A DNA stretch of 64,000 nucleotides from sequence record OK335775.1. One strand, written 5' to 3'. Every line of letters begins with the position of its first letter. Positions within the stretch are counted from its first letter, which is position 1. The stretch comes from Escherichia phage PSD2002. Positions 1 to 64,000 of the stretch are shown one piece after another. A model generated the notes under the pieces. It did no database searches. It was not told the DNA's origin and worked only from the letters and a program-made list of their open reading frames with translations. The position numbers were made by a program, and so were the translations under genes.

Positions 1-26
1 CTGTACAATTCAACTTTAACATTACA

Positions 27-569
27 ATGGACCCTGAAGTTCCTCGTTATTACATCGATGAGTTTATTGATACCGACGTGTCTTCAGTTGAACGTTCGAT
101 TTATACTACAGTCCTGAACCAATGCCAGAAAGACGTCCTGGTGTCACGAGGTGCGTCCTCTGATAAGATTTTTGTAGACCAAAAGGTAATTAATCCTGCA
201 GTAATTGAGCGTTACTCTGAAGGTCTAGCGCCTATTAAAATTGATGGTATTTTCCATCCATTCCGTATTTCAGATAAATGCTACCAATTCGAAAGAGTTG
301 TAGACCAAGCTGCGGCTGAAGGTTCTCGTCTTTACATCACCGACCCGAATGATTCATTTAAGCGTGAAGACTATCGTCCTGATGTAGAGATTATTAAATT
401 CAAACCGAGTAAGGTTGAATATTATCAGATTCTGAAATCAAGACCTCATATCATTTATCATGAGAATCCTGGTTTAGTATTCCATCCTGGTCTAGCTGAA
501 TTCATTTATTTCGGTGCCCACATCCATTCTGAGCACGAAATGCCAAGTTATGAGGACGTGGTCCTTTAA
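27..569 (+). CDS. Hypothetical protein; may be the 3' part of a gene that starts upstream of the window
   Basis: ORF on early-gene strand directly upstream of uvsX; no in-frame stop between window start and the ATG at 27, so the true start may lie outside the window. In T-even phages this position holds a glucosyltransferase gene, but no similarity was recognised. Confidence 0.3.
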   Translation: MDPEVPRYYIDEFIDTDVSSVERSIYTTVLNQCQKDVLVSRGASSDKIFVDQKVINPAVIERYSEGLAPIKIDGIFHPFRISDKCYQFERVVDQAAAEGSRLYITDPNDSFKREDYRPDVEIIKFKPSKVEYYQILKSRPHIIYHENPGLVFHPGLAEFIYFGAHIHSEHEMPSYEDVVL

Positions 570-646
570 CGCTGTAAATGTGAAGTGATATAATTACCCT
601 ATCTTAAAACGTGAGTAAAATATAATGATGCCTATGGAAAAATATA

Positions 647-1819
647 ATGTCTGATTTAAAATCCCGTTTGATTAAAGCTTCTACTTCTAAAATGACTGCC
701 GACCTGACCAAATCTAAATTGTTTAATGGTCGTGACGAAGTTCCTACTCGTATCCCTATGCTGAATATTGCATTAGGCGGTGCGTTGAATGCAGGCTTAC
801 AATCAGGTTTGACAATCTTTGCTGCTCCATCTAAACACTTTAAAACGTTGTTTGGACTTACCATGGTCGCGGCATATATGAAGAAATATCCAGACGCAAT
901 TTGTTTGTTCTATGACTCTGAGTTCGGTGCTTCAGAATCTTATTTCCGTTCGATGGGTGTTGATTTGGAACGTGTGGTTCATACCCCAATCCAGTCAGTC
1001 GAACAGCTTAAAGTTGATATGACCAACCAGTTAGAAGAAATTACTCGTGGCGAAAAGGTTATTATCTTTATCGACTCCATTGGTAACACCGCTTCTAAGA
1101 AAGAAACCGAAGATGCTTTGAACGAGAAAGTTGTAGGTGATATGACCCGTGCCAAGTCACTGAAATCTCTGTTCCGTATCGTAACGCCTTATCTGACCAT
1201 TAAGGATATTCCTTGCGTAGCAATTAACCATACGGCTATGGAAATTGGTGGAATGTATCCTAAAGAGATTATGGGTGGTGGTACTGGTATTCTGTACTCT
1301 GCTTCTACCGTGTTCTTTATCTCTAAACGTCAGGTTAAAGATGGTACCGAGCTCACGGGTTATGACTTCACACTGAAGGCTGAGAAATCTCGTACGGTTA
1401 AAGAGAAATCAACGTTCCCTATCACCGTTAACTTCGAAGGTGGTATCGACCCATTCAGTGGATTGCTTGAAATGGCTACTGATATTGGCTTTGTCGTGAA
1501 ACCTAAAGCTGGCTGGTATAATCGTGCATTCCTTGACGAAACCACGGGTGAAATGGTTCAAGAAGAAAAAGCATGGCGTGCTAAAGCTACTGATTGTGTT
1601 GAGTTCTGGGGACCGCTGTTTAAACATGCTCCGTTCCGTGAAGCAATCGAGAATAAGTATAAGCTTGGTGCAATTAATTCTATTAAAGAAGTTGACGATG
1701 CAGTGAACGACCTTATTAACTCTCGTGTCTCCAAGAACGTTGCTGTTAAATTAGGCGGAAATACCCAAAGCGCCGCTGATATCGAAAACGATTTAGAAGA
1801 GATGGATTTAGATGACTGA
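647..1819 (+). CDS. uvsX: UvsX RecA-like recombinase
   Basis: 390 aa; N-terminus MSDLKSRLIKASTSK and the RecA-type ATPase core closely match T4 UvsX as recalled; followed by genes 40 and 41 as in T4. Confidence 0.95.
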   Translation: MSDLKSRLIKASTSKMTADLTKSKLFNGRDEVPTRIPMLNIALGGALNAGLQSGLTIFAAPSKHFKTLFGLTMVAAYMKKYPDAICLFYDSEFGASESYFRSMGVDLERVVHTPIQSVEQLKVDMTNQLEEITRGEKVIIFIDSIGNTASKKETEDALNEKVVGDMTRAKSLKSLFRIVTPYLTIKDIPCVAINHTAMEIGGMYPKEIMGGGTGILYSASTVFFISKRQVKDGTELTGYDFTLKAEKSRTVKEKSTFPITVNFEGGIDPFSGLLEMATDIGFVVKPKAGWYNRAFLDETTGEMVQEEKAWRAKATDCVEFWGPLFKHAPFREAIENKYKLGAINSIKEVDDAVNDLINSRVSKNVAVKLGGNTQSAADIENDLEEMDLDD

Positions 1820-2141
1820 TTTATCTGATTTAGATAATTTTGTTAAAGATGCTGAAGAGGGCCCTAGTGACCCTCGTTATTATGAGAAATCATTAGATAT
1901 AATCCGTAAGTCAATGGGTTCTGTTAAGCAGGAAATTATGCTTACTTTACCCGATGGCACTGCTCACATCGTTTATGTGATGAATATTGTTATTGAGAAA
2001 GATGGAAAAGTGTCGGTTGATTTCGGAACACCTTCCGAAGACCGAAAAGAAGAGCTAGCGCTTCATGTAGAAAAATGTGTTACAATGCAAATACAAGAAG
2101 AACTGGATAAAATTAAATCTAAGAGGTGGTGGAAGTGGTAG
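1812..2141 (+). CDS. 40: Gene 40 head vertex assembly protein
   Basis: 109-aa ORF between uvsX and gene 41, overlapping both; assigned by position and size (T4 gp40 is of similar size). Confidence 0.65.
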   Translation: MTDLSDLDNFVKDAEEGPSDPRYYEKSLDIIRKSMGSVKQEIMLTLPDGTAHIVYVMNIVIEKDGKVSVDFGTPSEDRKEELALHVEKCVTMQIQEELDKIKSKRWWKW

Positions 2142-3565
2142 AAACTATTTTGGCTCAACTGCTAGGCAATAGTGATTATTTCACTAAGGTCTGGCCTTAT
2201 ATGAATGATTCTTATTTTGACCAGGGTCCTGCAAAGACCCTTTTCAAAGAAATTAAAAAACACGTCAATGAATATAATGCAGTGCCTTCTAAGAATGCAT
2301 TAAGCATTGCATTAGATAACAGTACGCTTTCAGAAGTTGAACATCAAGGCGCTAAAGAGCTTTTAAGTTCGCTGAACGCCGGGCCTGAAGACCAAGAATG
2401 GTTGGTTAAAGAGACGGAGAAATACGTTCAGAAAGCAGCGATGTATAATGCAACTTCAAAAATCATTGAAATCCAAACTAATGCCGACCTTCCGGTTGAG
2501 CAACAAAATAGAAAACTTCCAGGTATTGGTGCTATTCCAGATATCATGCGTGATGCATTATCGATTTGTTTCGATTCTGAATTAGGTCATGACTGGATGG
2601 ATGACTATGAAGAACGATTCAAAAGTTATTCCGATAAAGCACGTAAGGTTCCGTTCCGTCTTAATATTCTGAATAAGATTACTAAAGGTGGTGCCGAGTT
2701 TGGTACTGAAAACGTATTGTTGGCAGGAACAAACGTAGGTAAGTCTCTCGGTCTTTGTTCATTGGCTGCTGATTATCTTCAATCTGGTTACGATGTTCTT
2801 TATATCTCCATGGAGATGGCAGAGGAAGTATGTGCTAAGCGTATCGATGCCAACCTTCTGGATGTATCACTGGATGATATCGATGATGGCCACGTCTCGT
2901 GGCCTGAATATAAAGCTAAGATGGATAAATGGCGTTCAACTGCTACTTTAGGTCGTTTAAAGATTAAACAGTATCCTACTGGCGGTGCTAATGCCGATAC
3001 ATTCCGTGCATTATTAAACGAATACAAGCTCAAACAAAACTTTGTCCCACAGGTCGTTATCGTTGACTACTTGGCTATCTGTGCATCGTCTCGTACGAAA
3101 GTTTTCTCTGAAAACAGTTACGGATTGATTAAGATGGTTGCTGAAGAACTACGTGGACTTGCAGTAGAGAAGAAATTACTGTTGTGGACTGCAGCCCAGA
3201 CTACTCGTGGTGCGAACGTTGCAGCCGAAATCGATATGGCCGATATTGCTGAATCCTTTGGTATTGCACATACTGCAGACTTCATGTTGGGTGTGGTCGA
3301 GACAGAAGAGTTCGCTCAGATGGGTATGCAGATGGTTAAGCAGCTTAAATCTCGTTATGGCGATAAGAGCTACTACAACAAATTTAAGATTGGCGTTAAG
3401 AAAGGAAATCAACGTTGGTACGAAGTTGAAGATGATTCCAACCCAGGCCCAGTGAACACTGTTCGTGAGGCTACAGGTGAGATGAATCGCCAGGCCGAGG
3501 TCAATCGACAGACGCGTGTTAATAGAAGTGATTTGGACGATTTAGCAGCATCTATCAAATTTTAA
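2126..3565 (+). CDS. 41: Gp41 replicative DNA helicase (DnaB-like)
   Basis: 479 aa; Walker A GTNVGKS, DnaB-family architecture, N-terminal similarity to T4 gp41; position after 40. Confidence 0.95.
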   Translation: MVEVVETILAQLLGNSDYFTKVWPYMNDSYFDQGPAKTLFKEIKKHVNEYNAVPSKNALSIALDNSTLSEVEHQGAKELLSSLNAGPEDQEWLVKETEKYVQKAAMYNATSKIIEIQTNADLPVEQQNRKLPGIGAIPDIMRDALSICFDSELGHDWMDDYEERFKSYSDKARKVPFRLNILNKITKGGAEFGTENVLLAGTNVGKSLGLCSLAADYLQSGYDVLYISMEMAEEVCAKRIDANLLDVSLDDIDDGHVSWPEYKAKMDKWRSTATLGRLKIKQYPTGGANADTFRALLNEYKLKQNFVPQVVIVDYLAICASSRTKVFSENSYGLIKMVAEELRGLAVEKKLLLWTAAQTTRGANVAAEIDMADIAESFGIAHTADFMLGVVETEEFAQMGMQMVKQLKSRYGDKSYYNKFKIGVKKGNQRWYEVEDDSNPGPVNTVREATGEMNRQAEVNRQTRVNRSDLDDLAASIKF

Positions 3566-3591
3566 GGAGCTTCGGCTCCTTTTTTGTTTTT
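3566..3591 (+). terminator. Rho-independent terminator after gene 41
   Basis: GGAGC-TTCG-GCTCC hairpin followed by TTTTTTGTTTTT; immediately followed by an early promoter. Confidence 0.7.
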
Positions 3592-3595
3592 AAGG

Positions 3596-3624
3596 GTTTA
3601 CATCTCCTGTAGGCGTGATACTAT
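3596..3624 (+). promoter_or_regulatory. T-even early promoter (GTTTAC-N17-TACTAT)
   Basis: Match to the T4 early promoter consensus with sigma70-like spacing. Confidence 0.6.
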
Positions 3625-3648
3625 AGACCTATCAACTTGGAGAACAAA

Positions 3649-3966
3649 ATGAAAACCATCGACTGTAAAGCAGAATATAAAGTGTATTACCATGGAAGTT
3701 GTAGTGTCGCTAATATCGGTAATATGCTTTGTCCTCCTGAGGAAACAGGAGTTCTGTCTGAAACCGGTCGTAAGAAAAACCTAAATCGTGTGTTCTTTAC
3801 TGAAGATATCGGTTTGGCTAAGATTTATGCCGGACGTGCAGCTCGTTCAGTGGGAGGAGAACCCCGTCTTTATCGTGTAATTGCTCCGGTGGATGTGGTT
3901 TGTTTAAATGATACTAAAGGCGCTACGGTTTATCATGCTGAATGGGCCTTCTGCGAGGAAATCTAA
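3649..3966 (+). CDS. Hypothetical protein, possible minimal ART-like fold
   Basis: ATG at 3649 preceded by GGAGAA; ORF track start at 3637 is a TTG inside the 5' UTR. Contains YYHGS ... KIYAG ... EWAFCEE. Own early promoter upstream. Confidence 0.5.
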   Translation: MKTIDCKAEYKVYYHGSCSVANIGNMLCPPEETGVLSETGRKKNLNRVFFTEDIGLAKIYAGRAARSVGGEPRLYRVIAPVDVVCLNDTKGATVYHAEWAFCEEI

Positions 3967-4161
3967 ATGTCTGAATCAATTAAAGTAAAATTTGTCGGCC
4001 ATTTCGCCAACGGTGATACCGCTACCAAAGAAGCTTCAGTGCGTGAAAACGATATCGTGTGGGTGACTACCCAATTCGCTGAAGTAAATAATATTTTGGT
4101 TAAGGCGTATGTCGACGACGTAGAAGTTTATGAACATGATGCCCGTATTGAGGAAATCTAA
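3967..4161 (+). CDS. dmd: Candidate Dmd (discriminator of mRNA degradation; antitoxin against RnlA/LsoA)
   Basis: 64-aa ORF in the 41-61 interval where T4 encodes dmd; pattern VKVKFVGHF...WVTTQFAEVNNILVKAY resembles the remembered T4 Dmd sequence. Not verifiable without alignment. Confidence 0.4.
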   Translation: MSESIKVKFVGHFANGDTATKEASVRENDIVWVTTQFAEVNNILVKAYVDDVEVYEHDARIEEI

Positions 4162-4302
4162 ATGGAAGAATTTGAATGTGTAGTATGTGGTTGTTCGGTC
4201 TGTGAAGACCAGGCAGTATTTGATGCTTGGGACAACGCAACCTGTTTAGACTGTGACAGCGAATTCGAAGAAATTGCTCATAAACATGAAGGCGAGGAAT
4301 AA
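4162..4302 (+). CDS. Small Cys-rich (zinc-ribbon-like) protein
   Basis: 46-aa ORF with SD GAGGAA, fills the gap between neighbours; CVVCGC...C...CLDC cysteine pattern. Confidence 0.35.
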   Translation: MEEFECVVCGCSVCEDQAVFDAWDNATCLDCDSEFEEIAHKHEGEE

Positions 4303-4542
4303 ATGAATATCGTACTAATGAAACCAACTCCTAGCTCTTTTTGGAATAAATCTTTCGGTAAGCATAATATGTTTATCCAACGTACCGTAAACAACTGGGA
4401 ACTAGTTCTTTCAGTGGGCCACAACGATTATGAACAAGAATACGTAGAGTTCTTCGAATTTCCTGTGAAGCCCACTAAGCGTCAGATTCGTCAGACAAAA
4501 CGTAAATTCCGTAAAATTTCTTTGGAAGATTCATTAAAATAA
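4303..4542 (+). CDS. Hypothetical small protein with basic C-terminal tail
   Basis: 79 aa; SD GGCGAGGAA upstream; C-terminal PTKRQIRQTKRKFRK motif shared with ORF 5330..5551. Confidence 0.45.
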   Translation: MNIVLMKPTPSSFWNKSFGKHNMFIQRTVNNWELVLSVGHNDYEQEYVEFFEFPVKPTKRQIRQTKRKFRKISLEDSLK

Positions 4543-4543
4543 A

Positions 4544-4573
4544 GTTTACAACGGTCTATGGTAGTGATACTAT
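4544..4573 (+). promoter_or_regulatory. Early promoter upstream of spackle-like gene
   Basis: GTTTAC -35 and TACTAT -10. Confidence 0.55.
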
Positions 4574-4601
4574 GGACCTATCAACTAACGAGGAGATTGA
4601 A

Positions 4602-4895
4602 ATGAAAAAGTTATTAATCGCAGCAATTCTTACCGTAGCATCATGTGGCACAGCTCCGGTAACTGCCGGATTGGATAAAGACCTTTGTGAATGGTCTATG
4701 ACTGCAGACCAAGAATCAGTCGAACATCAGATTTATGCTGATATCATGAACATCACTAAACGTGACCGCCCTGATATGGTTAAAGAAGTGTCAGACCAAT
4801 TGGCTTCAGGTGGTGTTATGCAATATAACTATGTTTTGTATTGTGATGCCAATTTCGATAACAAAAATATCGTTAAAGAGGTGACAGGTGAATAA
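4602..4895 (+). CDS. sp: Spackle-like periplasmic protein (superinfection exclusion; inhibitor of gp5 lysozyme)
   Basis: 97 aa from ATG 4602 (SD AGGAG at 4591); N-terminal signal peptide MKKLLIAAILTVASCG; conserved DKDLCEWSMTADQ and GGVMQYNYVLYCD resemble T4 Sp as recalled; located in the 61.x cluster. Confidence 0.6.
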   Translation: MKKLLIAAILTVASCGTAPVTAGLDKDLCEWSMTADQESVEHQIYADIMNITKRDRPDMVKEVSDQLASGGVMQYNYVLYCDANFDNKNIVKEVTGE

Positions 4896-5328
4896 GATTA
4901 ACAGAAATTTAGTTATCAAAAAACTTTGTTGTAAAAATCCAAATGCACAAGCATACAGGATGTTTTGGAGCGACGACCACCAATACCTAGGTTATTTTCT
5001 TGTTGATAGCGATGATCGAATTACAATGGCTCATAAACTTCTTAACAGAGAATTAAACCATTGGCAAGAACTTATTGCGGTGAGGTCTAAATTATTTTCT
5101 CGCAATACAATGCACCAATTGGTTTATTTTTTCGCCGAAGGTATTCCTGACAAGGTTGAGTTTGATGGATTCGAATTTAAAGACATCCTCCCAGACAACG
5201 AATTGAACGACCGCGTTAATATGGACATCCCTAGCAAGTATATCAAAAACAGTCTGTTGAAAATTCTGGAAGCTCCGGTTTATTCAATAGATGACCAGAT
5301 TTTTAATGCCTTTATGAATCGAGGTTAA
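4888..5328 (+). CDS. Hypothetical protein
   Basis: 146-aa ORF beginning at GTG 4888 (start uncertain), SD AAGAGG upstream; no similarity recognised. Confidence 0.45.
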   Translation: MNKINRNLVIKKLCCKNPNAQAYRMFWSDDHQYLGYFLVDSDDRITMAHKLLNRELNHWQELIAVRSKLFSRNTMHQLVYFFAEGIPDKVEFDGFEFKDILPDNELNDRVNMDIPSKYIKNSLLKILEAPVYSIDDQIFNAFMNRG

Positions 5329-5329
5329 T

Positions 5330-5551
5330 ATGTTTGTCTTAACTCAATTCTCTAAAGCGGTGTATAGTTACTCTTGTCAGTGGGAAGTCTTTATCGATTC
5401 TCCTTCACCTAAGTACGGTGTTTTTGGTCGAGTAACTACTCAAGCTTATGTTGCACGGCCAACTAAGCGCCAGCTTCGTAAACTTAAAAAGGCCCATCGC
5501 CAACTGATTGAGAGAAGGGAACAATATGAGTGCAATGTGTACGGGCTCTAA
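5330..5551 (+). CDS. Hypothetical small protein with basic C-terminal tail
   Basis: 73 aa; PTKRQLRKLKK motif paralogous to the tail of ORF 4303..4542. Confidence 0.45.
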   Translation: MFVLTQFSKAVYSYSCQWEVFIDSPSPKYGVFGRVTTQAYVARPTKRQLRKLKKAHRQLIERREQYECNVYGL

Positions 5552-5717
5552 GATTTCTGTATTCGAATTATTCGAAGAGTATGAAATCGTATCAAAGGAC
5601 CAAGAAGCTATCCATATTATTGCCGGTGATGGTGTGACTTGGATTATCCCACTGTATCATGAAGATACCTATGAAGTCACTGATGCGAATGGTGATAAAG
5701 CTATTTTCGTAATATAA
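5526..5717 (+). CDS. Hypothetical small protein
   Basis: ATG at 5526 after GAAGGG; ORF track begins at TTG 5508. Overlaps the end of the preceding ORF. Confidence 0.35.
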   Translation: MSAMCTGSKISVFELFEEYEIVSKDQEAIHIIAGDGVTWIIPLYHEDTYEVTDANGDKAIFVI

Positions 5718-5720
5718 ATA
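5713..5720 (+). promoter_or_regulatory. Late promoter motif TATAAATA
   Basis: Exact TATAAATA upstream of the small ORF at 5735. Confidence 0.4.
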
Positions 5721-5734
5721 AGGCCAGGAGCCTA

Positions 5735-5895
5735 TGAAATCTTTTAAAGAAGTTATGAACGAAGATATGGTCGCAGGCGATGCAGGTGGTAACCCATCTA
5801 ATATTGCCTCCGGAACTACCTCAGGCGCAGTCGTCAATAAAGGGCCTGAACAAATCCCATCTAAAAAGCGTAAAGAAAAATCCGAAAACGAATGA
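5735..5895 (+). CDS. Hypothetical small protein, possibly late-expressed
   Basis: 53-aa ORF below the ORF-track cutoff; SD AGGAG at 5725 and TATAAATA at 5713-5720 directly upstream. Confidence 0.35.
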
Positions 5896-5933
5896 TATAA
5901 TGGCTCTATTAATTTAGAGCCCAAGGAAAAATA

Positions 5934-6962
5934 ATGTCATATGTCGATAGAGAATTTGCTGTACGTGCCTTGAATTACCAACCTAAATTCAGACAAGTAA
6001 CTGGTAGTGATTTTAAATTAAACTGTCGTTGTCGTGTATGTGGCGACTCCCAAAAAGATGAGAACAAAGCTCGTTTTTGGGCCTATCCGGCTAATGATGG
6101 CTCCGTAATGCTGCACTGTTTTAACTGCGACTATTCAGCAGGAATTAAGAAGTATCTATACGAATATGAGCCGGATTTATATCGAGAATATATTCTTGAG
6201 AAACATAAAGAGCAATCGTTCGGGAGACAAGCTGCACCTAAGGTGGAGATATCTGAAAAAATTAAAGCTAAGATGCCTGTCATCGAAAAGCTTAATTTCT
6301 GTGAACGATTAGATAGAATGCCGAAGGACCATCCTATTATCAAATATGTAACACTACGTTGCATTCCTGAAAACAAATGGAATCGCTTATGGTTTACTAA
6401 AGAATGGCCGGCATTGGTGAACTCTGTCAATCCAGGGACCTATTCTAAAGAAATGCCTGAGCCTCGTTTGGTTATTCCAATTTTCAATAAGAATAAACAA
6501 ATTGAAAGTTTTCAGGGTCGAGCCTTACGTAAAGATGCTCCACAAAAGTATATTACAATAAAAGCTCATGACCAAGCTACAAAAATATATGGAATGGATA
6601 CAGTTGACGAACGTCAGTTGGTGTGGGTAATGGAAGGTCCTATTGATTCATTATTCGTACCTAATGCAATAGCAATTACTGGCGGGTCGTTGGACTTGGC
6701 TATGGTTCCGTGCAAAGAAACTAGGGTTTGGGCCCTTGATAGCGAAAGCCGCCACCCAGATACTATTTCAAGAATGAAAAAGCTTATCGAGGCTGGTGAA
6801 AAAGTAGTGTTTTGGGATAAGGTCCCTTGGCCTTCTAAAGATATTAACGATATGATTAGAAAAGACGGGGCGTCGCCGGAAGCAATACTAGAATATATGA
6901 AAAGTAATTACAGTCAAGGATTAATGGCTAAATTGAGATTACAACGGTATGCTAAAATATGA
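5934..6962 (+). CDS. 61: Gp61 DNA primase
   Basis: 342 aa; N-terminal zinc-binding CRCRVCGD...CFNC and Toprim-like core; matches T4 gp61 in size and sequence as recalled. Confidence 0.95.
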   Translation: MSYVDREFAVRALNYQPKFRQVTGSDFKLNCRCRVCGDSQKDENKARFWAYPANDGSVMLHCFNCDYSAGIKKYLYEYEPDLYREYILEKHKEQSFGRQAAPKVEISEKIKAKMPVIEKLNFCERLDRMPKDHPIIKYVTLRCIPENKWNRLWFTKEWPALVNSVNPGTYSKEMPEPRLVIPIFNKNKQIESFQGRALRKDAPQKYITIKAHDQATKIYGMDTVDERQLVWVMEGPIDSLFVPNAIAITGGSLDLAMVPCKETRVWALDSESRHPDTISRMKKLIEAGEKVVFWDKVPWPSKDINDMIRKDGASPEAILEYMKSNYSQGLMAKLRLQRYAKI

Positions 6963-7714
6963 ATTATAATAAAATTTATGACGATTTGGTTAATAGGGCC
7001 CTTGAAAGGGGTCTTATTAAAGAAAATTTAAAATACTATACAGAATCTCATCATATTATACCTGAATGTATAGGTGGGCCTGATATAGATTCAAACAAAG
7101 TATTATTTACGGCAAGAGAGCATTTTATAGCTCACATATTATTGTATAAGATTTATAAGTTGCCTAAATTAATATATGCTGTGCATATGATGTGCAATTC
7201 TAGCGAAAAGCACCAAAGAAATTCTAAGATGTATGACTGGCTTAGAAAGGAGCATAAAGCAGCCTTAAGTAAGAAAATGACCGATGCTTGGAAAGCCCCT
7301 GAATTTAGGACCAAAATGGTGGCGGCCTTATACCAAAGGCACAAAGATAAGCCCGTCACAGAGGAGACTAGGGAAAAACAGTCTAATTCTCTAAAGAGGT
7401 ATTATAAAGAAAATCCTATCTCTGAAGAAGCAAAAAAGAAAAATTCAGAAGCCCAAAAACAAAGGTTTAAAGATAGGCCTCAAACAGAAGAAACAAAAAG
7501 ATTAAGGAAGGACTCATGCAGAAAAACCCAAGGCACCCCTATATGGTTATGTAATTCGAATGGGGTAGGAATAGAAAAGTTTTCTTCTGCGGCAGAAGCT
7601 AAAGAAATCTTAGGATTGTCCGGGCACACCCAAAATATATACACCGCTTGTAAGCGAAACAAAGAAACCGGGAGATTGTATAAATCCTCCGGTTTAATTT
7701 GGAAATATCAATAA
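6959..7714 (+). CDS. HNH-family homing endonuclease (Mob/I-Hmu-like)
   Basis: 251 aa; HNH core HHIIPECIGGPD...N...EHFIAH followed by a Lys/Glu-rich repeat region and a C-terminal DNA-binding-like module; start overlaps the gene 61 stop (ATGA); markedly AT-rich codon usage compared with flanking genes. Confidence 0.8.
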   Translation: MNYNKIYDDLVNRALERGLIKENLKYYTESHHIIPECIGGPDIDSNKVLFTAREHFIAHILLYKIYKLPKLIYAVHMMCNSSEKHQRNSKMYDWLRKEHKAALSKKMTDAWKAPEFRTKMVAALYQRHKDKPVTEETREKQSNSLKRYYKENPISEEAKKKNSEAQKQRFKDRPQTEETKRLRKDSCRKTQGTPIWLCNSNGVGIEKFSSAAEAKEILGLSGHTQNIYTACKRNKETGRLYKSSGLIWKYQ

Positions 7715-7720
7715 TGGCAT

Positions 7721-7921
7721 TTAAACCTGCATACCTGTAAAGAATCCAATGATGCTCAACACGTGTTCCATAGTAACCGCAGGGAGAGTAATACCCTGAC
7801 TAGCCGCAACAGGTACAACTAAAAGATTCCATAGGAACACATCTAAAGCAAGGAAGCCCATCATGAGCTTTTTATCTTTCTTGCTGGTTAATTTCCAAAT
7901 TTGGTAAAATATACTACCCAT
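7721..7921 (-). CDS. Small hydrophobic (membrane) protein, antisense to the early-gene block
   Basis: 66 aa on - strand, strong SD (AGGAGG 5 nt before ATG), TATAAATA late-promoter motif on - strand at 7943-7950; fills a 206-bp gap not covered by any + strand ORF. Confidence 0.45.
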   Translation of the reverse strand: MGSIFYQIWKLTSKKDKKLMMGFLALDVFLWNLLVVPVAASQGITLPAVTMEHVLSIIGFFTGMQV

Positions 7922-7942
7922 GTTATCCTCCTGTTAAATTAA

Positions 7943-7950
7943 TATTTATA
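7943..7950 (-). promoter_or_regulatory. Late promoter motif TATAAATA for antisense small ORF
   Basis: TATTTATA on + strand, i.e. TATAAATA on - strand, about 22 nt upstream of the - strand ATG at 7921. Confidence 0.45.
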
Positions 7951-7953
7951 TCT

Positions 7954-7977
7954 TGCTTTACAAATTAATGATATAAT
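7954..7977 (+). promoter_or_regulatory. Middle promoter (MotA box TGCTTTA + TATAAT) for gene 56
   Basis: TGCTTTA at 7954-7960, 11 bp spacer, TATAAT at 7972-7977. Confidence 0.55.
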
Positions 7978-8020
7978 TATCTAACTTATTACCTAATATG
8001 AATTGAAAAGGAAAAATATA

Positions 8021-8536
8021 ATGGCTCATTTTAACGAATGTAGTGGTTTGATTGCAGGTGTTGATAAAGCTGAGGAAGCTTATGTTAGTGCAATTACCAA
8101 AGGTATCGACCCACTGCAGGTTATGCTTGATATGCAGAAATCTTTACAGGTTCGTCTGGCTAATGACCGTGATTATTGTTACCACCCGGATAAACTGGCT
8201 ACTGCAGGTGATGTTGTTGGATGGATGCGCGAACAGAAAGACTGCATCGATGATGAATTCCGTGAACTTCTGACTTCACTTGGTGAAATGTCTAAAGGTG
8301 AGAAAGATGCTTCTGCCGTCTGGAAAAAATGGAAGGCACGTTACCCAGAAGCTCAGTCTAAACGTATTGATGAAATGAGCCCTGAAGACCAGTTGGAAAT
8401 TAAATTTGAACTTGTGGACATAATCCATTTCGTATTAAACATGGTTACAGGTCTTGGTATGACTTCTGAAGAATTGTTCAAACTTTATTATCTGAAAAAT
8501 CTTGAAAATTTCAAACGTCAGGACAATGGGTATTAA
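8021..8536 (+). CDS. 56: Gp56 dCTPase/dUTPase (dCTP pyrophosphatase)
   Basis: 171 aa from ATG 8021 (ORF track starts at TTG 8003); MAHFNEC... and long identical blocks match T4 gp56 as recalled. Confidence 0.9.
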   Translation: MAHFNECSGLIAGVDKAEEAYVSAITKGIDPLQVMLDMQKSLQVRLANDRDYCYHPDKLATAGDVVGWMREQKDCIDDEFRELLTSLGEMSKGEKDASAVWKKWKARYPEAQSKRIDEMSPEDQLEIKFELVDIIHFVLNMVTGLGMTSEELFKLYYLKNLENFKRQDNGY

Positions 8537-8540
8537 TCAG

Positions 8541-8548
8541 TATAAATA
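8541..8548 (+). promoter_or_regulatory. Late promoter TATAAATA for soc
   Basis: Exact TATAAATA about 30 nt upstream of the soc start; soc is a late gene in T4. Confidence 0.65.
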
Positions 8549-8579
8549 CACCTGTAATTAAACAACAAAGGAGTTAATT

Positions 8580-8813
8580 ATGGGTGGTTTCGTTAATATC
8601 AAAACCTTTACACATCCAGCTGGTGAAGGTAAAGAAGTTAAAGGTACTGAGGTTTCGGTCCCGTTTGAGATTTATTCAAACGAGCACCGTATTGCAGACT
8701 CTCATTATCAGACTTTCCCTTCGGCCGTTGCAGCCTATACTACTGTAGTGACTGATGCAGCCGATTGGCGAACTAAGAACGCAGCAATGTTCACGCCGAC
8801 CCCAGTAGTTTAA
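8580..8813 (+). CDS. soc: Soc small outer capsid protein
   Basis: 77 aa; VNIKTF...HYQTFPS..AAYTTV matches T4 Soc; TATAAATA late promoter at 8541-8548; terminator downstream. Confidence 0.85.
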   Translation: MGGFVNIKTFTHPAGEGKEVKGTEVSVPFEIYSNEHRIADSHYQTFPSAVAAYTTVVTDAADWRTKNAAMFTPTPVV

Positions 8814-8819
8814 TTATAA

Positions 8820-8842
8820 GGAACCTTCGGGTTCCTTTTTTG
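8820..8842 (+). terminator. Rho-independent terminator after soc
   Basis: GGAACC-TTCG-GGTTCC hairpin plus T-run. Confidence 0.7.
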
Positions 8843-8907
8843 GTTTTAAGGGTTTACTTTCTAAGAAGGTTATGTTAAGATGGTCTTATCTTATAGAGGA
8901 GAACACT

Positions 8908-9117
8908 ATGTTAAATCGTTGGATTAAACCAAATAAATCTTTGGATGAAATTATCGCTAATCATGTATTGAAAAAGTACTTTTATACTCCTTGGTATACC
9001 GAAGTTATTGTCCATTCATTTATGATGCATGAAGACGGTTCTATCGAATTTAATGCCGAAATCCGTCACGAGACTGATGATATCGATAAAGTTGAATTTA
9101 AACGAGGTTTCCTATGA
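8908..9117 (+). CDS. Hypothetical small protein
   Basis: ATG 8908 after AGAGGAG; the ORF-track start at 8872 lies in the promoter -10 region. Confidence 0.4.
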   Translation: MLNRWIKPNKSLDEIIANHVLKKYFYTPWYTEVIVHSFMMHEDGSIEFNAEIRHETDDIDKVEFKRGFL

Positions 9118-9437
9118 TTCGTTGGCTTAAGAATTTTTTCAAGACCAAACCTGGTGAAGGGGTGGTTCCTATCTCAGGTCTGAAGGAATATGTTTATGTG
9201 GGCGATGGTATGATGGAAGAAGTTATCCGTCAACCTGAAAAAGCAGGTAATGTAGGCCCGGGTGCCCTTCCTTTGAATTCTAAAAAGTTTAAAGAGCATC
9301 TAGAAGCTCGTCGCACAAGCCATATTGATACTACTCCTATTATGGTTGCGGCTGCTGTCAGTTCTTGGACTGGTGATTCTTCTTATTCGTCTTATGACTC
9401 AGGAAGCTGTGACTCATCGTCCGGCTCGTGTGATTAA
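9114..9437 (+). CDS. Hypothetical protein with Ser/Cys-rich C-terminal tail
   Basis: 107-aa ORF; C-terminus SSWTGDSSYSSYDSGSCDSSSGSCD. Confidence 0.45.
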   Translation: MIRWLKNFFKTKPGEGVVPISGLKEYVYVGDGMMEEVIRQPEKAGNVGPGALPLNSKKFKEHLEARRTSHIDTTPIMVAAAVSSWTGDSSYSSYDSGSCDSSSGSCD

Positions 9438-9637
9438 TGAAACCTTTATCATGGCTTAAAGATTGGCTGGACCGTCCTGGTGATTATCTTGATGACGGGT
9501 GGTTGGACCAAGCTAATGCAGAAATGAAACGCGAGTCCGAAGAATGGATTCTTAAAGGTATCCGTGAAGAACGCGAAAAGAAATTAGAACGCGAAGCTCT
9601 TAGAATTATGCGTGACATCTATGGGGATAAATCATGA
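9437..9637 (+). CDS. Hypothetical small protein
   Basis: 66-aa ORF in tight array with neighbours. Confidence 0.4.
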
Positions 9638-9801
9638 CTACTGAAGAGGCCGAAAAACAAGCTAAAGAGGCACTGGATTTGCTTCTTAAAATTGGTAGTA
9701 AAATGATGAAAGAAAACGAGAAATACATCCAAGAAAATAAAATTCCGGATGGTCCTTTAGTAGGTAAACTAAGAAGAGGAAATCATAATGAAAGTTTATG
9801 A
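9634..9801 (+). CDS. Hypothetical small protein
   Basis: 55-aa ORF below the track cutoff, start overlaps the previous stop; fills an otherwise non-coding interval. Confidence 0.3.
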
Positions 9802-10276
9802 ACTAGAATTCTTTGTTCGTGATTCTGCCGGACAAACGCGTCCTTATGATGCTACGGCGTGTCTTATCCTTGTCGATAATGGTACGAATTCTATAACCCA
9901 GCTAGAAACACGATTAAAAGATATTAAGCCACCAGAAAATATTCTAATGAAGGCATATCATAATAAAAATGTTGATGTTGCTGAGGGTTGTCCTTTTAGC
10001 CTGGCTGAAGCATTACATATCAAGGGTTATCGCCATCCGGACCCGTATGGCGAAGGAACAATGGACATTTTCTATAAAGATACCGATAGAATGTCCAACG
10101 AACGTCTTAAAGGTCGTACTTATCTTATTTCCGCTACCGAAGACCTTATTGAAGTTGAACGTCAGATTTGGAAGCACTTTGATATTGGATTGCGCTTTAC
10201 CATGACTGAAGACGCTATTCGTGATGCTAAGGTACGAGCTCGTATGTACGAGTACGGTCCTATCGGTGGTTACTAA
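9788..10276 (+). CDS. Hypothetical protein (occupies the mrh position of T4)
   Basis: 162-aa ORF with SD AGAGGA; assignment by position only. Confidence 0.45.
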
Positions 10277-10464
10277 TGGACTTATTTGATATGTTTGTCA
10301 TTCCGGACCCTGAGCCTGAAACAACTCAGGAGCCGCCTGTTGACCTTGTCAATGAACTTGATATGATTATACAGAAGCACGGTTTTAAGTTGCCTAAAGA
10401 TGCTCTTAGCGACCTTGCTTCTTATTACTTAGACCCTCCTCCATGGGCCCCTTGGGTAAAATAA
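10276..10464 (+). CDS. Hypothetical small acidic protein
   Basis: 62-aa ORF. Confidence 0.4.
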   Translation: MDLFDMFVIPDPEPETTQEPPVDLVNELDMIIQKHGFKLPKDALSDLASYYLDPPPWAPWVK

Positions 10465-10519
10465 AGTTTTACACCTCCTCCCTTCATGTTATAATGACCT
10501 CTAAATCACTGGAGGTCAT

Positions 10520-11089
10520 ATGAACATCGAACAAAAATGTCTTTATCAAGACCGAATCAATTCCAAATTCTCAAAACACGAACAGAATCTTTTAGAAAAA
10601 TGTCTAGATGCTAAAAAGGACCCTAACTTCCATTACGACCTTGATAAGCTAGTTCGTAAGCATGTTACTTCAGCGGTTCCGGTAGAGCTTTATCGTGGGA
10701 TTACCGCTATGGAACTTGAGCAACTTGAAGTTCTTTCTGTTGGGTGCCAGTGGTCTCCTGGCCGGGTTACTTCTTTTAGTACACAATACTCACAGGCTCG
10801 TCAGTTCGCAGGGGCATGGGAATATGGAACCAGAACCATTTTAAGTCTCAGGAATGCACCGTTCATTTTCGACTACTATAACCATGCTATCGACCTTGTT
10901 CTTGCAGGGAATGTGGATGAGCTTGAAATAGATGAAACCCGTATTGACCTCTATGATATGGTTGAAACTGAATGCGAGTTCATGGTCTCCAGCCAATCAC
11001 GATTTGAGATTGTGGAAATCGAAACCGTCAAAAGAGACCCGTACGAAATCGAGTATAAAACAATTCATTTAAAAATGTTGGATTTTTAG
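10520..11089 (+). CDS. ADP-ribosyltransferase, ModA/ModB-like
   Basis: 189 aa; R-S-E class ART signature LYRG ... SFSTQ ... ECEF in correct order and spacing; located between soc and dda where T4 encodes modA/modB. Confidence 0.6.
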   Translation: MNIEQKCLYQDRINSKFSKHEQNLLEKCLDAKKDPNFHYDLDKLVRKHVTSAVPVELYRGITAMELEQLEVLSVGCQWSPGRVTSFSTQYSQARQFAGAWEYGTRTILSLRNAPFIFDYYNHAIDLVLAGNVDELEIDETRIDLYDMVETECEFMVSSQSRFEIVEIETVKRDPYEIEYKTIHLKMLDF

Positions 11090-11143
11090 TTTACAGGCAA
11101 GGAAGCTTGTGGTACTATCTTTCTACCAACTGAGGAGAATAAT

Positions 11144-11758
11144 ATGTTATATCCGAGCCATAAATTAGCAGAATTTATCAACAACGCTAAATGCGATGAT
11201 TTCCGTGAGAATACTCAGATAGAAATTGATGAGGTGTATTCTGATTTAGAACAGAGTACCCTCTGGCAGTGCATGGAAAATAAACCAGATTGTATCCAGG
11301 AAACTCTGAACAAAATCATCCGTAAGAACCTGACTTCTGTAGTGCCTGATAAGCTCTATCGCGGCATATCTAAAAAGACTATGAAGTATCTAGAGTCCAC
11401 AATGTGTGTAGGTGCCGTAATTGAATTCGACCGAGTAATGAGCTTCTCTAAAGACTTCAACGTGGCAAGGAATTTTGCATCTTATAACTTCTATGGAACA
11501 TTTAATATCTTTTGTATTAATGATGCGCCATTTGTGTACAATTATCAGGAAGAAATCTTTAAAATGTTATGTGCTGCGCCCCCTGAAGAGTTCCCAGGCG
11601 CATTTCCTGAATCTACCCGTGTAGCAAACTTACAATTAATCAATGATGAAGATGAGATGATGTTCCCTGCGGGAACTACGCTGCGCGTAGACTCTATTGA
11701 GAGAAATCCTAAATGGAATAATTACACCATTTGGAATCTTTCCGTTCTTTCTTACTGA
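11144..11758 (+). CDS. ADP-ribosyltransferase, ModA/ModB-like paralog
   Basis: 204 aa; LYRGI ... MSFSKD ... DEDEMMF; shares the NAPF(I/V) and LYRGI blocks with the upstream ORF. Confidence 0.6.
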   Translation: MLYPSHKLAEFINNAKCDDFRENTQIEIDEVYSDLEQSTLWQCMENKPDCIQETLNKIIRKNLTSVVPDKLYRGISKKTMKYLESTMCVGAVIEFDRVMSFSKDFNVARNFASYNFYGTFNIFCINDAPFVYNYQEEIFKMLCAAPPEEFPGAFPESTRVANLQLINDEDEMMFPAGTTLRVDSIERNPKWNNYTIWNLSVLSY

Positions 11759-11827
11759 ACCACCCGGTTTAATTGAAAGGCAAAGTCCTTGATTCATTAT
11801 ACCGTCGAAAATTTAAAGCAAAAAAGT

Positions 11828-11856
11828 GTTTACTTTATCGAGTAACTTGATACTAT
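11828..11856 (+). promoter_or_regulatory. Early promoter
   Basis: GTTTAC-N17-TACTAT. Confidence 0.55.
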
Positions 11857-11882
11857 AGACATATCAACCAATCGTCCGTAAG

Positions 11883-12629
11883 ATGAGAAATATCATGACT
11901 ACTGAATTTGAGTTAAAGGTTTACAAACGTCGCGAACACACTAAAGCCTCTGCCAAAAAACGTGGTAAGGACTTTAACCTGTCTAGTAAGTATGTTCGTA
12001 GACTTCTTGAACAAAAAGTGTGTGCATATTCAGGCGAACGTTTTGATGAGAATTCAGTTAGTGATAAGATTTCATTTGAACGTTTTAATAATGATATTGG
12101 TTATATCGAAGGTAATGTAATCCCAGTTAAAGTCAAGTACAATAGCTTACGTGCTGATTTGTCTTTAGATGAATTGAAACGTGCACAGACTCGTTTAGCG
12201 TCCCGTATTTCAGGTGGTTCTAAAATGCCTAATAGTTTTAAAGTTACCCCAGATAATTATTATAAAATTCGTAAAATAGTTAAAAATATTAAAGATACCC
12301 AAAGAGGTCTTAAAAAGCGTGAAAAACGTCTTAAGGACCTTATTAAATCAGGAGCTACTGATAAGACCCCTTCCGTCATCGCGGTTAAAGCTCGTATCCA
12401 TGGTTCTAATGCTTCAATTGGTACTATGGAAAAAGGTCTTAAATCTTTAATCGGTGGGCCTGATTGGCGCGTCAAGTTTAAATTGTCTGAAGCAGAAACG
12501 CGTTACGATATGTATGATAAAATTATTCAAGGTCTGGAGCGTTTAGAACACCTTTCTTTTATTGACAAAATGAAGTTGAAAAAAGGTCTTCCACTGAATG
12601 CTTCAATTTTTTCACTGATTAGAGGTTAA
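11883..12629 (+). CDS. Hypothetical protein (srd position)
   Basis: 248-aa ORF between the ART pair and dda; own early promoter at 11828-11856; identity assigned by position only. Confidence 0.45.
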   Translation: MRNIMTTEFELKVYKRREHTKASAKKRGKDFNLSSKYVRRLLEQKVCAYSGERFDENSVSDKISFERFNNDIGYIEGNVIPVKVKYNSLRADLSLDELKRAQTRLASRISGGSKMPNSFKVTPDNYYKIRKIVKNIKDTQRGLKKREKRLKDLIKSGATDKTPSVIAVKARIHGSNASIGTMEKGLKSLIGGPDWRVKFKLSEAETRYDMYDKIIQGLERLEHLSFIDKMKLKKGLPLNASIFSLIRG

Positions 12630-12630
12630 C

Positions 12631-12930
12631 GTGATGTACTATGCATACGTATTAGTTCACAAGGACAAAGATGGATATGAAATTCCATTAGAAGAGGCAG
12701 GTGAAGTGACTTTGTATTCGACAAAGATCGGAGCCGACACAGCTCTATCTGATTATGAAATGACAACAAAAAGATATCTTCGGCTTGGACGCCTTGAAAC
12801 GGTGTGCACACCTAGAAAATGGTGGTTTGATAAGCGGGAAACTAAAACAGTATATCCTACCGAAGAACGAGCCCGAGAACTTAAATTAGTTTTAGACACT
12901 TTATATGTTAAGCGAGTAAAATTGGCATGA
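12631..12930 (+). CDS. Hypothetical protein (dda.1 position)
   Basis: 99-aa ORF immediately upstream of dda. Confidence 0.45.
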   Translation: MMYYAYVLVHKDKDGYEIPLEEAGEVTLYSTKIGADTALSDYEMTTKRYLRLGRLETVCTPRKWWFDKRETKTVYPTEERARELKLVLDTLYVKRVKLA

Positions 12931-14258
12931 TTACATTTGAAGACTTGAACATCGGCCAGAGGACGGCCTTTAAAGAAATCATTGAAGCTATTAAACGACG
13001 TAAGGGTGAATGGATTACATTGAACGGTCCAGCCGGTACAGGTAAAACAACCCTTACCAAATTTATTCTTGACCATCTAGTCAAGAATGGTGAACTCGGA
13101 GTTATTTTGACTGCACCCACTCATGCGGCCAAAAAGGTATTGTCGAAACTCGCAGGTCAAGAAGCATCAACAATCCATAGAATCTTAAAGATTAACCCTA
13201 CCACATACGAAGACCAGGACATCTTTGAACAACGCGAAGCTCCTGACTTGAGCAAATGTAACGTTCTGGTTGTTGATGAAGGCTCGATGATTGACGGTAA
13301 GCTGTTTAAGATTATCGAATCTTCAGTGCCACCATGGTGTACTGTATTAGGGATTGGCGACAGAGCTCAGCTACAGCCAGTGGAACCTGGAAGTGATGGT
13401 AGTCCACAGTTGTCTCCGTTCTTTACCCATCCAAAAATCAAGCAATTGCATTTGACCGAAGTAATGCGTAGCAATGCTCCAATCATTGAGGTTGCTACTG
13501 AAATCCGTAATGGCGGATGGTTTAGAGATTGTGTATTCGAAGGACATGGTGTCCATGGTTTTAAATCTCAAACTGCTTTAAAAGATTTTATGATGAATTA
13601 TTTTTCCATTGTAAAAGACGCGGATGCCTTATTTGAAAATAGGATGTTTGCTTATACAAATAAATCGGTTGAAAAGCTGAATAGCATTATTCGTAAAAAG
13701 CTTTATGAAACCGATGCACCTTATATCAAGGGTGAAATCCTGGTGATGCAAGAGCCTTTTATGAAGGAACTTGAATACGATGGTAAGAAATTCTCTGAAA
13801 CCATTTTTAATAACGGTCAAATGGTTCGTATTCTGGATGTGAACCACACCTCATTGTTCTTGTCTGCTAAGGATGTAGGCACTCGACAAATGATTAATTA
13901 CTGGGACCTGCAAGTAGAATCTATCGATGAAGATGATGAGTATTATGTAGAGCATTTAAAGGTTATCGATGAGGCTTCGGTTGAGAAGTTCCATTATTTC
14001 TTGGCTAGGGTTGCTACTGAATACAAAGCCATGCGTGGAACGGGTAAGAAACCTAAGTGGGCTGATTTTTGGAAAGCTAAGAGAATGTTTACTAAGGTTC
14101 GAGCTCTTCCTGTGAGCACTGTTCATAAATCCCAAGGACTTACAGTCCAAAACAGTTTCATCTATACTCCATGCATGCATATGGCTGATGCGAATTTAGC
14201 TTCACAGCTGGCTTATGTTAGTATTACTCGTGCTCGTACTGACGCCTACTACGTTTGA
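12927..14258 (+). CDS. dda: Dda SF1 DNA helicase
   Basis: 443 aa; Walker A GPAGTGKTT, helicase motifs; strong match to T4 Dda as recalled. Confidence 0.95.
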   Translation: MITFEDLNIGQRTAFKEIIEAIKRRKGEWITLNGPAGTGKTTLTKFILDHLVKNGELGVILTAPTHAAKKVLSKLAGQEASTIHRILKINPTTYEDQDIFEQREAPDLSKCNVLVVDEGSMIDGKLFKIIESSVPPWCTVLGIGDRAQLQPVEPGSDGSPQLSPFFTHPKIKQLHLTEVMRSNAPIIEVATEIRNGGWFRDCVFEGHGVHGFKSQTALKDFMMNYFSIVKDADALFENRMFAYTNKSVEKLNSIIRKKLYETDAPYIKGEILVMQEPFMKELEYDGKKFSETIFNNGQMVRILDVNHTSLFLSAKDVGTRQMINYWDLQVESIDEDDEYYVEHLKVIDEASVEKFHYFLARVATEYKAMRGTGKKPKWADFWKAKRMFTKVRALPVSTVHKSQGLTVQNSFIYTPCMHMADANLASQLAYVSITRARTDAYYV

Positions 14259-14265
14259 GGAAAAT

Positions 14266-14505
14266 ATGATTAAAGTAACTAAAGACCAATTTTATAAGTT
14301 GAAATTCGAAACCGAACATATTATTAAAGTCAACCAAAATAATATCAGCATTAGGCAAAAGGCCCATACTGTCCTGAACTCTCTTAAAGAGATTGAAAGT
14401 GATTTTATTGCAGTACAAAATCTGATGGACGACAATATCTCTTCGGTTTATATTGAAGACTACACCGTTGGCCAAATCCGAGACCTTATGAGGTACGTTA
14501 AATGA
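14266..14505 (+). CDS. Hypothetical small protein
   Basis: ATG 14266 after GAGGAAAA; the ORF-track N-terminal extension overlaps the dda C-terminus. Confidence 0.4.
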   Translation: MIKVTKDQFYKLKFETEHIIKVNQNNISIRQKAHTVLNSLKEIESDFIAVQNLMDDNISSVYIEDYTVGQIRDLMRYVK

Positions 14506-15176
14506 AAGATATAATTATTGACTTTGAAACCTTTGCCACTACTCAAAATGCAGCGGTTATCGACCTAGCCGTAATTGCTTACGACCCTAATCCAGAGGTT
14601 GTAGAAACGTTTGAAGAGCTTACTCAACGAGGCCTTCGTATTAAATTTGACCTCGCTTCTCAACGTGATAAACGACTGTTTTCTAAAAGCACGTTGCAGT
14701 GGTGGAAAGAGCAAGGGCCTGAAGCGCGTAAAAACCTGGCTCCATCTGAAATTGATGTGTCCACTTCTATTGGTCTCGGTAATTTCCTGGAATACTGCCG
14801 TAAAAACGAAGTAGACCAATGGAAATCCCAGATGTGGTGTCGTGGAATGTCCTTTGACTTTCCTATCTTAGTCGACCTTATTCGTGATGCTTATCGTTCT
14901 GAAGGGGTTCCTGAGAATGAAATCGATACCAGTAAATTAGAACCGGTTAAATTCTGGAACCAACGTGACATCCGTACAGCTATTGAAGCATATTCACTAA
15001 CTCGTGGATTGAGCATGTGTCCTCTGCCTAACGGAACATTGAACGGCTTTGTTGCTCATGACTCCATCCATGACTGTGCTAAGGATATCTTGATGCTGAA
15101 ATATGCCCAACGTTATGCCTTAGGCCTGGAAGATGTCCCTGAGAATCCGGACCCATTAAGTATAAAAAATCGATAA
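14502..15176 (+). CDS. dexA: DexA exonuclease A (DEDD family)
   Basis: 224 aa; N-terminal IIDFETFA exonuclease motif; size and position as T4 dexA. Confidence 0.8.
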   Translation: MKDIIIDFETFATTQNAAVIDLAVIAYDPNPEVVETFEELTQRGLRIKFDLASQRDKRLFSKSTLQWWKEQGPEARKNLAPSEIDVSTSIGLGNFLEYCRKNEVDQWKSQMWCRGMSFDFPILVDLIRDAYRSEGVPENEIDTSKLEPVKFWNQRDIRTAIEAYSLTRGLSMCPLPNGTLNGFVAHDSIHDCAKDILMLKYAQRYALGLEDVPENPDPLSIKNR

Positions 15177-15180
15177 AAGT

Positions 15181-15209
15181 GTTTACTTCTCCTCATGACA
15201 TGTTATTAT
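15181..15209 (+). promoter_or_regulatory. Early promoter embedded in a 10-bp inverted repeat
   Basis: GTTTAC-N17-TATTAT; arms TCTCCTCATG (15188-15197) and CATGAGGAGA (15222-15231). Confidence 0.6.
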
Positions 15210-15236
15210 CTACCCTATCAACATGAGGAGAACAAA

Positions 15237-15746
15237 ATGAAAATTTATCGAGTGGAGTCATCGTTCAGTATCTTAGATAACAGCGATGTTATAGCAATCA
15301 CTCACCAACAGTGCCGCCAATTAACACCGTATAGAGGCTCGTTTGATGAATGGAGCGAAGGTTGGTTATTAGAAGTAGGTTTCGACAAACCTAATTTTAG
15401 ACACCACCATACCAATAATAAAAATATTCCGCTACCAGGTCAAGACAAGTTGTTGGTGGAAAATTCTAATAAAAGCATTAGAACTAAGTGGAACCAGCCT
15501 GATTATGAAGGCTGTGATGATTGTATTCCAGGTTGGTTTGTTAATCTCTACCATTTTGCTTTTGCCAGCGAGTATGATATGATGCGCTGGTTCACTCGTG
15601 AAGAGCGTGAAGAATTATCTTCTAAAGGATTCTATCTTGCTGTTTACGAAATCCCTGAAGATGAGGTTGTCATTGGTAGCCGTCAATTAATGTTCCGCAA
15701 ATCCTATGCCGAACTCGTAGATTTTATTGAAATGAGAAAATTATGA
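15237..15746 (+). CDS. Hypothetical protein
   Basis: ATG 15237 after GAGGAG; early promoter 15181-15209 with flanking inverted repeat. Confidence 0.45.
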   Translation: MKIYRVESSFSILDNSDVIAITHQQCRQLTPYRGSFDEWSEGWLLEVGFDKPNFRHHHTNNKNIPLPGQDKLLVENSNKSIRTKWNQPDYEGCDDCIPGWFVNLYHFAFASEYDMMRWFTREEREELSSKGFYLAVYEIPEDEVVIGSRQLMFRKSYAELVDFIEMRKL

Positions 15747-16291
15747 AATTTAATTATAACCCTGAATATACACCAAATCCTGCAGCTAAACTGATTGATT
15801 TTGATGTTTTAAGCACTTATGTATGCCCTGTTAAACCACTGGAAATTAAGGAAACCACTATGACTACTCAGACTATCGAAATCGGCAAAACCTACAAACT
15901 GGTTGAACCTGAAATTAAAACTAAGGCCTTGATTTCCGGCCATAAAACCCTGACTGATGTTTTTGGTGAAGGCGAATTTATTGTTGAAGAATTTGCCAAA
16001 AGTGAGTGGTTCTCTAAAGCCTATATTCTCCACGGCCGTCGTTTAGACAATAACAAAATTGAGCAAACCCTGGTTTATGAAGATGAGTTCATCCTGTTCC
16101 AAGAAGTTGAAGAACAAGACCCTACCGACCTTCTGTGTGCTGCTGTGTCTATCCGTCGTCCTTTTGATAATCCTATCTGTGGTTGGGTAACAGACCAGTG
16201 GGTTGAAGACGGTGTTGAGCTGCTGAACGTTGTACATGCTGGTGATTTTAGCGTAGTACCTCGTAGTGCAGTGGTTAATGTATTGAATTAG
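15743..16291 (+). CDS. Hypothetical protein, paralog family A
   Basis: 182 aa; C-terminal block TDQWVEDGVELLNVVHAGDFSVVP shared with ORF 16365..16916. Confidence 0.5.
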   Translation: MKFNYNPEYTPNPAAKLIDFDVLSTYVCPVKPLEIKETTMTTQTIEIGKTYKLVEPEIKTKALISGHKTLTDVFGEGEFIVEEFAKSEWFSKAYILHGRRLDNNKIEQTLVYEDEFILFQEVEEQDPTDLLCAAVSIRRPFDNPICGWVTDQWVEDGVELLNVVHAGDFSVVPRSAVVNVLN

Positions 16292-16293
16292 TA

Positions 16294-16322
16294 GTTTACT
16301 TTATCGAGAGCCGTGTTATAAT
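16294..16322 (+). promoter_or_regulatory. Early promoter
   Basis: GTTTAC-N17-TATAAT with flanking inverted repeat GAGAGCC/GGCTCTC. Confidence 0.6.
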
Positions 16323-16364
16323 GGCTCTCATGGAGAATAAACTTATTAACCAAGAGAGAAAATT

Positions 16365-16916
16365 ATGATTACTATCGGTGAAATTGTTCGTGTATCCAAA
16401 GAATCTCGCTCAAAAGCCGCAGGTCGTTTTGTTGAAGTTGCTGGTATTCGTACTAATTTAGTAGGTGGAATTAAAGAAGTTAAAGTGCGTATTATTCCTA
16501 AAAATGGCCAGACTGAAACTCAATTCGCTTATGTGCATCCTAAATTCCTGGAATCAACTGAATTCACTGGACACATCGCTCCTGTAGTTGAAGAAGTTGA
16601 ATCCCATGATGGGTATGTATGTGAAAGCAATGATATCCGTGGCGTAGTAGCTCAAGACGTTGAAACTATTGACCAATCTCATGTTGGTGTTGATTTCAAA
16701 TGGAAATTAGGTAAAGGTGTCTTTTTCGTTTCACCTAAACCGTTTGAATACAATTGCAAGTATGGTCCGACTTATGAAACCACTAGTATGTCCGGTTACA
16801 TCACAGACCAATGGGTTGAAGAAGGTGTTAAGCTGTATAACATCGTGTTCCTTGGCACCTTTAAAGTAGTTCCTGAAAGTTTTATTGTTGAGTACGCTGA
16901 TATTCATTTTGCATAA
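16365..16916 (+). CDS. Hypothetical protein, paralog family A
   Basis: 183 aa; C-terminal block TDQWVEEGVKLYNIVFLGTFKVVP. Confidence 0.5.
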   Translation: MITIGEIVRVSKESRSKAAGRFVEVAGIRTNLVGGIKEVKVRIIPKNGQTETQFAYVHPKFLESTEFTGHIAPVVEEVESHDGYVCESNDIRGVVAQDVETIDQSHVGVDFKWKLGKGVFFVSPKPFEYNCKYGPTYETTSMSGYITDQWVEEGVKLYNIVFLGTFKVVPESFIVEYADIHFA

Positions 16917-16988
16917 AGTTTAAAAACAGTATACAACAGGGTAGTAGTGTGATACTATTACCCTATCAACAAATGAGAGGAAAATAAA

Positions 16989-17207
16989 ATGGCTAAAGTT
17001 ACTGTGAACTCGACTCGTGAAGAATTTGAAGATGTTCTGTTCAACCCTGATTTAATCGTGGTTCAAAAGGAACATTCTGATACGTTTTCTCATTTATCGT
17101 CGGTTTATGTATACGAAAACCAAGGTGATGAAAACCCTATCTATGCGGTGTTCCGTGAAATCACTGCTGAAGGCACCGACTTCTGGAAGGAAACTTATAA
17201 TGCTTAA
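16989..17207 (+). CDS. Hypothetical small protein
   Basis: 72-aa ORF after early promoter. Confidence 0.4.
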   Translation: MAKVTVNSTREEFEDVLFNPDLIVVQKEHSDTFSHLSSVYVYENQGDENPIYAVFREITAEGTDFWKETYNA

Positions 17208-17637
17208 TCAAGAACTTGAATTTGAAAAAGGTAAATGGTACTATTTTAAAGATGATGCGGCAGAAGCTGAATTCCGTAAGCTGAATTCCCATAATATTAG
17301 GAATCCTAATAATTCTTCTATAGCAGATATCATTGTCAATTCTGAAGGTTTTTGCCCTGTTAGATTAGCGGCAGGTTATGTGATGAACGTGGACTTGGCT
17401 TATGGTGATAACACTGATATGGTTTTATATCCAAGCGAGCGTAAATTCTTTACAGAAATGGTTGTAGTTGACAGTGAAGACGAATGGGCTGAAGATGGTT
17501 TCTCTGAAGACGAAGACCGGTCTGAAGATGCAGCTCCATTCGAACCGAGTGATTTTCCTTTAACTAAAATCACTATCTCTAATAATTCTGAAGCCTGGTC
17601 AGTTTTCCAGATGTTGAAAGCTCACTTTAAGGAATAA
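17200..17637 (+). CDS. Hypothetical protein with acidic C-terminal region
   Basis: 145 aa from ATG 17200; DSEDEWAEDGFSEDEDRSED acidic stretch. Confidence 0.45.
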   Translation: MLNQELEFEKGKWYYFKDDAAEAEFRKLNSHNIRNPNNSSIADIIVNSEGFCPVRLAAGYVMNVDLAYGDNTDMVLYPSERKFFTEMVVVDSEDEWAEDGFSEDEDRSEDAAPFEPSDFPLTKITISNNSEAWSVFQMLKAHFKE

Positions 17638-17638
17638 T

Positions 17639-17815
17639 ATGCCACTTTATGATTACAAATGCCAATCTGAAGACTGTGCAAAAGAATACGAAAAAATCAA
17701 GAAAATCTCTGAAAGAGATAATGATGTTTGTCCTGATTGCCATCGGCTGGCTGTTCGGTTAGTCTCGGCTCCTAAACATGTTAATGGCGGTTTTTACGAC
17801 CTGCTGACTAAGTGA
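17639..17815 (+). CDS. Small zinc-ribbon protein (FmdB-like CxxC...CxxC)
   Basis: 58 aa; MPLYDYKCQSEDC...CPDCH. Confidence 0.4.
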   Translation: MPLYDYKCQSEDCAKEYEKIKKISERDNDVCPDCHRLAVRLVSAPKHVNGGFYDLLTK

Positions 17816-17821
17816 GAAATT

Positions 17822-18082
17822 ATGAAATATATTAATCGTTCTATTGCAGCTCTCGTATTAGCAGTTTCTTTGGTTGGATGTACTGATGCCGATAATGCTA
17901 CCCGTGTATTGGATGCAAATGGCTACGAACAAATCCAAATCACAGGATACAACCTATTTGGCTGCTCTGAAGATGATTTCCAACGTACAGGCTTTATTGC
18001 TGTGGGTCCGACAGGTAAAAGGGTTGAAGGAACTGTTTGTTCTGGATTATTCTTTAAAAAGTCGACCATTCGATTTGATTAA
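17822..18082 (+). CDS. Putative lipoprotein
   Basis: 86 aa; signal peptide with lipobox LVGC; terminator follows. Confidence 0.5.
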   Translation: MKYINRSIAALVLAVSLVGCTDADNATRVLDANGYEQIQITGYNLFGCSEDDFQRTGFIAVGPTGKRVEGTVCSGLFFKKSTIRFD

Positions 18083-18100
18083 GGGCTTCGGCCCTTTTAT
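18083..18100 (+). terminator. Rho-independent terminator upstream of gene 39
   Basis: GGGC-TTCG-GCCC plus TTTTAT. Confidence 0.55.
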
Positions 18101-18124
18101 GCTTTAAGTGAAATGGGATAATAT
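18099..18124 (+). promoter_or_regulatory. Middle promoter (MotA box) for gene 39
   Basis: ATGCTTTA followed about 12 bp later by TAATAT. Confidence 0.5.
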
Positions 18125-18148
18125 TCTCCTACTACATGAGGAAATAAC

Positions 18149-19966
18149 ATGATTAAGAATGAAATTAAAGTACTGTCCGACATTGAACATATCAAAAAAC
18201 GTAGTGGGATGTATATTGGCTCCAGTGCTAATGAAGCTCACGGTCGATTCCTGTTTGGCAATTTTACACAGGTAAACTATGTTCCTGGACTGGTTAAATT
18301 AATTGATGAAATCATTGATAACTCTGTCGATGAAGCTATTCGTACCAATTTTAAATTCGCAAATAAAATTGATGTTCAAATTAAGAATAACCAGGTTTCA
18401 GTTTCTGATAATGGTCGTGGTATTCCACAAGCAATGGTCACAGACCAAAATGGTGAACAGATTCCAGGTCCTGTAGCTGCATGGACTATTCCAAAGGCAG
18501 GTGGTAACTTTGGAGATGACGCTGAGCGTAAGACAGGCGGCATGAATGGTGTCGGTAGTAGTTTAACTAATATCTTCTCTGTTTTGTTCACAGGCATCAC
18601 CTCTGATGGTGAGAATGAGATTACTGTTAACTGTTCAAACGGAATGGAAAACAAAGGTTGGTCTACTAAGAAATCTAAAGGTAAGGGTACTTCGGTTATA
18701 TTCACCCCAGACTTTAATCATTTCGAAGAAAATAGCCTGTCACAAATTTATCTGGATATTACATTAGACCGATTGCAAACTCTGGCCGTAGTTTATCCTG
18801 ATATTCAATTTACTTTTAATGGTAAAAAAGTAGATGGCAACTTTAAAAAGTATGCTAAGCAATTTGGTGAAGACTTTGTAATCCAAGAAACCGATAATGT
18901 TTCGATGGCGTTCACTCCTTCTCCGGATGGATTCCGTCAACTGACTTATGTAAACAATATCCACACCAAGAATGGTGGCCACCACGTTGAATGTGTATTC
19001 GATGATATTTGTGAACACCTTCTGCCAGGCATTAAAAAGAAATACCGTGGAATTGAAGTAACTAAAGCTCGTGTTAAAGAATGCCTTACGATGGTGATGT
19101 TCATTCGTGATATGAGCAACATGCGTTTTGATTCACAGACTAAAGAACGTTTGACCTCTCCTTTTGGTGAGATTCGCAATCATATCCAAATTGATGCTAA
19201 GAAAATTGCTCAAGCCATTCTTAAAGTTGATGGGTTGATTATGCCTATCGTTGAAGCTGCTTTAGCACGTAAATTAGCAGCTGAAAAGGCCGCTGAAACT
19301 AAAGCCGCTAAGAAAGCTTCTAAAGCCAAGGTCCATAAGCATATTAAAGCTAACTTATACGGCAAAGATGCTGATACAACCCTGTTCCTAACCGAAGGTG
19401 ATTCCGCTATGGGTCCTTTCATTGAAGTTCGTAATAAAGACCTTCAAGGTGGTTATCCATTACGTGGTAAGGTTATGAATACCTGGGGAATGACAGCAAC
19501 AGATATCATGAAGAACAAGGAGCTATTTGATATCTGTGCAATCACTGGATTGGTTATTGGTGAACCTGCAGAGAAAACCAACTATCGTAATATCGCCATC
19601 ATGACCGATGCCGATGTGGATGGTACTGGTTCGATTTATCCATCATTGCTAGCCTTCTTTAGTCAATGGCCTGAATTGTTCGAACAAGGCCGAGTACGTT
19701 TCTGTAAAACACCTGTAATTATTGCCCAGGTTGGTAAAGAACAGGAATGGTTCTATGATGTGCCTAGTTATACCAAAGCTAAGGACTCTCTACCAAAACA
19801 CTCCATTCGTTATATCAAAGGACTGGGTTCTCTTGAGAAGGCTGAATACCGTCGAATGATTCAAGACCCTAAATTTGATGTGGTTCAATTACCTGAAGAT
19901 TGGAAAGAACAGTTCGAAATGCTCCTTGGTAATGACCCACAACTCCGTAAGGCCTGGATGTCGTAA
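18149..19966 (+). CDS. 39: DNA topoisomerase II large (GyrB-like) subunit, fused gp39+gp60 form
   Basis: 605 aa single ORF; ATPase and Toprim regions; T4 splits this protein into 39 and 60 whereas T2-type phages encode one fused protein. Confidence 0.9.
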   Translation: MIKNEIKVLSDIEHIKKRSGMYIGSSANEAHGRFLFGNFTQVNYVPGLVKLIDEIIDNSVDEAIRTNFKFANKIDVQIKNNQVSVSDNGRGIPQAMVTDQNGEQIPGPVAAWTIPKAGGNFGDDAERKTGGMNGVGSSLTNIFSVLFTGITSDGENEITVNCSNGMENKGWSTKKSKGKGTSVIFTPDFNHFEENSLSQIYLDITLDRLQTLAVVYPDIQFTFNGKKVDGNFKKYAKQFGEDFVIQETDNVSMAFTPSPDGFRQLTYVNNIHTKNGGHHVECVFDDICEHLLPGIKKKYRGIEVTKARVKECLTMVMFIRDMSNMRFDSQTKERLTSPFGEIRNHIQIDAKKIAQAILKVDGLIMPIVEAALARKLAAEKAAETKAAKKASKAKVHKHIKANLYGKDADTTLFLTEGDSAMGPFIEVRNKDLQGGYPLRGKVMNTWGMTATDIMKNKELFDICAITGLVIGEPAEKTNYRNIAIMTDADVDGTGSIYPSLLAFFSQWPELFEQGRVRFCKTPVIIAQVGKEQEWFYDVPSYTKAKDSLPKHSIRYIKGLGSLEKAEYRRMIQDPKFDVVQLPEDWKEQFEMLLGNDPQLRKAWMS

Positions 19967-20010
19967 TAAATACGTATGGTACTAATTGGTGCCATACAAA
20001 AGGAGACTTT

Positions 20011-20172
20011 ATGAGAAAGTACTGGGTTACGCTCGTCACCGGTGAATACGGTTATATCTGGACTGATACTAGACCTCAGTTTGCAGAATACGTGACTATT
20101 ACAGTCGAGACATGGGACGGCGAAGTTTACCAAACCCGCGGACAAGTCTATAAGGTCGATTCAAGTAACTAA
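20011..20172 (+). CDS. Hypothetical small protein
   Basis: 53-aa ORF below cutoff, followed by terminator hairpin. Confidence 0.3.
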   Translation: MRKYWVTLVTGEYGYIWTDTRPQFAEYVTITVETWDGEVYQTRGQVYKVDSSN

Positions 20173-20175
20173 TAA

Positions 20176-20196
20176 GGGCCTTCGGGCCCTTTTCGG
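20176..20196 (+). terminator. Rho-independent terminator
   Basis: GGGCC-TTCG-GGCCC plus TTTTCGG. Confidence 0.6.
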
Positions 20197-20197
20197 G

Positions 20198-20221
20198 GTT
20201 TACAAAGACCCGTGGTTATGA
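20198..20221 (+). promoter_or_regulatory. Early promoter
   Basis: GTTTAC immediately after a terminator; -10-like TATGAT. Confidence 0.45.
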
Positions 20222-20244
20222 TAGGATTATCTAGAGGTGAGAAT

Positions 20245-20568
20245 ATGATTATGCAAGATAACAGTATAGTGAACACTGACAACCTGGCTCTATCCTTTAT
20301 GGAAACGGCCATTCGTAACTGTAAAGATGAAGGAGTAGTGACTACAAGCGGTAAGGGACTTGAATACCTTAAGGTTGTAAAATCTATTGCCTTAAAGATT
20401 AAAGATAACCAGGCGCTCTCTCCTGTGGTCCAGGAAAAGGTTTTAGAGATAATGTATCGCCACAGAGAGCACAAAAGTACAATGGGTTCTATGAGAAGAA
20501 TTCTGGCTGAACTAGGTTCTACCAGAGAATATGTTCAACATGAGGTAGTTAAAAATGACAAACTTTAA
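20245..20568 (+). CDS. Hypothetical protein
   Basis: ATG 20245 after AGAGGTGA. Confidence 0.45.
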   Translation: MIMQDNSIVNTDNLALSFMETAIRNCKDEGVVTTSGKGLEYLKVVKSIALKIKDNQALSPVVQEKVLEIMYRHREHKSTMGSMRRILAELGSTREYVQHEVVKNDKL

Positions 20569-20758
20569 AGTGAATATTGATTTGTTCGATAAAGCCGTCC
20601 ATAAAGAATTCCGGTTAATCCAACGATTTTTTGATATCAATGCGGCTGAGGATTTTAAAGAACGCTTTAAAGAAATCAGATATAAAATACTCAACGACAT
20701 CGCTACTAAGGACGAGCTCCTTGAAGTGGCAGACATTTTTAAACGTAACCTGAATTGA
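20555..20758 (+). CDS. Hypothetical small protein (rIIA.1 position)
   Basis: 67-aa ORF immediately upstream of rIIA. Confidence 0.4.
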   Translation: MTNFKVNIDLFDKAVHKEFRLIQRFFDINAAEDFKERFKEIRYKILNDIATKDELLEVADIFKRNLN

Positions 20759-20765
20759 GAAAAAT

Positions 20766-22976
20766 ATGATTATTGAAACCGAAAAAGAACAAATCATTGG
20801 TAATGGTGCTAAGTCCACAGGCTTTACTATTCAGGCATCGCCTAAGGTCTTTAAAATTTTGTCATCAGACCTTTATAGTAATAAAGTACGTGCCGTAGTT
20901 CGTGAACTAATTACCAACATGATTGATGCCCATATTCTAAATGGTAATAAAGAACGTTGGAAAGTACAGGTTCCTGGTAAACTGGACCCTCGCTTTGTAT
21001 GCCGTGACTTCGGGCCGGGTATGAGTGATTTCCAAATTCGTGGTGATGAAAACGAAACAGGTTTGTATAACTCTTATTTCGCGTCGTCCAAAACCGCTTC
21101 TAACGATTTCATCGGCGGCTTTGGCCTTGGTTCAAAATCTCCGTTCAGTTATACCGAAACGTTTAATATTACCTCATGGCACAATGGCGAAGTTCGCGGT
21201 TATGTAGCATATATGGATGGTGATGGCCCGCAGATTAAACCTACTTTCGTAGAACCTATGCAGCCAGGTGATAAAACAGGTATCGAAATCACGGTTCCTG
21301 TTGATGAAGAAGATTTCCGTAAGTTTGAAACTGAAGTTCGTTATATCATGCGGCCTTTCATTGGTCTTGGTGATGTAGACGGTGTTGAAGTTGATTATTT
21401 CCCTGAATTTGACGATTACCATCCTGTAACCACTACAAATTATGGCAGCTTCGAACGTTCAGGACTTTATGCAGTTTATGGTGGTATTGTTTATCCATTG
21501 GATTCCGCCTATAATAAAGGCACGTGGATGCGTACTCGCCATGATGTGGTTTATATTAAGTTCCCTATGGGTTCACTGGATATTGCTCCTTCTCGTGAAG
21601 TGATGTCTCTTGATAAACGTACGATGGAAAATATTGCAACCCGTATCGAAGCACTGGATGCAGTGGTCTTTAAAAACGATACACAGGAATGGGTTGAATC
21701 TGATAATCCACGCCATGTTTATCGTGACCTTTCTAACCTTGGTTACAGTGCTCGTGACTATCTTACCAAAAAAGGTGGAACTAGCCTGTTTACTACAGAA
21801 AAATTGACATATGAGAAATTATACCAGCGTTATACCCTTCAAAACGACCTTATTAATTTAGGTGTGGTTTACGAAGTCGTTTCAGACCCGCGTTTGAAAC
21901 GAATTAAGCCGAGTGGTAATACTTCTTCAGTAGCAGGACTTAGTAATTTATTAGGCATTAATAAGAAAGAAATCCATGTTGTTTATGATGATGAAAAAGG
22001 TCGTGTACCTCTGGTTCGAGGACTTTGGGCTCTAGCAATGGACAACAGTGCTTCGGCTAAGAAAATTGTTAAAGAGAACAATATTCCTAAATACGGAACT
22101 GACCTTATTTTTGTCGACCCAAATTCAATGTTGCAAATGCAACAACTTGAAAAGGTTAAAGAACTTTTTAAAGGTGACACAATTCATTTTTATAAAGTCT
22201 CTGAACTGAATAAAATTGTTAAGCCATGGATTCCGGTTACGGTTCGTTCGTCAGAACCGCGTCCTAAAACACCGAGTGCTTATCGTTGGTTCATTAAAGA
22301 CGGGCGCTGGCAACAAGAGACCATGTATTTGACTGCTGCCGAAGCAGAAGAAATTACAGGTTATGTTCTGTTTGGCAGTCGTTCTGATATTATGGGAATG
22401 GATGAAGCTTATGGTATCTTTGACATCAATACCACTACCATGTGTCGTATGGCTAATTTGATTGGTGCTACCGAATTCCATATCATTCGCCCTCAGATTG
22501 CCAAAAAGATTAAAAAGTTAGGCCAATGCGAATGCTTGATGGAAGCTACATTAGAAGCTTATGCTGAAGCCTTAGACGCGGTAGATGTTGATGACTACCT
22601 TGGTAGCAATACTCGAGCTCGGTATTACCTTGAAATCATTGCTAAGTTCCCTCAGCTTAATTTCATGACCAAGTATTTCAGTGATAAGCCGGTAACTGAA
22701 GCATATACTCGTCTGAGTAATTTCTATGATATATTCCGTTATATGAATTTCCATGGTTATATCACTGATGACAAGCTTTCCGTTATCAAGAAAATCTGTA
22801 ATACAACGTTTAATACGTTAACCAATAATGCTTCAAGCAACAATGATAAAATGACTGTACAGTTTGAATCTGATTACCATTTAGTTTCGGACTACATGTA
22901 TCGTCGTGGAACATCCATTACCGAGGCTTCTGTAGCTCAAATCGTTAAATTCATGAAAGCCGTGGAAGCGGCTTAA
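20766..22976 (+). CDS. rIIA: rIIA membrane-associated protein
   Basis: 736 aa; N-terminal ATPase-like region; strong match to T4 rIIA as recalled; followed by rIIB. Confidence 0.95.
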   Translation: MIIETEKEQIIGNGAKSTGFTIQASPKVFKILSSDLYSNKVRAVVRELITNMIDAHILNGNKERWKVQVPGKLDPRFVCRDFGPGMSDFQIRGDENETGLYNSYFASSKTASNDFIGGFGLGSKSPFSYTETFNITSWHNGEVRGYVAYMDGDGPQIKPTFVEPMQPGDKTGIEITVPVDEEDFRKFETEVRYIMRPFIGLGDVDGVEVDYFPEFDDYHPVTTTNYGSFERSGLYAVYGGIVYPLDSAYNKGTWMRTRHDVVYIKFPMGSLDIAPSREVMSLDKRTMENIATRIEALDAVVFKNDTQEWVESDNPRHVYRDLSNLGYSARDYLTKKGGTSLFTTEKLTYEKLYQRYTLQNDLINLGVVYEVVSDPRLKRIKPSGNTSSVAGLSNLLGINKKEIHVVYDDEKGRVPLVRGLWALAMDNSASAKKIVKENNIPKYGTDLIFVDPNSMLQMQQLEKVKELFKGDTIHFYKVSELNKIVKPWIPVTVRSSEPRPKTPSAYRWFIKDGRWQQETMYLTAAEAEEITGYVLFGSRSDIMGMDEAYGIFDINTTTMCRMANLIGATEFHIIRPQIAKKIKKLGQCECLMEATLEAYAEALDAVDVDDYLGSNTRARYYLEIIAKFPQLNFMTKYFSDKPVTEAYTRLSNFYDIFRYMNFHGYITDDKLSVIKKICNTTFNTLTNNASSNNDKMTVQFESDYHLVSDYMYRRGTSITEASVAQIVKFMKAVEAA

Positions 22977-22990
22977 TCTAAGGAAATATT

Positions 22991-23956
22991 ATGTACAATA
23001 TTAAATGTCTGGCTAAATCTGAACAAGAGAAAGTAGTTTCCCTCTATAAATCCGGTAATTATACTCAGCAAGAACTAGCTGACTGGTATGGTGTTTCGGT
23101 TGATACCATTCGTAAAGTTCTGAAAAATGATGAAGAAGCTAAACGTTCTCAAGTGGTTATTACCGGAAATGTTACGGTAACAGTTCCTAACCTGCTGGTT
23201 GTTCCTGTTGAAGCCACTATTGGCGGTTCTCGTCCTGAAATTATTTGGAATGCCAGTTCTAAATTCGTATCCATCACTGAAGGTCGTACAGTATGGAACA
23301 CTACTAATAAGAATAAACATTTCGATGCCATCGTACAGGCTCTTAAAGAATCCCGTTTCGATGATGCAATTAAACTGATTTCTATTAAAGAAGCTGTTAA
23401 AGCATTTGTTAAAGGTAACGTTCGTATTGAAGGTGGACGTCTGGTTTACCAAGGCATTGAATTGCGTTCAGGGCTGATTGACCGTATTATCACTTCAATG
23501 GAAAATGGTGAAGACTTCGAATTCTACCTGCCGTTCCTTGAAAACCTGTTAGAAAACCCAAGCGAAAAAGCTGTACAGCGTCTGTTCGACTTCCTGGTGG
23601 CAAACGACATCAAAATTACTGAAGATGGTCACTTTATTACGTGGAAGGTGGTTAACTCCGATTACACCGACTGCCGTACCGGTACGTTTGATAACTCACC
23701 AGGCAAACCGGTTAAAATGCCTCGTTCTCGTGTAAATGATGACGACGAAGTAACCTGTTCAAGTGGTCTGCACGTTTGCTCTCGTAGTTATATCAGTCAT
23801 TTTGGTAACTCAAGCTGTAAAGTGGTTTCATGTAAAGTTAACCCACGTGATGTTGTTAGTATTCCGGTCGATTACGGTGATGCTAAAATGCGTGTATGTT
23901 ATTATGAAGTTCTAGAAGACGTCACCGAACAGTTCGCAAACGAATACAAATACTAA
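22991..23956 (+). CDS. rIIB: rIIB protein
   Basis: 321 aa directly after rIIA; size and position as T4 rIIB. Confidence 0.9.
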   Translation: MYNIKCLAKSEQEKVVSLYKSGNYTQQELADWYGVSVDTIRKVLKNDEEAKRSQVVITGNVTVTVPNLLVVPVEATIGGSRPEIIWNASSKFVSITEGRTVWNTTNKNKHFDAIVQALKESRFDDAIKLISIKEAVKAFVKGNVRIEGGRLVYQGIELRSGLIDRIITSMENGEDFEFYLPFLENLLENPSEKAVQRLFDFLVANDIKITEDGHFITWKVVNSDYTDCRTGTFDNSPGKPVKMPRSRVNDDDEVTCSSGLHVCSRSYISHFGNSSCKVVSCKVNPRDVVSIPVDYGDAKMRVCYYEVLEDVTEQFANEYKY

Positions 23957-23965
23957 ATCAATAAC

Positions 23966-23981
23966 GGAGGCTTCGGCCTCC
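23966..23981 (+). other. GC hairpin with TTCG loop after rIIB (no U-tract)
   Basis: GGAGGC-TTCG-GCCTCC directly abutting the SD of the next ORF; similar hairpins at 27029-27046, 52620-52633 and 62345-62362. Confidence 0.5.
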
Positions 23982-23993
23982 TAATGAGGAATT

Positions 23994-24191
23994 ATGTTAG
24001 GTTACCAAGCACGTGTAGTTGAAGAATACGACCAGTTGGTTCTTAAAATTAACGCACTAGAAACCTTTATTGAAGGTGGTGTTTTTGAAACTCTTGATAT
24101 CCGTCAACAAGGGTTACTGATTGCACAACTGGACGCGATGGGTGCTTATGCTCATTGTTTAGAGGTTCGTATTTCTTATTTCGGTGAGTAA
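23994..24191 (+). CDS. Hypothetical small protein
   Basis: 65-aa ORF after GC hairpin and SD. Confidence 0.4.
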   Translation: MLGYQARVVEEYDQLVLKINALETFIEGGVFETLDIRQQGLLIAQLDAMGAYAHCLEVRISYFGE

Positions 24192-24192
24192 A

Positions 24193-24492
24193 ATGATTAA
24201 TTATATGAATGTCGGTGAACGCGATATCAAGATTTCTAATTTGCGTGGGTTCCATAAAGCAGGTACTGTTTATTGCGCTAAGCTCGTTAAACACCCGGGT
24301 GATGTTCATTACGCTTTTCTAGAATGCGATGAGGTGGTTGAAGGCGAGTTTCCTTTAGTAGATTCTGATACTTTAGAGCCTAACGACCGAATTTATTATG
24401 GCGAACTTCATATTCGAGGCATTTATGGTGAAGACGAACCCGGGGCTACTCCGATTGGCAGCGATGCCGACATTTACCCTGAAGACATCTGA
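24193..24492 (+). CDS. Hypothetical protein
   Basis: ATG 24193, 1 nt after the previous stop. Confidence 0.4.
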   Translation: MINYMNVGERDIKISNLRGFHKAGTVYCAKLVKHPGDVHYAFLECDEVVEGEFPLVDSDTLEPNDRIYYGELHIRGIYGEDEPGATPIGSDADIYPEDI

Positions 24493-24505
24493 TTTGACAG
24501 GTGAA

Positions 24506-24982
24506 ATGAAGGTTAAGATTAAGGATACCGTACTGTATTCCTTAAGCCAAGACCCGTCCCAAGATAAGAAAGAAGTATTGACTCGGTGTGTCATTGCAAC
24601 GTATGCCGAGTATATGGTTGCTGATTGGTTGAAAGGATATGTTAATAGTGGTCTAGAAGACCATGACGACCCTTATACCTATGCATGGGATGTTTTAGCT
24701 CATCCTATGTATTGTGGACTCCGTGTAGAGGTTAAGACCCATCAATCAGATTCTAAGTGGATTTCCTGTACTACAGGATACTCTGGTGACTTCCCTTATG
24801 GAACAGGGATTAACCTGGGTCCGCTCTTGAATCATAAAGTTGCAGACTGTATAATCATATTCGACACTTCAGTAAATGAGGCAGGCGATGTCCTGTTCAC
24901 TCCTAAGTTCTCTGGTGACAGAGAAGCCATCACAAAGCTAGTCCGTAAGAGTAATTACAACGGCTGGTATCTCGCCTTATAA
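24506..24982 (+). CDS. Hypothetical protein with D...EVK nuclease-like motif (denB position)
   Basis: 158 aa from ATG 24506 (SD AGGTGA); motif YAWDVLAH...LRVEVKTH resembles a PD-(D/E)xK core; lies where T4 has denB. Confidence 0.35.
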   Translation: MKVKIKDTVLYSLSQDPSQDKKEVLTRCVIATYAEYMVADWLKGYVNSGLEDHDDPYTYAWDVLAHPMYCGLRVEVKTHQSDSKWISCTTGYSGDFPYGTGINLGPLLNHKVADCIIIFDTSVNEAGDVLFTPKFSGDREAITKLVRKSNYNGWYLAL

Positions 24983-25058
24983 ATTTTTAAAATAAGTATT
25001 TACATACGCCATGGATGGTGTTACTATCTTCCTATCAACTACACGAGAGGAAAATATT

Positions 25059-25286
25059 ATGACTTCTATTACTTATGTTAAAGCAATCAATCGTAAAATC
25101 GAAGAATATAAATTTGAGAACGGTAAAGTGTTTCACAAGCTTACCAATATTAAAACGGGTAATGTTCAAAAAGATTGGACTGAAGTTACCACTCCTACAG
25201 TAATTAATCTTTACGGTTCTATCGAAAAGTATTGGGAATTTTTAGTAGGTTGGGCTAAACAGCATCCAAAACATTCTGTTGCTTAA
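25059..25286 (+). CDS. Hypothetical small protein
   Basis: ATG 25059 after GAGAGGAAAA; own promoter cassette. Confidence 0.4.
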   Translation: MTSITYVKAINRKIEEYKFENGKVFHKLTNIKTGNVQKDWTEVTTPTVINLYGSIEKYWEFLVGWAKQHPKHSVA

Positions 25287-25342
25287 GTTATAATGCCACG
25301 GATGGTGTTACTATCTTCCTATCAACTAATGAGGAGAACAAA

Positions 25343-25609
25343 ATGGATATCAAATTATATTACGCTAAACACAAAGTTACAGGTATGGTTGTTGCCGCTA
25401 TGTATGATGCATCAGGTGAAGGTGATGATGTTACTACAGAGTTATCTCTTTCTGAATGTAAATTTCTCCGTCCTTTAATCGCATCAAAGGAAGATTTACA
25501 AAAACTTATCGACGGTAAACTGGATAATGTTGACGGCATAGATATTCTTTATGACCTTCGTACTGCATTGCACAGGGGATTAATTGAGATAAAAGAGGTG
25601 GTGTTTTGA
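25343..25609 (+). CDS. Hypothetical small protein
   Basis: 88-aa ORF after GAGGAGAA; promoter cassette near-identical to the upstream one. Confidence 0.4.
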   Translation: MDIKLYYAKHKVTGMVVAAMYDASGEGDDVTTELSLSECKFLRPLIASKEDLQKLIDGKLDNVDGIDILYDLRTALHRGLIEIKEVVF

Positions 25610-25699
25610 GTAGCAAAATGTGGTGCCTTATTTGGATGGCCTGTATCCCAGTGATTTGCGTATGTTTTAGTTTATTGTTGTGGAAATTGGCATAAATCA

Positions 25700-25728
25700 G
25701 TATACATCTCCGTTAATCATGATACTAT
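25700..25728 (+). promoter_or_regulatory. Early promoter
   Basis: GTATAC-N17-TACTAT, with inverted repeat CATCTCC/GGAGATG. Confidence 0.5.
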
Positions 25729-25754
25729 AGACCTATCAACTAATGGAGATGATT

Positions 25755-25865
25755 ATGAAAAACTTACTTAAAGCAATTTGGAACATGTTTGTGTTGTTAA
25801 TGGTATTGAGCATTTTCCCAATCGTTTTTATGATTGACCATGTACGTGTATTCTTTAACTTCTGA
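25755..25865 (+). CDS. Hypothetical small membrane peptide
   Basis: 36-aa hydrophobic ORF after promoter 25700-25728. Confidence 0.3.
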   Translation: MKNLLKAIWNMFVLLMVLSIFPIVFMIDHVRVFFNF

Positions 25866-25875
25866 GGAAAATATT

Positions 25876-26088
25876 ATGAAACTTTTTAAAGATGTTGCAG
25901 TTGGCGAGAGCTTTGTATTACATAATGGTCAACAACTGATTCGTATTTCTCCTTTGCAAGTTGGGACCGAATTACAACCTGTTAATGCTACAGACCTTTA
26001 TGATTCAACTAAGCGCTTTTGTGTAGGACCCAGTGTACAGTGTCTTACCGTTGATGAACTGATGGCTATTTCTGTTGACGCTGAATAA
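25876..26088 (+). CDS. Hypothetical small protein
   Basis: ATG 25876 after GAGGAAAA. Confidence 0.4.
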   Translation: MKLFKDVAVGESFVLHNGQQLIRISPLQVGTELQPVNATDLYDSTKRFCVGPSVQCLTVDELMAISVDAE

Positions 26089-26098
26089 GGAAAATATT

Positions 26099-26443
26099 AT
26101 GTCTAAATTATTTTTTGGTAATCGCAACATTATGTTCTTTAAACAGATTAGCATGTCAGAAACATTTGATTTAAGTTATTCAGGCGACACAAAAGCTGTT
26201 AACCTTAAAAATTTAGCGTCTGCAGAATTTGCATTCTATCAGGACCCTGAAACTGGTTTCTACAAATTTATTAAGTTCCGCATGACTATGGACCGTGATT
26301 ATCGTGACGTTTATTATACAAGTTATGAAAGTGTTATCAATGCAATTCGTGAAGCTTATGGATTGGATTCATTATCTCTTGACCGCCTGTATAATGCAAG
26401 CCTTTACACCAGCGGATTTATTTTAGAACAGCTACAAAAATAG
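26099..26443 (+). CDS. Hypothetical protein
   Basis: 114-aa ORF after AAGGAAAA. Confidence 0.4.
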   Translation: MSKLFFGNRNIMFFKQISMSETFDLSYSGDTKAVNLKNLASAEFAFYQDPETGFYKFIKFRMTMDRDYRDVYYTSYESVINAIREAYGLDSLSLDRLYNASLYTSGFILEQLQK

Positions 26444-26471
26444 TTTACAACCTCGAGAATCATGTTATAAT
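26443..26471 (+). promoter_or_regulatory. Early promoter upstream of ndd
   Basis: GTTTAC-N17-TATAAT. Confidence 0.6.
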
Positions 26472-26520
26472 GGTTCTCGTTGACTGGATAACAAAACATT
26501 AATCTACTGAGGAAATTGAT

Positions 26521-26970
26521 ATGAATACTTATATGACTCGCCGTAACGTTCTGTCTGCTGGTGCTACTACTGTTGCTTATGTTAAGAACGGTGAATACCA
26601 AAATGGTAAACCTTCTAAAGAAATCTCTGCTCAGCCAGGCTTCTACTTCTTTGTTAAAGGCGGAGCTGATTCTCGTGTCGTAGCGGCTCGTTTTTATGTC
26701 GGTAATCAACGTTCGGCCCAAGGGCTCGACGGTATCATGGCTAACATTCGTAAGAAACGTTCTCAATCAGCTCGCACTATGGCAGTGAACGGTGTTGTGT
26801 ATGAAGTTCTTTATGTACCGGCTTCTAAGATGAAACCCCTGACTACAGGTTTTGGTAAGGGTCAAATTGCAATGGCTTTCACTCGTAATCATAGTTCCGA
26901 CCTCCAGACACTGGAAGAAATGAACCGTATGTTGGCTGATAACTTTAAATTCATCCTGCAGGCTTACTAA
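26521..26970 (+). CDS. ndd: Ndd nucleoid disruption protein
   Basis: 149 aa; C-terminal LTTGFGKGQ...[15 protein letters not shown] block matches T4 Ndd as recalled; located between rIIB and 52. Confidence 0.8.
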
Positions 26971-27057
26971 TGAGTAATTTCCATAACGAGCATGTGATGC
27001 AGTTCTATCGTAACAATCTTAAAACTAAAGGCGTCTTCGGACGCTAATGAGGAAAAT

Positions 27058-27219
27058 ATGGTTATCCTAGTTTTTATTGAACTTATTATGGCTATAGTCT
27101 GTTCAGTTTGCTTCTTTTTAGGTGTGTGGGCCCCTGGTCCGATATTCTTAAGTTTTCTGCTTATTGGTTGGGTTCTTTCTACTTTTGTCGGTTTACTTAA
27201 GACGATTAAAAATGATTAA
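27058..27219 (+). CDS. Small membrane protein
   Basis: 53-aa hydrophobic ORF after GAGGAAAA. Confidence 0.35.
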   Translation: MVILVFIELIMAIVCSVCFFLGVWAPGPIFLSFLLIGWVLSTFVGLLKTIKND

Positions 27220-27352
27220 TAAAATCCTGGGCTACTCGTTAGCCCTTGCTGCTTTATTAGTAGCGCTGTATTACGGAGTAATGTTCGGACTTATCCAAGT
27301 TGTGCTTTTTATTTCCGATGTTATTATGGCTATTCATTCACTAGTATGGTAA
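27212..27352 (+). CDS. Small membrane protein (ac-like position)
   Basis: 46-aa hydrophobic ORF immediately upstream of gene 52. Confidence 0.35.
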   Translation: MINKILGYSLALAALLVALYYGVMFGLIQVVLFISDVIMAIHSLVW

Positions 27353-27356
27353 AATT

Positions 27357-28736
27357 ATGGCTGATGTAATTGATACCCTTTTTAAACAGGCTTTAGATGT
27401 TTACGATGATTCTTTCACTCGTCGTGACTTAAAAAGTATTATCGACAACGAAGCATTGGCTTATGCAATGTATACTGTCGAAAACCGAGCCATTCCAAAT
27501 ATGATTGATGGCTTTAAACCTGTACAACGTTTTGTAGTGGCTCGTTGTCTTGATATGGCTCGTGGTAATAAAGAAAAATTCCACAAACTGGCTTCTATCG
27601 CTGGTGGTGTAGCCGACCTCGGATATCACCACGGTGAAGGTTCTGCTCAGGAAGCAGGGGCTTTGATGGCTAACACATGGAACAACAACTATCCATTGTT
27701 AGACGGCCAAGGTAACTTCGGTTCTCGATTGGTTCAAAAGGCTGCAGCCTCTCGTTATATTTTTGCTCGTATCGGAAGTAACTTTGCAAAAGTTTATAAG
27801 GACACAGAATATGCTCCGGTTCATGCGGATGTCGAACATAAGCCACCGGCTTTTTATCTGCCTATTATTCCTACTGTTCTTCTTAATGGCGTTTCCGGTA
27901 TTGCAACTGGTTATGCAACTAATATTCTTCCTCATAGTTTTGATTCTGTTAAGAAAGCTGTATTGCAAGTTCTTCAGGAAAAACGTGTAACCAAGCCTAA
28001 AGTGGCTTATCCTGAATTCCGTGGTGAAGTTGTTGAGATTGAGCCTGGTAGTTATGAGATTCGCGGAACGTATAAGTTCACATCCCGAACCCAAATGCAT
28101 ATCACGGAAATTCCATACAAATACGACCGTGAAACATATGTGGCTAAGGTATTAGACCCTCTGGAAGACAAAGGGTATATCACATATGATGACGATTGTG
28201 ATGAGAACGGTTTCGGCTTCAAGGTTAAGATTCGTAAAGAATATGAATTGCCCACTGATGAAGATAAGAAACACGAAAAACTCATGAAGGACTTCGGGTT
28301 AATTGAACGTCGTTCACAAAACCTGACTGTCATTAATGAGAAAGGTAAACTTAAGGTTTACGAAGATGCAGTTGAACTGATTCGTGATTTCGTTGAGGTC
28401 CGTAAGACCTTTGTACAGAAACGTATTGATGGTAAAATCATCGAAACCGAAGAAGCTTTCAAACTGGCACTGGCTAAAGCCACATTTATCAAAGATGTTA
28501 TTGATGGAATTGTAGTTATCCAAGGTAAGACTCGTAAGGTTTTAACCGAAGAATTGGCTGGTAATAAAGTCTACGGCGGATATGCCGATAAACTGGTTGC
28601 AATGAACATTTTCCATATCACTTCTGACGAAGCTAAGAAACTGGCTTTGGAAGCCAAGGCTAAGAAGGAAGAGCATCAATACTGGAAAACCACTGATGTT
28701 GTAACTGAGTATGTTAAAGATTTGGAGGCTCTATGA
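27357..28736 (+). CDS. 52: DNA topoisomerase II medium (GyrA-like) subunit
   Basis: 459 aa; GyrA N-terminal breakage-reunion motifs; matches T4 gp52. Confidence 0.95.
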   Translation: MADVIDTLFKQALDVYDDSFTRRDLKSIIDNEALAYAMYTVENRAIPNMIDGFKPVQRFVVARCLDMARGNKEKFHKLASIAGGVADLGYHHGEGSAQEAGALMANTWNNNYPLLDGQGNFGSRLVQKAAASRYIFARIGSNFAKVYKDTEYAPVHADVEHKPPAFYLPIIPTVLLNGVSGIATGYATNILPHSFDSVKKAVLQVLQEKRVTKPKVAYPEFRGEVVEIEPGSYEIRGTYKFTSRTQMHITEIPYKYDRETYVAKVLDPLEDKGYITYDDDCDENGFGFKVKIRKEYELPTDEDKKHEKLMKDFGLIERRSQNLTVINEKGKLKVYEDAVELIRDFVEVRKTFVQKRIDGKIIETEEAFKLALAKATFIKDVIDGIVVIQGKTRKVLTEELAGNKVYGGYADKLVAMNIFHITSDEAKKLALEAKAKKEEHQYWKTTDVVTEYVKDLEAL

Positions 28737-28837
28737 GCCTTGGAGTCGAGTTCTTATTACTCTGTATCTTTGCTGTTATTCTAGGCCTGGCGACAGGCTT
28801 AGCTATAGGTTTAATAGCAGCCCACTTTAAAAAGTAA
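28733..28837 (+). CDS. Small membrane peptide
   Basis: 34-aa hydrophobic ORF, start overlaps gene 52 stop (ATGA); terminator follows. Confidence 0.3.
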   Translation: MSLGVEFLLLCIFAVILGLATGLAIGLIAAHFKK

Positions 28838-28859
28838 GGAACCTTCGGGTTCCTTTTTT
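28838..28859 (+). terminator. Rho-independent terminator after gene 52
   Basis: GGAACC-TTCG-GGTTCC plus TTTTTT; same module as at 8820. Confidence 0.7.
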
Positions 28860-28875
28860 GGTTTAGCAAAAAAGT

Positions 28876-28904
28876 GTTTACATCTGCTTTAAACATGATA
28901 CTAT
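28876..28904 (+). promoter_or_regulatory. Early promoter upstream of motA
   Basis: GTTTAC-N17-TACTAT. Confidence 0.6.
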
Positions 28905-28939
28905 AGACCTATCAAATAAATGGTTATCGGAGATACAAA

Positions 28940-29575
28940 ATGTCTAAAATTACTTATATCATCAAAGCTTCTGAAGACGCCCTGAATGAAAAAACGGCTT
29001 CGATCTTAGTACATATCATCAAGCATAACTTCATCACTTCAGGCGAAGTCCGTGAAGCCCTGAGTGAGCAATTTAGTGCTGCGGTAGTTAACTCTAATAT
29101 CGGTGTATTAATTAAGAAAGGATTCATCGAAAAATCTGGTGACGGACTAGTGGCTACAGGTGAAGCAATGGACCTAGTTCAAAAAGCTGCTGACTTGTTC
29201 GCTTCTGAAAATGCTCCAGAGATGTTGGAAAAACGTAAAACGCGTAGTTCACGTGGTGTTACTCCTGAAATGGTAACACTGGCTGATGAAGTTAAAGCTT
29301 TATTAGAAGACCGTATCGAGATTCGTGAAATTGCTGAAAACCGTAGCAACCTTGAAGTTCGATTCGCCAAACGTACCAATGGTATTCGTCAAATTGAAGT
29401 CCGTCGTGACGGAATGATGCGCATCTTCGGTTATAATATGACCGATAAAGAAAAACAAGTGTTTACTTCCTTGAATCTTGATGTTAAGATTAAGACCGGT
29501 GGTAAGAATACTTATATCGACTTCCAAAATGTATCATCTGAAGTTATCAAAACCGTAACCAACGCAATTATCTGA
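28940..29575 (+). CDS. motA: MotA middle-transcription activator
   Basis: 211 aa; MSKITYIIKAS...NSNIGVLIKKG matches T4 MotA as recalled. Confidence 0.9.
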   Translation: MSKITYIIKASEDALNEKTASILVHIIKHNFITSGEVREALSEQFSAAVVNSNIGVLIKKGFIEKSGDGLVATGEAMDLVQKAADLFASENAPEMLEKRKTRSSRGVTPEMVTLADEVKALLEDRIEIREIAENRSNLEVRFAKRTNGIRQIEVRRDGMMRIFGYNMTDKEKQVFTSLNLDVKIKTGGKNTYIDFQNVSSEVIKTVTNAII

Positions 29576-29589
29576 CTGAGGAAATTATT

Positions 29590-29919
29590 ATGAACAAGTT
29601 TAATATTCTGTGTGAATTACAGCGTTGTAAAGAAAACACCCAAGAAGGTTGGGATATCTGGTATCACGGTGCTTATCTTGGAAGTATCATAAAGGTTAAA
29701 GTCGGTAAATACTTAATCGTCCGTAATGATTCAGGCGCTCCATACGGTTCTCGTGATACTTTTATGGCGGCATTAGGTTCTTTCGTTGATGCTGCTGGTG
29801 AGGTGTACCAAGCAGACTACAAAGAATACCAGGAATCACAACCTGTTATTCGTTCAATTGGTGTAAATAAAGCTCAACAGAAAACTTTATGGCAACGTGT
29901 TAAAGGATGGTTCAAATGA
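29590..29919 (+). CDS. Hypothetical protein
   Basis: 109-aa ORF after GAGGAAA. Confidence 0.45.
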   Translation: MNKFNILCELQRCKENTQEGWDIWYHGAYLGSIIKVKVGKYLIVRNDSGAPYGSRDTFMAALGSFVDAAGEVYQADYKEYQESQPVIRSIGVNKAQQKTLWQRVKGWFK

Positions 29920-30254
29920 TTCCGATGGAACTTAACTGGGACGGTGAAGGTCATTCCCTTAAATTGATTGAAGAACAACGTAATGATTGGGACGAGCGTG
30001 TAGCTTTGGTAAGCGGTATTAAGAAAATTTACCAACTCGATCTCCAGATTGATAACGTTTATCTTGAATTTGGTATGCAGTTATTACGATTTCTTGAGAT
30101 TATTTTTATTGAAAAGGTAAATATAACTTCGTATGGCGAGGGCCAAACAGTTAATATTAAATTATCATCCTATTATAAAGGTGATTTAATTGAAACTGCC
30201 ACCAAAATTCAAGAATTTGCTAAAGATAATGGTCATAAGGTGATTTTCAAATGA
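29907..30254 (+). CDS. Hypothetical protein
   Basis: 115-aa ORF, overlapping start. Confidence 0.45.
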
Positions 30255-30739
30255 ATCTATTAAAAGGTAAAGCATTATCCTTTAAAGACCGTATGGCTTT
30301 ATTAGATAAAGCTCTTTCTCGTGAGACGCCTGAAAGTCTAGCAGCTAAATTACGGGCTTATGGCGATTACACCGAATATACAGAAGAGGATGTTTTGGAA
30401 GAGGTTCCTGAAATCTGTTGGCAAATCGCTCATTGGTGCGAAGACCAAAAATTCCAGCGTCGAATTGTGTGTGCTGCAAACCGTTTTAAGTTAAAAGATG
30501 GTGGAACTCTGGTTATTCCTGCGACACGTCATTACTCTAAAGATATGGGTGCGGTTATCAAGGCGGTTGAAGATAAATTGGTAACACGATTTGTCTGTGA
30601 TGATGACCAAGGCTTTGTCGACCAATATGGTAATTATTGGACTCGCGAAGAAGCAATGATTATTGCGACTTATGCTAATCAAGTTCGTATTGAACGTGGT
30701 GGTAGTGAAAAAGAACTTTACTCTGAGGACCTTTACTAA
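30251..30739 (+). CDS. Hypothetical protein
   Basis: 162-aa ORF in the motA-asiA interval. Confidence 0.45.
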
Positions 30740-31020
30740 TGAATCTTAAACAACTCCAGATTGATGCAATCGAAGCCCATATTAATCATGTTAAACGACA
30801 GAATGTCACGGTGGAAGATAATTGGGGAACTTATGTAAACCAACCGGCTTGGGATGCCTTAGACCACGAATATATAAAGAATATTAGTTCTAAGACAATC
30901 CATGGTAATATGGAAGGGTTGAAGCCGTTCCTACGTGATATGTATATTGCAACTAATAAAGAAATTATCAGCTCTCTTGAATATCAATTAAGGAAATTAC
31001 GTGAACAATCTGGTAGCTAA
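30739..31020 (+). CDS. Hypothetical protein
   Basis: 93-aa ORF. Confidence 0.45.
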   Translation: MNLKQLQIDAIEAHINHVKRQNVTVEDNWGTYVNQPAWDALDHEYIKNISSKTIHGNMEGLKPFLRDMYIATNKEIISSLEYQLRKLREQSGS

Positions 31021-31109
31021 GCACGATTTCAATAAGGCTTCTGTCCATAAGGACAAGAAGAAAAATCTTAAAGAGTCTAAACGTAAGCAGAAACATAAGG
31101 GTAAAGGCT

Positions 31110-31268
31110 ATGAGTCATAACTTAGAGAATACCGTAACAGGCATGCGTACACGTGAGCAGGAGTGCTTTGAGGAATTCCTGGGAGCTGATTTTAAGTTCC
31201 AGGAACCAATAGAAGAGATGTATCAGGAATATGTTAAAAAGAACGAAGAACATGTTTACAATCCCTAA
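31110..31268 (+). CDS. Hypothetical small acidic protein
   Basis: 52-aa ORF below cutoff. Confidence 0.3.
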   Translation: MSHNLENTVTGMRTREQECFEEFLGADFKFQEPIEEMYQEYVKKNEEHVYNP

Positions 31269-31323
31269 GGATATGTTAGTATAGCCCTATCAGATAATGG
31301 CGTACTGAATTGAAGAGAATATT

Positions 31324-31599
31324 ATGACTAAAATTGAAATTGTTTCCGAAATTGCTACTATTGTTTCCATTTTGATTAAAACGGATTGTGAAGACATCAT
31401 GCAACGTCGTGATGAGTTTATTGCCTTTTTGAATGAGTTGGGTATTCGTAATGAACATGGAAAGGAACTTAATGGTTTGTCTTATAACAAATTATTTAAG
31501 TCATTAACTGAAGATGAACGTGACACTCTTATTGAGCAATTTAATGAAGGGTATGAAGATATACACCGTTACTTAATGATGTATACCTCCAATTTCTAA
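31324..31599 (+). CDS. asiA: AsiA anti-sigma70 factor
   Basis: 91 aa; ...VSILIK...FIAFLNE...NEGYEDIHRYLMMYT matches T4 AsiA as recalled; convergent with holin t. Confidence 0.85.
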   Translation: MTKIEIVSEIATIVSILIKTDCEDIMQRRDEFIAFLNELGIRNEHGKELNGLSYNKLFKSLTEDERDTLIEQFNEGYEDIHRYLMMYTSNF

Positions 31600-32249
31600 C
31601 GTGTTCGACCTAATGTCCTCCCAGCCTGACCGCACATAGACGAAAGTCTAGGAAATCCTAAATCCGGTTTGATATCATACCAGTACAACGATATCGAGCC
31701 GGCGTAGACGTTATCCAAATTAAAAAACGGGCACGAAAACATATACGTGAATTGTGTTTTCTTCTTTGTAGGAAGGAATACAGTTTCGGTACTTGATTCA
31801 AAATAGTTCCCGTTAACTCCCGCCATATATTCTACTGACGTTTTGTCAATTGGAAACCCTCCCGTATTTTTTGCGTCTACCGTTTCCGGTAATTTACCCT
31901 CGTAAGCAACCATATCCACAAAATAATTCATGTTGGTTGGTCTAAAAGAATATATTGCTGTGAAGTCTGCGCCTGAAGAAGAATGCACTATTCGGAGCTG
32001 CTCGATAGCCGCAATTTTAAATCTATTGTCCTGGTCTTGTCTAATCATTTCAGTATAAGAGGCATAAGTAGTCTCTTTATAAAAGTTTAGAATATACTCG
32101 CCTTTATACCAAACCAATGCCATAAAGAACAATAATACCACGACTAGGACCCGGGAAAAAACTACTTTCCCGGAAGAAGTATCTTTAAAAATTCTATCAA
32201 GAAGTCCAAAAAGTAGGTCTGATAATGATATTCCTACTTTTGGTTCCAT
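31596..32249 (-). CDS. t: Holin T
   Basis: 217 aa; single N-terminal TM segment with large periplasmic domain; size and position (after gene 38) as T4 t; late promoter upstream. Confidence 0.85.
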   Translation of the reverse strand: MEPKVGISLSDLLFGLLDRIFKDTSSGKVVFSRVLVVVLLFFMALVWYKGEYILNFYKETTYASYTEMIRQDQDNRFKIAAIEQLRIVHSSSGADFTAIYSFRPTNMNYFVDMVAYEGKLPETVDAKNTGGFPIDKTSVEYMAGVNGNYFESSTETVFLPTKKKTQFTYMFSCPFFNLDNVYAGSISLYWYDIKPDLGFPRLSSMCGQAGRTLGRTR

Positions 32250-32267
32250 ACTTTTCTCCTTTAAAGA

Positions 32268-32275
32268 TATTTATA
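32268..32275 (-). promoter_or_regulatory. Late promoter TATAAATA for holin t
   Basis: TATAAATA on - strand followed by SD AGGAG and the t start codon. Confidence 0.6.
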
Positions 32276-32286
32276 GCGCTTATGTA

Positions 32287-33081
32287 CTATAGCCAGGAAC
32301 CGTAGATAACACCTGTATTATGCCAAGTAGGAGAACTTCCAGCAACAGCAGCTCCTGCGCCGCCACCAGCGCCGACTTTTAGAACTTTACCACCATCAGA
32401 CCATGCATTCTGACCTGCGCCGCCAGCATCGCCACCCTGACCAGAGTGAGCATTTCCGTATTGATAACCACCTCCTGGACTATCCAAAGAAGCTCCGCCA
32501 CCTGAATATCCACCACCACCGCCTGGGCCAAATGGTCTTCCTCCACCACCGCCAATATCTTGCCAGTTTGCACCAGAGTGAGGACGATAAGCGATACCAC
32601 CGCCGCCACCGCCACCGCCGCAGATAACCCCACCATTATTAATTCTTAAACGACCGCCAATATCATTTACAATACAAGTTCCACCCAATTGGCCGTTGCC
32701 ATCGCCGCCCGAGTGGGTCCATCCACCTTGACCACCTCGGCCCCATATATGAACCCCACCACCAATATTCAATTGAACATATTCGTTTGGAGTATCCCCA
32801 TACATAAAGAACAATGGAACATCACGGGTATAAGATACTAATGTATCTGTAAGATTAAACACAATAGGCGCACTACCGGCTTCAAAGCAACGGTCGCGGA
32901 ACCATTGCCCATTAAAGTTATGGTCCCCACCTAAAGTATGAATTACTTCAACAGACCGACCGTTCATATTACTCATCCAAAACGGAATACCCATTCTCAA
33001 TCGCTGGGCGGCGCCGCCCATCCAATTTTGTCCTGTATTAGCTACTGCAGACGATCCTACCCACGGTCCTCCAACTGCCAT
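32287..33081 (-). CDS. 38: Gp38 tail-fibre adhesin, T2-type with glycine-rich motifs
   Basis: 264 aa from ATG 33081 (SD GGAGG; the ORF-track start is a TTG 12 nt upstream); conserved N-terminal domain and C-terminal polyglycine tracts (GGGGGGGG, GGGGG) separating variable segments. Confidence 0.85.
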
Positions 33082-33112
33082 ATAAACCTCCAAGGGGCCT
33101 AAGCCCCTCTTA

Positions 33113-36100
33113 TTATTTTAACAATGATTTAATTAGTGCTTTAAGTTCTTCAATCTCTGATTTCAATTCTGCTATTTCTGCAGTGTGCTCATTGATTGCA
33201 GCTGTATTTAAACCAATTACACCGTTATAGTTTAAACGAAGTAAAGCTTCACCGTCAGGGTCGCCTTCAACCAATTCAGGTAAAATAGCTTGAACTTCTT
33301 GAGCAATTAAACCAGCATTAGGTTCCCATTTCTGATTACCTTCTTCATCCAGGCCACGTTTCTGCATATAAGTGTAACCGTTAATTTTTGAAAGTGTTTG
33401 TGAAGCATTTTCAAATTTAACAAGGTCTTTTTTAACACGAATATCAGAACGAACATAAACATCACGAACAAATGTCGAATAGCTATCGTTTGCCTGAACT
33501 AAATGGCCGTGAGAAATAATTGCTCTGCCAACTTCTGTCCAAAAAGATCCATTTGAATCCCAAAGGCCCGGATGAGATTGATACATTGTACCCCAGCTTG
33601 CAATATGTACACTATTAGCAACCATATTGATTCGGCCGTCACCGCCGTGTGATAATCCTGTGTCGTTATCACCAATAGCAATACTAGGAGAGCCTAATCC
33701 ATTAACAGTACCAACACCAATTGCAGGAGTCTGGACTAAAGACGGGGCGTAAAATAAACCACTAGAGTGGAATTCGAAAATACCTACAGGACCGTTGCCA
33801 TTTTCCTGGTTACCAACACGAATTATAGCTTGTCCCCATGTTTGTGGAGTACGACGCATACCGAAATCAACACCTGATATGTATCCTTCGTTAGTAATAC
33901 CAGATTTTCCTTTGATAATCGGATAATAACTATCATTACCGACGTTGCCAAAATCCACAAATACAGGAGCTTCTAAACCCCATTGGTCACCCCATGCACC
34001 AGATTGATGAGCCACCCATTGTGCAGCCTTTATATAAAGTCGGTCCCTATTAAAATAAAAAGTATCCGACCCCTGAGGAGCTAAACCAACTTCTCCACTA
34101 TTATGAATATTAACGCCTGAATTAGTTTGGAAACTATAAAACGATAAGTTGTTATCAGCGCCGCCATTACCAACATACCAGTTATTAACGCCTGCTTTTT
34201 GTCCTTTCACATAACCAGATTCGGTTGCAGCACTGTTAATAACAATAGCATCCGAGTTTGCATTAAGAGTTAAGCGGCCTGTCATTGTGTCGCCTTCTTT
34301 AGAAACACGGCTATAGACAGCACCAAGAAGATTGGTTACATCACCGGCAGAAGTAAACGTTTTCCAGATATCAGACCAGATGTTACCATTTTTGGCAATA
34401 GTAGCTTCACCACCGCCAACCTGCACGTTATCCGGGAAATTAACTGTACCATCAGCATTAAATCTTGATGTATGACCTTGGGTCCCGTCTTCTTTGTAAT
34501 GATGCAAAACAAAAGTCCCGGAATTAATTTCAGTACCTAAAGACCAAACAGCTTTTCCTTGTAAGAATTTCTGCTTAACAATAGGATAATATTTACTTAC
34601 CGCGTCATCATCAATTTCTTGGAAAACAGGAGCTGCTTGTGCATATTGAATATCATAACCACCCGCACCGGCGCCGTGTCCACCGAATTTAATATAACCG
34701 TTTGCTGCAAAAGAAGCATAACTCAAATCTAAGTCAGGAATAACTACCTTACCATTACTTAAATCTATACTTAAAGGACGAAGTGGCCCTATATCGCCGG
34801 TTTTACCTTCACCAAAGGCGGTAGGAATAATATGTAGGCTTGTTTCTGAACGGCGGAAAATGGCGCCGTAGTCATCATTCCAAATTCTAAGAGCATTGAC
34901 AGCATTACCAGCAATAGTGCCGGAGGCGTTAACTTCTTTACCGACATTTATGCTTTCGTTTACATTCATGCCACCATTTAAATGGGCTTCAACTTTGTCA
35001 TCGGTTTTGCGCTGAATATACCACATCCAACTAGTGGCATCAGATATTTCCATTACGTTTTTGCGGTCACCAGCGACATTAGTAAAGGTATTACCCCAAA
35101 CGCTGATAGTCATATTATCAACTGAACTACTTCCTGTTGTATTTCCTCTGAACATAAGAGTCGAAGCGTTGTTGCGGCCATCAATATTAACCGAACCACC
35201 AACAACATCAATATTACCAGGAGTAACTAACAAACCACCAGCGGTGTTAACGTTTGTAGTACCCTTACCACGGAAATAGTGGTGATAATTGCCACCTTGA
35301 TAATAACCTAAAAGAGTTTGACCGTCACCATACGCGTTATTATCATGATAAGTGACAACCGTCGCCAAAGCATAGTTTTCCGACGGAGGAGTGGTTAAAT
35401 CGGTACCGTTTACAGAATAACCCATAACCATTTTTCTAAGACTGGTGGTTTCTGCAGGGCCGTACAGGAAAGTTCTCGTGCCGTTATTAACGCTGAAATA
35501 ATATCCATCCTGATGCCATTTTAACCCGGTGTCATTATCGCCAAGAGCAATTGAAGCCGTTCCTAATTCAGAATATCCTTTAGAGTCGCCTGGGGTGCCT
35601 ACAGAAATAGAATGACCAGCTTTCAATCCGCCAGACCAGGTAAACGACCAAAGATAAGCTTCTAAGCCATCTCCAGCATACCAGGTTATTCCATCACTAT
35701 CTTTAACTTCATGGAATATACGTGCTCCTACAGCATTTCGCATAACACGGAGGCGGTTAATAGCCGTTTCGCTTTCTGTCATTGGAGTGTTATTTGCTAA
35801 TGAATAGATATCATAATCGCCCGTCTTCTTCCCATTTGTAATAACTTTATCGGTCAAAATCTGAGGAGACGAAATAGATTTCCATGCTGATACTTCAGGT
35901 GAAGTAAATAGGCCACTGCCTGAAAATGCATAAGTGCTTTCGCTTGCAGTAGAATAATCCTGTACGCGAATATTAACTACTTGGTTAGTTGCTCCTGCAT
36001 TATTAGGAGAAAAAATAATACCACGCTCACGGTCATCGCCATCAAAGAAACGAAGATGAGAAGTTGAGGCACTCTTAGAAATAAGTTCACCACCGTGGGT

Positions 36101-36415
36101 CATAATCTGCCCGGCGGCAATAATATCGCGAGTTACTCGAGCAATACCATTGAGATTGAAATCACCAATTTGAGTAAATACACCATTAAGTGTATAATCA
36201 CCGGTTTGATTGTAGTTACCGGTATGAATAACATTGCCGTCAATATTACCACCTTTAGCAAAGCCAAGGTCAATGATGGCACCGGTGTCGTCTTTAGTAA
36301 AAAGTAAACGGTCCTTTAAGTTAATAGCCAGTTCGCCTTCAGCCAACTGGGCTGGTGCCGGACGTACACCAGCTACTTTACTTCTTTTAAATTGGATTTG
36401 CTTTAAAGTAGCCAT
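33113..36415 (-). CDS. 37: Gp37 long tail fibre distal subunit with C-terminal intramolecular chaperone domain
   Basis: 1100 aa; N-terminus [13 protein letters not shown] matches T4 gp37; C-terminal ~120 aa resemble the autoproteolytic intramolecular chaperone of T2-type fibres. Confidence 0.95.
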
Positions 36416-36423
36416 AATGCCTC

Positions 36424-37071
36424 TTAATAATAACCAAAATCTTGAATAGAATCTTTAATAACAATCTGGTCAAAACGAGGAACGTGTCCTGCGTCAGAGG
36501 CCGGATTCAGCGAAATAAAGTTAGGAGCAGCAAGTACTCCGGTCATTGTTTGCATGTTAGTATTATTTATTTGGACTTGTTTTGCGTTATCTACTAATGG
36601 CAATCCGACTTGGGCTTTAGTAGGGGTGTTGCCTGGGCTGAATACGCGGCCAGATTCATCGTATACCTGACGGAATAATGAATCACCCATTACGGTAAGT
36701 CGTTTAGCACCAACTGCTGTATTCGGGTCAAATATTATAAATGGAGTACCGTTTTCCGTTTCATATCCAAAAGCGCCTTTAATACGGAAAGAAGCCGTGA
36801 ACGGTGCTCCACCAGTTCTTGTTCCTAATTTAATACCGTATCCATTAGTATCATTAAAGGTCAGCCCTTTTTCAAAATACACGTTATTCTTATAATTGCC
36901 GCCGTTTGCTTTTGAAACAAAGTCGTTATCAGCGGCTTGTGGTTTATTATATTCGGTATAAACTTTATATGTTTTGTAAAGAAGGTCATTTGATACAGGC
37001 GTTAAGGGAAAATTACCTTGGTGCCATAATACTGAACCTCCTGCTGTAGAACCTAATTTTAAATCTGCCAT
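36424..37071 (-). CDS. 36: Gp36 long tail fibre distal connector
   Basis: 215 aa; N-terminus MADLKLGSTAGGSV.WHQGNFPL and C-terminus HVPRFDQIVIKDSIQDFGYY match T4 gp36. Confidence 0.85.
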   Translation of the reverse strand: MADLKLGSTAGGSVLWHQGNFPLTPVSNDLLYKTYKVYTEYNKPQAADNDFVSKANGGNYKNNVYFEKGLTFNDTNGYGIKLGTRTGGAPFTASFRIKGAFGYETENGTPFIIFDPNTAVGAKRLTVMGDSLFRQVYDESGRVFSPGNTPTKAQVGLPLVDNAKQVQINNTNMQTMTGVLAAPNFISLNPASDAGHVPRFDQIVIKDSIQDFGYY

Positions 37072-37118
37072 TTGAGTTTCCTTTGGGAGTTATAGCCTTT
37101 TATATATTTATGGCCGTA

Positions 37119-37146
37119 GAAAACGAAAAAGGAACCCGAAGGTTCC
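37119..37146 (-). terminator. Terminator between tail-fibre genes 35 and 36 (possibly bidirectional)
   Basis: GGAACC-CGAA-GGTTCC hairpin flanked by T/A runs on both sides, directly downstream of the gene 35 stop. Confidence 0.6.
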
Positions 37147-38268
37147 TTAATATTTTTCTCTAAATTCAGCGACCCAAACCTGACCAGGTTTAGTGCCTGT
37201 TTTATCATATAGCTGGGCTATGGTAGTACCCATATTTTTAGTTTCCGTACCAAAGTTCATACGAATACCGTTAACACCAAATTCAGCAGGTTTTGGCTGA
37301 GGTTCTGATTCAGATATCTCACCGAACATAACATTTCGAACTCCGCCTTGGCCAGCCGAAGCTGTTTTTCTGGCATAAAGAGTAAAGTCTGTAGTACCTT
37401 CAGGAACCATTACTACCCGTTCAAATGTCATCCATGCACCAGCAGGAACGTTGGAAGGAACGTCCATATTAACTGTCCCAGTTAAAGCACCTGAGGCATT
37501 AAAAAATCTAACAGACATCTGAGAGGTCCCGACGTCTTTTAAAGCTTGGTCATACATTAATTGAAACTTAAGGTAAAAGAATTCACCTGGCTTCATGTTA
37601 TAATCTGTTAATGGGGTGGTAGGAGATTCGGTAGGAAATCGCTTAATTTCATCTCCCTCATTGCTTAGATAAGTGCTTTCGTCTTCAACAATTCTGACAG
37701 GATATCCTGTACCACCGACGTCGCTGATATCATCAAATACCACTTCTAATGGAGTAGAAACATCTTCGACAAGCACCCCATCATTATAAAGCACATGTTC
37801 CATTACTATAGCATTCCTTCCTGAAACATAAAATGCAGAATAAGATGGCTCAAACCGGTCTATTAACCATTTAGTAGGGAATGCGGTACTTCCTGCTGCA
37901 CGGAACCAATCGATAAGTTTTTGTGAAGCATTTAATCTACCAGAAGATACTAAACAAACTATTCTATTGGCCGGTATAGAATTTATATACGTTATAAAAG
38001 CTTCAGAAATAACATCAAAATCTTTTGTAAAACTATAAGTTTTGTTAGCCACTATTTTAGGTTCAGCACTAACATCAATTTCTATAAGGTTTAATCCATT
38101 TTGAAAATTCTGGGAACCGAAGTTCCCATCTTGAAATTTAACATATGCTTTTGTGGTAGACTTAGTACAACTACCCGCTATACTAAGTTTATACCTTACA
38201 GCATTGTTTTCAGATAATGTAGGAACCTGGACATATCCTTGTCCAAATTCTGCCATAAATCTTTCCAT
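37147..38268 (-). CDS. 35: Gp35 long tail fibre hinge
   Basis: 373 aa between 34 and 36; size and position as T4 gp35. Confidence 0.8.
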   Translation of the reverse strand: MERFMAEFGQGYVQVPTLSENNAVRYKLSIAGSCTKSTTKAYVKFQDGNFGSQNFQNGLNLIEIDVSAEPKIVANKTYSFTKDFDVISEAFITYINSIPANRIVCLVSSGRLNASQKLIDWFRAAGSTAFPTKWLIDRFEPSYSAFYVSGRNAIVMEHVLYNDGVLVEDVSTPLEVVFDDISDVGGTGYPVRIVEDESTYLSNEGDEIKRFPTESPTTPLTDYNMKPGEFFYLKFQLMYDQALKDVGTSQMSVRFFNASGALTGTVNMDVPSNVPAGAWMTFERVVMVPEGTTDFTLYARKTASAGQGGVRNVMFGEISESEPQPKPAEFGVNGIRMNFGTETKNMGTTIAQLYDKTGTKPGQVWVAEFREKY

Positions 38269-38276
38269 AATACCTC

Positions 38277-41200
38277 TTATTCAATCCACTCAAACTTAAC
38301 GGATTTAGTGACCGGGTCAGGAATAATACGAACGTTACCAATACGTAACCAATCAAGGATTGTAATGTTACCCATTGTAGCGTTATCAGCAGGCAATGCA
38401 CCAACCTCTTCCGCAGAAGGAGGGTTATCTGCCGTATAGACCATAGAGAACGTAGTCCATGCGTTTTTATTTTTCTGCCAGGTACGTGTATAACGAATAG
38501 TACCACCATTCAGTCCTGTAGGATAGCACACCCAATCCTGATAACATGAATCCAATGTATTACCAAACTGAGTTAACGTACCAGGATATTTAACTTCCTT
38601 ATCACGAACAGAATAATCAAACCAAGTACCACGTAATTTCTGACCTGATGTACCGAGAACCTCGTCACCAAAACTACCGTCTTCGTTACGATAACGAATA
38701 GCCGGAGAACTAAATGCACCCGTTTCTGTCAACCAACCAGAAGCATTCCATATCTCATCAGAAACACCGGCAGGTTTAGTTTGGACCGTATCAATATTAA
38801 CCTGACGTTTAGTTTTCATCGTCCAATAACCAGGGAACAGGTTAAATGTAGCCGAATCATTGATATCGACAGACCAGAAGCCAACGGTTTCTGCAGTAGG
38901 GGCCTGCGATGCTAATGTAGGTTTAACACCAACAGAGCGGACGTATTTTTGAGCAACCAAACCATTATTTGCCGATACCTGTCCGGTGGAAACGATAGTA
39001 CCTGAAGTAGTTACGTTTTGCAATGAAGACAGAGCAGAAGCATTTAATGTAGTTGTAGAAACACCGTTAGAAGTGGTTATACCTGTGATATTAGCATTCT
39101 TAGAAATACTAATGGAACCACTATTAACAGCAAAGTCACCAGTCGTATTAAAGGTCCAGTAGAAAGATTCTAAAGAACCCGGCGATGGAAGATAATGTAT
39201 TTTAAAATCACGAGTTCCGTCGTTTACAGTGCCTAAAGAGAATGTACCTTGCCCTAAACGTTGTTTAACAATAGGATGGAACTTGGCATCCGGGGTCGAA
39301 TTTATCTCGGCAAAAATCGGAGCTAAAGTATCACCTTGAGAGTTCCAAGTACCTGCACCAGATTGGGGTCCTACAAATTTAATAGATTTACCTGAGCTAA
39401 CAGATACATCATTTTTAAAAGTAGAATTTCCAGTTACTTCTAGAGAACCTAAAATAGTGTTGCCGGTAATATTAGCCGTACTAGAAGACACTAGAGGAGC
39501 GGCCAGGTTCAATTGTTTTGTCAACGTTAAAGAACCATTAACCGTTTGGTCAACGTCTCTACGAATGAACTGGAGTGAATCTAGGCCATCCAATTTCTCG
39601 GAGTTCACAGCCGTAGCATTTATAGGTAAAAAGTTCTGTAAAGTTTTATTCATCTCGTAAGATGAAACCGCATAACCTGTTTTAGGGTAGTTAGCTGCGT
39701 TCAGAACAGTATCGTCGTTCTCATAAAGGCCTGTACCTGAGTTAAATTTAACACCAGAACCGGTAACTTTATTTCCTGAATAGGTTAAAGCACCTTCGGT
39801 TAATTTAACAAATCCACGACGAAGTGCAGTAGCTTCCCAAGTAGTTTCGGTCTGTACTACATATTTTAAACCAGAAGGGCTTACAGCCAAAACTTTAGAA
39901 GTTCCTGCGGTTGTTTCGGTATTGGTTGCAACACGAATAATACCTTCAGAACTTTCAGTAGATTTTTTAGAGTGTAATTTCAAAGGAGTGATGATGGTTT
40001 TGTCATCAGTACCAACGTTGACTTCGGTCTGGGTCGCCAGGCGAGCAGTACCACGTTGAGTCTCATTTGCTTCTCTAATATCTAGTGTATAATGGTTCCA
40101 TAAGGTTCCTGATTCAACCAAACCACTGGCTGCTGAGACAGAAGTTCTAGCAGTATCATTAAATCTTGTTTTAATTTTCAACGGAGTTGAAATAACATTA
40201 TCTAACGTACCTGCATCAAATTCTACCTGTGTTGCAATTCTAGCAATACCAGTCAATCCTTCCATAGCTTTCCTATCATTTAACGTCTTAGGCGTTACCG
40301 CACGAGTATAATCTGTTCCAGTATCAGTTTCCTGTTGCGTAGCAATTTCAATTAACCCTGTACGAGTATCAAGAGCCACACGAGCATGTAATGTTTCCGG
40401 AGAAACAGCACTGTTGGCAAATCCACTTGCCGATTGGCCTGCGTTAACTTCAGATTGGTTAGAAAGATATACCGTACCCTGTTGAACTTGGGTAGCTTTA
40501 TACTGGTCAAGAGCTTTAGGAGAAATAACCAAATTGCCTACGTTCTTATTATAAACGTTAGTACCTACGGTGTCCCTAGCAGTCGCAGGAGTGGTTCCTA
40601 CAGTAGAGGTATATGTTACAATACCTGAAAGACTTTCCGAACCCTGGCGCGCTTGTAGCTTCTTAGGAGTGATGATTGTAGTATCATCTATACCAGCATC
40701 AGTTTCAACTTGCGTAGCAATTTCAGCAACACCACGACGAGTTTCGGTTGCAGTACGTTCGTTTAATTTCTTAGGAGAAATAATCAAATCGTCCTGGAAT
40801 GCGAAGGTTGTGTCCTGGTTCACCTGAGCAGTAGTAGCAATACGAGCAATACCACGACGAGATTCAGTCGCCACACGATTAGCTAAAGTCTGCGGAGTAA
40901 TTGCCAGTTCTTTTTCAGGATTATTTTCATGGTCAACGTTTGCTTGAGTCTGGGACGCAAGGGCAATAACACCTAAACGAGCACGAGTTAAATCATCTTT
41001 AGAATCCACACGTTCTATAGTAGGAACGTTCTGGGCAACAACCCAATATTTGCCACCTGTAGTGGTGTCTTCGATATAACTCAGTTCAATAACCGGAGTA
41101 TAACTTATATCGCCATTAAAGGTCAGTACATCATTCAATACCCATTCGGTTTCTGGTGGATATTCTGAACGTTTAGGGAATTGAAGCAATTGAACAGAAG

Positions 41201-42326
41201 AAGCAATCTTATCTCCTACAGCAGCCTTAATATTTACCGTCTGAGCTTTACGGAGATAGTTCAGAGCAATCTTAACGACATCACCCTGGGCTACGCCTGT
41301 AGGTAATGTGATATTAATCGTCTGCGGCGTGGTGTTATTAGGACCAAAAACAATAACGCTTTCGTTAGCCAAGAGTTCAACATCATCGCGAATTACACGT
41401 AAGCGAGTTTGAAGGTCGCCGTCCCAAACATACCATAATTTTTCGTTAGAGTTATAAACGAAGAATCCATCGCCTGAGGTACGGAATTCCATGCTATGCT
41501 GATCAGGTTTACCTAATGCAGACGAAGCATCAAACGTTTCAACGATTAAGTGGAACTTACTTCCTAAACCATCGATATCAACGGTTTTAATCATATCACC
41601 TTGGTTCGCATACTTAGGAAGAGTAAACTTAATTACTGCACCTGAAGTATAACGACGGAGAACATTATCACCGGCTTGAGCTTGGAACTGAGCGGTGTTC
41701 GGTTCTACACGAATACCACGTTCTTCGTTACCAGCTTCCCAGAAATGCCAAAGACGGTTAGCAAAGATAAGCATGTTATAAGAAAAAGGCTTCGTAATTA
41801 AGGTCTCAGTAAACTGATTACCAAAACGAACAATTTTCTGGTTACCACCACCAGGAGCAGAACTAGACTGAACCTTTATTTCGTTATAACCAACACGTCC
41901 ACCGATATCTTTAATTACAACGGTATCGCCGTCTGTAGGGTTAGGAGGCAAGGTAAATGTAGTAAAGCTAGCAGCGGAATCCACCGCAATATATTCACCA
42001 GAAGCCAGTTGGCGTGTAGGAGATGCTACGGTAATCCATTTAGGGTCCGTACGGGTAGCGGTCCAATAACCAGGTACAAAGGTTCCTGCCGGAGCATCGA
42101 TATCGCGTTGAGCAACCCAGATACGTTGGTCATGGATTACGGCGAACCCTTTCTTATATCCACGCGTCTCGTCGTACGCCTGGATGGTGTTCTCATCTAT
42201 AAAGAATTCAACGTTGACGCCGTCGTCTAATACATTGTAATCGGCTTTGGCAACATTGATAACTTTCTCGCCTGCAGCATCGAGTCCGGATGTAGCACGG
42301 AAGGCAGGTTTTAAAATATCGGCCAT
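38277..42326 (-). CDS. 34: Gp34 long tail fibre proximal subunit
   Basis: 1349 aa; extensive identity to T4 gp34 as recalled (N-terminus, internal RGIARIATTAQVN repeats, C-terminus VKFEWIE); late promoter upstream. Confidence 0.95.
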   Translation of the reverse strand: MADILKPAFRATSGLDAAGEKVINVAKADYNVLDDGVNVEFFIDENTIQAYDETRGYKKGFAVIHDQRIWVAQRDIDAPAGTFVPGYWTATRTDPKWITVASPTRQLASGEYIAVDSAASFTTFTLPPNPTDGDTVVIKDIGGRVGYNEIKVQSSSAPGGGNQKIVRFGNQFTETLITKPFSYNMLIFANRLWHFWEAGNEERGIRVEPNTAQFQAQAGDNVLRRYTSGAVIKFTLPKYANQGDMIKTVDIDGLGSKFHLIVETFDASSALGKPDQHSMEFRTSGDGFFVYNSNEKLWYVWDGDLQTRLRVIRDDVELLANESVIVFGPNNTTPQTINITLPTGVAQGDVVKIALNYLRKAQTVNIKAAVGDKIASSVQLLQFPKRSEYPPETEWVLNDVLTFNGDISYTPVIELSYIEDTTTGGKYWVVAQNVPTIERVDSKDDLTRARLGVIALASQTQANVDHENNPEKELAITPQTLANRVATESRRGIARIATTAQVNQDTTFAFQDDLIISPKKLNERTATETRRGVAEIATQVETDAGIDDTTIITPKKLQARQGSESLSGIVTYTSTVGTTPATARDTVGTNVYNKNVGNLVISPKALDQYKATQVQQGTVYLSNQSEVNAGQSASGFANSAVSPETLHARVALDTRTGLIEIATQQETDTGTDYTRAVTPKTLNDRKAMEGLTGIARIATQVEFDAGTLDNVISTPLKIKTRFNDTARTSVSAASGLVESGTLWNHYTLDIREANETQRGTARLATQTEVNVGTDDKTIITPLKLHSKKSTESSEGIIRVATNTETTAGTSKVLAVSPSGLKYVVQTETTWEATALRRGFVKLTEGALTYSGNKVTGSGVKFNSGTGLYENDDTVLNAANYPKTGYAVSSYEMNKTLQNFLPINATAVNSEKLDGLDSLQFIRRDVDQTVNGSLTLTKQLNLAAPLVSSSTANITGNTILGSLEVTGNSTFKNDVSVSSGKSIKFVGPQSGAGTWNSQGDTLAPIFAEINSTPDAKFHPIVKQRLGQGTFSLGTVNDGTRDFKIHYLPSPGSLESFYWTFNTTGDFAVNSGSISISKNANITGITTSNGVSTTTLNASALSSLQNVTTSGTIVSTGQVSANNGLVAQKYVRSVGVKPTLASQAPTAETVGFWSVDINDSATFNLFPGYWTMKTKRQVNIDTVQTKPAGVSDEIWNASGWLTETGAFSSPAIRYRNEDGSFGDEVLGTSGQKLRGTWFDYSVRDKEVKYPGTLTQFGNTLDSCYQDWVCYPTGLNGGTIRYTRTWQKNKNAWTTFSMVYTADNPPSAEEVGALPADNATMGNITILDWLRIGNVRIIPDPVTKSVKFEWIE

Positions 42327-42358
42327 TTTATTTCCTTTTCGTTTTCAGGGTATAGAAC

Positions 42359-42366
42359 TATTTATA
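42359..42366 (-). promoter_or_regulatory. Late promoter TATAAATA for gene 34
   Basis: TATAAATA on - strand about 33 nt upstream of the gene 34 ATG. Confidence 0.6.
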
Positions 42367-42373
42367 GCAAGAT

Positions 42374-42402
42374 GTTTACTTCCTTAAAACCCGTGATATA
42401 AT
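42374..42402 (+). promoter_or_regulatory. Early promoter for rnh
   Basis: GTTTAC-N17-TATAAT; divergent from the gene 34 late promoter. Confidence 0.6.
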
Positions 42403-42433
42403 GGACCTCTCAACTACTTGAACAGAGGTTCAT

Positions 42434-43381
42434 ATGAACGATTTAGATTTTTTACTTCCTGAAGAAGACCAACAAAAAGATGGATTTTTACTCCTAGATT
42501 TCAGCCAAATCATTATGGCTGCAGCTTTCCAAGAGTTTGGTGAGAATGCTGGATTTCCTAAAGTAACTACAGCAATGCTTCGACACCTCGTGTTGAATTC
42601 AATTAAGAAAAATATTAAAGACTTTAAAAAACAGGGGTACAACCAACTGGTTATTTGTGTTGATAACTCTAAATCAGGTTATTGGCGTCGTCGCTATTCA
42701 CCTTATTATAAGAAAAACCGTGCTAAGGCTCGTGAAGAATCATTATTTGATTGGGAAGGCTTATTTACGGCAATGCATATTATTGTTGATGAGCTTGAAC
42801 ATAACATGCCTTATATTGTTATGAACATCGATACTGTCGAGGCCGATGACCATATTGCTGTTTTAACCCGTATCCTTACGGCTTTAGGCCATCCTGTTAT
42901 GATCGGTTCTTCGGATGGTGACTTTACCCAACTTCATAAATTCCCTGGGGTAAAACAATGGTCTCCAATGCAGAAAAAATTCGTCAAAACAAAATCTGGC
43001 GATTCATTATTGGATTGTGTAACCAAGGTTGTTAAAGGCGACCGTAAAGATAACGTTGCGAGTATTAAAGTTCGTGGTGATTACTGGTTGACAATGGTTG
43101 AAGGCGAACGTACTCCTAGCACTCGTGCCAAGGAACTTGAAGCAATTGCTCTTAATTATTACGACCATGATATAATTAAAACACTTCTTACTGAAGAACA
43201 ATATGAACGTTTCTGTGAAAACCAAATCTTAATTGATATGGACTTTATTCCAGATGATATTGTTGCTTTAATTACTGAAAGATATAATACGTATAACAAA
43301 CCTTCGAAATCTAAAGTTTATCCTTATTTCGTTAAATCTGGTTTGTCTAAACTAACCGCTACAGTAGCTGATTTTTATTAA
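42434..43381 (+). CDS. rnh: RNase H (5'-3' exonuclease, FEN-like)
   Basis: 315 aa; LLDFSQI, SGYWRR..YYKKNR.KAREES, EADDHIAVL, SSDGDFTQLHK motifs match T4 RNase H. Confidence 0.9.
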   Translation: MNDLDFLLPEEDQQKDGFLLLDFSQIIMAAAFQEFGENAGFPKVTTAMLRHLVLNSIKKNIKDFKKQGYNQLVICVDNSKSGYWRRRYSPYYKKNRAKAREESLFDWEGLFTAMHIIVDELEHNMPYIVMNIDTVEADDHIAVLTRILTALGHPVMIGSSDGDFTQLHKFPGVKQWSPMQKKFVKTKSGDSLLDCVTKVVKGDRKDNVASIKVRGDYWLTMVEGERTPSTRAKELEAIALNYYDHDIIKTLLTEEQYERFCENQILIDMDFIPDDIVALITERYNTYNKPSKSKVYPYFVKSGLSKLTATVADFY

Positions 43382-43391
43382 GGTGAATATA

Positions 43392-43661
43392 ATGGCTAAA
43401 GAAAAAGTGAAAGTTGAATTCAATCAAGAAGAACATGGTAACACATTGGCACAACTGATTAAGTCGGCTTCTGATACTAAATTAAAAATGGAAGCTTACG
43501 GTGACGAAATTAAAGATATCAAAGACCGTGCTAAGACTGAACTTGGTGTAGACGGTAAAATGTTTAACCAACTGTTTTCCCTGTACCATAAAGGCACTCG
43601 TGAACGTTTCGAAGACGAAAAAACTGAAGTGGTAGAACTGTATGACACAATCTTTGAATGA
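43392..43661 (+). CDS. dsbA: DsbA double-stranded DNA-binding protein (late transcription)
   Basis: 89 aa from ATG 43392; position and size as T4 dsbA. Confidence 0.75.
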   Translation: MAKEKVKVEFNQEEHGNTLAQLIKSASDTKLKMEAYGDEIKDIKDRAKTELGVDGKMFNQLFSLYHKGTRERFEDEKTEVVELYDTIFE

Positions 43662-43944
43662 TTTTGATGGAGCGGTTAATACCGCTTCCGAACCTGTCCA
43701 TGTATTGGTAAATAAACAACAGAATGGTCTCGATATTGAGGCCTTTGTTGAGGCTGAAGGTTGTAGCTACCTCGAAGCGGCTACCGCATGGTTGGAAGAG
43801 AACAGCATCCCTGAAGGTAACTTTGCTCGTTATTTGCCTGCAGGAATTATTGATAAAATTATGAACGAAGCCATTGATGATAACTTGCTTCGACCTTCAA
43901 TGGCTCGAACGCAAAAAACTAATACTCTGGATTTCTTGTTATGA
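43642..43944 (+). CDS. 33: Gp33 late-transcription co-activator
   Basis: 100 aa; SYLEA.TA.LEENSIPE...LLRPS....KTNTLDFLL matches T4 gp33 C-terminal half. Confidence 0.8.
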   Translation: MTQSLNDFDGAVNTASEPVHVLVNKQQNGLDIEAFVEAEGCSYLEAATAWLEENSIPEGNFARYLPAGIIDKIMNEAIDDNLLRPSMARTQKTNTLDFLL

Positions 43945-44594
43945 TTAAGATTCGCATGCCACCAAACAATAACCGTATGGTGAATGGTAAGAGCGTATAT
44001 TCACTATACTTAATGCTCAAACATCACTTCAATGCCAAATACGACGTTATAAAATATAACTGGGTCATGCGAATCTCTGATACGGCTTATCAAAAACGTC
44101 GTGACAAATATTTCTTTGAGAAATTGAGTGATAAATACACTTTGAAAGAGCTTGCTCTTATCTTCATGAGTAACTTGGTGGCTAACCAAGACGCATGGAT
44201 TGGCGACATCAGTGATGCTGACGCCTTAGTCTTTTACCGAGAATATATCGGTAGACTTAAAAGAATAAAACAAGTTTTTGAGGATGATATCAAAAACATC
44301 TATTATTTCAGTAAGAAAGTGGAAGTTAAAGCGCTTTCTGAAATTTTTGATTATAATAAAAAAGTTAACTCGAGCTATATTTTTAAGCTCCTTCAATCGA
44401 ATGTTATTTCATTCGAAACGTTTATTTTGCTTGATTCATTTATGGATATAATTGATAAACATGATGAACAGACCAACGATTTAGTGTGGTCTAAGTATTC
44501 GACTAAATTAAATGCTTACAAAAAAATTCTTATAGTAGATTCTATTGAGGCTCGTAAATTGTTCATTGAAACAATTAAGGGTTGTAAATTTTGA
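43941..44594 (+). CDS. 59: Gp59 helicase loader
   Basis: 217 aa between 33 and 32; size and position as T4 gp59. Confidence 0.8.
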   Translation: MIKIRMPPNNNRMVNGKSVYSLYLMLKHHFNAKYDVIKYNWVMRISDTAYQKRRDKYFFEKLSDKYTLKELALIFMSNLVANQDAWIGDISDADALVFYREYIGRLKRIKQVFEDDIKNIYYFSKKVEVKALSEIFDYNKKVNSSYIFKLLQSNVISFETFILLDSFMDIIDKHDEQTNDLVWSKYSTKLNAYKKILIVDSIEARKLFIETIKGCKF

Positions 44595-45226
44595 ATATAG
44601 TTTATAAAATGACTTGGCTTAATCGTCAGGCTAATAATATTAAGCCGTTTTCGTACATAGGTTCTAAAACTAATTGTACTTTTGAAAATGGCGTGATTAT
44701 TGACTGTAAAGGTAAAGAGTATTGGACCTCTTGCGAGCAATCAAGATTTAAAGAGGCCATCGAAGAAGAAAAACCTATTGTTGAAATTTTGGCTATAACG
44801 CCATTTGATATTGTTATTAATATTGAACGTTCAGAACAATTGGAAGTTCAAGCTAGAGATAATGATGATTATTTTAATTTGGTTTATGCCGGTGGCGGAT
44901 TTGGAGTCTTTGGATGCACTCACCCAGCCAAACGTCCTGAAGTTAGAGCCCATATGAAAGCTGCTAACTATATGAATCAACCCGATTACCGTCCTTGGAA
45001 AACTTCTAGAGCAAACCCTTTAGATTGGATGCTTAGTGATATTGCTTATACTAATTATTGTATAATTAATTCTAGTGGAAGAGCTTGTGGATGGAGGCGT
45101 CTCATTAACTCTGGTATAAATGTTAGTGAAACTACATCAAAGAGTATGATTAAACAATTTAATGAGGGTTGGATTCCTAATGATGACCCTGAATTCATTA
45201 AGTTAAAAATGCTTTATTCGAAGTGA
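44591..45226 (+). CDS. Putative GIY-YIG-like (Seg-type) homing endonuclease, possibly degenerate
   Basis: ORF between 59 and 32, where T4 carries segG; N-terminal IVYK...(15 aa)...YIGSK pattern if TTG 44591 is the start (alternative ATG 44609); AT-rich; canonical downstream Arg/His/Glu catalytic residues not clearly seen. Confidence 0.4.
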   Translation: MNIVYKMTWLNRQANNIKPFSYIGSKTNCTFENGVIIDCKGKEYWTSCEQSRFKEAIEEEKPIVEILAITPFDIVINIERSEQLEVQARDNDDYFNLVYAGGGFGVFGCTHPAKRPEVRAHMKAANYMNQPDYRPWKTSRANPLDWMLSDIAYTNYCIINSSGRACGWRRLINSGINVSETTSKSMIKQFNEGWIPNDDPEFIKLKMLYSK

Positions 45227-45234
45227 TATATAAT
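45210..45234 (+). promoter_or_regulatory. Middle promoter (MotA box) for gene 32
   Basis: TGCTTTA at 45210-45216, 12 bp spacer, TATAAT at 45229-45234; lies within the 3' end of the GIY-YIG-like ORF. Confidence 0.55.
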
Positions 45235-45324
45235 TACTTCATCTTCAAAACCTAGTTATCAAGGTAAACGTGATAACAACAACTGTTAATAAATTTATTA
45301 AATATATCAAATAAGGTAAATAAT
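45235..45324 (+). promoter_or_regulatory. Gene 32 5' leader (candidate autoregulatory translational operator)
   Basis: Extremely A/U-rich, apparently unstructured leader preceding gene 32; in T4 gp32 represses its own translation by binding such a leader. Confidence 0.45.
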
Positions 45325-46236
45325 ATGTCTATGTTTAAACGCCGTAATCCTGCTGAACTTGCTGCTCAACTGTCTGCAATGAAAGGTGGCTCTTCTTTCT
45401 CGTCTGATGACAAATCCGAATGGAAATTGAAAGATGACAATGGCGTAGGAACCGCAGTTATTCGATTCCTTCCTTCGAAAAACGAAGCTAATCCATCCCC
45501 ATTCGTTAAGCTTGTTAACCATGGTTTTAAGAAAAATGGTCAGTGGTATATCGAATCATGTACGTCTACTCATGGTGATTTCGATTCATGTCCTGTATGT
45601 AAATACATGAACCAGAATGATACCTTTAATACTAATAATGCCGAATACAAACTGATGAAACGTAAAACTTCCTTCTGGGCTAACATCCTTGTTATTAAGG
45701 ATAGTGCAGTGCCTGCTAACGAAGGTAAAGTGTTTAAATTCCGTTTCGGTCAGAAAATTATGGATAAAATCAACCAGATGGTTGAAGTTGATACCGATAT
45801 TGGTGAAGTGCCGGTTGACGTAACATGTCCGTTTGATGGTGCGAACTTCGTACTGAAATCTAAGAAAGTTGGCGACTTCAAGAACTATGACGATTCCAAA
45901 TTCATGGGTCAGTCTGAAATTCCTAACATCAATGATGAAGCTTACCAAGCTAAATTGATGGAAGAAATGCACGACCTTTCTAAACTGCTCGATTTCAAAT
46001 CATTCGAAACTAACGAAGCCAAGTTTAAGAAAGTTGTTGGTACAGCTGCTCTTGGTGGTGCTGCCGCTAAAGCTTCTGCAGCCGCTGATAAGATTGGTGA
46101 TGACCTGGACGCATTCAGTGCAGACCTTGATGCATATGATTCTAAACCATCTACACCGACTCGTTCCACTACTCCTGAGCCGTCAGTAAGTCCTTCTGAT
46201 GACGATGGTCTGGACGACCTGTTAGCTGGTCTATAA
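45325..46236 (+). CDS. 32: Gp32 single-stranded DNA-binding protein
   Basis: 303 aa; MFKRR..AELAAQ, zinc-binding C...H...C..C region, acidic C-terminal tail ending DDLLAGL; strong match to T4 gp32. Confidence 0.95.
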
Positions 46237-46252
46237 GTTATTGATTTATAAT

Positions 46253-46279
46253 GGGAAGACTTCGGTCTTCCCTTTTTGG
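46253..46279 (+). terminator. Rho-independent terminator after gene 32
   Basis: 8-bp stem GGGAAGAC-TTCG-GTCTTCCC plus TTTTTGG. Confidence 0.75.
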
Positions 46280-46288
46280 CATTTAATG

Positions 46289-46317
46289 GTTTACAACGCC
46301 TTTAAACATGATACTAT
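46289..46317 (+). promoter_or_regulatory. Early promoter cassette
   Basis: GTTTACAACGCCTTTAAACATGATACTATAGACCTATCAACTA; an identical copy begins at 46995. Confidence 0.6.
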
Positions 46318-46346
46318 AGACCTATCAACTACATGAGGAAATAAAA

Positions 46347-46730
46347 ATGGAAATCGGTAAAAAATACGAACTTCGTCCTGAGCGTATCAAAGCTTTTATT
46401 AATATCACCCCTATCAATAATAACGATATGGTGGATATTATCCAAGACAATGGTGGTTGGTTTGAAGTAAAGGATACGATGACCTCGGATGGGGATAAAT
46501 TTGTAACTAAAATCAAATGTGCGAATGGTAAGATTTTTAGTGCAGACGGGACACTAGAGGAATATTTTGAATTGCATGAAGATGAGTTCTATTGCTTCCG
46601 TGAATGTGCTGAACAAGACGAAGTTGACGAACCCGTTACTAAGGTGGGCGTGACTCAAATCCATTGCATTGTTACCGAACAGAACGTTGACCAAATCATT
46701 GAACTTTTGCAAAAAACTTTTAAGGCCTAA
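46347..46730 (+). CDS. Hypothetical protein
   Basis: 127-aa ORF after promoter cassette and GAGGAAA. Confidence 0.45.
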   Translation: MEIGKKYELRPERIKAFINITPINNNDMVDIIQDNGGWFEVKDTMTSDGDKFVTKIKCANGKIFSADGTLEEYFELHEDEFYCFRECAEQDEVDEPVTKVGVTQIHCIVTEQNVDQIIELLQKTFKA

Positions 46731-46731
46731 T

Positions 46732-46992
46732 ATGACTAAAGATGATTTCCTGGATGCAGTAGAAAAAGCCAGTGAGAAATTTGAAGTGATGGGTGTACGA
46801 GTTCATAAAGACCGAAATTACGGGCTCGATATCCAAACTTATTCATTATGGCTTGTAGGTGAACATAGTCTTGTAACCACCTTAGTTATGGGTGTTGATG
46901 CCCAACCTTTACTGGTTAAATTTAGAAGTATGGAAAAAGCTACCAAAGAAATGATTAAACTTGGTAAATGGCTTGATAAAATTCAAAAATAA
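46732..46992 (+). CDS. Hypothetical protein
   Basis: ATG 46732; the ORF-track extension overlaps the previous gene. Confidence 0.4.
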   Translation: MTKDDFLDAVEKASEKFEVMGVRVHKDRNYGLDIQTYSLWLVGEHSLVTTLVMGVDAQPLLVKFRSMEKATKEMIKLGKWLDKIQK

Positions 46993-46994
46993 AT

Positions 46995-47023
46995 GTTTAC
47001 AACGCCTTTAAACATGATACTAT
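46995..47023 (+). promoter_or_regulatory. Early promoter cassette (duplicate)
   Basis: Same sequence as the 46289 cassette. Confidence 0.6.
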
Positions 47024-47055
47024 AGACCTATCAACTAATGAGTGAGGAAAATAAA

Positions 47056-47283
47056 ATGGCTAAGGTTAATATTGATATCGTTGATTTTGAATACACTTAC
47101 GAAGTTATCCGTAATCGTTATCCTTCTTTAGTTATGACCCATATTAAAGATACCCAATTCTGTAGTATGCAAATTGAAGTCCAAGGTCCTCTTGAAGACC
47201 TTACCCGCTTTATGGCTGACGAGTATTGTGACGGTATGCACCCGGAAGACACTAAATTTTATATGGGCTTAATTCAAAAATAA
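47056..47283 (+). CDS. Hypothetical small protein
   Basis: ATG 47056 after GAGGAAA. Confidence 0.4.
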
Positions 47284-47284
47284 G

Positions 47285-47314
47285 TTTACACCAGGCTATG
47301 GTAGTGATACTATA
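47285..47314 (+). promoter_or_regulatory. Early promoter
   Basis: GTTTAC ... TACTAT with inverted repeat GGCTAT/ATAGCC. Confidence 0.55.
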
Positions 47315-47338
47315 GCCTTATCAACTAAGGAGAATAAA

Positions 47339-49037
<1,699 letters not shown>

Positions 49038-49095
49038 AAATTCAAATAATCTGTACTCTGTTTTTGGTTATTATGGTCGGACTGAATTTCATTCT

Positions 49096-49135
49096 ATAAA
49101 TATCAGTCCATGCTTAACAGGTTCTATGATAGAAT
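49096..49135 (+). promoter_or_regulatory. Promoter region for nrdA (late-like TATAAATA plus MotA-box middle promoter)
   Basis: TATAAATA at 49096-49103; TGCTTAA at 49111-49117, 12 bp, TAGAAT; inverted repeat GGTTCTAT/ATAGAACC flanks the -10. Confidence 0.5.
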
Positions 49136-49165
49136 AATTATAGAACCTAACATATTGAGGAAATT

Positions 49166-51421
49166 ATGCAAGTACAAAAAAGTAGTGGTGTATCCCAAGA
49201 TTTTGACGCACAAAAAATTATTAAAGTTCTGACTTGGGGCTGTGAAGGAACCCAAATCGACCCCTATGAATTATACGAAGAAATCAAATCCCATCTTCGT
49301 GACGGTATGACTACCAAAGATATCCAAAATCTGACTGTTAAGGTAGCAGCCAACCTTATTTCGGTTGAAGAACCTGATTACCAATATGTTGCTGCAAAGC
49401 AATTGATGTTTGCACTGCGTAAAGAAGTTTACGGCCAGTTTGAACCGCGTAGTTTTATCGACCATATTTCCTATTGCGTTAACGAAGGTAAATATGACCC
49501 CGAATTGTTGTCTCGATATTCTGCAGAAGAAATTACTTTCTTAGAATCTCATATCAAGCATGAACGTGACTTTGAATTAACCTATGCGGGTGCAATGCAG
49601 CTGAAAGAGAAATATCTGGTTAAAGATAAAACAACCGGTAAAATCTACGAAACCCCTCAGTTCGCTATCATGTGTATTGGTATGGCCTTACACCAAGACG
49701 AGCCAGGTAATCGTTTAGCACATATTATTCGTTTTTATGATGCCGTAAGTACTCGTCAGGTTTCATTACCAACTCCTATTATGGCTGGAGCACGTACACC
49801 AACCCGTCAATTTAGTTCTTGTGTGGTTATTGAAGCAGGCGACTCACTGAAATCTATTAACAAAACTGCTAGCTCAATAATTGAATACATTTCTAAACGT
49901 GCCGGTATTGGTATCAACGTTGGTATGATTCGTGCTGAAGGTTCTCGTATTGGCATGGGTGAAGTCAAACATACAGGCGTTATTCCATTCTGGAAACATT
50001 TCCAGACTGCTGTTAAATCATGTTCACAAGGTGGAATCCGTGGCGGCGCTGCTACTGCTTATTATCCTATTTGGCATTTGGAAGTTGAAAATCTGCTCGT
50101 TCTGAAAAACAACAAAGGCGTAGATGAGAACCGTATTCGTCATATGGACTACGGAATCCAGATGAACGACCTTATGATGGAACGTTTCGGTAAAAATGAT
50201 TACATCACGCTGTTTAGTCCTCATGAAATGGGTGGTGAGCTTTATTATTCTTATTTCGAAGACCAAGACCGTTTCCGTGAATTGTATGAAGCAGCTGAAA
50301 AAGACCCTAGTATTCGTAAGAAACGTATTAAAGCACGTGACCTCTTCGAATTGTTCATGACCGAACGTTCAGGCACTGCACGAATTTATCCTCAGTTCGT
50401 TGATAACACTAACAACTTCACACCATTTATTCGTGAAAAAGCTCCTATTCGACAGAGCAACTTGTGTTGTGAAATTGCTATCCCGACTACTGATGTAAAT
50501 AGTCCTGATGCTGAGGTAGGCTTGTGTACTTTGGCAGCATTCGTATTGGATAACTTCGATTGGCAGGACCAAGACAAAATCAACGAGCTCGCTGAAGTCC
50601 AGGTACGTGCACTAGATAACCTGTTGGACTACCAAGATTATCCTGTTCCTGAAGCTCTGAAGGCCAAGAAACGTCGTAACCTGGGTGTTGGTGTTACTAA
50701 CTACGCCGCTTGGTTGGCAAGCAACTTTGCTTCTTATGAAGACGCTAACGATTTAACTCACGAACTGTTTGAGAGATTACAATATGGACTTATCCGAGCA
50801 TCAATCAAGTTGGCCGAAGAAAAAGGACATTGCGAGTATTATTCAGACACTAAATGGTCTCGAGGCGAATTACCTATCGACTGGTACAATAAAAAGATTG
50901 ACCAAATCGCAGCCCCTAACTATGTTTGTGACTGGGCGTCGTTGCGGGAAGACTTGGCTAAACATGGCATCCGTAATAGCACATTATCAGCACTTATGCC
51001 GTGTGAATCAAGCAGCCAGGTTTCCAACTCTACAAACGGTATCGAACCTCCACGTGGTCCGGTAAGTATTAAAGAATCTAAAGAAGGTAACTTCCGTCAG
51101 GTAGTTCCTAATGTAGAACATAACCAAGGGCTCTACGATTACGCTTGGACCCTCGCTAAGAAAGGTAATAAACCTTATCTTACCCAAGTGGCGATTATGT
51201 TGAAATGGGTGTGTCAATCGGCATCAGCTAACACGTATTATGACCCACAGATTTTTCCAAAAGGAAAAGTTCCGATGTCTGTAATGCTTGATGACCTGCT
51301 ATATTTCTGGTATTATGGCGGAAAAAATCTCTATTATCACAATACCCGTGATGGCTCTGGTACTGATGACTATGAAATCGAAACTCCTAAAGCCGACGAT
51401 TGTGCAGCTTGTAAGCTTTAA
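49166..51421 (+). CDS. nrdA: Aerobic ribonucleotide reductase large subunit
   Basis: 751 aa; class I RNR alpha architecture; size and position as T4 nrdA. Confidence 0.95.
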   Translation: MQVQKSSGVSQDFDAQKIIKVLTWGCEGTQIDPYELYEEIKSHLRDGMTTKDIQNLTVKVAANLISVEEPDYQYVAAKQLMFALRKEVYGQFEPRSFIDHISYCVNEGKYDPELLSRYSAEEITFLESHIKHERDFELTYAGAMQLKEKYLVKDKTTGKIYETPQFAIMCIGMALHQDEPGNRLAHIIRFYDAVSTRQVSLPTPIMAGARTPTRQFSSCVVIEAGDSLKSINKTASSIIEYISKRAGIGINVGMIRAEGSRIGMGEVKHTGVIPFWKHFQTAVKSCSQGGIRGGAATAYYPIWHLEVENLLVLKNNKGVDENRIRHMDYGIQMNDLMMERFGKNDYITLFSPHEMGGELYYSYFEDQDRFRELYEAAEKDPSIRKKRIKARDLFELFMTERSGTARIYPQFVDNTNNFTPFIREKAPIRQSNLCCEIAIPTTDVNSPDAEVGLCTLAAFVLDNFDWQDQDKINELAEVQVRALDNLLDYQDYPVPEALKAKKRRNLGVGVTNYAAWLASNFASYEDANDLTHELFERLQYGLIRASIKLAEEKGHCEYYSDTKWSRGELPIDWYNKKIDQIAAPNYVCDWASLREDLAKHGIRNSTLSALMPCESSSQVSNSTNGIEPPRGPVSIKESKEGNFRQVVPNVEHNQGLYDYAWTLAKKGNKPYLTQVAIMLKWVCQSASANTYYDPQIFPKGKVPMSVMLDDLLYFWYYGGKNLYYHNTRDGSGTDDYEIETPKADDCAACKL

Positions 51422-51474
51422 TAAAATCTGATTATAATTGACTCATGGATGAGTCACTAACAAATGAGAATAAT

Positions 51475-52614
51475 ATGTCTACAGTTTTTAATACCACCCC
51501 AGTTGATGTTTTAGTCGAGCCGATGTTCTTTGGTTCAGGATTGGGTATTGCCCGTTATGATATCCAACGTCATAAAGTATTCGAAGAGCTTTGTGAAAAG
51601 CAGTTGAGTTTTTTCTGGCGTCCAGAAGAAGTCAACTTGATGATGGATGCTGCTCAATTTAATAAGCTTCCACAATTCCAACAAAATATTTTTACCAATA
51701 ACCTGAAGTATCAATCACTTCTGGATAGTATCCAAGGACGTGCTCCTTCTGCTGCACTTCAAGCCTTGATTTCAGACCCTAGCCTTGATACATGGGTGGC
51801 TACATGGACCTTTAGTGAGACTATTCACTCTCGTTCATATACCCATATCATGCGTAACCTCTATACAGACCCGTCAAAGGTATTTGATGAAATTCTGTTA
51901 GATGACGCTATTATGAAACGTGCTGAATCTATTGGACGTTATTATGATGACGTTATTAAGAAAACTCGCTATTGGCAGAATGCTTTAGAAGAATATCATG
52001 AGTTTAGCGAAGGCGTAAAACAGGCTAAATACGAACTAATGCGTTCTCTTTACCTCTGTCTGCACGTAATCAACGCCCTGGAAGCTATTCGTTTTTACGT
52101 ATCTTTCGCATGCACCTTTAACTTCCATAAAAACATGGAAATCATGGAAGGTAATGCTAAGATTATGAAGTTCATTGCACGTGATGAACAGCTTCACCTT
52201 AAAGGTACTCAGTACATTATTCGTCAACTCCAACTTGGTACTGATGGCGACGAATGGGTTAAAATTGCTCAAGAGTGCGAACAAGAAGCAGTTGATATTT
52301 TCATGGAAGTTAACCGTCAAGAAAAAGAATGGGCTGCTCACCTGTTCAAAGATGGTACTTGCCCTGGATTAAATACTCAGAACATGGGTGCTTTTGTAGA
52401 TTACCTGACAGTTTCTCGTATGAAGCAATGTGGCTTACCGTGTCCTATTACTGATGCTCCTACTCGCCATCCGTATCCTTGGATTCGCGAATACCTGAAC
52501 TCTGATTCAGTGCAGGCTGCTCCTCAGGAAGTGGAAATCAGTTCTTATCTTGTAGCACAAATTGATAACGATGTCGATGAAAAAGTAATGGCATCGTACA
52601 AGAAATATTTTTAA
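51475..52614 (+). CDS. nrdB: Aerobic ribonucleotide reductase small subunit (intron-less)
   Basis: ATG 51475 (MSTVFNTTPVDV matches T4 NrdB N-terminus; the ORF track begins at an upstream ATG 51445); uninterrupted ORF. Confidence 0.95.
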   Translation: MSTVFNTTPVDVLVEPMFFGSGLGIARYDIQRHKVFEELCEKQLSFFWRPEEVNLMMDAAQFNKLPQFQQNIFTNNLKYQSLLDSIQGRAPSAALQALISDPSLDTWVATWTFSETIHSRSYTHIMRNLYTDPSKVFDEILLDDAIMKRAESIGRYYDDVIKKTRYWQNALEEYHEFSEGVKQAKYELMRSLYLCLHVINALEAIRFYVSFACTFNFHKNMEIMEGNAKIMKFIARDEQLHLKGTQYIIRQLQLGTDGDEWVKIAQECEQEAVDIFMEVNRQEKEWAAHLFKDGTCPGLNTQNMGAFVDYLTVSRMKQCGLPCPITDAPTRHPYPWIREYLNSDSVQAAPQEVEISSYLVAQIDNDVDEKVMASYKKYF

Positions 52615-52641
52615 GGAATGGGGCTTCGGCCCCTTATTGCT

Positions 52642-53055
52642 ATGAAAGAAATCGCAGACGAATTTAGCTTTATCAAGTACGTCACCCTAGAACTCCAAGA
52701 TGACGCCAGCATTGCTCCACTCACAGTACCAAATAAACAAAATGTCATATATGCTATAGCGGTTGATGATATACTAGTCTACATCGGGAAGACTAAAAAT
52801 CTTCGTAAGCGCATCAACTACTACCGAACCGCTATTAATCGTAAGGACCAAACGTCAGATTCGACCAAGTCCATTCTGATTCATGAAGCACTAATGGCAG
52901 GTAAAAAGGTAGAGTTCTATGCACGGCAGTGCTTTAATCTGTCGATGACTAACGAACTTGGAACTATGTCAGTTGAGACCATGTCTCTTGAAGAGCCAAT
53001 GTTCATAAAGAAATTTAATCCACCTTGGAATACCCAACACCGATTAAAAGGATAA
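52642..53055 (+). CDS. denA: DenA endonuclease II (GIY-YIG family)
   Basis: ATG 52642 (MKEIADEFSFIKY); VIYAIA...YIGKTKNLRKRINYY block matches T4 endonuclease II. Confidence 0.85.
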   Translation: MKEIADEFSFIKYVTLELQDDASIAPLTVPNKQNVIYAIAVDDILVYIGKTKNLRKRINYYRTAINRKDQTSDSTKSILIHEALMAGKKVEFYARQCFNLSMTNELGTMSVETMSLEEPMFIKKFNPPWNTQHRLKG

Positions 53056-53059
53056 AGCA

Positions 53060-54208
53060 ATGATTGAATTATATGATAACTTGATGGCCCTGGTTAAAAA
53101 CTCGACTAAATCTAAGTTCTTCTTTAAAGACTTTCAGAGTGCGCTAGGAGTCAACTATCGCATCTTTAGTTATAACTATGCATCGTACAGTGATTGGTTG
53201 GAAGACGGCGCACTAGAGTGCCGAGGCATTATGTTTGAAATGGACGAGAACGGTCCAGTACGTATTGCTGCTCGTCCTATGCAAAAGTTCTTTAACCTTG
53301 ACGAAAACCCTCTGACCATCGGTCTAGATTTGTCACCAGAAAATATTGACCTCGTAATGGCTAAGGAAGATGGTTCTCTGATTTCTACATTCATGGACCG
53401 ACAGTATCTTTCTGTTAAATCTAAAGGCTCTATCCATTCATCAATGGTGCATGATTCTTTACGGTTCCTTCGTCTCCCTGAGAACGAGGCCTTTGCCGCA
53501 CGTCTAGAAGAAATCACTAAAGCTGGGTATACCTGCAACCTTGAATATGTAGCACCTACCAACCGTATCGTTCTGGCTTACCAAGAAACAAACCTCATCC
53601 TGTTGAACGTTCGTAATAATGAAACAGGTGAATATATTCCGTATGCTGAATTGTTTAAAGATGGTGCCCTGCGTAAGCATTTGGTTGAAAGTTATGAGCT
53701 CGCTGAGGGCGATTTCGTAGAAAACATCCGTAAGCAGGAAGGCATTGAAGGTTTCATCTTTGTACTGAAAGATGGTACGTTCTTTAAACTCAAAACCGCC
53801 TGGTACAGTGCACTGCATCATACCAAAGATTCCATTAACAATAACGAACGTTTGTTTGAAGTTGTAGTGGCTGGTGGTACTGATGACCTTCGTGGTCTGT
53901 TCAGTACGGATTCGTTTGCTATCGAGAAAATCGATGCCTTTGAACGTATCCATTTAGATTACTTAGAACAATCATTAGCCTTGTTAGAAGCAGCGTACTC
54001 CCAACTTAAGGGTCGCGACCGTAAGGACTACGCCGTTACTGGTCAACTAATCCTTAAGGACTTTCCAGGGTTGTTCTCTATTCTTATGCAGGCGTACGTA
54101 GGCGGCATTAATTATGATACGGTCATGGACCAGATTAACTCTGTGTTCTTGAAAAACCATAAAGCCCAAATCCCTGAAAAATATTTGAAAGAAATTGTGG
54201 TAGAGTAG
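53060..54208 (+). CDS. rnlA: RNA ligase 1
   Basis: 382 aa; YRIFSYNYASYSDW, ECRGIMFEMD, IVLAYQE, LLNVRNNETGEYI match T4 gene 63 RNA ligase. Confidence 0.85.
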   Translation: MIELYDNLMALVKNSTKSKFFFKDFQSALGVNYRIFSYNYASYSDWLEDGALECRGIMFEMDENGPVRIAARPMQKFFNLDENPLTIGLDLSPENIDLVMAKEDGSLISTFMDRQYLSVKSKGSIHSSMVHDSLRFLRLPENEAFAARLEEITKAGYTCNLEYVAPTNRIVLAYQETNLILLNVRNNETGEYIPYAELFKDGALRKHLVESYELAEGDFVENIRKQEGIEGFIFVLKDGTFFKLKTAWYSALHHTKDSINNNERLFEVVVAGGTDDLRGLFSTDSFAIEKIDAFERIHLDYLEQSLALLEAAYSQLKGRDRKDYAVTGQLILKDFPGLFSILMQAYVGGINYDTVMDQINSVFLKNHKAQIPEKYLKEIVVE

Positions 54209-54236
54209 TTTACATCTCCTCATGATGTGTTAGTAT
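54208..54236 (+). promoter_or_regulatory. Early promoter embedded in a 9-bp inverted repeat
   Basis: GTTTAC-N17-TAGTAT; arms TCTCCTCAT / ATGAGGAGA, the downstream arm being the SD. Confidence 0.6.
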
Positions 54237-54266
54237 AGACTTACCAACTAATGAGGAGAAAACAAA

Positions 54267-54767
54267 ATGAATATGCAAATGATTACTAACGAAATGGTTG
54301 TTAAGGCTTTTGGTGATTCTACTGACGGTATCCAAGTTTTTAAAGGTTCTCGTGCAGTAGGTTACCTGACCGATCTTCGTGTTACTTTAGCTAAAAATGC
54401 TAAAAAGAAAATCAAGCAAAAAGAATACTCTACCCGTTACGCTGAAGAAAAGCGTGAAGCCATGCCCGAAGCTGTTAACTCTATGGTTGAGTTTCTCCGA
54501 AACAACCTTTCCAAATACGATGCCGAGGTGTTTATTAATATTAGCCAACCTAATGTTAAAATCTCAGGCATCACTTTCTATTTGATTTGTGACCCATTAA
54601 GCGACAAGTTTAATCGCCTTGGCATTTCAAGTCCTTACCATACTGCTGAAGAATTATGTTTTATGTTTGAAACGTATAAAATTCAGTGTGAAAATCCTAA
54701 AACGGTTCTTATTAATTCCCTGTCACGTGATGACATCATCGAGATTATTACCAAATGTCTAAATTAA
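54267..54767 (+). CDS. Hypothetical protein (alc position)
   Basis: 166 aa; size and position correspond to T4 alc but similarity could not be confirmed from memory. Confidence 0.4.
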   Translation: MNMQMITNEMVVKAFGDSTDGIQVFKGSRAVGYLTDLRVTLAKNAKKKIKQKEYSTRYAEEKREAMPEAVNSMVEFLRNNLSKYDAEVFINISQPNVKISGITFYLICDPLSDKFNRLGISSPYHTAEELCFMFETYKIQCENPKTVLINSLSRDDIIEIITKCLN

Positions 54768-55108
54768 GTATTTACCTTTTAGCTGGAGCCATTGCAGTAG
54801 GTGCTTATGGTTTTATTTCGTATCAATCAAGCCGTATTGATACCCTTACCGAAGAACTGAAAACAACCCAGCAAACAGCTAAACAGAACGCTGAAGCTGT
54901 AGAGGACCTTCGTGGTCAATACTCTGATATTGAATTCCGTACTACTGAAATGAATGCCCGAATGGATAAAATTAAGGTAGAAAATGAAAAGCTCCGTAAA
55001 GATTCGAAGAAGGCGCACGTGGTGGCAAGTAAGCCAGGATTGGTCGAAAAACAAATCAACAAGTCCTTCGATTCCTTTACAGAAGACTTCAGGAGCATTA
55101 CAGAATGA
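54755..55108 (+). CDS. Putative i-spanin (Rz-like; pseT.3 position)
   Basis: 117 aa; N-terminal TM anchor followed by a coiled-coil-prone periplasmic domain; adjacent to a lipoprotein ORF. Confidence 0.55.
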   Translation: MSKLSIYLLAGAIAVGAYGFISYQSSRIDTLTEELKTTQQTAKQNAEAVEDLRGQYSDIEFRTTEMNARMDKIKVENEKLRKDSKKAHVVASKPGLVEKQINKSFDSFTEDFRSITE

Positions 55109-55395
55109 TTAAATTATCTGTAGTAGTATTATCTATTGGCTTGTTAGTTGGATGTGCCCAGGACATCCCTGTAGTGCCTAAGCAACAACTACATCCTTCG
55201 TGGCCACAACCTATCGCCGAACATAATGTTAAATGGCAGGTTAAGGTAATCGACGGTAAGGCCTGGGTTGGAATGCCATTTGAAGATTCCCAAGAACATC
55301 GTATTTGGTTGAACGACGTAAAAAGATATGTACAAGACCAGAAATCCATGTTATGTTATTATCGTTCCGGTCTAAAAGAGGAGAAGTGCAAATGA
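55105..55395 (+). CDS. Putative o-spanin lipoprotein (Rz1-like; pseT.2 position)
   Basis: 96 aa; signal peptide with lipobox LVGC. Confidence 0.55.
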   Translation: MIKLSVVVLSIGLLVGCAQDIPVVPKQQLHPSWPQPIAEHNVKWQVKVIDGKAWVGMPFEDSQEHRIWLNDVKRYVQDQKSMLCYYRSGLKEEKCK

Positions 55396-55499
55396 TTGAA
55401 GCGTGTACTGATGGATGGGATATTGTTAGATTTGGTTTTGTCTGCTTTTGTTTTGGAATTCTGATTAGTATATGTATTGGCGGTCTTTTCGGAAAGTAG
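55392..55499 (+). CDS. Small membrane peptide
   Basis: 35-aa hydrophobic ORF. Confidence 0.3.
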   Translation: MIEACTDGWDIVRFGFVCFCFGILISICIGGLFGK

Positions 55500-55528
55500 T
55501 TTACAAACTCTTGGGAGCAGAGTATAAT
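55499..55528 (+). promoter_or_regulatory. Early promoter
   Basis: GTTTAC ... TATAAT. Confidence 0.55.
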
Positions 55529-55562
55529 GCTCCTACGGATTATAAAATTTGAGGAAATTATT

Positions 55563-56041
55563 ATGACTTTACGTGATAACAGTTTTGTGGCTAAGCCTGA
55601 ATACATTTCAGGCGTTAAATCTCCTGTATTACAAAAGCTCTTAAAATTAGGGTCCTGTGCAAGTACACCGCTTGAAAAGAAGGCAACTTTCAATTTTGCT
55701 TGGGCTATTGTGGACGGTATTGATGTAGTAAGACAGGTAACTTTTTATGCTCCAGGGTCTATTGAGCCTTCGCAGATTATTAATTTGAATGGAAGTAATT
55801 ATATCACCATCCAACAATGGTATCGTATGATGCGCCCGGTTTGGGAATACCCTGAATTCATTGAAGAGTACAATGAAAAAGAACGTATTCGCGAGCTAGT
55901 AAAAAGTTTTGAATATGCGGCTAAACGCCATGGACAAATGCAATCCGCAGTAACCCTCGGTGATGTTCCTGAAAGTGTTGCTTACGAATCAGGTAAAACC
56001 CTTAAAACTTGCCGTGAAGAACTTTATAAGGAACTTGGTGT

Positions 56042-56045
<4 letters not shown>
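55563..56045 (+). CDS. Hypothetical protein
   Basis: ATG 55563 after GAGGAAA; promoter 55499-55528. Confidence 0.45.
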
Positions 56046-57245
<1,200 letters not shown>

Positions 57246-57246
<1 letters not shown>

Positions 57247-57443
57247 TGAATAATATCGAAAAGATTTTTCGTACAATCGAAGAAATTGAAAAACGTAAAT
57301 GCTTTTTCTTCGGCGTATGGCCTTTAACTGATGGACGTATTGGCCTGGATGTTATGGACTATAAAGATGAAGACAAGGTCGATGGTGGTATTTTTAAATC
57401 CGCTCCTGAACTCCTTGCCTTCTTGGAAGAACATTATGTATAA
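57246..57443 (+). CDS. Hypothetical small protein
   Basis: ATG 57246 overlapping the pseT stop. Confidence 0.4.
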
Positions 57444-57651
57444 CAAACACCACGAAGTTGAAGAAGAAGCTTATAAAGAGCTTCAGAAACTGGTAGGTCA
57501 GAATATGTCTCCTACCCTCATTAACTCACTAGCAGCCCTTCGTAATGACCTCAATGAACGTTACAAAGGCGAGTACTATGTTGAGTTCGTTCCTCTGACT
57601 GAAGTCGTTGACCGGTTTATTGTTAACGTGAAGGTCCATACTGTACACTGA
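57436..57651 (+). CDS. Hypothetical small protein
   Basis: 71-aa ORF from ATG 57436. Confidence 0.4.
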   Translation: MYNKHHEVEEEAYKELQKLVGQNMSPTLINSLAALRNDLNERYKGEYYVEFVPLTEVVDRFIVNVKVHTVH

Positions 57652-57658
57652 GGTAATT

Positions 57659-57937
57659 ATGTTCCCTACTTATTCTGAAATTGTTAAAGTAGTTTTTAGT
57701 CAGATTGTATCTGATTACCTATACGAACCTGTCAACACGTCGACTGAACTAAAGGTGCATGGTCGTTTGTCTGCTATTCTGGAAATCATGTTCCCGGATG
57801 CAGTTGATGCAATCACTGTTCAACTCACGCCTGGTGCAGCAATTGCAATTGTCCCATTTAAAATTGATAACCACATTTTGGCTATTTCATGCAAAATGGA
57901 CTTCCAGAAACAAACGGTAGTTGTCGAAGCAATTTAA
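57659..57937 (+). CDS. Hypothetical protein
   Basis: 92-aa ORF. Confidence 0.4.
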   Translation: MFPTYSEIVKVVFSQIVSDYLYEPVNTSTELKVHGRLSAILEIMFPDAVDAITVQLTPGAAIAIVPFKIDNHILAISCKMDFQKQTVVVEAI

Positions 57938-58000
57938 GTGTTTACACTATGGTAGGACTGTGGTATAGTAGTCCTACCGAAACAAATGAGGAAATCGAAA

Positions 58001-58554
58001 TGAGCCAGTTCTTTGAAGAGCGTAAGTTTTATAAGTTCGTTGGTGAATACACTAAAAACAAATTCACTAATAACGGTGCTTATGGCCTCAATACAGCTTT
58101 TGCTAAGTATGTGGGTATGAATCCGTTTGAAGTTGAAATTGATTACCATAACGGGAAGCCACGTGTAAGCCGAATTCGTGTATATGACGAGATGATGTTT
58201 GTCGACCCGAGCAAAATGACAGGTAATCCTAATGATGCAAATAGTGTTCTTTTTAATTCATCAGGCTTTTTTAGCCATGAATTCGAATACTTTATCGAAG
58301 TGGTAGACCCTAAAGAACTGCAGTTAGTTTTCCAGAACCCTGAAATCAAACCTATTAAAACTCCGGCCGATTGGAAAGTGCTTATTGTTAAAAATGGTAA
58401 GATTGAAGTTCATTCTCGCCATAACACAAAGGAACAAGCCGATCGTCAGGCTGAAGAGCTTTTGACCAGTTCGTTCCAACAAGTGTGTTATATTGTTAAA
58501 GGCGACGTTACCCAAGCTACCACTACCAAACAACTTAAGTTGGAGACCATCTAA
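58001..58554 (+). CDS. Hypothetical protein
   Basis: 184 aa from ATG 58001 after GAGGAAA; promoter 57940 upstream. Confidence 0.45.
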
Positions 58555-58787
58555 TGCTGAGCGAACAACCTATTACTGTAGAGCAGTTCCAAGTTAAAGT
58601 TAAAGAATTTGCTCAGGCCCTGATTAATAAGGTTTCTGTACGTTTTCCTGACGCAACTCTGCGAGTAATTCAGGAATCACCACGTGCGGTATTGGTTATC
58701 GTTAATCCTAAAAATGGCGGCCAGATTACCCAGTTGAAACTTGGTTCTGATGGTCTGGTCGAAGCGCAGCGAGTGTTCATAGAATGA
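58554..58787 (+). CDS. Hypothetical small protein
   Basis: 77-aa ORF, overlapping start. Confidence 0.4.
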   Translation: MLSEQPITVEQFQVKVKEFAQALINKVSVRFPDATLRVIQESPRAVLVIVNPKNGGQITQLKLGSDGLVEAQRVFIE

Positions 58788-59329
58788 AAGCAAGCACATA
58801 CCTTCAGATTGCATATCTGATTTCTCAAGAATCAAAATGTTGTTCATGGAAAGTGGGTGCGGTTATCGAAAAGAATGGTCGCATTATCTCTACAGGTTAT
58901 AACGGTTCGCCTTCCGGTGGTGTTAACTGTTGTGACCATGCTGTAGAACAGGACTGGACCCGTGTTGTGTATGACCCGACGCGAATGTCGCATAAATCCG
59001 TTCTTCTTAAAGAACACCGAATGGCTCACGCTGCATGGTCATCTAAAAATGAAATCCATGCCGAACTGAATGCTATTTTGTTTGCAGCTCGTACCGGAAG
59101 TTCTATTGATGGCGCTACGATGTACGTGACATTATCTCCGTGCGCCGATTGTGCTAAGTCTATTGCGCAGTCTGGAATTAAAACATTGGTTTATGCTGAG
59201 CTCTATGACCGAAATCCTGAAGGGTGGGACGATATCCTCCGTGAATCAGGCATCGAAGTTATCCAGTATAATCGTACAGGTCTCCGTTCTTTGAACTGGG
59301 AATCAATTCAAAACTATTGCGGTGAATAA
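58784..59329 (+). CDS. cd: dCMP deaminase
   Basis: 181 aa; cytidine/dCMP deaminase zinc motifs HAELNAI and SPCADCAK. Confidence 0.9.
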   Translation: MKASTYLQIAYLISQESKCCSWKVGAVIEKNGRIISTGYNGSPSGGVNCCDHAVEQDWTRVVYDPTRMSHKSVLLKEHRMAHAAWSSKNEIHAELNAILFAARTGSSIDGATMYVTLSPCADCAKSIAQSGIKTLVYAELYDRNPEGWDDILRESGIEVIQYNRTGLRSLNWESIQNYCGE

Positions 59330-59634
59330 TGAATATTTTATTTGAAAAACCTAAACAAGTGGTTACTGTTGATTACACAGATACATTTATTGATGCTCTT
59401 CTCCAAAAAGGTATCAAATCTATTAAAGTAGGTCCACTTTATGTTATTGAACAGCTTAAAGGCAATTCTACTGGCGAAATTTCGACTCATTCTACTAGTG
59501 ATATCGAATATGTTATCGACCAATTGGTAAATGTAAACCCAGAATTGGTATTAGTCCGTGAAGTTCGTAAAGAAACTCGTGGCGGCGAAACCAAGTATAT
59601 TGTCCGCATTGATTATATAAAAATCGAAGGCTAA
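59329..59634 (+). CDS. Hypothetical protein
   Basis: 101-aa ORF. Confidence 0.4.
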   Translation: MNILFEKPKQVVTVDYTDTFIDALLQKGIKSIKVGPLYVIEQLKGNSTGEISTHSTSDIEYVIDQLVNVNPELVLVREVRKETRGGETKYIVRIDYIKIEG

Positions 59635-59657
59635 GCATCCTAATTGAAGGAAACAAA

Positions 59658-59891
59658 ATGAAATTTCGTTTAGTTAAGTTTTCAGGTCTGAACTCAAAAG
59701 GTGAAAACCTGATAGCTTATTCAGTAGAATATAAAAAGTACTTTTTCTCTCGTTGGAAATCGTACTATAAATCCGAGTGGGTTCGCGCTGAAATGAAATA
59801 TAAAACGGTGCCTATTCTTGATAATTGCCATAGCCTATTAAGAGCTCTAAAAGAGCGTAATGCAACCACTATCAAAACTATTCTGGAATAA
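59658..59891 (+). CDS. Hypothetical small protein
   Basis: 77-aa ORF. Confidence 0.4.
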   Translation: MKFRLVKFSGLNSKGENLIAYSVEYKKYFFSRWKSYYKSEWVRAEMKYKTVPILDNCHSLLRALKERNATTIKTILE

Positions 59892-59893
59892 TT

Positions 59894-60193
59894 ATGATTT
59901 TAACCGAACAAGAAACTATTCGTCTCCGTGAAAAAGTCAAGACTATTTTGTCTGTTGGTTTTCACGAAGTCCTGTTTGAAAAAGCTGATGGTAGTGCCCG
60001 TCGTATGACTTGTACTCGCGACTTAGACCTGCTGCCGTATAAAGAAGTCCAGGCCCCTGGGCCAGAAGCCAATAAAGAATCTGTTAATTATATCAGAGTA
60101 TTTGATACCAAGGTTAATGATTGGCGCTCATTCCGTTTCGATAAGCTGATTTCTATTAACGGCCTTCAGACTGAAACTCTGCTTGTCCTGTAA
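59894..60193 (+). CDS. Hypothetical protein
   Basis: 99-aa ORF. Confidence 0.4.
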   Translation: MILTEQETIRLREKVKTILSVGFHEVLFEKADGSARRMTCTRDLDLLPYKEVQAPGPEANKESVNYIRVFDTKVNDWRSFRFDKLISINGLQTETLLVL

Positions 60194-60251
60194 TATGCTT
60201 TAAGAATAGCGTGTTATTATTAATCTATCAACAAAACAATATGGATTAAAT

Positions 60252-60575
60252 ATGGAACTTCCTATTAAAGCGGTCGGAGAATATGTTATTCTCGTTTCCG
60301 AACCAAAACAAGCCGGTGATGAAGAAACTACTGCATCTGGTATCGTTATTGGCAAACTTCATCAAGGTGAAATCCCTGAACTTTGTGAAATTTATTCTGT
60401 AGGACCTGATGTCCCTGAAGATTTTTGTGAAGTAGGCGATTTGACTCCACTTCCTGTTGGTAAGATTGCTAACGTGCCTCATCCGTTGGTTGCATTGGGT
60501 ATTAAACAACCTAAAGAAATTAAACAAAAATTCGTTACCTGTCACTATAAAGCTATTCCTTGCCTTTATAAGTGA
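60252..60575 (+). CDS. 31: Gp31 co-chaperonin (GroES analogue)
   Basis: 107 aa; [48 protein letters not shown] match T4 gp31. Confidence 0.9.
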
Positions 60576-60583
60576 TATAAATA
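60576..60583 (+). promoter_or_regulatory. Late-promoter-like TATAAATA downstream of gene 31
   Basis: Exact TATAAATA 140 nt upstream of rIII, at the start of an ORF-free structured interval. Confidence 0.35.
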
Positions 60584-60721
60584 ATAATATGGATTGGCTG
60601 CCGGACTAGTTAGTTAACCGGAGAATCCTAAGCGGTGGACTACAACTGAGAGACTTGCCGAAAGGAAGTGAAATTCAGAAGAACGTGTCCACCAATCTTT
60701 ATCTCGAATTGAGAAACTAAA

Positions 60722-60970
60722 ATGAACAAACAATTGAATCACGCTCTTGAACTGCAACGCAACGCTTGGAACAACGGTCACGAAAACTACGGCGCATCTA
60801 TTGATGTTGAGGCCGAAGCACTGGAAATCCTGCGTTATTTCAAACATCTGAATCCTGCTCAGGCTACTCTGGCTGCTGAACTGGAAGCTAAAGATGAACT
60901 GAAATTTGCTAAGCCTTTGGCTTCAGCAGCTCGTAAAGCAGTACGTCATTTTATTATTACCCTGAAGTAA
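60722..60970 (+). CDS. rIII: rIII lysis-inhibition accessory protein
   Basis: 82 aa after gene 31; size and position as T4 rIII. Confidence 0.8.
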   Translation: MNKQLNHALELQRNAWNNGHENYGASIDVEAEALEILRYFKHLNPAQATLAAELEAKDELKFAKPLASAARKAVRHFIITLK

Positions 60971-61232
60971 GTTAAATCGAGGAGCCGTCGAACTGTTTGA
61001 TTAATGATTTGCGAATCATTATAGTTTTAAGACCCCAACAGTTTTACGGTGTACCTCTTGAATGTATTTTGTACTATCACGCGTCAGAAAAAGGTTATCT
61101 GTCTAAGTCGTGGTTGGTATGATGACGAGGTTTATGGTTATCCTGTCGTTAAATATCCTAAACCTATGTTCCCCTTGAGGGCTTGCGCAGGCAACGCCAA
61201 TAAGTCCTGCATCCTAATTTAAGAGATTTAAA

Positions 61233-61394
61233 ATGGCTAAGAAAGAAGTTAAAGTAGTTGACGGTACCTCTAAACGCGCTGGTTACAAGCGTGCGTCCAA
61301 CAAGCGTATCAATCAGGTAGTTGATAAGCTTCAAGCTCGTGCTCGTGCAGTATTGCGTGCAGATGCTGCTTGCTTTGGTAAGCCTCAGGCATAA
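61233..61394 (+). CDS. Hypothetical small basic protein
   Basis: 53-aa ORF below cutoff, Lys/Arg-rich, followed by a strong terminator. Confidence 0.35.
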   Translation: MAKKEVKVVDGTSKRAGYKRASNKRINQVVDKLQARARAVLRADAACFGKPQA

Positions 61395-61399
61395 GTTAT

Positions 61400-61428
61400 G
61401 GGACTCCGAAGAGTCCCATTTTTGTTTC
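61400..61428 (+). terminator. Rho-independent terminator
   Basis: GGGACTC-CGAA-GAGTCCC plus ATTTTTGTTTC. Confidence 0.7.
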
Positions 61429-61445
61429 TAAATCTTTAAAAAAAT

Positions 61446-61474
61446 GGTGTACATCTCCGGTAGGCATGATACTA
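61446..61474 (+). promoter_or_regulatory. Early promoter cassette
   Basis: GTGTAC ... TACTAT followed by the leader ACCAAATAATACGAAAACAAACT, which is repeated at 61925. Confidence 0.5.
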
Positions 61475-61516
61475 TAGACATGTACCAAATAATACGAAAA
61501 CAAACTGGAGAATAAA

Positions 61517-61885
61517 ATGAAAATCAATCTTAACTCATATATCAAATGTAAAGACCACGACGGTTACAAAGCAATCGAAACTAAAGAAATGCAATGGCAC
61601 TTGTACAAAGAACAATTTGAATTTGTAGGTTGCATGACTCCGGAAGGTCCTTCTGATGACTTCTCTTGGAAAATTATGGTAACAAACTTTTTTACCGGTG
61701 ATACCTACGAACTGAAAACTATCATAACCGGTAAGATTCGTTGTAAGACCTATGAAGATGAAGAAACCGGTTATTCTGAAGATGTTACATGGTATCAAAA
61801 TGGTCGCACTACTGCTGATGAGTTGATTGAAAAAATGAAAGCCAAAGGTGAATTAAATTTAGATAATTGGATTAAAGTTGCATAA
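61517..61885 (+). CDS. Hypothetical protein
   Basis: 122-aa ORF after promoter 61446-61474 and GGAGAA. Confidence 0.45.
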   Translation: MKINLNSYIKCKDHDGYKAIETKEMQWHLYKEQFEFVGCMTPEGPSDDFSWKIMVTNFFTGDTYELKTIITGKIRCKTYEDEETGYSEDVTWYQNGRTTADELIEKMKAKGELNLDNWIKVA

Positions 61886-61889
61886 AACA

Positions 61890-61919
61890 GTTTACTTTGG
61901 TACAGGTTGTGTTATTATA
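61890..61919 (+). promoter_or_regulatory. Early promoter cassette
   Basis: GTTTAC ... TATTAT flanked by inverted repeat GGTACAGG/CCTGTACC, then the same leader as at 61475. Confidence 0.55.
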
Positions 61920-61967
61920 GACCTGTACCAAATAATACGAAAACAAACTAAACCAAAGGATAATAAA

Positions 61968-62333
61968 ATGAACTACATCAACTTCGAACGTAAATATGTT
62001 TCTATCGGTGCGGTTGGTTCTAACGAATACATGTGTTTATGGGAGCATAAAAACGGTTCAGTTTGCGAAATCGACCATTGGGTTTCTCCTGATTATGTTT
62101 ATATGCGATTTGAAAATGGTATCACTCTTTCAATCACTAAAGAAGGTTCTTCTTTTAAAATAGCTTTAGATGATGATTTCCGTCAACGTGATTTAGGTAC
62201 TCATCCTTGCTGGAACGGCGTTAATCGTAAGCTTCTGGTTAAAACCTGGATTCGTCACATCCTGAGCAACCGAGCTAAACCTGAACACCTGGAAGCAATC
62301 TTTGATGTAGTTCTGAACGAATTCGATATCTAA
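61968..62333 (+). CDS. Hypothetical protein
   Basis: ATG 61968 after AAGGA; promoter 61890-61919. Confidence 0.45.
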   Translation: MNYINFERKYVSIGAVGSNEYMCLWEHKNGSVCEIDHWVSPDYVYMRFENGITLSITKEGSSFKIALDDDFRQRDLGTHPCWNGVNRKLLVKTWIRHILSNRAKPEHLEAIFDVVLNEFDI

Positions 62334-62375
62334 TCTTAAAAATGGAGGCTTCGGCCTCCTTTGAGGAAAATATTA

Positions 62376-62662
62376 TGTTTATGACCACTTATTTCGATAC
62401 TCGTAAAAATTTCTGTGAAGTTGTTTTCTCTAAAGCAGGTAAAGACGTTCCTGCCGACAAACAACCTACTCGTGAATCTATTAAGGCCTATGCTGATGTT
62501 GTATGCCCTGTAGAATTCCGTACTGTTAATGGTCGTGATACCTTAGCAATCACTAAGCTCAACCGTGATATCAATATCGACCCTAGTGCCGCCCGTGAAG
62601 TCAATACCTCTGACATCTATGGTGGTAATGTTAAATCACACGGCTTTCAGATGAGGTTCTAA
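62376..62662 (+). CDS. Hypothetical protein
   Basis: ATG 62376 after GAGGAAAA. Confidence 0.4.
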
Positions 62663-62856
62663 TGCAACTATTTTTATCGCAAACAGTCCAGTTAAAAGGC
62701 GTAGGTATTCCTGGAATGATTTCCAAGGTTCTACCTGCTTTTAAATTAGGTAATGTTATTATTAAAGAAGCCTACACCGTCTTATGGGTCGATGGAACTG
62801 AAGACGTTCGCATGGGCGGTGAACTGTCTGTAATCAAATGTTTAAAGCGAGGATAA
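62662..62856 (+). CDS. Hypothetical small protein
   Basis: 64-aa ORF. Confidence 0.4.
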   Translation: MQLFLSQTVQLKGVGIPGMISKVLPAFKLGNVIIKEAYTVLWVDGTEDVRMGGELSVIKCLKRG

Positions 62857-62857
62857 T

Positions 62858-63070
62858 ATGTTTAAGAAATTGATTCAGAAATTATTAGGTACGGAAATGG
62901 TCGAAGTGACTTATCGTGTAACTGATTTATCTCCTGTGCATCCACAAGATGAACCATATACTAAAACAATTAAAATGCTGAAATCTGACGGCGGATTATC
63001 TATTAAAGACCGTCTACCTTGTTATGGTCATTGGGCTGATGTAGAGATTATCAGTGTCAAAGATATTTAA
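62858..63070 (+). CDS. Hypothetical small protein, tandem paralog 1
   Basis: 70 aa; shares EVTYRV.DLSP ... SIK(D/E)RLP ... IISVKD with the next ORF. Confidence 0.5.
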   Translation: MFKKLIQKLLGTEMVEVTYRVTDLSPVHPQDEPYTKTIKMLKSDGGLSIKDRLPCYGHWADVEIISVKDI

Positions 63071-63079
63071 GGAGTCTTC

Positions 63080-63292
63080 ATGATTAAGAAATTATTTAAA
63101 AAGCTGTTTGGCTTGGAACTGGTTGAAGTGACTTATCGTGTTATTGATTTATCACCGCCATATGCTTGCGATGAAGATGCTATTAAAACTGTTGTTATGC
63201 GAAAAACATATCGCGGGCAGTCAATTAAAGAAAGATTGCCAGATCATGGCATGTGGTATGCAACCAAGATTATCAGTGTCAAAGATGTCTGA
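63080..63292 (+). CDS. Hypothetical small protein, tandem paralog 2
   Basis: 70 aa; same conserved blocks as the preceding ORF. Confidence 0.5.
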   Translation: MIKKLFKKLFGLELVEVTYRVIDLSPPYACDEDAIKTVVMRKTYRGQSIKERLPDHGMWYATKIISVKDV

Positions 63293-63743
63293 GTTAGAAA
63301 TCAGAAGTAATTTTCCGTGGCCATCGTGTGCATTAAGTAACTTTGCTAAATGGCCTTTCGTTATGGATGGTATCCAATTTGGAGGGCTCGAAGGATTCCT
63401 CCAAGGGTGTAAGGTGAGAAATCATGAACAACAAAAACGTATATTTGGGATGTCCGGTCTGGCCGCACAACAAACTGGAAGAGCTTATGCAAGAGCTGCG
63501 GACCGTGGGACGCTTTTCTGGCTTGGAATTCCCTTTTCAAGATACTCTACATCATGGAAAGAGTTGTATACAAATGCATATTTTGAAGCAGCGCTCCAAA
63601 ACAAAGGATTCCGCGACGCATTACAAGCTACAAAGGGCAAAGTTTTAAAGCATTCGATGGCGAGTCACCTTACAGAATGTGATACAATACTAACTGAAAA
63701 AGAGTTTATCGACATCCTAAACAAATTGAGAGATTTATTATGA
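63285..63743 (+). CDS. NADAR/YbiA-like domain protein (putative N-glycosidase or ADP-ribosyl hydrolase)
   Basis: 152 aa from ATG 63285; N-terminal F.W.S.ALSNFA...F...G..F...E motif typical of NADAR/DUF1768. Confidence 0.45.
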   Translation: MSELEIRSNFPWPSCALSNFAKWPFVMDGIQFGGLEGFLQGCKVRNHEQQKRIFGMSGLAAQQTGRAYARAADRGTLFWLGIPFSRYSTSWKELYTNAYFEAALQNKGFRDALQATKGKVLKHSMASHLTECDTILTEKEFIDILNKLRDLL

Positions 63744-64000
63744 AACCAGTTATCTTAACAGATATCGATGGAGTATGTTTAAGTTGGCAGTCCGGCTTGC
63801 CTTATTTCGCACAGAAATATAATTTGCCTTTAGAACATATTTTGAATATGATTCAGGACGAACGTTTCTTATCTCCTGGTGAGCTGTTTAATTGTGATAA
63901 TGAATTAGGCGCTCGTTTAATCGAGAAGTACAATCAGTCAGATTTTATTCGTTATCTGTCTCCTTACATGGACGCATTAAAACATATCAACAAGCTCAAA
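63743..64000 (+). CDS. Hypothetical protein, 3'-truncated by window end (HAD-like N-terminus)
   Basis: ORF beginning MKPVILTDIDGV (HAD phosphatase-like DxDG motif); runs off the window. Confidence 0.4.

Follow-up and report, generated by a model that had tools for sequence, protein, structure and literature searches.

Within the gp38 adhesin family of T2/T6-like Straboviridae, T2 uses OmpF/FadL as its receptors and T6 uses Tsx. The gp38 of phage S16, whose receptor is Salmonella OmpC, has been crystallised on the tip of gp37 (6F45, chain D). The receptor-binding domain of PP01 gp38 is available as a fusion to GFP (9V85), and five of its loops have been assigned to receptor recognition: A (W119-I124), B (Q161-V170), C (N184-W189), D (N204-Y209) and E (N225-S231) (PP01 crystal-structure paper). 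PP01 recognises OmpC of O157. The specificity domain of gp38 has been described as five glycine-rich motifs and four hypervariable segments (HVS) (Trojet et al. 2011), and a single loop substitution, Q206L in the gp38 of RB68, switches the receptor from OmpF to OmpW.

Several members of the family depend on OmpA. For LHE83, resistance has been traced to a frameshift in ompA, deletion of ompA from BL21 lowers adsorption and complementation restores it, and antiserum to its gp38 (GP213) blocks adsorption (LHE83 paper). Adsorption of LHE83 to BL21 without ompA is reduced by only about 50%, which means that a further receptor exists even for this phage, the closest characterised relative of the one studied here. 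For FL08 and AV119, plating falls by at least 3 logs on MG1655 lacking ompA; both adhesins have been classed as 'type 1' OmpA adhesins, for which in-silico analysis predicts OmpA contacts at R165-A170, R181, D217 and R262 (FL08 numbering; Lutz et al. 2025, PMC12032242). Bp7 uses LamB and OmpC, according to the LHE83 paper.

Escherichia phage PSD2002 (OK335775.1) is a lytic, WG01-like myovirus from chicken-farm faeces that was isolated on the STEC O157:H7 strain EDL933 (PSD2002 paper), and it is a member of a published three-phage therapeutic cocktail against STEC O157:H7. The PSD2002 paper does not mention receptors or tail fibres. Here we analyse gene 38 and its surroundings within a window of 64,000 nucleotides from this genome, following an initial annotation that had been made from the letters of the sequence and had proposed a gp38 adhesin with glycine-delimited variable segments.

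Results

The gene 37-gene 38 locus of PSD2002

Gene 38, identified from its reading frame and translation together with Pfam and PHROG matches, lies at 32287..33081 on the minus strand, the strand of every feature described below. It runs from an ATG at 33081 to a stop codon at 32289..32287 and encodes 264 amino acids, in agreement with the coordinates and length first proposed, for which no strand had been stated. A Shine-Dalgarno sequence, GGAGG (33087..33091), can be read from the sequence 6 nt 5' of the ATG. The program-made list of open reading frames instead places the start at a TTG further upstream (33093), for a product of 268 amino acids. The protein is the deposited PSD2002_0065 (100% identity over 264 residues), which is labelled 'hypothetical protein' in OK335775.1.

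Upstream lies gene 37 (33113..36415), which encodes the distal subunit of the long tail fibre, the 1100-residue partner that carries gp38 (PHROG 1699, E=0; Pfam Peptidase_S74, Gp34_trimer and gp37_trimer), and the gene downstream of gene 38 encodes holin t (31596..32249). The order g37-g38-t on one shared strand is the canonical arrangement of the family, and it is found in 11 of the 15 reference loci. Of the others, Bp7 has the same order with t otherwise labelled, the t homologues of WG01 and T6 are labelled 'hypothetical protein', and the FL34 locus stops short of t; LQ5 is unannotated. A hairpin in the g37-g38 intergenic region (-17.3 kcal/mol, z = -1.82) is not significant alone, as 11 of 200 shuffled sequences fold equally well.

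The 20 kb surrounding the locus are 93-96% identical to the Dhakavirus genomes WG01, PSD9, E33, LQ5, LHE83, Bp7 and QL01. A megablast search of the phage nucleotide collection returned no identical gene 38; the best matches were PSD9 (91.3%) and LHE83 (95.3% over the 3' 675 nt). It was a protein search that retrieved the exact counterpart, PSD2002_0065.

A gp38 adhesin with an S16-type fibre tip

Family searches assign the gene 38 product to the receptor-recognising gp38 adhesins of T2/T6-like Straboviridae. Residues 45-264 match Pfam GP38 (PF05268; 1.2e-62, 212 bits against a cut-off of 25) and residues 1-39 match Gp38_N (PF21721; 2e-20, 72.9 bits, cut-off 25), with no other Pfam family at E<=0.01, and the protein matches PHROG 2056 ('tail fiber protein; host specificity') at 4e-101. 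Only two PDB entries match by sequence, 9V85 (6e-70) and, over the full length, chain D of 6F45 (1e-53).

An AlphaFold2 model built on an alignment of 84 sequences has a mean pLDDT of 86.9 and a pTM of 0.80. In a Foldseek search of the PDB, this model retrieved 9V85 (E 2.5e-26, target-normalised TM 0.88) and 6F45_D (E 2.1e-24, TM 0.82) and nothing else of significance, the next match having E>3. The predicted fold is consistent with the attachment domain, beta-helix and polyglycine-II sandwich of 6F45 and 9V85. Confidence is high for residues 114-245, to which DSSP assigns few helices or strands, as it would for a polyglycine-II lattice. The first 40 or so residues are of low confidence, as would be expected where folding takes place on the gp37 trimer, as in 6F45.

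The S16 and PP01 proteins provide the structural frame for this comparison. S16 gp38 aligns over its full length at 48-49% identity and shares the three-domain architecture, and its phage has a homologous gp37 tip and chaperone domain; it differs from the PSD2002 protein in its shorter loops, and S16 belongs to another genus, Gelderlandvirus. PP01 gp38 is 61% identical and has a nearly identical beta-helix and glycine lattice, whereas its loops A-E are unrelated in sequence and in length.

The partner protein carries a C-terminal intramolecular chaperone domain (residues 990-1100; 33116..33448), marked by Peptidase_S74 (Pfam, 9.1e-12, residues 990-1049), by an SDIRVK motif that begins at residue 990 and by a match to 6F45_A. 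The last 195 residues of gp37 align to this S16 gp37 tip construct at 2.6e-46, and a search of PDB sequences with the last 300 residues returned nothing but 6F45_A at E<=0.01. By analogy, the chaperone domain is predicted to be released as a 111-residue fragment by auto-cleavage at about Ser990. The gp37 tip thus appears to be of the S16/T2 type rather than a T4 needle tip.

These results uphold the initial annotation in its assignment of a T2-type gp38 adhesin, to which the Pfam, PHROG and PDB sequence matches and a predicted fold resembling only 9V85 and 6F45 all lend support, and in its recognition of the gp37 chaperone domain. Its further proposal, that the phage uses the T2 mode of receptor recognition, is supported over the T4 mode by that domain together with the S16-type tip. 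It had also named a lack of similarity to T2-family gp38 as the outcome that would count against it; alignment shows similarity at 42% identity to T2 gp38 and 59% to T6 gp38. The T2 and T6 proteins share with gp38 of PSD2002 the family, the gene position and a layout in which glycine-rich motifs and hypervariable segments take turns, but at these identities they have different loops.

Conserved framework and variable loops of gp38

Conservation along gp38 was profiled with 84 homologues that are 43-93% identical to the query, using column entropy smoothed over 5 residues. The alignment contains 35 invariant columns, mostly glycines, and all of them are preserved in PSD2002. The invariant glycines form the motifs GRGG.G (114-119), GG (133-134), GGGGG (156-160) and GG.P.G (180-185), together with G203 and G223. 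Between these motifs lie five segments of high entropy, at residues 123-131, 163-176, 188-200, 205-214 and 223-240, and a HMMER alignment to 9V85 matches them one-to-one with the receptor-recognition loops A-E of PP01. This is the arrangement described by Trojet et al. for the specificity domain, with conserved glycine-rich motifs set between hypervariable segments. In their nomenclature, we infer, HVS3 spans both loop C and loop D.

The N-terminal attachment module comprises codons 1-47 (32941..33081), an allele of the WG01 type by its identity to WG01 and a match to Gp38_N, and would bind the gp37 tip. It is followed by a conserved core (codons 48-113; 32743..32940), which column entropy, the beta strands of the model and alignment to 9V85 and 6F45 mark as a beta-helix domain by homology. 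The first glycine-rich motif, GRGGQGG (codons 114-120; 32722..32742), in which G114, R115, G116, G117 and G119 are invariant among the 84 homologues, leads into variable loop A (HVS1; codons 121-132; 32686..32721), a stretch of 12 residues defined by the high entropy of residues 123-131 and the alignment to PP01 loop A. Motif 2 is a run of eight glycines (codons 155-162; 32596..32619) with G156-G160 invariant, and beyond it lies loop B (HVS2; codons 163-176; 32554..32595), 14 residues with an R-x-H-S-G-A motif, a mean entropy of 2.02 bits and a counterpart in PP01 loop B.

Motif 3, GGGGGRPFG (codons 177-185; 32527..32553), has G180, G181, P183 and G185 invariant and G177, G178, R182 and F184 conserved in at least 90% of the sequences. 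The two parts of HVS3 follow: loop C (codons 186-200; 32482..32526), whose 15 residues include a G5 and a G3 run and which is delimited by entropy and by alignment to PP01 loop C, and loop D (codons 206-214; 32440..32466), YQYGNAHSG, with a mean entropy of 2.05 bits over residues 205-214 and aligned to PP01 loop D. Motif 4, QGGDAGGAG (codons 215-223; 32413..32439), in which G223 is invariant and G216, G217 and G220 are conserved in at least 90%, separates these from loop E (HVS4; codons 224-240; 32362..32412), 17 residues that align to PP01 loop E, with a mean entropy of 1.90 bits over residues 223-240. The final 24 residues (codons 241-264; 32290..32361) hold motif 5 and the strands conserved at the C-terminus; G243, A245, V246, G248, P251, W253, G257, I259, Y260 and G261 are nearly invariant here.

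The glycine tracts quoted in the initial annotation are all present: a G8 run at residues 155-162, G5 runs at 177-181 and 187-191 and a G3 run at 194-196. Further G3 runs occur at 107-109, 203-205 and 239-241, and glycine accounts for 58 of the 154 residues from 111 to 264, against 16 of the 110 in the N-terminal part. The idea that such tracts delimit the variable segments holds insofar as the segments found from the 84 sequences coincide with PP01 loops A-E. It is less exact for the runs at 187-191 and 194-196, which lie partly inside a variable segment; G189-G191 and G195-G196 occupy variable columns, so that the poly-glycine runs are not identical to the conserved motifs. The description of a conserved N-terminal half likewise needs refinement: residues 48-118 are indeed the most conserved part of the protein (mean column entropy 0.84 bits), whereas residues 1-47 (0.96 bits) are an exchangeable module, of which the homologues show at least two types, MAVxGPWVG... 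and MAVVGxPGWIG....

Two residues of PSD2002 gp38 are private. Position 79 is aspartate, where 82 of the 84 homologues have glycine, and L132, at the base of loop A, stands in place of tryptophan or glutamine and is unique among the 84.

Recombination within gene 38

The two ends of gp38 have different closest relatives. Over residues 1-47, the protein has 100% identity to WG01 and 96% to PSD9 but no more than 60-62% to LHE83 and LQ5; over residues 111-264, LHE83 (98%) and LQ5 (99%) exceed WG01 (86%). To map the transition, we used the sites at which the WG01 and LHE83 nucleotides differ, together with sliding identity. From 32944 upward, covering codons 1-46 of gene 38 and the last 370 nt or so of gene 37, 173 informative sites match WG01 in two runs that are separated by one site matching neither parent; from 32938 down to 32276, the agreement is overwhelmingly with LHE83. 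These sites and the sliding identity place a recombination breakpoint at 32938..32944, in codons 46-48, with WG01-like sequence on its 5' side and LHE83/LQ5-like sequence on its 3' side, and the crossover coincides with the boundary between the Pfam domains Gp38_N and GP38. A second junction falls within nearly identical sequence around the stop codon of gene 38 and the start of t, and at 32548-32599 (codons 161-178) a short patch that takes in the poly-glycine motif and loop B resembles WG01, PSD9 and LQ5.

Gene 38 of PSD2002 is thus a natural recombinant, which joins a WG01-type gp37 tip and codons 1-46 to codons 48-264 of the LHE83/LQ5 type. As the gp37 tip and the gp38 N-terminus are both of the WG01 type and the remainder is of the LHE83 type, the docking pair has been kept together and the receptor-binding module exchanged. 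This pattern fits both the model of modular exchange and the crosses reported by Trojet et al. 2011, as well as the published swap between CM8 and EV240.

The relationship to LHE83 and LQ5 follows the same division. Both proteins carry the loop set of PSD2002, and GP213 of LHE83 is 91% identical overall, but they begin with the other type of N-terminal module (MAVVGIPGWIG...) and their gp37 tips are different, with 47-75% nucleotide identity. Outside that module, the substitutions from PSD2002 to LHE83/LQ5 are G52A, F66L, D79G, L132W, P167V (LHE83 only) and S201G, of which L132W, P167V and S201G lie in or beside the loops.

Predicted receptor

Comparison with characterised adhesins, suggested at the outset as a route to the receptor, points to the type 1 OmpA class through the identity of gp38 to FL08, AV119 and LHE83. 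The loop set of PSD2002 falls, by its sequence, into this 'type 1' OmpA-binding class, and the true relatives of the protein are the OmpA-type adhesins of Dhakavirus and Tequatrovirus phages. FL08 and AV119 belong to the latter genus and have accumulated 28-29 substitutions relative to PSD2002 after residue 47, yet they are 86-88% identical overall, have the same N-terminal type, and share the RxHSGA motif of loop B, D218 and a KVLKVG insertion in loop E. Over residues 111-264 the identity to FL08 and AV119 is 87-88%, against 44-51% to T2, T6, Bp7, FL12, FL34 and FL44; by receptor type, the values are 47% for FL12 (type 2 OmpA), 50-51% for FL44 and T6 (Tsx) and 47% for FL34 (OmpF).

Of the contacts predicted in silico for type 1 adhesins, seven are conserved in PSD2002, as R166, H168, S169, G170, A171, R182 and D218, and two are changed: V166 of FL08 corresponds to P167, as it also does in E33, LQ5, KIT03 and WG01, and R262 corresponds to W263, since the C-terminal tail reads GSWL in PSD2002 and GPRV in FL08 and AV119.

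Two further comparators were considered and rejected. The OmpC type of PP01 and AR1 was considered since the host is O157:H7, and all five loops of PSD2002 gp38 differ from those of PP01. The classical OmpA phage M1 carries a gp38 (P0068) that is nearer to the T6/FL12 group.

OmpA is accordingly our prediction for the receptor of PSD2002 gp38, and we regard it as probable. The principal alternative is that the adhesin acts on another receptor (OmpC, Tsx, OmpF/FadL or LPS), or on OmpA together with a second one. PSD2002 was isolated on O157:H7 EDL933, a host on which phages of the PP01/AR1 type use OmpC, but loops B-E are wholly unlike those of PP01, as where an 11-residue stretch of the PSD2002 protein faces QA-NNWAGKYV. 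Likewise, the adhesins of the Tsx, OmpF and LamB/OmpC types (T6, FL44, FL34, T2 and Bp7) remain at the low identities given above over residues 111-264, whereas OmpA-dependent LHE83 and its twin LQ5 reach 98-99% and OmpA-dependent FL08 and AV119 reach 87-88%. In favour of this alternative are the half of adsorption that LHE83 retains on BL21 lacking ompA, the capacity of one-residue changes to switch porins, and the private D79 and L132 along with the loop differences from LHE83. We have discounted our estimate for OmpA for these same reasons, namely the residual adsorption, the one-residue switches, and the loop-adjacent differences and private residues. On balance, a receptor other than OmpA, or one in addition to it, seems rather unlikely, and OmpA remains the preferred reading.

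A more specific proposal concerns the two private residues. In the newly recombined WG01/LQ5-type mosaic, G79D and the replacement of W/Q132 by leucine could conceivably give PSD2002 a changed or wider receptor range than LHE83, FL08 and AV119 have, although we consider this improbable. If it were so, the adhesin might turn to a different porin or reach OmpA more readily beneath the O157 O-antigen, and the PSD2002 allele would be a natural host-range variant and not merely another type 1 OmpA adhesin.

Discussion

The gene 38 product of PSD2002 is an already known kind of protein whose exact sequence is public, and it is an ordinary, intact copy. With high confidence, we regard it as the monomeric receptor-recognising adhesin that caps the Dhakavirus long tail fibre, and the mechanism that we propose for it draws on the S16 and PP01 structures and on T2/T6 genetics, from which docking, cleavage and receptor are all inferred. 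In this mechanism, the S74-type chaperone domain at the C-terminus of gp37 would assist trimerisation and would then be removed by auto-cleavage at about Ser990, and a single gp38 would use residues 1-47, its N-terminal module, to dock on the tip of gp37 that is left exposed. In the remainder of gp38, a beta-helix would be joined by a polyglycine-II sandwich made up of the invariant glycine motifs, and the loops at about residues 121-132, 163-176, 186-200, 206-214 and 224-240 would project from the distal face. Loops A-E would there contact the extracellular loops of an outer-membrane beta-barrel protein, most likely OmpA.

A different function has been attached to the name gp38 in T4, where the protein is a non-structural chaperone, and the legacy label 'distal long tail fiber assembly catalyst' survives on homologues in the E33, wV7, UPEC07 and Bp7 records. 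Apart from such labels, nothing speaks for this function in PSD2002: Pfam returns the adhesin families GP38 and Gp38_N only, the protein matches over its full length an S16 adhesin that was crystallised on the gp37 tip, and a note in the Bp7 record itself calls the gp38 of the T2 subfamily the unrelated adhesin. Moreover, an intramolecular chaperone domain is already built into gp37, the last 300 residues of which match 6F45_A alone among PDB sequences. We therefore consider a T4-type chaperone highly improbable. That the reading frame is a chance glycine-rich one, or a decayed or frameshifted copy of the kind suggested by the aberrant, frameshift-like C-termini of the Bp7 and FL34 database homologues, can for practical purposes be dismissed, given E-values of 1e-62 to 1e-101, a frame that is intact through the conserved C-terminal PTWxNxGxIYG and keeps every invariant column of the 84 sequences, and a source phage that is viable and replicates lytically.

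The adhesin reading, with OmpA as the probable receptor, bears on the use of PSD2002 in therapy. Re-annotation of the gene and the OmpA prediction make the design of the PSD2002 cocktail testable. A partner in this cocktail, the myovirus PSD2001, has PP01-like gp38 loops, and its gp38 is, judged by these loops, probably of the OmpC type. In that case each phage would attack through a receptor of its own, in keeping with the low rates of resistance that have been reported.

For the evolution of the family, the PSD2002 gene 38 locus provides a clean natural case of modular exchange at a domain boundary, as conceived by Trojet et al. 2011.

Transcription and translation of gene 38

Downstream of gene 38, which encodes the gp38 adhesin, a T4-type late-promoter sequence motif (TATAAATA, window 32268-32275, minus strand) sits inside the 37-nt spacer between the gene 38 stop codon and the start of holin gene t. 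Since no T4-type late-promoter motif was present upstream of gene 38, the sequence suggests that genes 37 and 38 are co-transcribed. Folding also predicted a GC-rich hairpin with a 7-bp stem (GAGGGGC-UUAG-GCCCCUU; 33092-33109, minus strand), placed between the gene 37 stop codon (33115..33113) and the gene 38 Shine-Dalgarno sequence (33091..33087). This hairpin has a minimum free energy of -17.3 kcal/mol but is not significant by itself (z = -1.82; 11 of 200 shuffles fold equally well), and its stretch is 100% identical to that of phage WG01 in 60-nt identity bins. It could modulate gene 38 translation or stabilise the gene 37 message.

Variation within gp38 and its relatives

Within the receptor-binding module of gene 38, informative sites delimit a micro-mosaic patch (window 32548-32599, codons 161-178), in which the window agrees with phages WG01, PSD9 and LQ5 at 6 informative sites, and the surrounding module is LHE83-like. 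The patch gives residue 167 of the variable receptor loop B as proline, not valine (P167, not V167), and poly-G-coding repeats lie on both of its flanks. Such repeats are proposed recombination sites.

Two substitutions, both on the minus strand, are private to this gp38. Position 79 (window 32845-32847) is Asp in the window and Gly in 82 of the 84 homologues; L132 (32686-32688) is found in no other of the 84 sequences, where A, Q, N or W occurs instead. The deposited PSD2002 protein likewise has D79 and L132; these residues may reflect either adaptation of the host range or mistakes in sequencing. Among the relatives, alignment showed that the annotated gp38 proteins of Bp7 (L015:859-1650) and FL34 (L010:692-1504) lack the conserved C-terminal motif GxAVxGSxPTWxNVGxIYG and end in unrelated sequence. 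Judged from sequence, these look like frameshifts in the last ~40 codons, whether sequencing errors or real changes.

Annotation of T2-type adhesins and probable receptors of the cocktail

Labels for the gp38 adhesin disagree among the public records of E33 (L003), wV7 (H23), UPEC07 (H22), Bp7 (L015) and LHE83 (L001); among the names used are 'distal long tail fiber assembly catalyst', 'tail protein and peptidase' and 'hypothetical protein'. On T2-type adhesins, the T4 chaperone label is wrong and has spread by propagation.

PSD2002 shares a cocktail with its partner PSD2001, also a myovirus. The loops of PSD2001 gp38 (P0062) are similar to those of the OmpC-binding PP01 adhesin (YSMANNWAGKYV versus YSQANNWAGKYV in PP01; ANPGHGYST versus ANPGAGYST). 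Therefore, the two myoviruses of the cocktail probably use differing receptors, OmpC for PSD2001 and OmpA for PSD2002.

Follow-up and report, generated by a model that had tools for sequence, protein, structure and literature searches.

The window, by which we mean the whole 64,000-nt stretch of the Escherichia phage PSD2002 genome analyzed here (record OK335775.1), carries the gene series rnh-dsbA-33-59-ORF-32, the same order that is found in T4. The ORF (positions 44591 to 45226, plus strand; 211 aa, TTG start, TGA stop) was recognized from the ORF list and by homology as a segG-like homing endonuclease gene, and it is free-standing and in the same orientation as its neighbors. It lies between gene 59 (43941 to 44594) and gene 32, the ssDNA-binding protein gene (45325 to 46236, plus strand, from the ORF list). 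A predicted proximal MotA-type middle promoter of gene 32 (45210 to 45234, plus strand), proposed from its consensus match and by comparison with related phages, straddles the end of the ORF. On the same strand it is followed by a predicted H-type pseudoknot that resembles the translational operator of T2/T4 gene 32 (45250 to 45277) and by an A+U-rich unstructured leader (45278 to 45324) that contains the gene 32 Shine-Dalgarno sequence, TAAGGT, at 45312 to 45317.

The frame is bounded upstream by an in-frame TAA at 44585 to 44587, the TTG shares bases with the gene 59 stop codon in TTTTGA, and the first ATG in the ORF is at 44609. Read from the TTG, the N terminus is M-N-I-V-Y-K followed by 15 aa and Y-I-G-S-K, so that both the coordinates and the IVYK...(15 aa)...YIGSK N terminus of the original prediction are exactly as read, and an in-frame start that keeps the GIY motif is available. 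The ORF had also been called AT-rich, which is true relative to the window (34.6% versus 39.5% GC) but does not set it apart from gene 59 (32.3%), beside which its composition is unremarkable.

Relationship to T4 SegG

The ORF product is 59% identical to T4 SegG (gp32.1) over its full length (72% positives; E = 3e-89), colinear over aa 1 to 208, and close to it in size (211 versus 210 aa). A tblastn search matched T4 records annotated segG with an E value of 2e-74, and PHROG 7504, "homing endonuclease," was matched end to end (E = 6e-114). Proteins identical to the ORF product carry homing endonuclease annotation in public records, and the VR5 record describes its counterpart as "similar to T4 SegG (gp32.1)." By sequence comparison, T4 SegG and the ORF product are orthologous along their full length, and, as had been proposed, the ORF occupies the T4 segG slot, between the same flanking genes 59 and 32. 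T4 SegG is a proven endonuclease with gene 32 as its target, according to passages of two papers on T4 (PMC2988022 and PMC2330249).

Over the whole length of the gene, dN/dS was 0.10 versus VR5 and 0.15 versus ZX14. These values argue for purifying selection, not decay, and together with the full-length homologs they indicate that the ORF is more than a chance reading frame. It was intact in every carrier examined.

Predicted domains and coding status

The N-terminal catalytic domain (44591 to 44905, plus strand; aa 1 to 105) is predicted to have the GIY-YIG fold. Its key residues, in NIVY (Y5) and YIGSK (Y22, G24, and K26) and at Y44, S47, E79, and N96, are invariant in 142 to 144 of 144 relatives and are the same in T4 SegG. 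The GIY-type strand is N-I-V-Y at aa 2 to 5 (Y5 in 142 relatives; strand predicted over aa 2 to 8), and the YIG-type strand is Y22-I23-G24 (Y22 and G24 in all 144; strand predicted over aa 21 to 26). Between them lie 16 residues (K6 to S21), compared with 10 to 11 in the GIY-YIG superfamily and in its archetypal nuclease, I-TevI (PDB 1LN0). This longer gap, which includes a short predicted helix at aa 10 to 14 bearing R12, is common to the whole Seg-type subfamily, including T4 SegG. In the AF2 model, block-mean pLDDT is 75 to 94 over aa 1 to 90, and the domain forms a three-stranded sheet with flanking helices. [quoted passage not shown] The earlier description of the ORF as GIY-YIG-like agrees with this structural match and with the orthology to SegG.

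Sequence similarity between the ORF product and I-TevI was not significant: the family HMM scored 3.4 bits, hhalign returned E values of 0.095 to 0.56, and a PDB sequence search with a profile of 11 homologues found only chance matches (E of 0.7 or worse). HMM and hhalign alignments disagree on whether the counterpart of the I-TevI YVGS is YIGSK or K.YYGSS; we retained YIGSK for its agreement with the order of the predicted strands. In the HMM alignment, R27 and H31 of I-TevI fall opposite aa 31 to 35, where there is no conserved basic residue; in place of the I-TevI helix, this region is predicted to form a beta-hairpin with the conserved Cys29 and Cys48 on either side. The same residue pattern is seen in active T4 SegG, which likewise lacks Arg or His at this position. 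K26 (143/144), R12 (121/144), and K42 (105/144) are possible substitutes for the catalytic Arg. E79 (143/144) and N96 (144/144) fall opposite I-TevI E75 and N90 in an hhalign local alignment that is not significant (Prob 0.6%, E = 0.095), with a spacing of 17 aa versus 15 in I-TevI. The catalytic Arg, His, and Glu had been described as not obvious, a statement that stands for Arg and His.

Pfam and NCBIfam scans of the ORF product gave no GIY-YIG match, and no match at all, and the same was true of T4 SegG, used as a positive control. Because that proven endonuclease has no match either, we do not count the missing one against GIY-YIG membership. Profile searches of the kind suggested in the original prediction were thus positive with PHROG and negative with Pfam and NCBIfam. 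Among 128 relatives of the N-terminal domain, 7 match Pfam PF19835 (SegE_GIY-YIG) and 81 carry NUMOD3.

The C-terminal helical domain (44936 to 45223, plus strand; aa 116 to 211) is probably a DNA-binding module of the helix-turn-helix type. Its conserved motifs are GWRR and KSM..F..GW.P, and beyond EFIKLK neither the sequence nor the length of the tail is constant. Unlike I-TevI, which is intron encoded, the window gene is free-standing, and its product has neither a zinc finger nor NUMOD3 in this domain.

Two alternative readings would leave the locus without a nuclease. Translation could begin at ATG 44609, giving a shorter protein of 205 aa that lacks the GIY strand. TTG is a weak initiator, ATG initiates more strongly, and the RefSeq entries for Bp7, AnYang, and VR5 are annotated from the ATG equivalent to 44609. 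However, direct reading of the sequence found no Shine-Dalgarno sequence 5' of ATG 44609, whereas a Shine-Dalgarno-like AAGGG (44577 to 44581) lies 9 nt 5' of the TTG. The codon homologous to TTG 44591 is the initiating ATG of T4 segG, and it is TTG in ZX14 and NC-G, which have no alternative ATG at the internal position downstream and are annotated from the TTG. The strand that would be lost is also conserved, with V4 present in 131 of the 144 relatives in addition to Y5, and the N-I-V-Y codons of the window, VR5, ZX14, and T4 differ only synonymously. We consider the shorter protein very unlikely and regard the RefSeq starts, which discard the GIY strand, as an annotation error. It is harder still to credit the gene as a degenerate remnant, an inactive endonuclease that survives only as the carrier of the gene 32 promoter. 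Such a remnant would fit the weak TTG start, the canonical catalytic position without Arg or His, and the missing Pfam GIY-YIG match, and the promoter overlap would penalize deletion, an argument made in a review of T4 (PMC2988022). Against this, the low dN/dS extends across the full length and not the promoter-proximal part alone, no carrier has a broken ORF, and the family-invariant residues are all present and identical to those of active T4 SegG, itself without a Pfam match. With the promoter overlap confined to the final ~17 nt, 630 nt of coding conservation cannot be explained by promoter selection. The suggestion that the endonuclease is divergent or inactive is not upheld by this purifying selection or by the occurrence of the same residues in active T4 SegG and all 144 relatives.

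Distribution and flanking divergence

The gene is patchily distributed among close relatives, as is segG of T4. At least 80% of a 59-ORF-32 query was covered in only 12 of 379 matching records, and at least 80% of the corresponding T4 59-segG-32 query, a coverage that requires segG, in only 141 of 691 matching T4-type records. Comparison of the 59-32 interval among relatives, which the original prediction had put forward as a check, found the ORF in some and not in JS98, JS10, WG01, or QL01, in which the flanks are 96 to 97% identical to those of the window. JS98 could be a precise-deletion derivative and not an empty ancestral site.

Divergence from JS98, which lacks the homing endonuclease gene (HEG), is concentrated beside the ORF. 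The last ~60 nt of gene 59 (44533 to 44590, plus strand, delimited by mismatch bins) contain 13 mismatches in the final 60-nt bin, compared with 0 to 2 in each of the preceding eight bins. On the other side, gene 32 has 18, 6, 11, and 9 mismatches per 60 nt over 45325 to 45561 and 0 to 3 beyond. Substitutions at nt ~118 to 240 of gene 32 are common to the window, Bp7, and VR5, all SegG carriers, and absent from NC-G, 04086, and JS98. Judging from these differences, the first ~240 nt of gene 32 form a SegG-linked haplotype and are the likely region of the endonuclease target or immunity polymorphism. We interpret the divergent end of gene 59 as a co-conversion tract or an HEG-linked haplotype. 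Divergence beside the ORF is compatible with what is expected after homing, and ordinary mosaic recombination could also have produced it. Liu et al. are said to have found in 2003 that T4 SegG cuts T2 gene 32 at 332 bp from the insertion site. A comparison of the T4 and T6 flanks showed no divergence tract and is therefore uninformative on the T4 cleavage site. An operator-like copy of the gene 32 target near the endonuclease gene, considered by analogy with I-TevI autorepression, was rejected; when 20-mers from 44400 to 45324 were compared with the first 450 nt of JS98 gene 32, the best matched at 15 to 16 of 20 positions, the same as shuffled sequences.

A second Seg-type allele occupies the same slot in NC-G, 04086, MHG19, and other phages. 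Like the window ORF, it begins with a TTG that overlaps the gene 59 stop and runs at its 3' end into a MotA promoter, and its 209-aa product is similar over the N-terminal ~60 aa. It differs in being only 30% identical overall (E = 6e-25) and in lacking the SegG signature ARDN.DYFNLVYAGGGFG. This allele is linked to the JS98-like gene 32 haplotype at nt ~118 to 240 and so probably recognizes a different target.

Promoters and leader of gene 32

MotA boxes have the consensus (a/t)(a/t)(a/t)TGCTTtA and lie 12 ± 1 bp upstream of a sigma-70 -10 element, TAnnnT. In the predicted proximal promoter, a MotA box, TGCTTTA (45210 to 45216), is preceded by AAA and separated by a 12-nt spacer from the -10 hexamer, TATAAT (45229 to 45234). 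The box lies within the last five codons of the ORF, 115 nt upstream of gene 32; the TGA stop (45224 to 45226) falls in the spacer, and the -10 hexamer begins 3 nt past it. The original prediction had placed this TGCTTTA-12 bp-TATAAT promoter within the 3' end of the ORF, and its coordinates and the overlap were confirmed, although what lies inside is limited to the MotA box and some of the spacer. Strict TGCTTTA-N12-TATAAT occurs 3 times in the window versus 0.01 expected, and a looser MotA pattern occurs 12 times versus 3.1 expected.

Equivalent promoters are found 89 to 115 nt upstream of gene 32 in JS98, NC-G, 04086, VR5, and T6. At the empty junctions of JS98 and T6 (the latter with a T2-type leader), the MotA box follows the gene 59 stop after 0 to 1 nt, whereas in the window 619 nt of endonuclease gene intervene. 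JS98 has TGCTTCA-N12-TAATAT directly after the gene 59 TAA, 90 nt from the gene 32 ATG, and T6 has the TAA, one T, and then TGCTTAT-N11-TATAAT, 98 nt from gene 32. Where an HEG is present, the codon phase of the MotA box is 2 in the window, 1 in VR5, and 3 in NC-G. Since it is read in three frames in three HEG variants, the box appears to be conserved as DNA and not as protein. This and the equivalent promoters of HEG-less phages suggest that the gene 32 promoter is most likely ancestral, with the endonuclease ORF extending into it, and was not created by co-option. The proposal that an endonuclease gene was co-opted as regulatory DNA is thereby probably reversed.

Three further promoter-like sites were located on the plus strand by pattern matching or position. 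A distal MotA-type site, TGCTTGA-N12-TATAAT (44428 to 44452), lies in the 3' part of gene 59, 163 nt 5' of the endonuclease start. It has the same position in JS98, Bp7, AnYang, NC-G, T4, UTI-K1, MHG19, and T6, with or without an HEG, is variant in 04086, and has no match in VR5 or ZX14. We take it as a candidate origin for transcripts of segG plus gene 32; in T4, the gene upstream of segG has the segG promoter in its 3' region (PMC2988022). An internal MotA-like site, TGCTTAT-N11-TATAAT (45043 to 45066), lies 282 nt upstream of gene 32 and has homologous sites at 236 nt in T4, 276 nt in VR5, and 222 nt in ZX14. It is the positional homologue, putative here, of the middle-promoter-like site in T4 segG, and in phage ASO78A the T4-type site carries a middle promoter annotation. 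Finally, TATAAATG (45115 to 45122) matches the T4 late-promoter consensus TATAAATA at 7 of 8 positions and is a weak late promoter candidate for gene 32. Exact TATAAATA occurs in the 3' parts of segG in T4 (158 nt before gene 32) and ZX14 (150 nt), in T4 at the same codons as TATAAATG in the window when the sequences are compared by eye. No exact copy is present in 44591 to 45325, and the 3' part of segG in VR5 has no late-promoter site of this type.

The pseudoknot, identified from a predicted hairpin and an alignment, starts about 10 nt downstream of the predicted point of transcription initiation and pairs ACCU with AGGU in stem 1 and GUUAUCA with UGAUAAC in stem 2. Aligned with T4 and T6, 93% of cells are paired, compared with 23 to 48% when the sequences are slid, and 5 of 12 pairs are changed on both sides (compensatory). 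The minimum free energy fold of the leader is unexceptional (z = -1.36), so the prediction rests on covariation. An Rfam scan of 44400 to 46400 found no leader family, only chance snoRNA-like matches. The pseudoknot of T4 gene 32 has been described in the literature (PMC535899 and PMC3014915). At the T6 junction, promoter and operator pseudoknot follow in the same order as downstream of the window ORF, whereas the JS98 leader has no pseudoknot and instead contains repeated CTG(T/C)TAA motifs. Beyond the pseudoknot, the leader opens at 45278 with a conserved AACTGTTAAT that is common to T4, T6, JS98, and NC-G and, by reading of the sequences, is also present in VR5 and 04086.

Gene 32 promoter elements overlap the endonuclease coding region in both the window and T4, where segG contains both middle and late promoters of gene 32 (PMC2988022). 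The details differ. The T4 ATG is 1 nt past the gene 59 stop, whereas the window TTG overlaps it, and 98 nt separate the ORF end from gene 32 in the window versus 55 nt in T4. T4 has lost the proximal promoter and its segG 3' end, which has no MotA box, overlaps the pseudoknot; the window ORF reaches only the MotA box and keeps the promoter and the whole pseudoknot downstream. Since the T4 segG 3' end lacks the box, T4 data are not transferable to the site at 45210 to 45234.

It is conceivable that this motif does not work as a promoter and that gene 32 is transcribed from 45043, from 44428, or by read-through, as in T4, which has promoters further inside segG and no such site at its 3' end, and whose internal site is homologous to that at 45043. 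We regard this as quite unlikely, given the perfect consensus match, including the A/T triplet and the 12-nt spacer, at a frequency of 0.01 expected, the conservation at the DNA level, both across three frames and in genomes without an HEG, with no change in the distance to gene 32, and the position just 5' of the operator pseudoknot. A further possibility is that promoter and leader traveled with the HEG as one cassette that supplied regulatory DNA to gene 32. The promoter and pseudoknot of the window are indeed unlike those of JS98, with its different MotA box and -10 element and no pseudoknot, this promoter and leader type accompanies the SegG-type HEG in Bp7, AnYang, and VR5, and the flanks look co-converted. 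However, 04086 combines the other HEG type with a pseudoknot leader and NC-G combines it with a JS98 leader, from which it follows that HEG and leader assort independently, and in T6, which has no HEG, promoter and pseudoknot are laid out in the same way. Were the promoter co-converted, it would still be the donor's gene 32 element and not an endonuclease-derived one. A cassette origin therefore seems improbable to us.

The explanation that we hold to be very probable is that the ORF is a functional ortholog of T4 segG, a free-standing GIY-YIG HEG in a JS98-like (Dhakavirus) T4-type phage that reads into an ancestral promoter. On this explanation, segG would be transcribed within the gene 59 message from upstream promoters, including the MotA-type site at 44428, and translated at a low level from the TTG that overlaps the gene 59 stop. 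During coinfection with an HEG-less relative, the enzyme would cut gene 32 of that relative, and repair from the HEG-carrying genome would copy segG together with its flanks, leaving divergent tracts on both sides, over the final 60 nt of gene 59 and the initial ~240 nt of gene 32. The element at 45210 to 45234 would be the ancestral proximal MotA/AsiA-dependent middle promoter of gene 32, into which the endonuclease frame simply extends, with transcripts starting ~10 nt 5' of the T4-like operator pseudoknot.

SegG, its location, its mobility, and gene 32 promoters inside segG are already known T4 biology, so the locus has little discovery value and is instead a useful comparative data point. 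In the window, the HEG stands upstream of an intact ancestral promoter and pseudoknot and reads only into the MotA box. The T4 state is more derived, with the promoter lost and the ORF reading into the pseudoknot. Side by side, the two illustrate how a selfish gene becomes entangled, step by step, with the regulation of an essential gene.

We also speculate, in two separate proposals that we rate as possible but doubtful, that the SegG-type N-terminal domain may have a rewired GIY-YIG active site and that two alleles may compete at the 59/32 junction. In this domain, which is common to about 230 protein clusters, the Arg/His helix of I-TevI may have been replaced by the beta-hairpin between the two conserved cysteines, and the catalytic basic residue may then be supplied by Lys26 of YIGSK or by Arg12 of the enlarged GIY-YIG loop. 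At the junction in Dhakaviruses, the two Seg-type alleles may be in competition, each bringing with it its own gene 32 5' haplotype and operator type, with a pseudoknot or without one. If this is true, homing would reshuffle the autoregulation of an essential gene.

Identity and start of the ORF between genes 59 and 32

The window derives from a JS98-like, T4-type phage of the genus Dhakavirus, and phages LHE83, MX01, and Bp7 match its region 43900-45400 at 98-99% identity. On the + strand, rnh (42434-43381) is followed by dsbA, gene 33, gene 59 (43941-44594), an ORF of 211 codons (44591-45226), and gene 32 (45325-46236). The ORF is AT-rich, but not more so than gene 59 (34.6% versus 32.3% GC). 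It matches PHROGs family 7504, annotated as "homing endonuclease," end to end (E 6e-114), and a translated search of phage genomes aligned it with T4 segG at 59% identity over residues 1-208 (pairwise BLASTP, E 3e-89). In T4, segG likewise lies between genes 59 and 32. The VR5 record labels its own copy "similar to T4 SegG (gp32.1)," and a phage PSD2002 protein identical to the ORF product is named homing endonuclease. The original identification of a GIY-YIG-like ORF in the T4 segG slot is right. T4 SegG is a characterized GIY-YIG endonuclease that targets gene 32 and, when T4 is crossed with T2, drives the exclusion of the T2 gene 32 markers (PMC2988022; PMC2330249).

Comparative evidence favors TTG 44591, which overlaps the gene 59 stop (TTTTGA), as the start codon. 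The frame is limited upstream by an in-frame TAA two codons before the TTG, and its earliest ATG is at 44609. The TTG is supported by an ATG at the homologous codon of T4 segG, by TTG starts with no internal ATG as an alternative in ZX14 and NC-G, by N-I-V-Y codons whose differences between the window, VR5, ZX14, and T4 are all synonymous, and by a Shine-Dalgarno-like AAGGG 9 nt 5' of the TTG. The N terminus then reads MNIVYK, 15 residues, YIGSK, in agreement with the original observation. RefSeq starts the SegG orthologs of Bp7 (comparison locus L002, 2210-2827), AnYang (L003, 2889-3506), and VR5 (L011, 1910-2521) at an internal ATG, which cuts off the conserved N-I-V-Y (GIY) strand. AnYang has an additional annotated homing endonuclease gene (HEG) between genes 33 and 59 (L003, 1542-2228), unlike the window, where that junction has none.

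A predicted GIY-YIG domain in an intact reading frame

Pfam and NCBIfam gave no match for the ORF, nor did a PDB sequence search; T4 SegG equally lacks a Pfam or NCBIfam match, so the missing hits come down to the limited sensitivity of the profiles. When 1.8 billion representatives were searched with a profile, 232 related clusters were recovered, nearly all sharing only the first ~100 residues, joined to varied C-terminal parts. Among 128 N-domain relatives, NUMOD3 was detected in 81, Pfam SegE_GIY-YIG in 7, and the I-TevI DNA-binding domain in 2; this modular architecture is typical of GIY-YIG homing enzymes. The AlphaFold model (mean pLDDT, 80.5; block means of 75-94 across residues 1-90) has the predicted order strand, strand, hairpin, helix, strand, helix, and its top-ranked, weak Foldseek hit was the I-TevI catalytic domain (1ln0_A; E 0.47). 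The putative GIY-YIG fold assignment of the N-domain rests on this predicted model.

Essentially invariant in 144 relatives are Y5, Y22, G24, K26, Y44, S47, E79, and N96; of these, E79 and N96 are placed against E75 and N90 of I-TevI by an hhalign alignment that is not significant. The GIY-to-YIG spacing of 16 residues departs from the canonical one, and no Arg or His is conserved in the family at the position of I-TevI R27/H31; the segment there, flanked by the conserved Cys29 and Cys48, is predicted to be a beta-hairpin. Active T4 SegG has exactly this residue and spacing pattern. The earlier remark that the catalytic residues are not obvious was thus correct, and describes a trait of the subfamily rather than decay. 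That the ORF might be divergent or inactive is not supported: dN/dS is 0.10 versus VR5 and 0.15 versus ZX14, and the frame is intact in all carriers. Across the Seg-type N-domain family (~230 clusters; amino acids 1-105, window 44591-44905), K26, Y44, and S47 are no less invariant than the residues of the classical GIY-YIG set, R12 occurs in 121 of the 144 relatives, and the canonical Arg position lacks a conserved basic residue; K26, Y44, S47, and R12 may be signs of an active site that has been rearranged.

The predicted gene 32 promoter and the leader

A predicted MotA-type promoter (TGCTTTA, 12-nt spacer, TATAAT) lies at 45210-45234 (+). Its MotA box is within the last five ORF codons (ATG CTT TAT TCG AAG), the ORF stop TGA (45224-45226) is inside the spacer, and the -10 element begins three bases past the stop. 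The strict pattern occurs 3 times in the 64-kb window versus 0.01 expected, and a looser one 12 times versus 3.1. The motif at this position and the strict count confirm the original observation, and the call of a middle promoter, though predicted, appears right given the consensus match, enrichment, and equivalents upstream of gene 32 in relatives. The other two perfect sites are at 43264-43288 (+), in the 3' end of rnh just upstream of dsbA, and 11796-11820 (-).

The accompanying proposal, that endonuclease DNA was co-opted as the gene 32 promoter, is not supported, as HEG-less phages have an equivalent site: TAA then TGCTTCA-N12-TAATAT in JS98, 90 nt from the gene 32 ATG, and TAA then T-TGCTTAT-N11-TATAAT, followed by a T2-type pseudoknot, in T6 (98 nt). 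In the four HEG carriers compared, the gene extends at its 3' end into this site, whether it is of SegG type (window, TGCTTTA-N12-TATAAT, 115 nt; VR5, TGCTTAA-N12-TATAAT, 110 nt) or of a second type (NC-G, TGCTTCA-N12-TAATAT, 89 nt; 04086, TGCTTCA-N12-TATAAT, 115 nt). The T of TGCTT is the second base of its codon in the window, the first in VR5, and the third in NC-G, and the protein tail past EFIKLK is variable; the motif is thus conserved as DNA, not as protein. T4 segG has no MotA box at its 3' end and ends within the pseudoknot (PMC535899). The most economical reading, from which we infer the direction of evolution at the junction, is that promoter and operator form a unit of gene 32 that would be older than the endonuclease gene, which would have inserted after the gene 59 stop, reading on into the MotA box; T4, with segG ending inside the pseudoknot and no 3'-terminal MotA box, would be a more derived state. 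Two further candidates are a MotA-like site at 45043, the positional homologue of an annotated middle promoter inside T4-type segG, and a late-promoter-like TATAAATG (7/8 match) at 45115; about as far from gene 32, T4 and ZX14 carry TATAAATA without a mismatch. Endonuclease activity, target site, transcription start, and MotA dependence of the window locus are all predicted.

Downstream, an H-type pseudoknot, a homologue of the gene 32 operator of T2/T4, could form at 45250-45277, with an A+U-rich leader on its 3' side. Pairing holds in 93% of cells versus 23-48% when slid, and in 5 of 12 pairs both bases have changed compared with T4 and T6, a covariation drawn from only two clades. Two leaders occur within the genus: the window type (45235-45324) has the T4-like pseudoknot, and the JS98/NC-G type (JS98 locus L001, 2196-2285) lacks this hairpin, carrying instead a CTG(T/C)TAA motif in four copies, which suggests that near-identical phages differ in their mode of gp32 autoregulation. 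Directly after gene 32 is a strong intrinsic-terminator-like hairpin at 46253-46272, GGGAAGAC-TTCG-GTCTTCCC, then a T run, and a sigma-70-like promoter (TTTACA-16-TACTAT with TG; 46290-46317) precedes a frd.2-like ORF at 46347.

Signs of mobility at the junction

The 59-32 interval varies among relatives in the presence of the ORF, which is absent from JS98, JS10, WG01, QL01, and others with flanks 96-97% identical to the window; the JS98 spacer is only 90 nt. Among T4-type phages, 691 records match the T4 59-segG-32 query, and the 141 of them with coverage of 80% or more therefore carry segG. The second Seg-type allele occupies the same slot in NC-G (L004, 2192-2821), 04086 (L013, about 1892-2512; unannotated), and MHG19 (L014, 1495-2130). 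It is only 30% identical to the window ORF, with a TTG start and an end inside the MotA promoter as in the window. HEG type and leader type assort independently, with a JS98-type leader in NC-G and a pseudoknot leader in 04086. Klebsiella phage UTI-K1 (Jiaodavirus; L008, 801-1463) has yet another endonuclease in this slot, related in its N-domain (43% identity over amino acids 1-112) but with a different, zinc-finger-like C terminus; with just 3 nt separating its stop codon from the ATG of gene 32, the endonuclease 3' end must hold the ribosome-binding site of that gene.

Counted per 60 nt, the window differs from JS98 at 13 positions in the final stretch of gene 59 and at 18, 6, 11, and 9 positions in the four stretches that open gene 32 (240 nt in all), versus 0-3 elsewhere. 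SegG-carrying Dhakaviruses have in common a gene 32 haplotype (nt ~118-240) that is missing in JS98 and carriers of the second HEG type, a pattern that fits co-conversion, target-site immunity, or both, without proving either. Cleavage by free-standing endonucleases occurs hundreds of base pairs away from the gene that encodes them, and T4 SegG reportedly cuts at a distance of 332 bp. We infer insertion rather than precise deletion in JS98. Gene 32 starts with ATGTCTATGTTT (MSMF...) in the window (45325-45330), VR5, NC-G, and 04086, and with ATGTTC/ATGTTT (MF...) in JS98 and T4; the 6-nt extension accompanies HEG-carrying Dhakaviruses.

In T4, the gene 32 middle and late promoters are located within segG, an embedding argued to favor retention of the endonuclease gene (PMC2988022), and the segG ORF was proposed to be a chimera reaching into host regulatory sequence (PMC535899). 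The finding therefore rediscovers, in another genus, a gene and an arrangement that were both known already; its geometry is slightly different from that of T4 and arguably more primitive.

Follow-up and report, generated by a model that had tools for sequence, protein, structure and literature searches.

On the + strand of the window, by which we mean the whole stretch of 64,000 nt of DNA that was analysed, the genes cd, three small ORFs (the last being 31.1), gene 31, a gap of 146 nt, rIII, a second gap and 30.9 follow one another in this order. Over the 1.2 kb around the first gap the DNA shares 99.9% identity with Escherichia phage QL01 and 95-99% with JS98, JS10, Bp7 and WG01, and judged by this sequence the source is a JS98-like T-even phage of the genus Dhakavirus. 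The task of rIII is to stabilise lysis inhibition, and T4 serves as the reference for work on gene control in phages. T4 rIII is described as having early, middle and late promoters, for which no coordinates are given, and the RIII protein binds ribosomal protein S1 (PMC9409239). The gap upstream of rIII was left unannotated in all genome records examined. The literature search found no description of an rIII leader; the 1992-94 papers of Raudonikiene, Zajanckauskaite and Nivinskas and the 2003 T4 genome review were outside its reach, so that an earlier remark on stem-loops at this site is possible. The features of the locus are as follows.

60252-60575, + strand: gene 31, GroES-like head-assembly co-chaperone (ORF; gene 31 in the QL01, JS98, T2 and T4 records).
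60576-60721, + strand: gap between gene 31 and rIII, 146 nt, composed of box, spacer and three hairpins.
60576-60583, + strand: T4-type (gp55/gp33/gp45-dependent) late promoter box TATAAATA, assigned by exact match to the box.
60584-60590, + strand: A/T-only spacer ATAATAT, free of G and C up to the opening G of HP1.
60591-60628, + strand: hairpin HP1, from folds and covariation, starting 7 bases after the box.
60629-60633, + strand: UAAGC, a short unpaired joint from HP1 to HP2, with CUA(A/U)(G/A)(C/U)GG around here in relatives.
60634-60693, + strand: HP2, a three-tier hairpin, from the single-sequence fold, covariation and RNAalifold.
60694-60701, + strand: AAUCUUUA, an unpaired A/U-rich linker whose length in relatives is 8-10 nt.
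60702-60714, + strand: HP3 (UCUC, loop GAAUU, GAGA), from the fold and covariation.
60722-60970, + strand: rIII, lysis-inhibition accessory protein of 82 aa (ORF; PHROG 1457, E = 5.5e-43; record annotations).
61233-61394, + strand: 30.9, the next gene after rIII and the second gap.

The preliminary description of this DNA had reported a gap that lacks an ORF, opens with TATAAATA and contains the inverted repeats GGATT/AATCC, CCGG/CCGG and GGTGGAC/GTCCACC, and all these motifs were confirmed at their positions; the identity of TATAAATA as a late promoter, the inner helices of HP2 and the whole of HP3 had escaped it. The absence of a credible ORF was likewise borne out, the only ORFs touching the gap being out-of-frame overlaps, and small ORFs there vary or are absent in relatives. 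A 77-aa ORF on the minus strand (60614-60847) was rejected as it is broken in T4-like, Gaprivervirus and Klebsiella-phage relatives. The Rfam search that had been proposed as a check yielded no family for the gap. Scanning 59500-62000 against Rfam 15 at E <= 10 gave no credible match, only weak matches to eukaryotic families (E = 6.6-9.5) of which snR107 (E = 7.5) alone touches the gap, at its 5' edge, and five related loci gave no family for the gap either. No tRNA or tmRNA was found by scanning. Neither BLAST nor a covariance model detected a second copy in the window; with filters off, the model of HP2 and HP3 found a single site there, the next best scoring 15.4 bits (E = 0.5). A search of 5,426 E. 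coli genomes returned no similar sequence.

The second gap (60971-61232), which separates rIII from 30.9, likewise lacks annotation, and its conservation extends from T4 to Klebsiella phages. A sigma-70-like TTGATT-17-TATAGT lies in it, along with two hairpins with covarying stems and a conserved GGUUAUC loop. A peptide-like stretch is present as well, without a match in PHROG and with a reading frame that is broken when close relatives are compared. Several lineages carry here an extra conserved non-coding insert of ~200 nt, for which Rfam has no match.

In T4 late promoters an 8-bp TATA box lies roughly one turn of the helix upstream of the start and is followed by an A/T-rich segment (PMC2988020). 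In the gap an A/T-rich segment, ATAATAT, follows the exact box at 60584-60590, and rIII lies downstream on the same strand. The occurrence of TATAAATA is by itself no more than chance, with 7 copies in the window against 6.5 expected. Its position upstream of rIII was followed in a sample of 85 loci from viral contigs, metagenomes and GenBank phages, which reduced to 51 distinct leaders; 49 of these carry the exact TATAAATA, and the counts out of 49 given below refer to these. The TGA stop of gene 31 directly adjoins the box in this phage, as it does in T4, and the distance from stop to box is variable among relatives, ranging from overlap with the last codons to ~50 nt downstream. In Klebsiella-type phages the last gene 31 codons (TAT AAA TAA) themselves form the box, in Gaprivervirus the box is placed 11 nt further downstream of the stop, and in the distant relatives L026 and L029-L031 gene 31 and the box have a clear terminator hairpin between them. 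The distance from the box to HP1, in contrast, is constant. Taking box end + 6 as the predicted start, 47/49 leaders have their first hairpin 0-3 nt past it and 37 of them exactly 2 nt past it. Since this spacing is fixed while that from the gene 31 stop to the box varies, the box is tied to the hairpins and rIII and not to the end of gene 31. Gene order offers no help on this point: rIII neighbours gene 31 in 25/25 gp31 loci, and because the two genes are adjacent in every sampled genome, synteny cannot assign the element to one or the other. The consensus and the fixed spacing from box to hairpin together predict a late transcription start at about 60589-60591.

The remaining six TATAAATA sites in the window lie ~15-60 nt before a start codon, and only the one at 49095 precedes a marked hairpin. 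Their leaders are short, which makes the long folded leader peculiar to rIII. Other promoter signals were considered and rejected. The gene 31 TGA and the box together read TGATATAAA, which resembles an extended -10 element, and this TGnTATAAA reading is not conserved in Gaprivervirus and Klebsiella phages. The best sigma-70 promoter within the gap is just a 9/12 match that overlaps the box and has chance frequency. MotA boxes and RegB GGAG sites were looked for by eye against the consensus sequences, and neither is conserved in T4.

Taken as a single sequence, the gap folds at -34 kcal/mol on the + strand with z = -2.76, compared to z = -2.08 on the minus strand, and this fold is only moderately unusual. 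What decides the matter is conservation. The gap matches 877 phage records, at one place per record, and to phages of Tequatrovirus (T4-type) it is ~80% identical over its full length, compared to 65% at fourfold-degenerate sites of rIII. Between this phage and T4, paired changes are found in every helix that varies. Over the alignments of HP1, HP2 and HP3, base pairs with two-sided compensatory change amount to 12 in total. In the alignment of HP1 (10 distinct sequences, in the version found here) 99.1% of cells are paired versus 22-56% in slid controls, and 4/11 pairs are changed on both sides with none changed on one side only. For HP2 and HP3 (13 distinct sequences) the controls were made by shifting the 3' partners 1-3 columns; here 97.4% of cells are paired versus 35-44%, 8/22 pairs are changed on both sides versus 0-3, and the covariation score is 0.32 versus 0.06-0.10, figures to be read with the reservation that shuffle and slide controls leave phylogenetic relatedness in and that independent events are fewer than alignment cells. 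RNAalifold, when run on HP2 and HP3 without a supplied structure, returned the identical fold. Conservation and covariation of the paired regions, which had been named in advance as a check on the structure, are thereby evident.

The compensatory changes recur in Tequatrovirus, Mosigvirus, the AnYang type of Dhakavirus and Gaprivervirus, with G-U wobbles as intermediates, and the G-U pair 60650/60674 is invariant. As G-U pairs would be A-C mismatches on the other strand, the molecule that folds is rIII-sense RNA and not DNA or antisense RNA. On this comparative evidence we conclude that the fold is real, conserved and selected as rIII-sense RNA.

HP1 is built from an outer stem GGAUU/AAUCC (60591-95 with 60624-28), a middle stem CU/AG and an inner stem CCGG/CCGG (60601-04 with 60618-21), closed by a loop of 13 nt, ACUAGUUAGUUAA, whose sequence is partly conserved among relatives. 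At least 10 unrelated HP1 sequences occupy the same slot, all at the same distance from the box, which argues that for HP1 it is the presence of a hairpin that matters. Its size ranges from a bare 4-6 bp stem with a tetraloop, such as GAAGAG-AACA-CUCUUC in Mosigvirus or GAAC-UAAU-GUUC in L028, up to 50-nt hairpins with large inserts (JS98, AnYang). In some phages the interior is swapped for unrelated inserts or a plain tetraloop with the position of the hairpin kept, and insert modules shift between HP1 and HP2 in different phages; the module YCGG-A..UAGUUAAC-CCGR, for example, forms HP1 in this window and the tip of HP2 in L021. Judged by these exchanges, HP1 behaves as a place-holder.

HP2 is of a different nature. 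Its outer helix GGUGGAC/GUCCACC (60634-40 with 60687-93) has 7 pairs, 5 of them G-C, and was previously described as surrounding a loop of 46 nt. The flanking repeat stands, but the loop does not: the region folds into two further helices, CUGAG/UUCAG (60646-50 with 60674-78) and the apical ACUU-CC/GG-AAGU (60653-59 with 60664-69), which is capped by a GAAA tetraloop at 60660-63. When this phage is compared to T4, the unpaired bases of HP2 are identical at 24/24 sites, internal loops included, whereas 10/36 paired bases differ and all 10 are compensated (Fisher p = 0.004 for unpaired versus paired divergence). At the neutral identity of 0.647 taken from rIII, 24 unchanged sites have a probability of ~3e-5. 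The frozen loops are UACAA, GAAA and AAGAACGU; the pair 60639/60688 is found as A-U, C-G, G-C and U-A among relatives. With loops unchanged and stems drifting, selection on the HP2 loops is stronger than that on the stems, and such invariant loops are the mark of a sequence-specific contact and not of a mere spacer. The other side of this contact is probably a protein or a tertiary partner. The invariance of the loops holds only within the group of T4, Dhakavirus, Mosigvirus and Gaprivervirus, and in other lineages unrelated hairpins replace the whole HP2 domain, so the contact would be either lineage-specific or dispensable.

In HP3, UCUC at 60702-05 pairs with GAGA at 60711-14, which lies 7 nt before the rIII ATG. 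This hairpin holds the only Shine-Dalgarno-like sequence before rIII, and its GAGA 3' arm is likely the rIII Shine-Dalgarno. In relatives UCUC/GAGA is replaced by CCUC/GAGG (alignment pair 76-88: UA 7, CG 4), and a (U/C)CUC-loop-GAG(A/G) hairpin stands 3-9 nt before the ATG in ~46/49 leaders. At -2.2 kcal/mol in this phage HP3 is weak, and occlusion of the ribosome site may therefore be slight. The linker ahead of it may serve as a standby site for the 30S subunit and S1, as an RNase E site or as a weak terminator tail. A conserved alternative pairing or pseudoknot was sought by eye among the HP1 loop, the HP2 loops, the linker and the anti-Shine-Dalgarno arm, and only complementarities of 4-6 nt were seen, none kept across lineages.

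Exactly three local hairpins are predicted in 43/49 leaders, and the layout of box, hairpin, hairpin, A/U linker, ribosome-site hairpin and ATG is kept throughout the 51 leaders while the hairpin sequences are swapped. The constant distance from box to HP1, together with a last hairpin that holds the rIII Shine-Dalgarno before the ATG, leads to the reading of the gap as a leader. What the comparison establishes are the sequence features, their conservation, the pairing and the strand of an RNA element that has covariation support and no Rfam family, and of which no prior description was found. The most plausible account of the gap, to which we would give a probability of about 60%, is a late promoter followed by a cis-acting 5' leader of rIII mRNA with a length of ~130 nt and three hairpins. 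That the gap could be a structured leader which regulates rIII had already been suggested from the sequence; structure, conservation and geometry agree with this, and from them we infer the regulation itself.

The working of such a leader may be pictured as follows. RNA polymerase carrying gp55, the late sigma factor of the phage, would recognise TATAAATA and, going by consensus and spacing, start ~6-8 nt downstream (60589-91), so the late rIII transcript would open with 0-2 free bases followed by HP1. By analogy with the leaders of E. coli ompA and T4 gene 32, a 5'-terminal HP1 may shield the mRNA from 5'-end-dependent RNase E/G and give it a longer life late in infection. HP2 would fold as a separate domain, with stems that need only to pair and unpaired bases that are constrained. 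In HP3 the Shine-Dalgarno of rIII is predicted to be bound up in a helix that is weak (-2 to -5 kcal/mol) and would have to be opened for translation; the 30S subunit and protein S1 could land on the linker, and the amount of RIII would thereby be set or tuned. Transcripts reading through from gene 31 would hold the same hairpins internally, where they may protect the 3' side of the gene 31 message. A role as plain stabiliser or spacer leaves the invariant loops of HP2 unexplained. One may speculate that HP2 is a regulatory receptor for a factor and couples translation of rIII, via the linker and HP3, to the state of the infected cell; ribosomal protein S1 acting with RIII itself is one candidate for this factor, in which case there would be autoregulation. 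We regard the receptor function as a rather doubtful extension of the leader.

Counting against a plain leader is the GC-rich closing stem of HP2, which with the U-rich stretch behind it might terminate part of transcription. HP2 would then be a leaky terminator or attenuator of transcripts from both gene 31 and the late promoter, defining the 3' end of the gene 31 message, throttling rIII and leaving a by-product RNA of ~105 nt with HP1 and HP2. The closing stem of 7 pairs (5 G-C) is followed by AAUCUUUAUCUC, with 5 U in the best 8-nt window, a count that is 5-6 in 20/45 leaders; L094, L095, L024 and L096 have a short GC HP2 followed directly by UUAUUUUAA or UUUUAUU and come near to canonical terminators. 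The distant phages L026 and L029-L031 also possess a clear terminator after gene 31, there located before the late promoter. In the phage studied here, however, the closing stem encloses 46 nt that fold further where a terminator would have a short loop, as HP2 does in some relatives (L094, L028). The U-tract begins 2-3 nt past the stem both here and in T4, only 2-4 U are present in 25/45 leaders, and the terminator scan found none in the gap, the first terminator-like site being at 61398-61419, after 30.9. Moreover, HP2 is downstream of a dedicated rIII promoter, which efficient termination would defeat, and attenuation too leaves the invariant internal loops unexplained. Attenuation, which is compatible with a leader, is a possibility that we consider doubtful. 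Equally compatible with a leader but less likely still is the assignment of HP1 and HP2 to the 3' untranslated tail of gene 31, where they would block 3'-to-5' exonucleases and stabilise an abundant message. It is true that the hairpins begin 16 nt past the gene 31 stop, that gene 31 is always upstream and that read-through transcripts must contain the hairpins. Against this, it is from the box that HP1 keeps a fixed distance, not from the stop of gene 31, the place of HP3 and the linker is bound to the start of rIII, and L026, L029 and L030 have a gene 31 terminator, yet their rIII keeps the box and then the hairpin.

The independent small RNA that the preliminary description had offered as the other possibility found no positive support. 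A trans-acting RNA made from the late promoter, ending after HP2 and acting through base pairing or protein titration would suit the box directly upstream and the compact, conserved fold with its invariant HP2 loops, and the niche is open in that trans-acting RNA is not yet characterised in T4 (PMC3014915). We nevertheless hold it to be improbable, as the lineages have no conserved single-stranded segment in common, the interiors of HP1 and the domains of HP2 are swapped with their positions kept, and a clean terminator, an Rfam family and similarity to E. coli are all missing. A short RNA that ends after HP2 is possible, a U-rich, terminator-like stretch being present in about half of the lineages. 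Control of rIII by an upstream ORF is very improbable. The ATG at 60589 opens a leaderless ORF of 6 codons (MDWLPD), an ATG is found at the predicted start in most leaders, and an ORF ends at the HP3 UGA in about half of the lineages, here a GTG ORF at 60668-60712. But MDWLPD is not conserved: the first mini-ORF varies between 1 and 16 codons, the AnYang type, with ACG, lacks it, and in Gaprivervirus it continues in frame into rIII. As for the GTG ORF, T4, Gaprivervirus and others either lack it or have it end at another place, and neither its start codons nor its peptides are conserved; the substitutions are paired stem changes that are not codon-like. Least credible of all is that there is no function at the RNA level, the repeats being due to chance or serving as a cruciform or protein-binding site in the DNA. 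The chance frequency of TATAAATA and the modest z-score would agree with this, but it is contradicted by 12 two-sided pairs, by 97-99% pairing versus 22-56% in slid controls, by G-U pairs that are tolerated on one strand only and by an architecture kept across 51 distinct leaders.

If the rIII leader is merely stabilising, it is ordinary biology that is still worth annotating. It bears on the timing and amount of RIII, on whether late phage mRNAs survive phage-stimulated decay by virtue of 5' hairpins, and on a possible role of the frozen HP2 loops in binding. As a target for mutation it has the advantage that natural compensatory variants already exist. Were HP2 indeed a receptor, lysis inhibition would gain its first riboregulator, and T-even phages the first described leader of such a riboswitch-like or protein-sensing kind.

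Several known systems share parts of this architecture. With riboswitch-like and protein-binding leaders it has in common covarying stems with invariant loops (HP2), a short linker and a helix over the ribosome site (HP3); it differs from them in that it has no Rfam match and no conserved alternative pairing and that HP2 is swapped in sister lineages. The leaders of E. coli ompA and T4 gene 32 reportedly carry stabiliser stem-loops at their 5' ends, as is said to have been described by Emory, Bouvet and Belasco in 1992 and by Gorski et al. in 1985. The predicted location of HP1 a few bases from the mRNA 5' end and its freedom of sequence as long as pairing is kept are similar, and when measured from the predicted start its stem-loop falls within the ~0-4 nt of the 5' end typical of stabilisers. 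HP1 differs in that it often contains large inserts, conserved in part, for which a stabiliser has no need.

The PeSL cassettes of T4-type phages combine an early promoter with a stem-loop and are present in many copies per genome in hyperplastic regions (PMC2839356, PMC4122927). The rIII element resembles them as a composite intergenic module of promoter and stem-loop, and in both cases hairpin modules are exchanged between related phages. It is nevertheless single-copy, has a late box and is located between two conserved genes, which sets it apart from PeSL. In the T4 genes e, soc, 49 and I-TevI hairpins sequester the ribosome-binding site (Uzan and Miller 2010, PMC3014915). These are found in the same phage family, and here as there the Shine-Dalgarno of a lysis- or late-linked gene is held in a helix with TATAAATA upstream. 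In those genes, however, the late promoter is inside the 5' arm, so that late transcripts are made without the inhibitory helix. In the rIII leader the Shine-Dalgarno is paired, and the promoter is neither in nor next to the 5' arm (box end 60583, HP3 from 60702). HP3 is also much weaker and is preceded by two further conserved hairpins, and with the box 119 nt upstream of HP3 every rIII transcript would carry both arms.

The non-coding sequence between the lysis-inhibition gene rIII and the next gene, 30.9, is a second conserved region beside the rIII leader, and conservation across it spans Dhakavirus, T4 and the Klebsiella T4-like phages. The features in and around it, and those resembling promoters elsewhere in the window, are as follows.

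60573-60583: gene 31 stop codon and late promoter box, TGATATAAAT
49095-49160, plus strand: second late-type box, TATAAATA, with a hairpin
60971-61232: rIII-30.9 gap, with neither ORF nor annotation
60997-61025: sigma-70-like TTGATT-17-TATAGT, within the gap
61093-99 and 61136-42: GGUUAUC loops of two hairpins, within the gap
61398-61419, plus strand: terminator-like hairpin ATGGGACTC-CGAA-GAGTCCCAT followed by TTTTTGTTT, directly 3′ of 30.9
about 1500-1750 in four related loci (L019, L021, L022 and L024): insert of ~200 nt, 3′ of rIII

The stems of the GGUUAUC hairpins covary between the window and its relatives, being GAC(G)AGG/CCUGUC in the window, GUGG/CCAC in L019, GUGGA/UCCAC in L018 and GUC(G)UAG/CUAGAC in L021. 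The fold energy of the gap as a whole is ordinary (z ~0.3), and no Rfam family matched it. The gap may constitute either a long, structured leader for 30.9 or a distinct RNA. The hairpin that follows 30.9 is the first clean terminator on the 3′ side of gene 31 and rIII, and is therefore the likely end of their transcription unit.

Translation of 61049-61222, and of the corresponding sequence 3′ of rIII in L010, L015 and L019, gives a stretch, YDDEVYGYPVVKYPKP, that resembles protein across genera. A missed gene was considered as the source of this resemblance and is opposed by the disruption of the reading frame past this stretch, which differs among close relatives, by the failure to find a start codon common to the relatives, and by the lack of a PHROG match. 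The conservation of this stretch is probably exerted at the level of RNA and not through an overlooked protein.

The gene 31 stop codon and the late box together are similar to an extended −10 element (TGnTATAAT), and early in infection host sigma-70 polymerase could use it to start at the place where late transcription is predicted to begin. The TG of this element is not kept in Gaprivervirus or the Klebsiella phages. The second late-type box is followed after 19 nt by a perfect 8-bp hairpin (GGUUCUAU…AUAGAACC). Each of the remaining five boxes in the window that resemble late promoters is separated from a start codon by a short unstructured leader of about 15-45 nt.

In most rIII leaders an ATG lies exactly on the predicted late transcription start (UAUG). 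The ORFs opened by it range from 1 to 16 codons, among them ATG-TAA in L018 and L056, MDWLPD in the window (60589-60609) and MNWVSE in T4. The AnYang leader carries ACG in place of this ATG, and in Gaprivervirus (L015, L016 and TH40) the ORF continues into rIII in the same frame, such that RIII would gain 45 residues.

The interiors of the leader hairpins behave as swappable modules in seven related loci (L021, L022, L063, L065, L085, L087 and L097), the same insert being found at the tip of the first hairpin in one phage and of the second in another. Such inserts, whose loop sequences are conserved, include GACCAUUAACAGGAU, GAGAACUACCUCCAAAAGGACAUGA and GAUGCG..AAGCCAAAUGGGUCUU.., and may represent small RNA modules that move or recombine.

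Lineages also differ within the rIII-30.9 gap. The ~200-nt insert of the Klebsiella-type and related phages is itself conserved and non-coding, contains …ACGGCAAGUGCAUGCUACC…CUAACGGUGUGCAACAGAUAAGAG… and had no Rfam match at E <= 1. Compared with window positions 61063-61120, the T4 reference (L002, about 2150-2170) lacks ~50 nt that both the window and other T4-like contigs (L010) possess; this deletion takes out the upstream GGUUAUC hairpin, and the stretch after it in T4 also carries 1-nt indels.

Follow-up and report, generated by a model that had tools for sequence, protein, structure and literature searches.

The rIII–30.9 gap and its neighbours

The DNA analysed here, a window of 64 kb, comes from a Dhakavirus, a JS98/WG01-like T4-type phage. 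Genes rIII and 30.9 are separated by a gap of 262 bases (60971–61232), the longest stretch of the window without an ATG-initiated ORF of at least 50 aa on either strand. Its T4 counterpart is NC_000866 130541–130784, where the gene sense is the minus strand in T4 coordinates. The flanking features are:

60722–60970, plus strand: rIII coding sequence, the upstream neighbour; 82-aa ORF with TAA at 60968–60970
61220–61235, plus strand: ribosome-binding region (AAGAG) and start codon of 30.9
61233–61394, plus strand: gene 30.9, homologue of T4 gene 30.9, downstream of the leader; 53 aa, strongly basic
61398–61429, plus strand: intrinsic terminator 3′ of 30.9; 9-bp stem (61398–61419) with 5 G-C pairs, then a T-run

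The upstream gene is annotated as rIII in PSD9, JS98, and T4, and its product is 89% identical in amino acid sequence to T4 RIII. Gp30.9 belongs to phrog_1427, for which PHROGs assigns no function, and has no Pfam match and no relative in the PDB. Its homologues fall into 41 clusters, all labeled 'hypothetical' and all from T4-like phage contigs. No relation to ribosomal proteins was detectable in Pfam/PHROGs, the PDB, or these clusters. The AlphaFold model of gp30.9 (pLDDT 70.9) has a disordered N-terminus followed by two helices, with confidence and complexity too low for a meaningful fold search.

The gap is constrained but non-coding

The first-pass annotation had described the gap as free of any meaningful ORF. 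Taken literally this is too strong, as mechanical ORFs of 57 aa (GTG start, 61049–61222) and 41 aa (TTG start, 60997–61122) overlap it on the plus strand and one of 56 aa (TTG start, 61164–61334) on the minus strand; what stands is that none starts with ATG, none of the three matches a family in Pfam or PHROGs, and none is kept in relatives. Across 38 homologous gaps the longest ATG ORF measured between 7 and 57 aa and no frame was shared, and 1-nt indels between T4 and the window interrupt every reading frame. Despite these indels, the non-coding module A and block B are 97.8% and 91.8% identical to T4 and so exceed the flanking genes (rIII, 84.1%, with 66% at third codon positions; gene 31, 77%; 30.9, 68%; 30.8, 58%), from which we conclude that the gap is constrained but does not encode a protein.

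We also considered a decayed or frameshifted protein gene, as had been proposed for this interval. The 41- and 57-aa mechanical ORFs with their TTG or GTG starts do cover the gap, but they lack family matches, the blocks are better conserved than all of the intact flanking genes, and substitutions in the helices described below are compensatory. The syntenic gaps of relatives contain no conserved reading frame, and the interruptions of the frames differ from one relative to the next. We therefore give this explanation a negligible probability. For annotation pipelines this means that ORFs should not be called across the leader, nor 30.9 extended 5′ into it.

Module A and the palindrome at its tip

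Comparison with related phages divides the gap into the following elements:

60975–61066, plus strand: module A, irregular stem-loop of ~85 nt (RNAalifold, conservation)
61002–61021, plus strand: apical hairpin of module A, the palindrome TAATGATT-TGCG-AATCATTA
61074–61117, plus strand: module Y, hairpin (RNAalifold, fold z)
61118–61171, plus strand: module B1, H-type pseudoknot and conserved core (covariance model, pair counts)
61168–61185, plus strand: module B2, CCC-CTTGA-GGG, a short G+C hairpin flanked by conserved GT(T/A) and CTTG
61187–61210, plus strand: module P3, hairpin GCAGG/CCTGC with loop CAACGCCAATAAGT

In module A, strands 60979–60997 and 61037–61057 pair through GAGG/CCTC, GCCGT/ACGGT, and GAACTGTT/AACAGTTT, and a 3′ segment inside the module, TAGTTTTAAGACCCC, is unpaired. 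From 10 distinct sequences RNAalifold predicted 25 pairs, five of them with compensatory changes, together with invariant plus-strand G-U pairs; the single-sequence fold has an energy of −23.9 kcal/mol (z = −3.56). Module A is missing in CE1, LF82-8, CC31, PM2, and Klebsiella phages.

The palindrome that the first-pass annotation had pointed out is present, with arms complementary at 8 of 8 positions, one base to the left of where it had been placed. By itself an 8-bp palindrome is within chance for 64 kb, and this one goes beyond chance because it is conserved and covaries in relatives. In the locus L161 the apical hairpin reads TATCGATT-TACG-AATCGGTA, so that two pairs are altered yet kept, one of them as U-G. 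The L161 arms thus retain RNA pairing and lose DNA dyad symmetry. This wobble, and the position of the palindrome atop a longer stem that covaries, leave its earlier reading as a protein-binding site on DNA without support. A resemblance of the half-sites to a Fur box, loose and seen by eye, was discarded, as the spacing is wrong and the likeness is lost in L161.

The promoter-like sequences of the gap bear on the same question. In GTGTAC-N17-TACTAT (61050–61078) the proposed likeness to an early cassette holds as far as hexamers and spacing are concerned, which are shared with the cassette at ~61450, but not in conservation: in T4, JS98, and L167 the −10-like part is absent or displaced by 11 nt. 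A consensus scan found a further candidate, TTGATT-N17-TATAGT (60997–61025), with the palindrome exactly within its spacer. One could thus propose that a sigma-70-type promoter, either TTGATT-17-TATAGT or GTGTAC-17-TACTAT, drives 30.9 and that the palindrome is an operator in the spacer; the repetition of the neighbouring early promoter's hexamers and the Fur-like half-sites would fit. We regard this as highly improbable. The scanned region holds seven promoter-like sites where 4.2 ± 2.1 are expected by chance, and the L161 changes preserve RNA pairing and neither DNA symmetry nor the −35/−10 hexamers. Moreover, transcripts from there would miss the 5′ side of the stem that covaries in module A, and many phages keep 30.9 without any module A.

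Covariation supports a pseudoknot in B1

B1 comprises stem 1, in which GAC-G-AGG (61124–61130) pairs with CCTGTC (61142–61147), and stem 2, in which the loop sequence GGTT (61136–61139) pairs with AACC (61161–61164). The crossing strand GTTAAATATCCTA (61148–61160) is near-invariant. The leaders compared are ~45 of the ~1000 rIII–30.9 leaders of Tevenvirinae in GenBank. Among 35 distinct sequences, 78.9% of B1 cells were paired and the covariation score was 0.313, as against 36–50% and at most 0.161 in slid controls, with part of the support for the pseudoknot coming from alignments influenced by the B1 model. All 35 sequences form the outer pairs of stem 1, each of which occurs as three pair types, and the core pair of stem 2 is GC in 27, AU in 5, GU in 3, and never unpaired; within the T4/Dhakavirus clade stem 2 has 4 bp only and is invariant. 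A plain MAFFT alignment and a hand alignment agreed with these counts, and on the former RNAalifold recovered stem 1 unaided. The most divergent B1, from Yersinia phage fHe-Yen9-01, lay outside the derivation of the model and keeps both helices in changed sequences (GTG.AAG/CTT.CAC and GATGG/CCATC).

Two competing pairings were set aside. A nested AGGTTTA/TAAACCT helix (61128–61134/61159–61165) is confined to the T4/Dhakavirus clade and shows no covariation elsewhere, for which reason the pseudoknot register is preferred. An inverted repeat of 14 nt (86%; 61149–61162/61218–61231) joins the region of the crossing strand to that of the 30.9 ribosome-binding site (RBS); pairing between the two was not above shuffles in 38 leaders (z = −1.6 to +1.4) and is not conserved.

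Across the gap the helices, including the pseudoknot, covary in the alignments. The invariant G-U/U-G pairs exist as such on the plus strand only, and the strand predicted to fold is thus the mRNA strand. The most conserved positions are unpaired and lie in the loops GTTAAATATCC, TTATCC, CAATAAGT, and AAAAGGTTA. The sequence GUUAAAUAUCC is also a loop sequence of the leader.

Hairpins flanking B1

Module Y has an outer stem CTATCACG/CGTGGTTG, an inner stem CAGA/TCTG, the loop AAAAGGTTA mentioned above, and an asymmetric internal loop (C vs TAAGT). From eight sequences RNAalifold predicted 15 pairs, five of them compensatory (CAGA/TCTG vs CAGC/GCTG; CACG/CGTG vs CATG/CATG), with plus-strand U-G pairs and a fold z of −2.30. 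The module occurs in some Dhaka-, Tequatro-, Mosig-, and Karamviruses; the CC31 copy is differently placed.

B2 varies with its pairing kept (CCCT..AGGG, CCTC-TTA-GAGG, CCT-TCG-AGG), and in CC31, L175, L177, L181, L192, and TG1 it lies upstream of B1 rather than downstream. The P3 stem is replaced in other phages by AACTGG/CCAGTT, GGGAGC/GCTCCC, GTGGAG/CTCCAC, GAGAG/CTCTC, or GGCGA/TCGCC, and in L171 by GCGGG/CCTGC with a G-U pair. P3 looks like a reduced version of the 'Z' hairpin located before rIII: its loop motifs CAAC...AA(G/U)AA(C)GU recur in the rIII leader, and the Z-motif pattern has one occurrence in the 64-kb window, before rIII. There rIII is preceded by a paralogous cassette consisting of a hairpin, a linker, a Z-type hairpin, a U-rich linker, a Shine–Dalgarno (SD) hairpin, and AUG, and in other genera a Z hairpin is located before 30.9. 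The rIII-side cassette and the Z hairpins look like leader elements, and the rIII and 30.9 leaders have parts in common.

Leaders of the Klebsiella, Karam, Moon, and Gelderland types carry at the RBS a small hairpin in which CUCC pairs with the SD sequence GGAAG. Module X, found in relatives, has GNRA tetraloops and multi-helix junctions. A resemblance of module X to conserved regions of RNase P RNA was dropped, having no backing in Rfam, and a search of 185,579 genomes of bacteria and archaea returned no match to a 20-mer from the module.

B1 is single-copy and linked to 30.9

The covariance model R1, built on B1, scored 72.5 bits at B1 and 13.5 bits at the runner-up, giving one match in the 64-kb window with filters off; BLAST returned self-matches only, and no further copy of any module was found there. 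A scan of the sequence collection with the AT-rich 14-mer CGTTAAATATMCNAAA from B1 yielded mostly chance matches, which we reused as a negative control: in this 856 kb of unrelated phage DNA sharing the 14-mer, R1 scores did not exceed 25.6 bits, and true members reached at least 38.8 bits. T4-like phages of at least 12 genera carry B1. In the rIII-anchored loci every R1 match falls on the gene strand, in the interval from rIII to 30.9, and B1 is absent from two loci in which 30.9 is missing (L189, L206) and from two with a short 30.9 that begins 10 nt after rIII (L188, L190). B1 is thus single-copy and strictly linked to 30.9. B1 lies 68 nt before the 30.9 start codon in the window and ~250 nt before it in Klebsiella phages, and the other modules are shuffled, added, or dropped among related phages. 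B1 is the constant core, and the other modules are optional and interchangeable; one intergenic site of T4-like phages gathers and exchanges folded RNA modules.

The gap RNA and known RNA families

Searches for known RNAs were negative. None of the 4227 models of Rfam 15 matched the gap at E ≤ 10 or any of eight homologous loci at E ≤ 5, and the whole window had no Rfam match at gathering level. ARAGORN detected neither tRNAs nor tmRNAs, whether in the window or in 10 loci, and the T4 stable RNAs rnaC and rnaD share only chance matches of 7–10 nt with the gap. In the searchable literature we found no earlier description of 30.9, of an intergenic structure at rIII, or of such a non-coding RNA in T4.

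A terminator scan inside the gap was likewise negative, and the modules carry no T-run. P3, with its 5-bp stem and 14-nt loop, is followed by ATCCTAATTT, which is not a good U-tract, and was not called by the scan; in some relatives TTTTATT follows the last hairpin of the leader. The suggestion of a non-coding RNA locus is borne out insofar as the alignments point to a conserved RNA structure on the sense strand, one that lacks its own conserved promoter and terminator. For lack of these, a separate RNA gene is less likely, and the gap RNA is more likely to be part of the rIII–30.9 mRNA.

The RNA might still be cut from the polycistronic transcript and act in trans as a functional non-coding RNA or, with gp30.9, as an RNA–protein particle. 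It could, for example, sequester a host or defence protein as a decoy or sponge, or it could be a partner of the small basic protein whose gene lies beside it. In favor of such a role, which we consider rather unlikely, the loops are near-invariant and identity reaches 92–98% across genera whose proteins are 60–85% identical; the arrangement is modular and independent of order, and relatives have complex accessory modules such as module X. B1 co-occurs strictly with the long form of 30.9, whose product is very basic, with a predicted disordered N-terminus and helices. However, such an RNA is bounded neither by a conserved promoter or terminator nor by a recognisable site of processing, and it is dissimilar to rnaC, rnaD, and every Rfam family.

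A candidate leader for 30.9

We propose that the gap is a cis-acting leader, recognised in a sequence-specific manner, for the expression of 30.9 or the stability of its mRNA, an interpretation to which we give an even chance. The gap would be transcribed within the rIII–30.9 message, and its RNA would form a chain of independent sense-strand modules (A, Y, B1, B2, P3) whose near-invariant loops would be recognised by a trans factor. This factor could be gp30.9 itself, in which case control would be autogenous, or else ribosomal protein S1 or a different RNA-binding protein of the phage; RIII is known to bind S1 (PMC9409239). Recognition of the loops would set the translation of the 30.9 message, its stability, or both, and the compact folds may protect a 260-nt untranslated spacer against Rho and RNase E. 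Whereas the structure itself is observed in the alignments, it is the cis-regulatory role, the bound factor, and the direction of the effect that we infer.

Several findings sit uneasily with the leader model. The distance from B1 to the start codon and the order of B1 and B2 vary, which counts against a simple RBS operator, for which fixed spacing is expected. Homologues of 30.9 occur without any leader, so the leader is dispensable for the expression of 30.9 as such. Finally, the loops are conserved far above the needs of a stability element. This conservation fits specific recognition in cis and would fit a trans-acting RNA or RNA–protein particle equally well.

Folds without any partner would be another explanation: an untranslated spacer in an early or delayed-early operon could be folded against Rho loading and endonucleases, with the modules serving as insulators or stabilisers of mRNA ends. 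The modules are indeed swapped, added, and lost freely, and the leader of T4 gene 32 is an established mRNA stabiliser. Untranslated T4 delayed-early transcripts are moreover sensitive to Rho and nucleases (PMC2988021). We nevertheless find this account unlikely, as pairing alone would suffice for it and yet the unpaired loops are most conserved; it also leaves the existence of the spacer unexplained, since L188 and L190 place 30.9 only 10 nt after rIII.

Improbable, too, in our judgment is that B1 is a small-molecule-sensing pseudoknot, or riboswitch aptamer, with B2/P3 and the SD region as its expression platform. At ~50 nt, with H-type topology, a crossing strand rich in A, and invariant nucleotides left unpaired beside covarying helices, B1 resembles the preQ1-I, SAM-II, and fluoride riboswitches in size, topology, A-rich third loop, and invariant unpaired nucleotides. 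According to a 2010 review, T4, the reference lytic phage, had yielded no characterised riboswitch or trans-acting regulatory RNA, and comparison with the genomes of relatives might offer candidates (Uzan and Miller, PMC3014915); the gap offers such a candidate, a pseudoknot of ~50 nt, in T4 itself. Unlike the three riboswitch classes, however, B1 has no match to an Rfam riboswitch model even at E < 10, does not overlap the RBS (it lies at least 55 nt before the SD, and 55–250 nt from the RBS with variable modules between), and has no ligand-related gene context, 30.9 being without metabolic annotation. In addition, P3 lacks a good U-tract in the window, and no alternative pairing with the SD was significant.

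Comparison with known regulatory leaders

We know of no sequence resemblance between B1 and the leader of T4 gene 32. The two are alike in that an H-type pseudoknot with covarying stems lies in an untranslated leader, is conserved across T-even relatives, and is absent from Rfam (PMC10690425; PMC3014915); in gene 32 it is an autogenous operator (PMC3014915; PMC10690425). The gene 32 pseudoknot precedes the gene of a nucleic-acid-binding-type protein, to which 30.9 might be likened. In gene 32 an unstructured A/U-rich tract extends from the pseudoknot to the start codon, whereas B1 is followed by B2 and P3 (in relatives also by X and Z) and its distance from the start codon varies. The leader pseudoknots of E. 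coli rpsO/S15 and rplT/L20 also stand before the gene of a small basic RNA-binding protein and serve autogenous control (PMC1888825; PMC3616713). Gp30.9 differs in having no detectable relation to ribosomal proteins and no known target of mimicry.

The leader of lambda N contains nutL boxB and RNase III hairpins, and N, a small arginine-rich protein, binds it in antitermination and in translational autoregulation. By analogy, the gap would be a long (> 200 nt) structured leader before the gene of a tiny, basic, largely unstructured early-operon protein, and the strong terminator 3′ of 30.9 would complete the parallel. Unlike the lambda N leader, the gap has no identified boxA/boxB-like motif, and gp30.9 is not homologous to N; N-type antitermination in T4 is hypothesised rather than known (PMC2988021). 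We see it as a long shot that B1, either by itself or with gp30.9 bound to it, serves T4-type phages as a dedicated regulatory RNA switch, be it a riboswitch-like sensor or an N/nut- or put-like element. If it were, B1 could be the first riboswitch-like sensor in T4-type phages. An N/nut- or put-like B1 would modify RNA polymerase or the ribosome, for example to read through the 30.9 terminator into the gene-30 (DNA ligase) cluster, and modules A, Y, X, and Z would make up a family of functional RNA domains that are mobile.

The modules also recall the PeSL cassettes, small conserved intergenic modules shuffled among T4-type genomes (PMC4122927). Like these, the modules of the gap are small, conserved, intergenic, and shuffled between related genomes. 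PeSLs combine a terminator-like stem-loop with an early promoter (TTTACW-N17-TAYWAT) in many copies per genome, whereas the gap modules are single-copy in 64 kb, have neither a T-run nor a conserved promoter, and include a pseudoknot and internal-loop hairpins. True PeSL-like cassettes are found downstream in the window, at ~61440–61516 and ~61890–61970.

A conserved non-coding gap follows rIII

On the plus strand, genes cd, 31.2, 31.1, 31 and rIII are followed by the gap, 30.9, an intrinsic terminator, an early-promoter cassette and 30.8.

60252-60575, plus: gene 31
60722-60970, plus: rIII
60971-61232: the gap (modules A, 60975-61066; Y, 61074-61117; B1, 61118-61171; B2, 61168-61185; P3, 61187-61210)
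61233-61394, plus: 30.9
61398-61419, plus: intrinsic terminator after 30.9

The gap is 262 nt long, in agreement with the ~260-bp non-coding interval described in the first-pass annotation. The arrangement is the same in T4, where the gap is 244 nt (NC_000866 130541-130784); the JS98 gap is 352 nt. The surrounding 1-kb region matched 767 phage records, with 99.4% identity to Shigella phage PSD9 and to further Dhakavirus genomes (JS98, WG01, QL01, Bp7). Within the window, the gap is the longest stretch devoid of an ATG-initiated ORF of at least 50 aa. The earlier statement that it holds no meaningful ORF stands with one proviso: GTG- or TTG-initiated ORFs of 41-57 aa overlap it, although these match no family and their frame is not conserved.

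Relative to T4, the 93-nt block after rIII (module A) was 97.8% identical and the 95-nt block before 30.9 (B1, B2 and P3) 91.8% identical, versus 84.1% for rIII (66% at third codon positions), 77% for gene 31, 68% for 30.9 and 58% for 30.8. The insert between these blocks varies from ~3 nt in T4 to 52 nt in the window (module Y) and ~150 nt in JS98 (module X). We give almost no credence to the proposal of a decayed gene, because the non-coding blocks are more conserved than the flanking genes, single-base indels in the second block separate T4 from the window, and ORFs at the syntenic place in relatives share no conserved frame.

B1 is an H-type pseudoknot

Two helices, connected by the near-invariant strand GTTAAATATCCTA, define B1:

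61124-61130 with 61142-61147, plus: stem 1, GAC-G-AGG with CCTGTC
61136-61139 with 61161-61164, plus: stem 2, hairpin-loop GGTT with AACC

Both are swapped for other complementary sequences in other clades: stem 1 for GTC.TGG/CCAGAC, GTC.TAG/CTAGAC, GGC/GCC, GTGGA/TCCAC or GTT..GG/CC..AAC, and stem 2 for GGTAG/CTAC, GTGAG/CTCAC, AGGTT/AACCT, GTTGGTT/AACCAAC or TCAAGGTT/AATCTTGG. Since the 4-bp stem 2 is invariant within the T4/Dhakavirus clade, its support comes from the other clades. In fHe-Yen9-01, the most divergent member (38.8 bits), the two helices persist but are built from new sequences.

Table. Pairing and covariation in B1 alignments, with slid controls in brackets; the B1 shuffle control ignores phylogeny
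Alignment; n; cells paired; covariation score
Hand; 24; 84.1% (36-52%); 0.40 (0.05-0.14)
Untouched MAFFT; 24; 76.9% (31-50%); 0.31 (≤0.16)
Model-made, stem 1 alone modelled; 35; 78.9% (36-50%); 0.313 (≤0.161)

RNAalifold called the outer stem 1 pairs unaided on the MAFFT alignment, with none broken. In the model-made alignment, 11 sequences of which had no part in deriving the structure, these pairs formed in 35/35 with three pair types each.

With filters off, R1 (the covariance model of B1) had one match in the window, at 61118-61171 (72.5 bits; next best 13.5), and its matches in rIII-anchored loci were all on the gene strand, in the interval from rIII to 30.9. Across 856 kb of unrelated viral contigs, picked for a 14-mer common to B1, only two scores were high (61.4 and 54.5 bits), both at true T4-like loci; the others were ≤25.6. 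Going by the taxonomy lines of the records retrieved, B1 is present in Tequatro-, Mosig-, Dhaka-, Gelderland-, Mosuguk-, Karam-, Moon-, Marfa-, Teguna-, Roskilde-, Winkler- and Muldoonvirus.

The gap is assembled from folded modules

Gaps from ~45 distinct phage and metagenome loci spanned 120-420 nt and consisted of small units from a limited set, which differ in presence and order.

Table. Module order in the rIII-30.9 gap
CE1 (Tequatrovirus): B1-B2-P3 only, 126 nt
LF82-8 (Mosigvirus): Y-B1-B2-P3
T4: W-A-B1-B2-P3
Window: A-Y-B1-B2-P3
CC31: B2-B1-Y
Klebsiella phages: T-B1-W-X-B2-Z

W and T are additional small hairpins that we saw in relatives alone. Module A (fold z-score −3.56) has 25 pairs, 5 with compensatory changes, and invariant plus-strand G-U pairs; module Y, with plus-strand U-G pairs, forms 15 pairs of which 5 are compensatory. 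In P3 the window has the stem GCAGG/CCTGC, replaced by AACTGG/CCAGTT, GGGAGC/GCTCCC, GTGGAG/CTCCAC, GAGAG/CTCTC or GGCGA/TCGCC elsewhere. The folding strand is the mRNA strand, because the opposite strand would turn the wobble pairs into A-C mismatches. Conserved sense-strand structure, covarying helices and plus-strand wobble pairs support the earlier suggestion of a non-coding RNA locus in this structural sense, and the gap very probably encodes a conserved RNA structure on this strand with the pseudoknot at its core.

The palindrome previously placed at 61003-61022 is real, but lies one base to the left (61002-61021). It is the tip of module A, and the variant at homologous locus L161, TATCGATT/AATCGGTA, preserves pairing through U-G, which argues against reading it at the DNA level. 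Of the promoter-like elements, GTGTAC-N17-TACTAT exists in the window but is not kept in relatives, and TTGATT-N17-TATAGT, which surrounds the palindrome, belongs to a set of 7 sigma-70-like matches in the scanned region, where 4.2 are expected by chance. That the gap acts as DNA is therefore very improbable.

Many phages carry module X, an insert of ~140 nt, in this gap (L001, JS98, 2083-2225; also L039, L040, L042, L043, L175, L181-L186, L217 and L220). It is ~90% identical between genera, and its side of B1 differs from phage to phage. Its four or more covarying helices, GNRA tetraloop (GAAA/GTAA) and invariant strand GCTAACGGTGTGCAACAGAT give it the look of a complex folded RNA. It had no Rfam match, and a 20-mer from it was absent from 185,579 bacterial and archaeal genomes.

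Linkage to 30.9 and the rIII leader

At two loci (L189, L206) a terminator directly follows rIII, and both 30.9 and B1 are missing. In some T4-like phages with genomes of 162-168 kb (L188 1535-1669, L190 1534-1668), the 30.9 homologue is shorter, at 44 aa (MSARKGYKRKTNKRINQ...), and begins 10 nt past the rIII stop, with no structured leader between the two genes.

The 146-nt 31-rIII spacer (60576-60721) has a late-promoter motif, TATAAATA, at its start and folds into hairpin 1 (GGATT...AATCC; T4 GAATT...AATTC), a Z-type hairpin (GGTGGAC-TACAAC-(GAAA-capped hairpin)-GAAGAACGT-GTCCACC; T4 GGTAGTC/GACTACC) and a small hairpin that covers the Shine-Dalgarno sequence of rIII. All three covary against T4; this spacer, which had no Rfam match, is a conserved structured leader too. 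The same Z hairpin precedes 30.9 in Klebsiella-, Karam-, Moon- and Roskilde-type phages, and P3 in the window looks like Z minus its inner hairpin. Because Z is common to both and P3 is Z-like, the neighbours rIII and 30.9 carry paralogous leader cassettes.

We infer, at about even chances, that the gap is a cis-acting leader that a protein recognises; this is favoured by its strict association with 30.9, the absence of transcription signals of its own, the cassettes it has in common with the rIII leader and the precedent of T4 gene 32. Spacing and order vary, some 30.9 genes are leaderless and loops are extremely conserved, so other readings keep some weight: a trans-acting RNA or RNA-protein particle is unlikely, a passive anti-Rho or anti-nuclease spacer somewhat less probable still, and a riboswitch distinctly improbable. 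No riboswitch or trans-acting regulatory RNA was characterised in T4 according to a review (PMC3014915). We class the gap as a structured phage mRNA leader, a kind already known. The Rfam scan proposed earlier returned no family for the gap, and we found no description of its RNA structure in Rfam or the searchable literature; the missing Rfam match says little about novelty, since the T4 gene 32 pseudoknot likewise has no entry (PMC10690425).

The gap contains no tRNA and is unrelated to T4 rnaC and rnaD. We rejected it as a PeSL cassette (no T-run, no conserved promoter, single-copy). Pairing of the B1 crossing strand with the 30.9 ribosome-binding site did not exceed chance: a 14-nt inverted repeat (61149-61162 in the crossing strand with 61218-61231 in the ribosome-binding region; 86% complementary) at best equalled shuffled sequence and was not conserved in 38 leaders.

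Gene 30.9 and neighbouring cassettes

The 53-aa gp30.9 (net charge ~+10) belongs to a PHROG without assigned function, and neither Pfam nor PDB yielded a relative; 41/41 homologue clusters came from T4-like phage contigs. Its AlphaFold model, of moderate confidence, has a disordered N-terminus and two helices, which would be compatible with a nucleic-acid-binding peptide but do not count as evidence for it. Many deposited T4-like genomes label this ORF '1,4-alpha-glucan (glycogen) branching enzyme, GH-13-type' (GenBank hits H45, H51, H58, H61, H67, H68, H81 and H86), often running it upstream into the non-coding pseudoknot region. The label is an annotation-pipeline artefact that has entered UniRef (P0018). 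Yersinia phage TG1 (L215, 560-600) has a full leader, B2-B1-W-Y, yet no annotated 30.9 CDS; its next annotated gene, 627 nt long, begins with TTG where 30.9 would be expected, perhaps through fusion or mis-annotation.

The early-promoter cassette at 61440-61516 (with which the first-pass annotation had compared its promoter-like elements) has a second copy at 61885-61970. These are PeSL-like mobile regulatory cassettes, and their common tail, (T/C)GTACCAAATAATACGAAAACAAACT, precedes the Shine-Dalgarno sequences of both 30.8 and the gene after it. Among stretches of the window that lack an ORF, the second in length (25610-25839, 230 nt) contains another early-promoter cassette (GTATACATCTCCGTTAATCATGATACTATAGAC) and then an unlisted 36-aa hydrophobic ORF starting at 25756.
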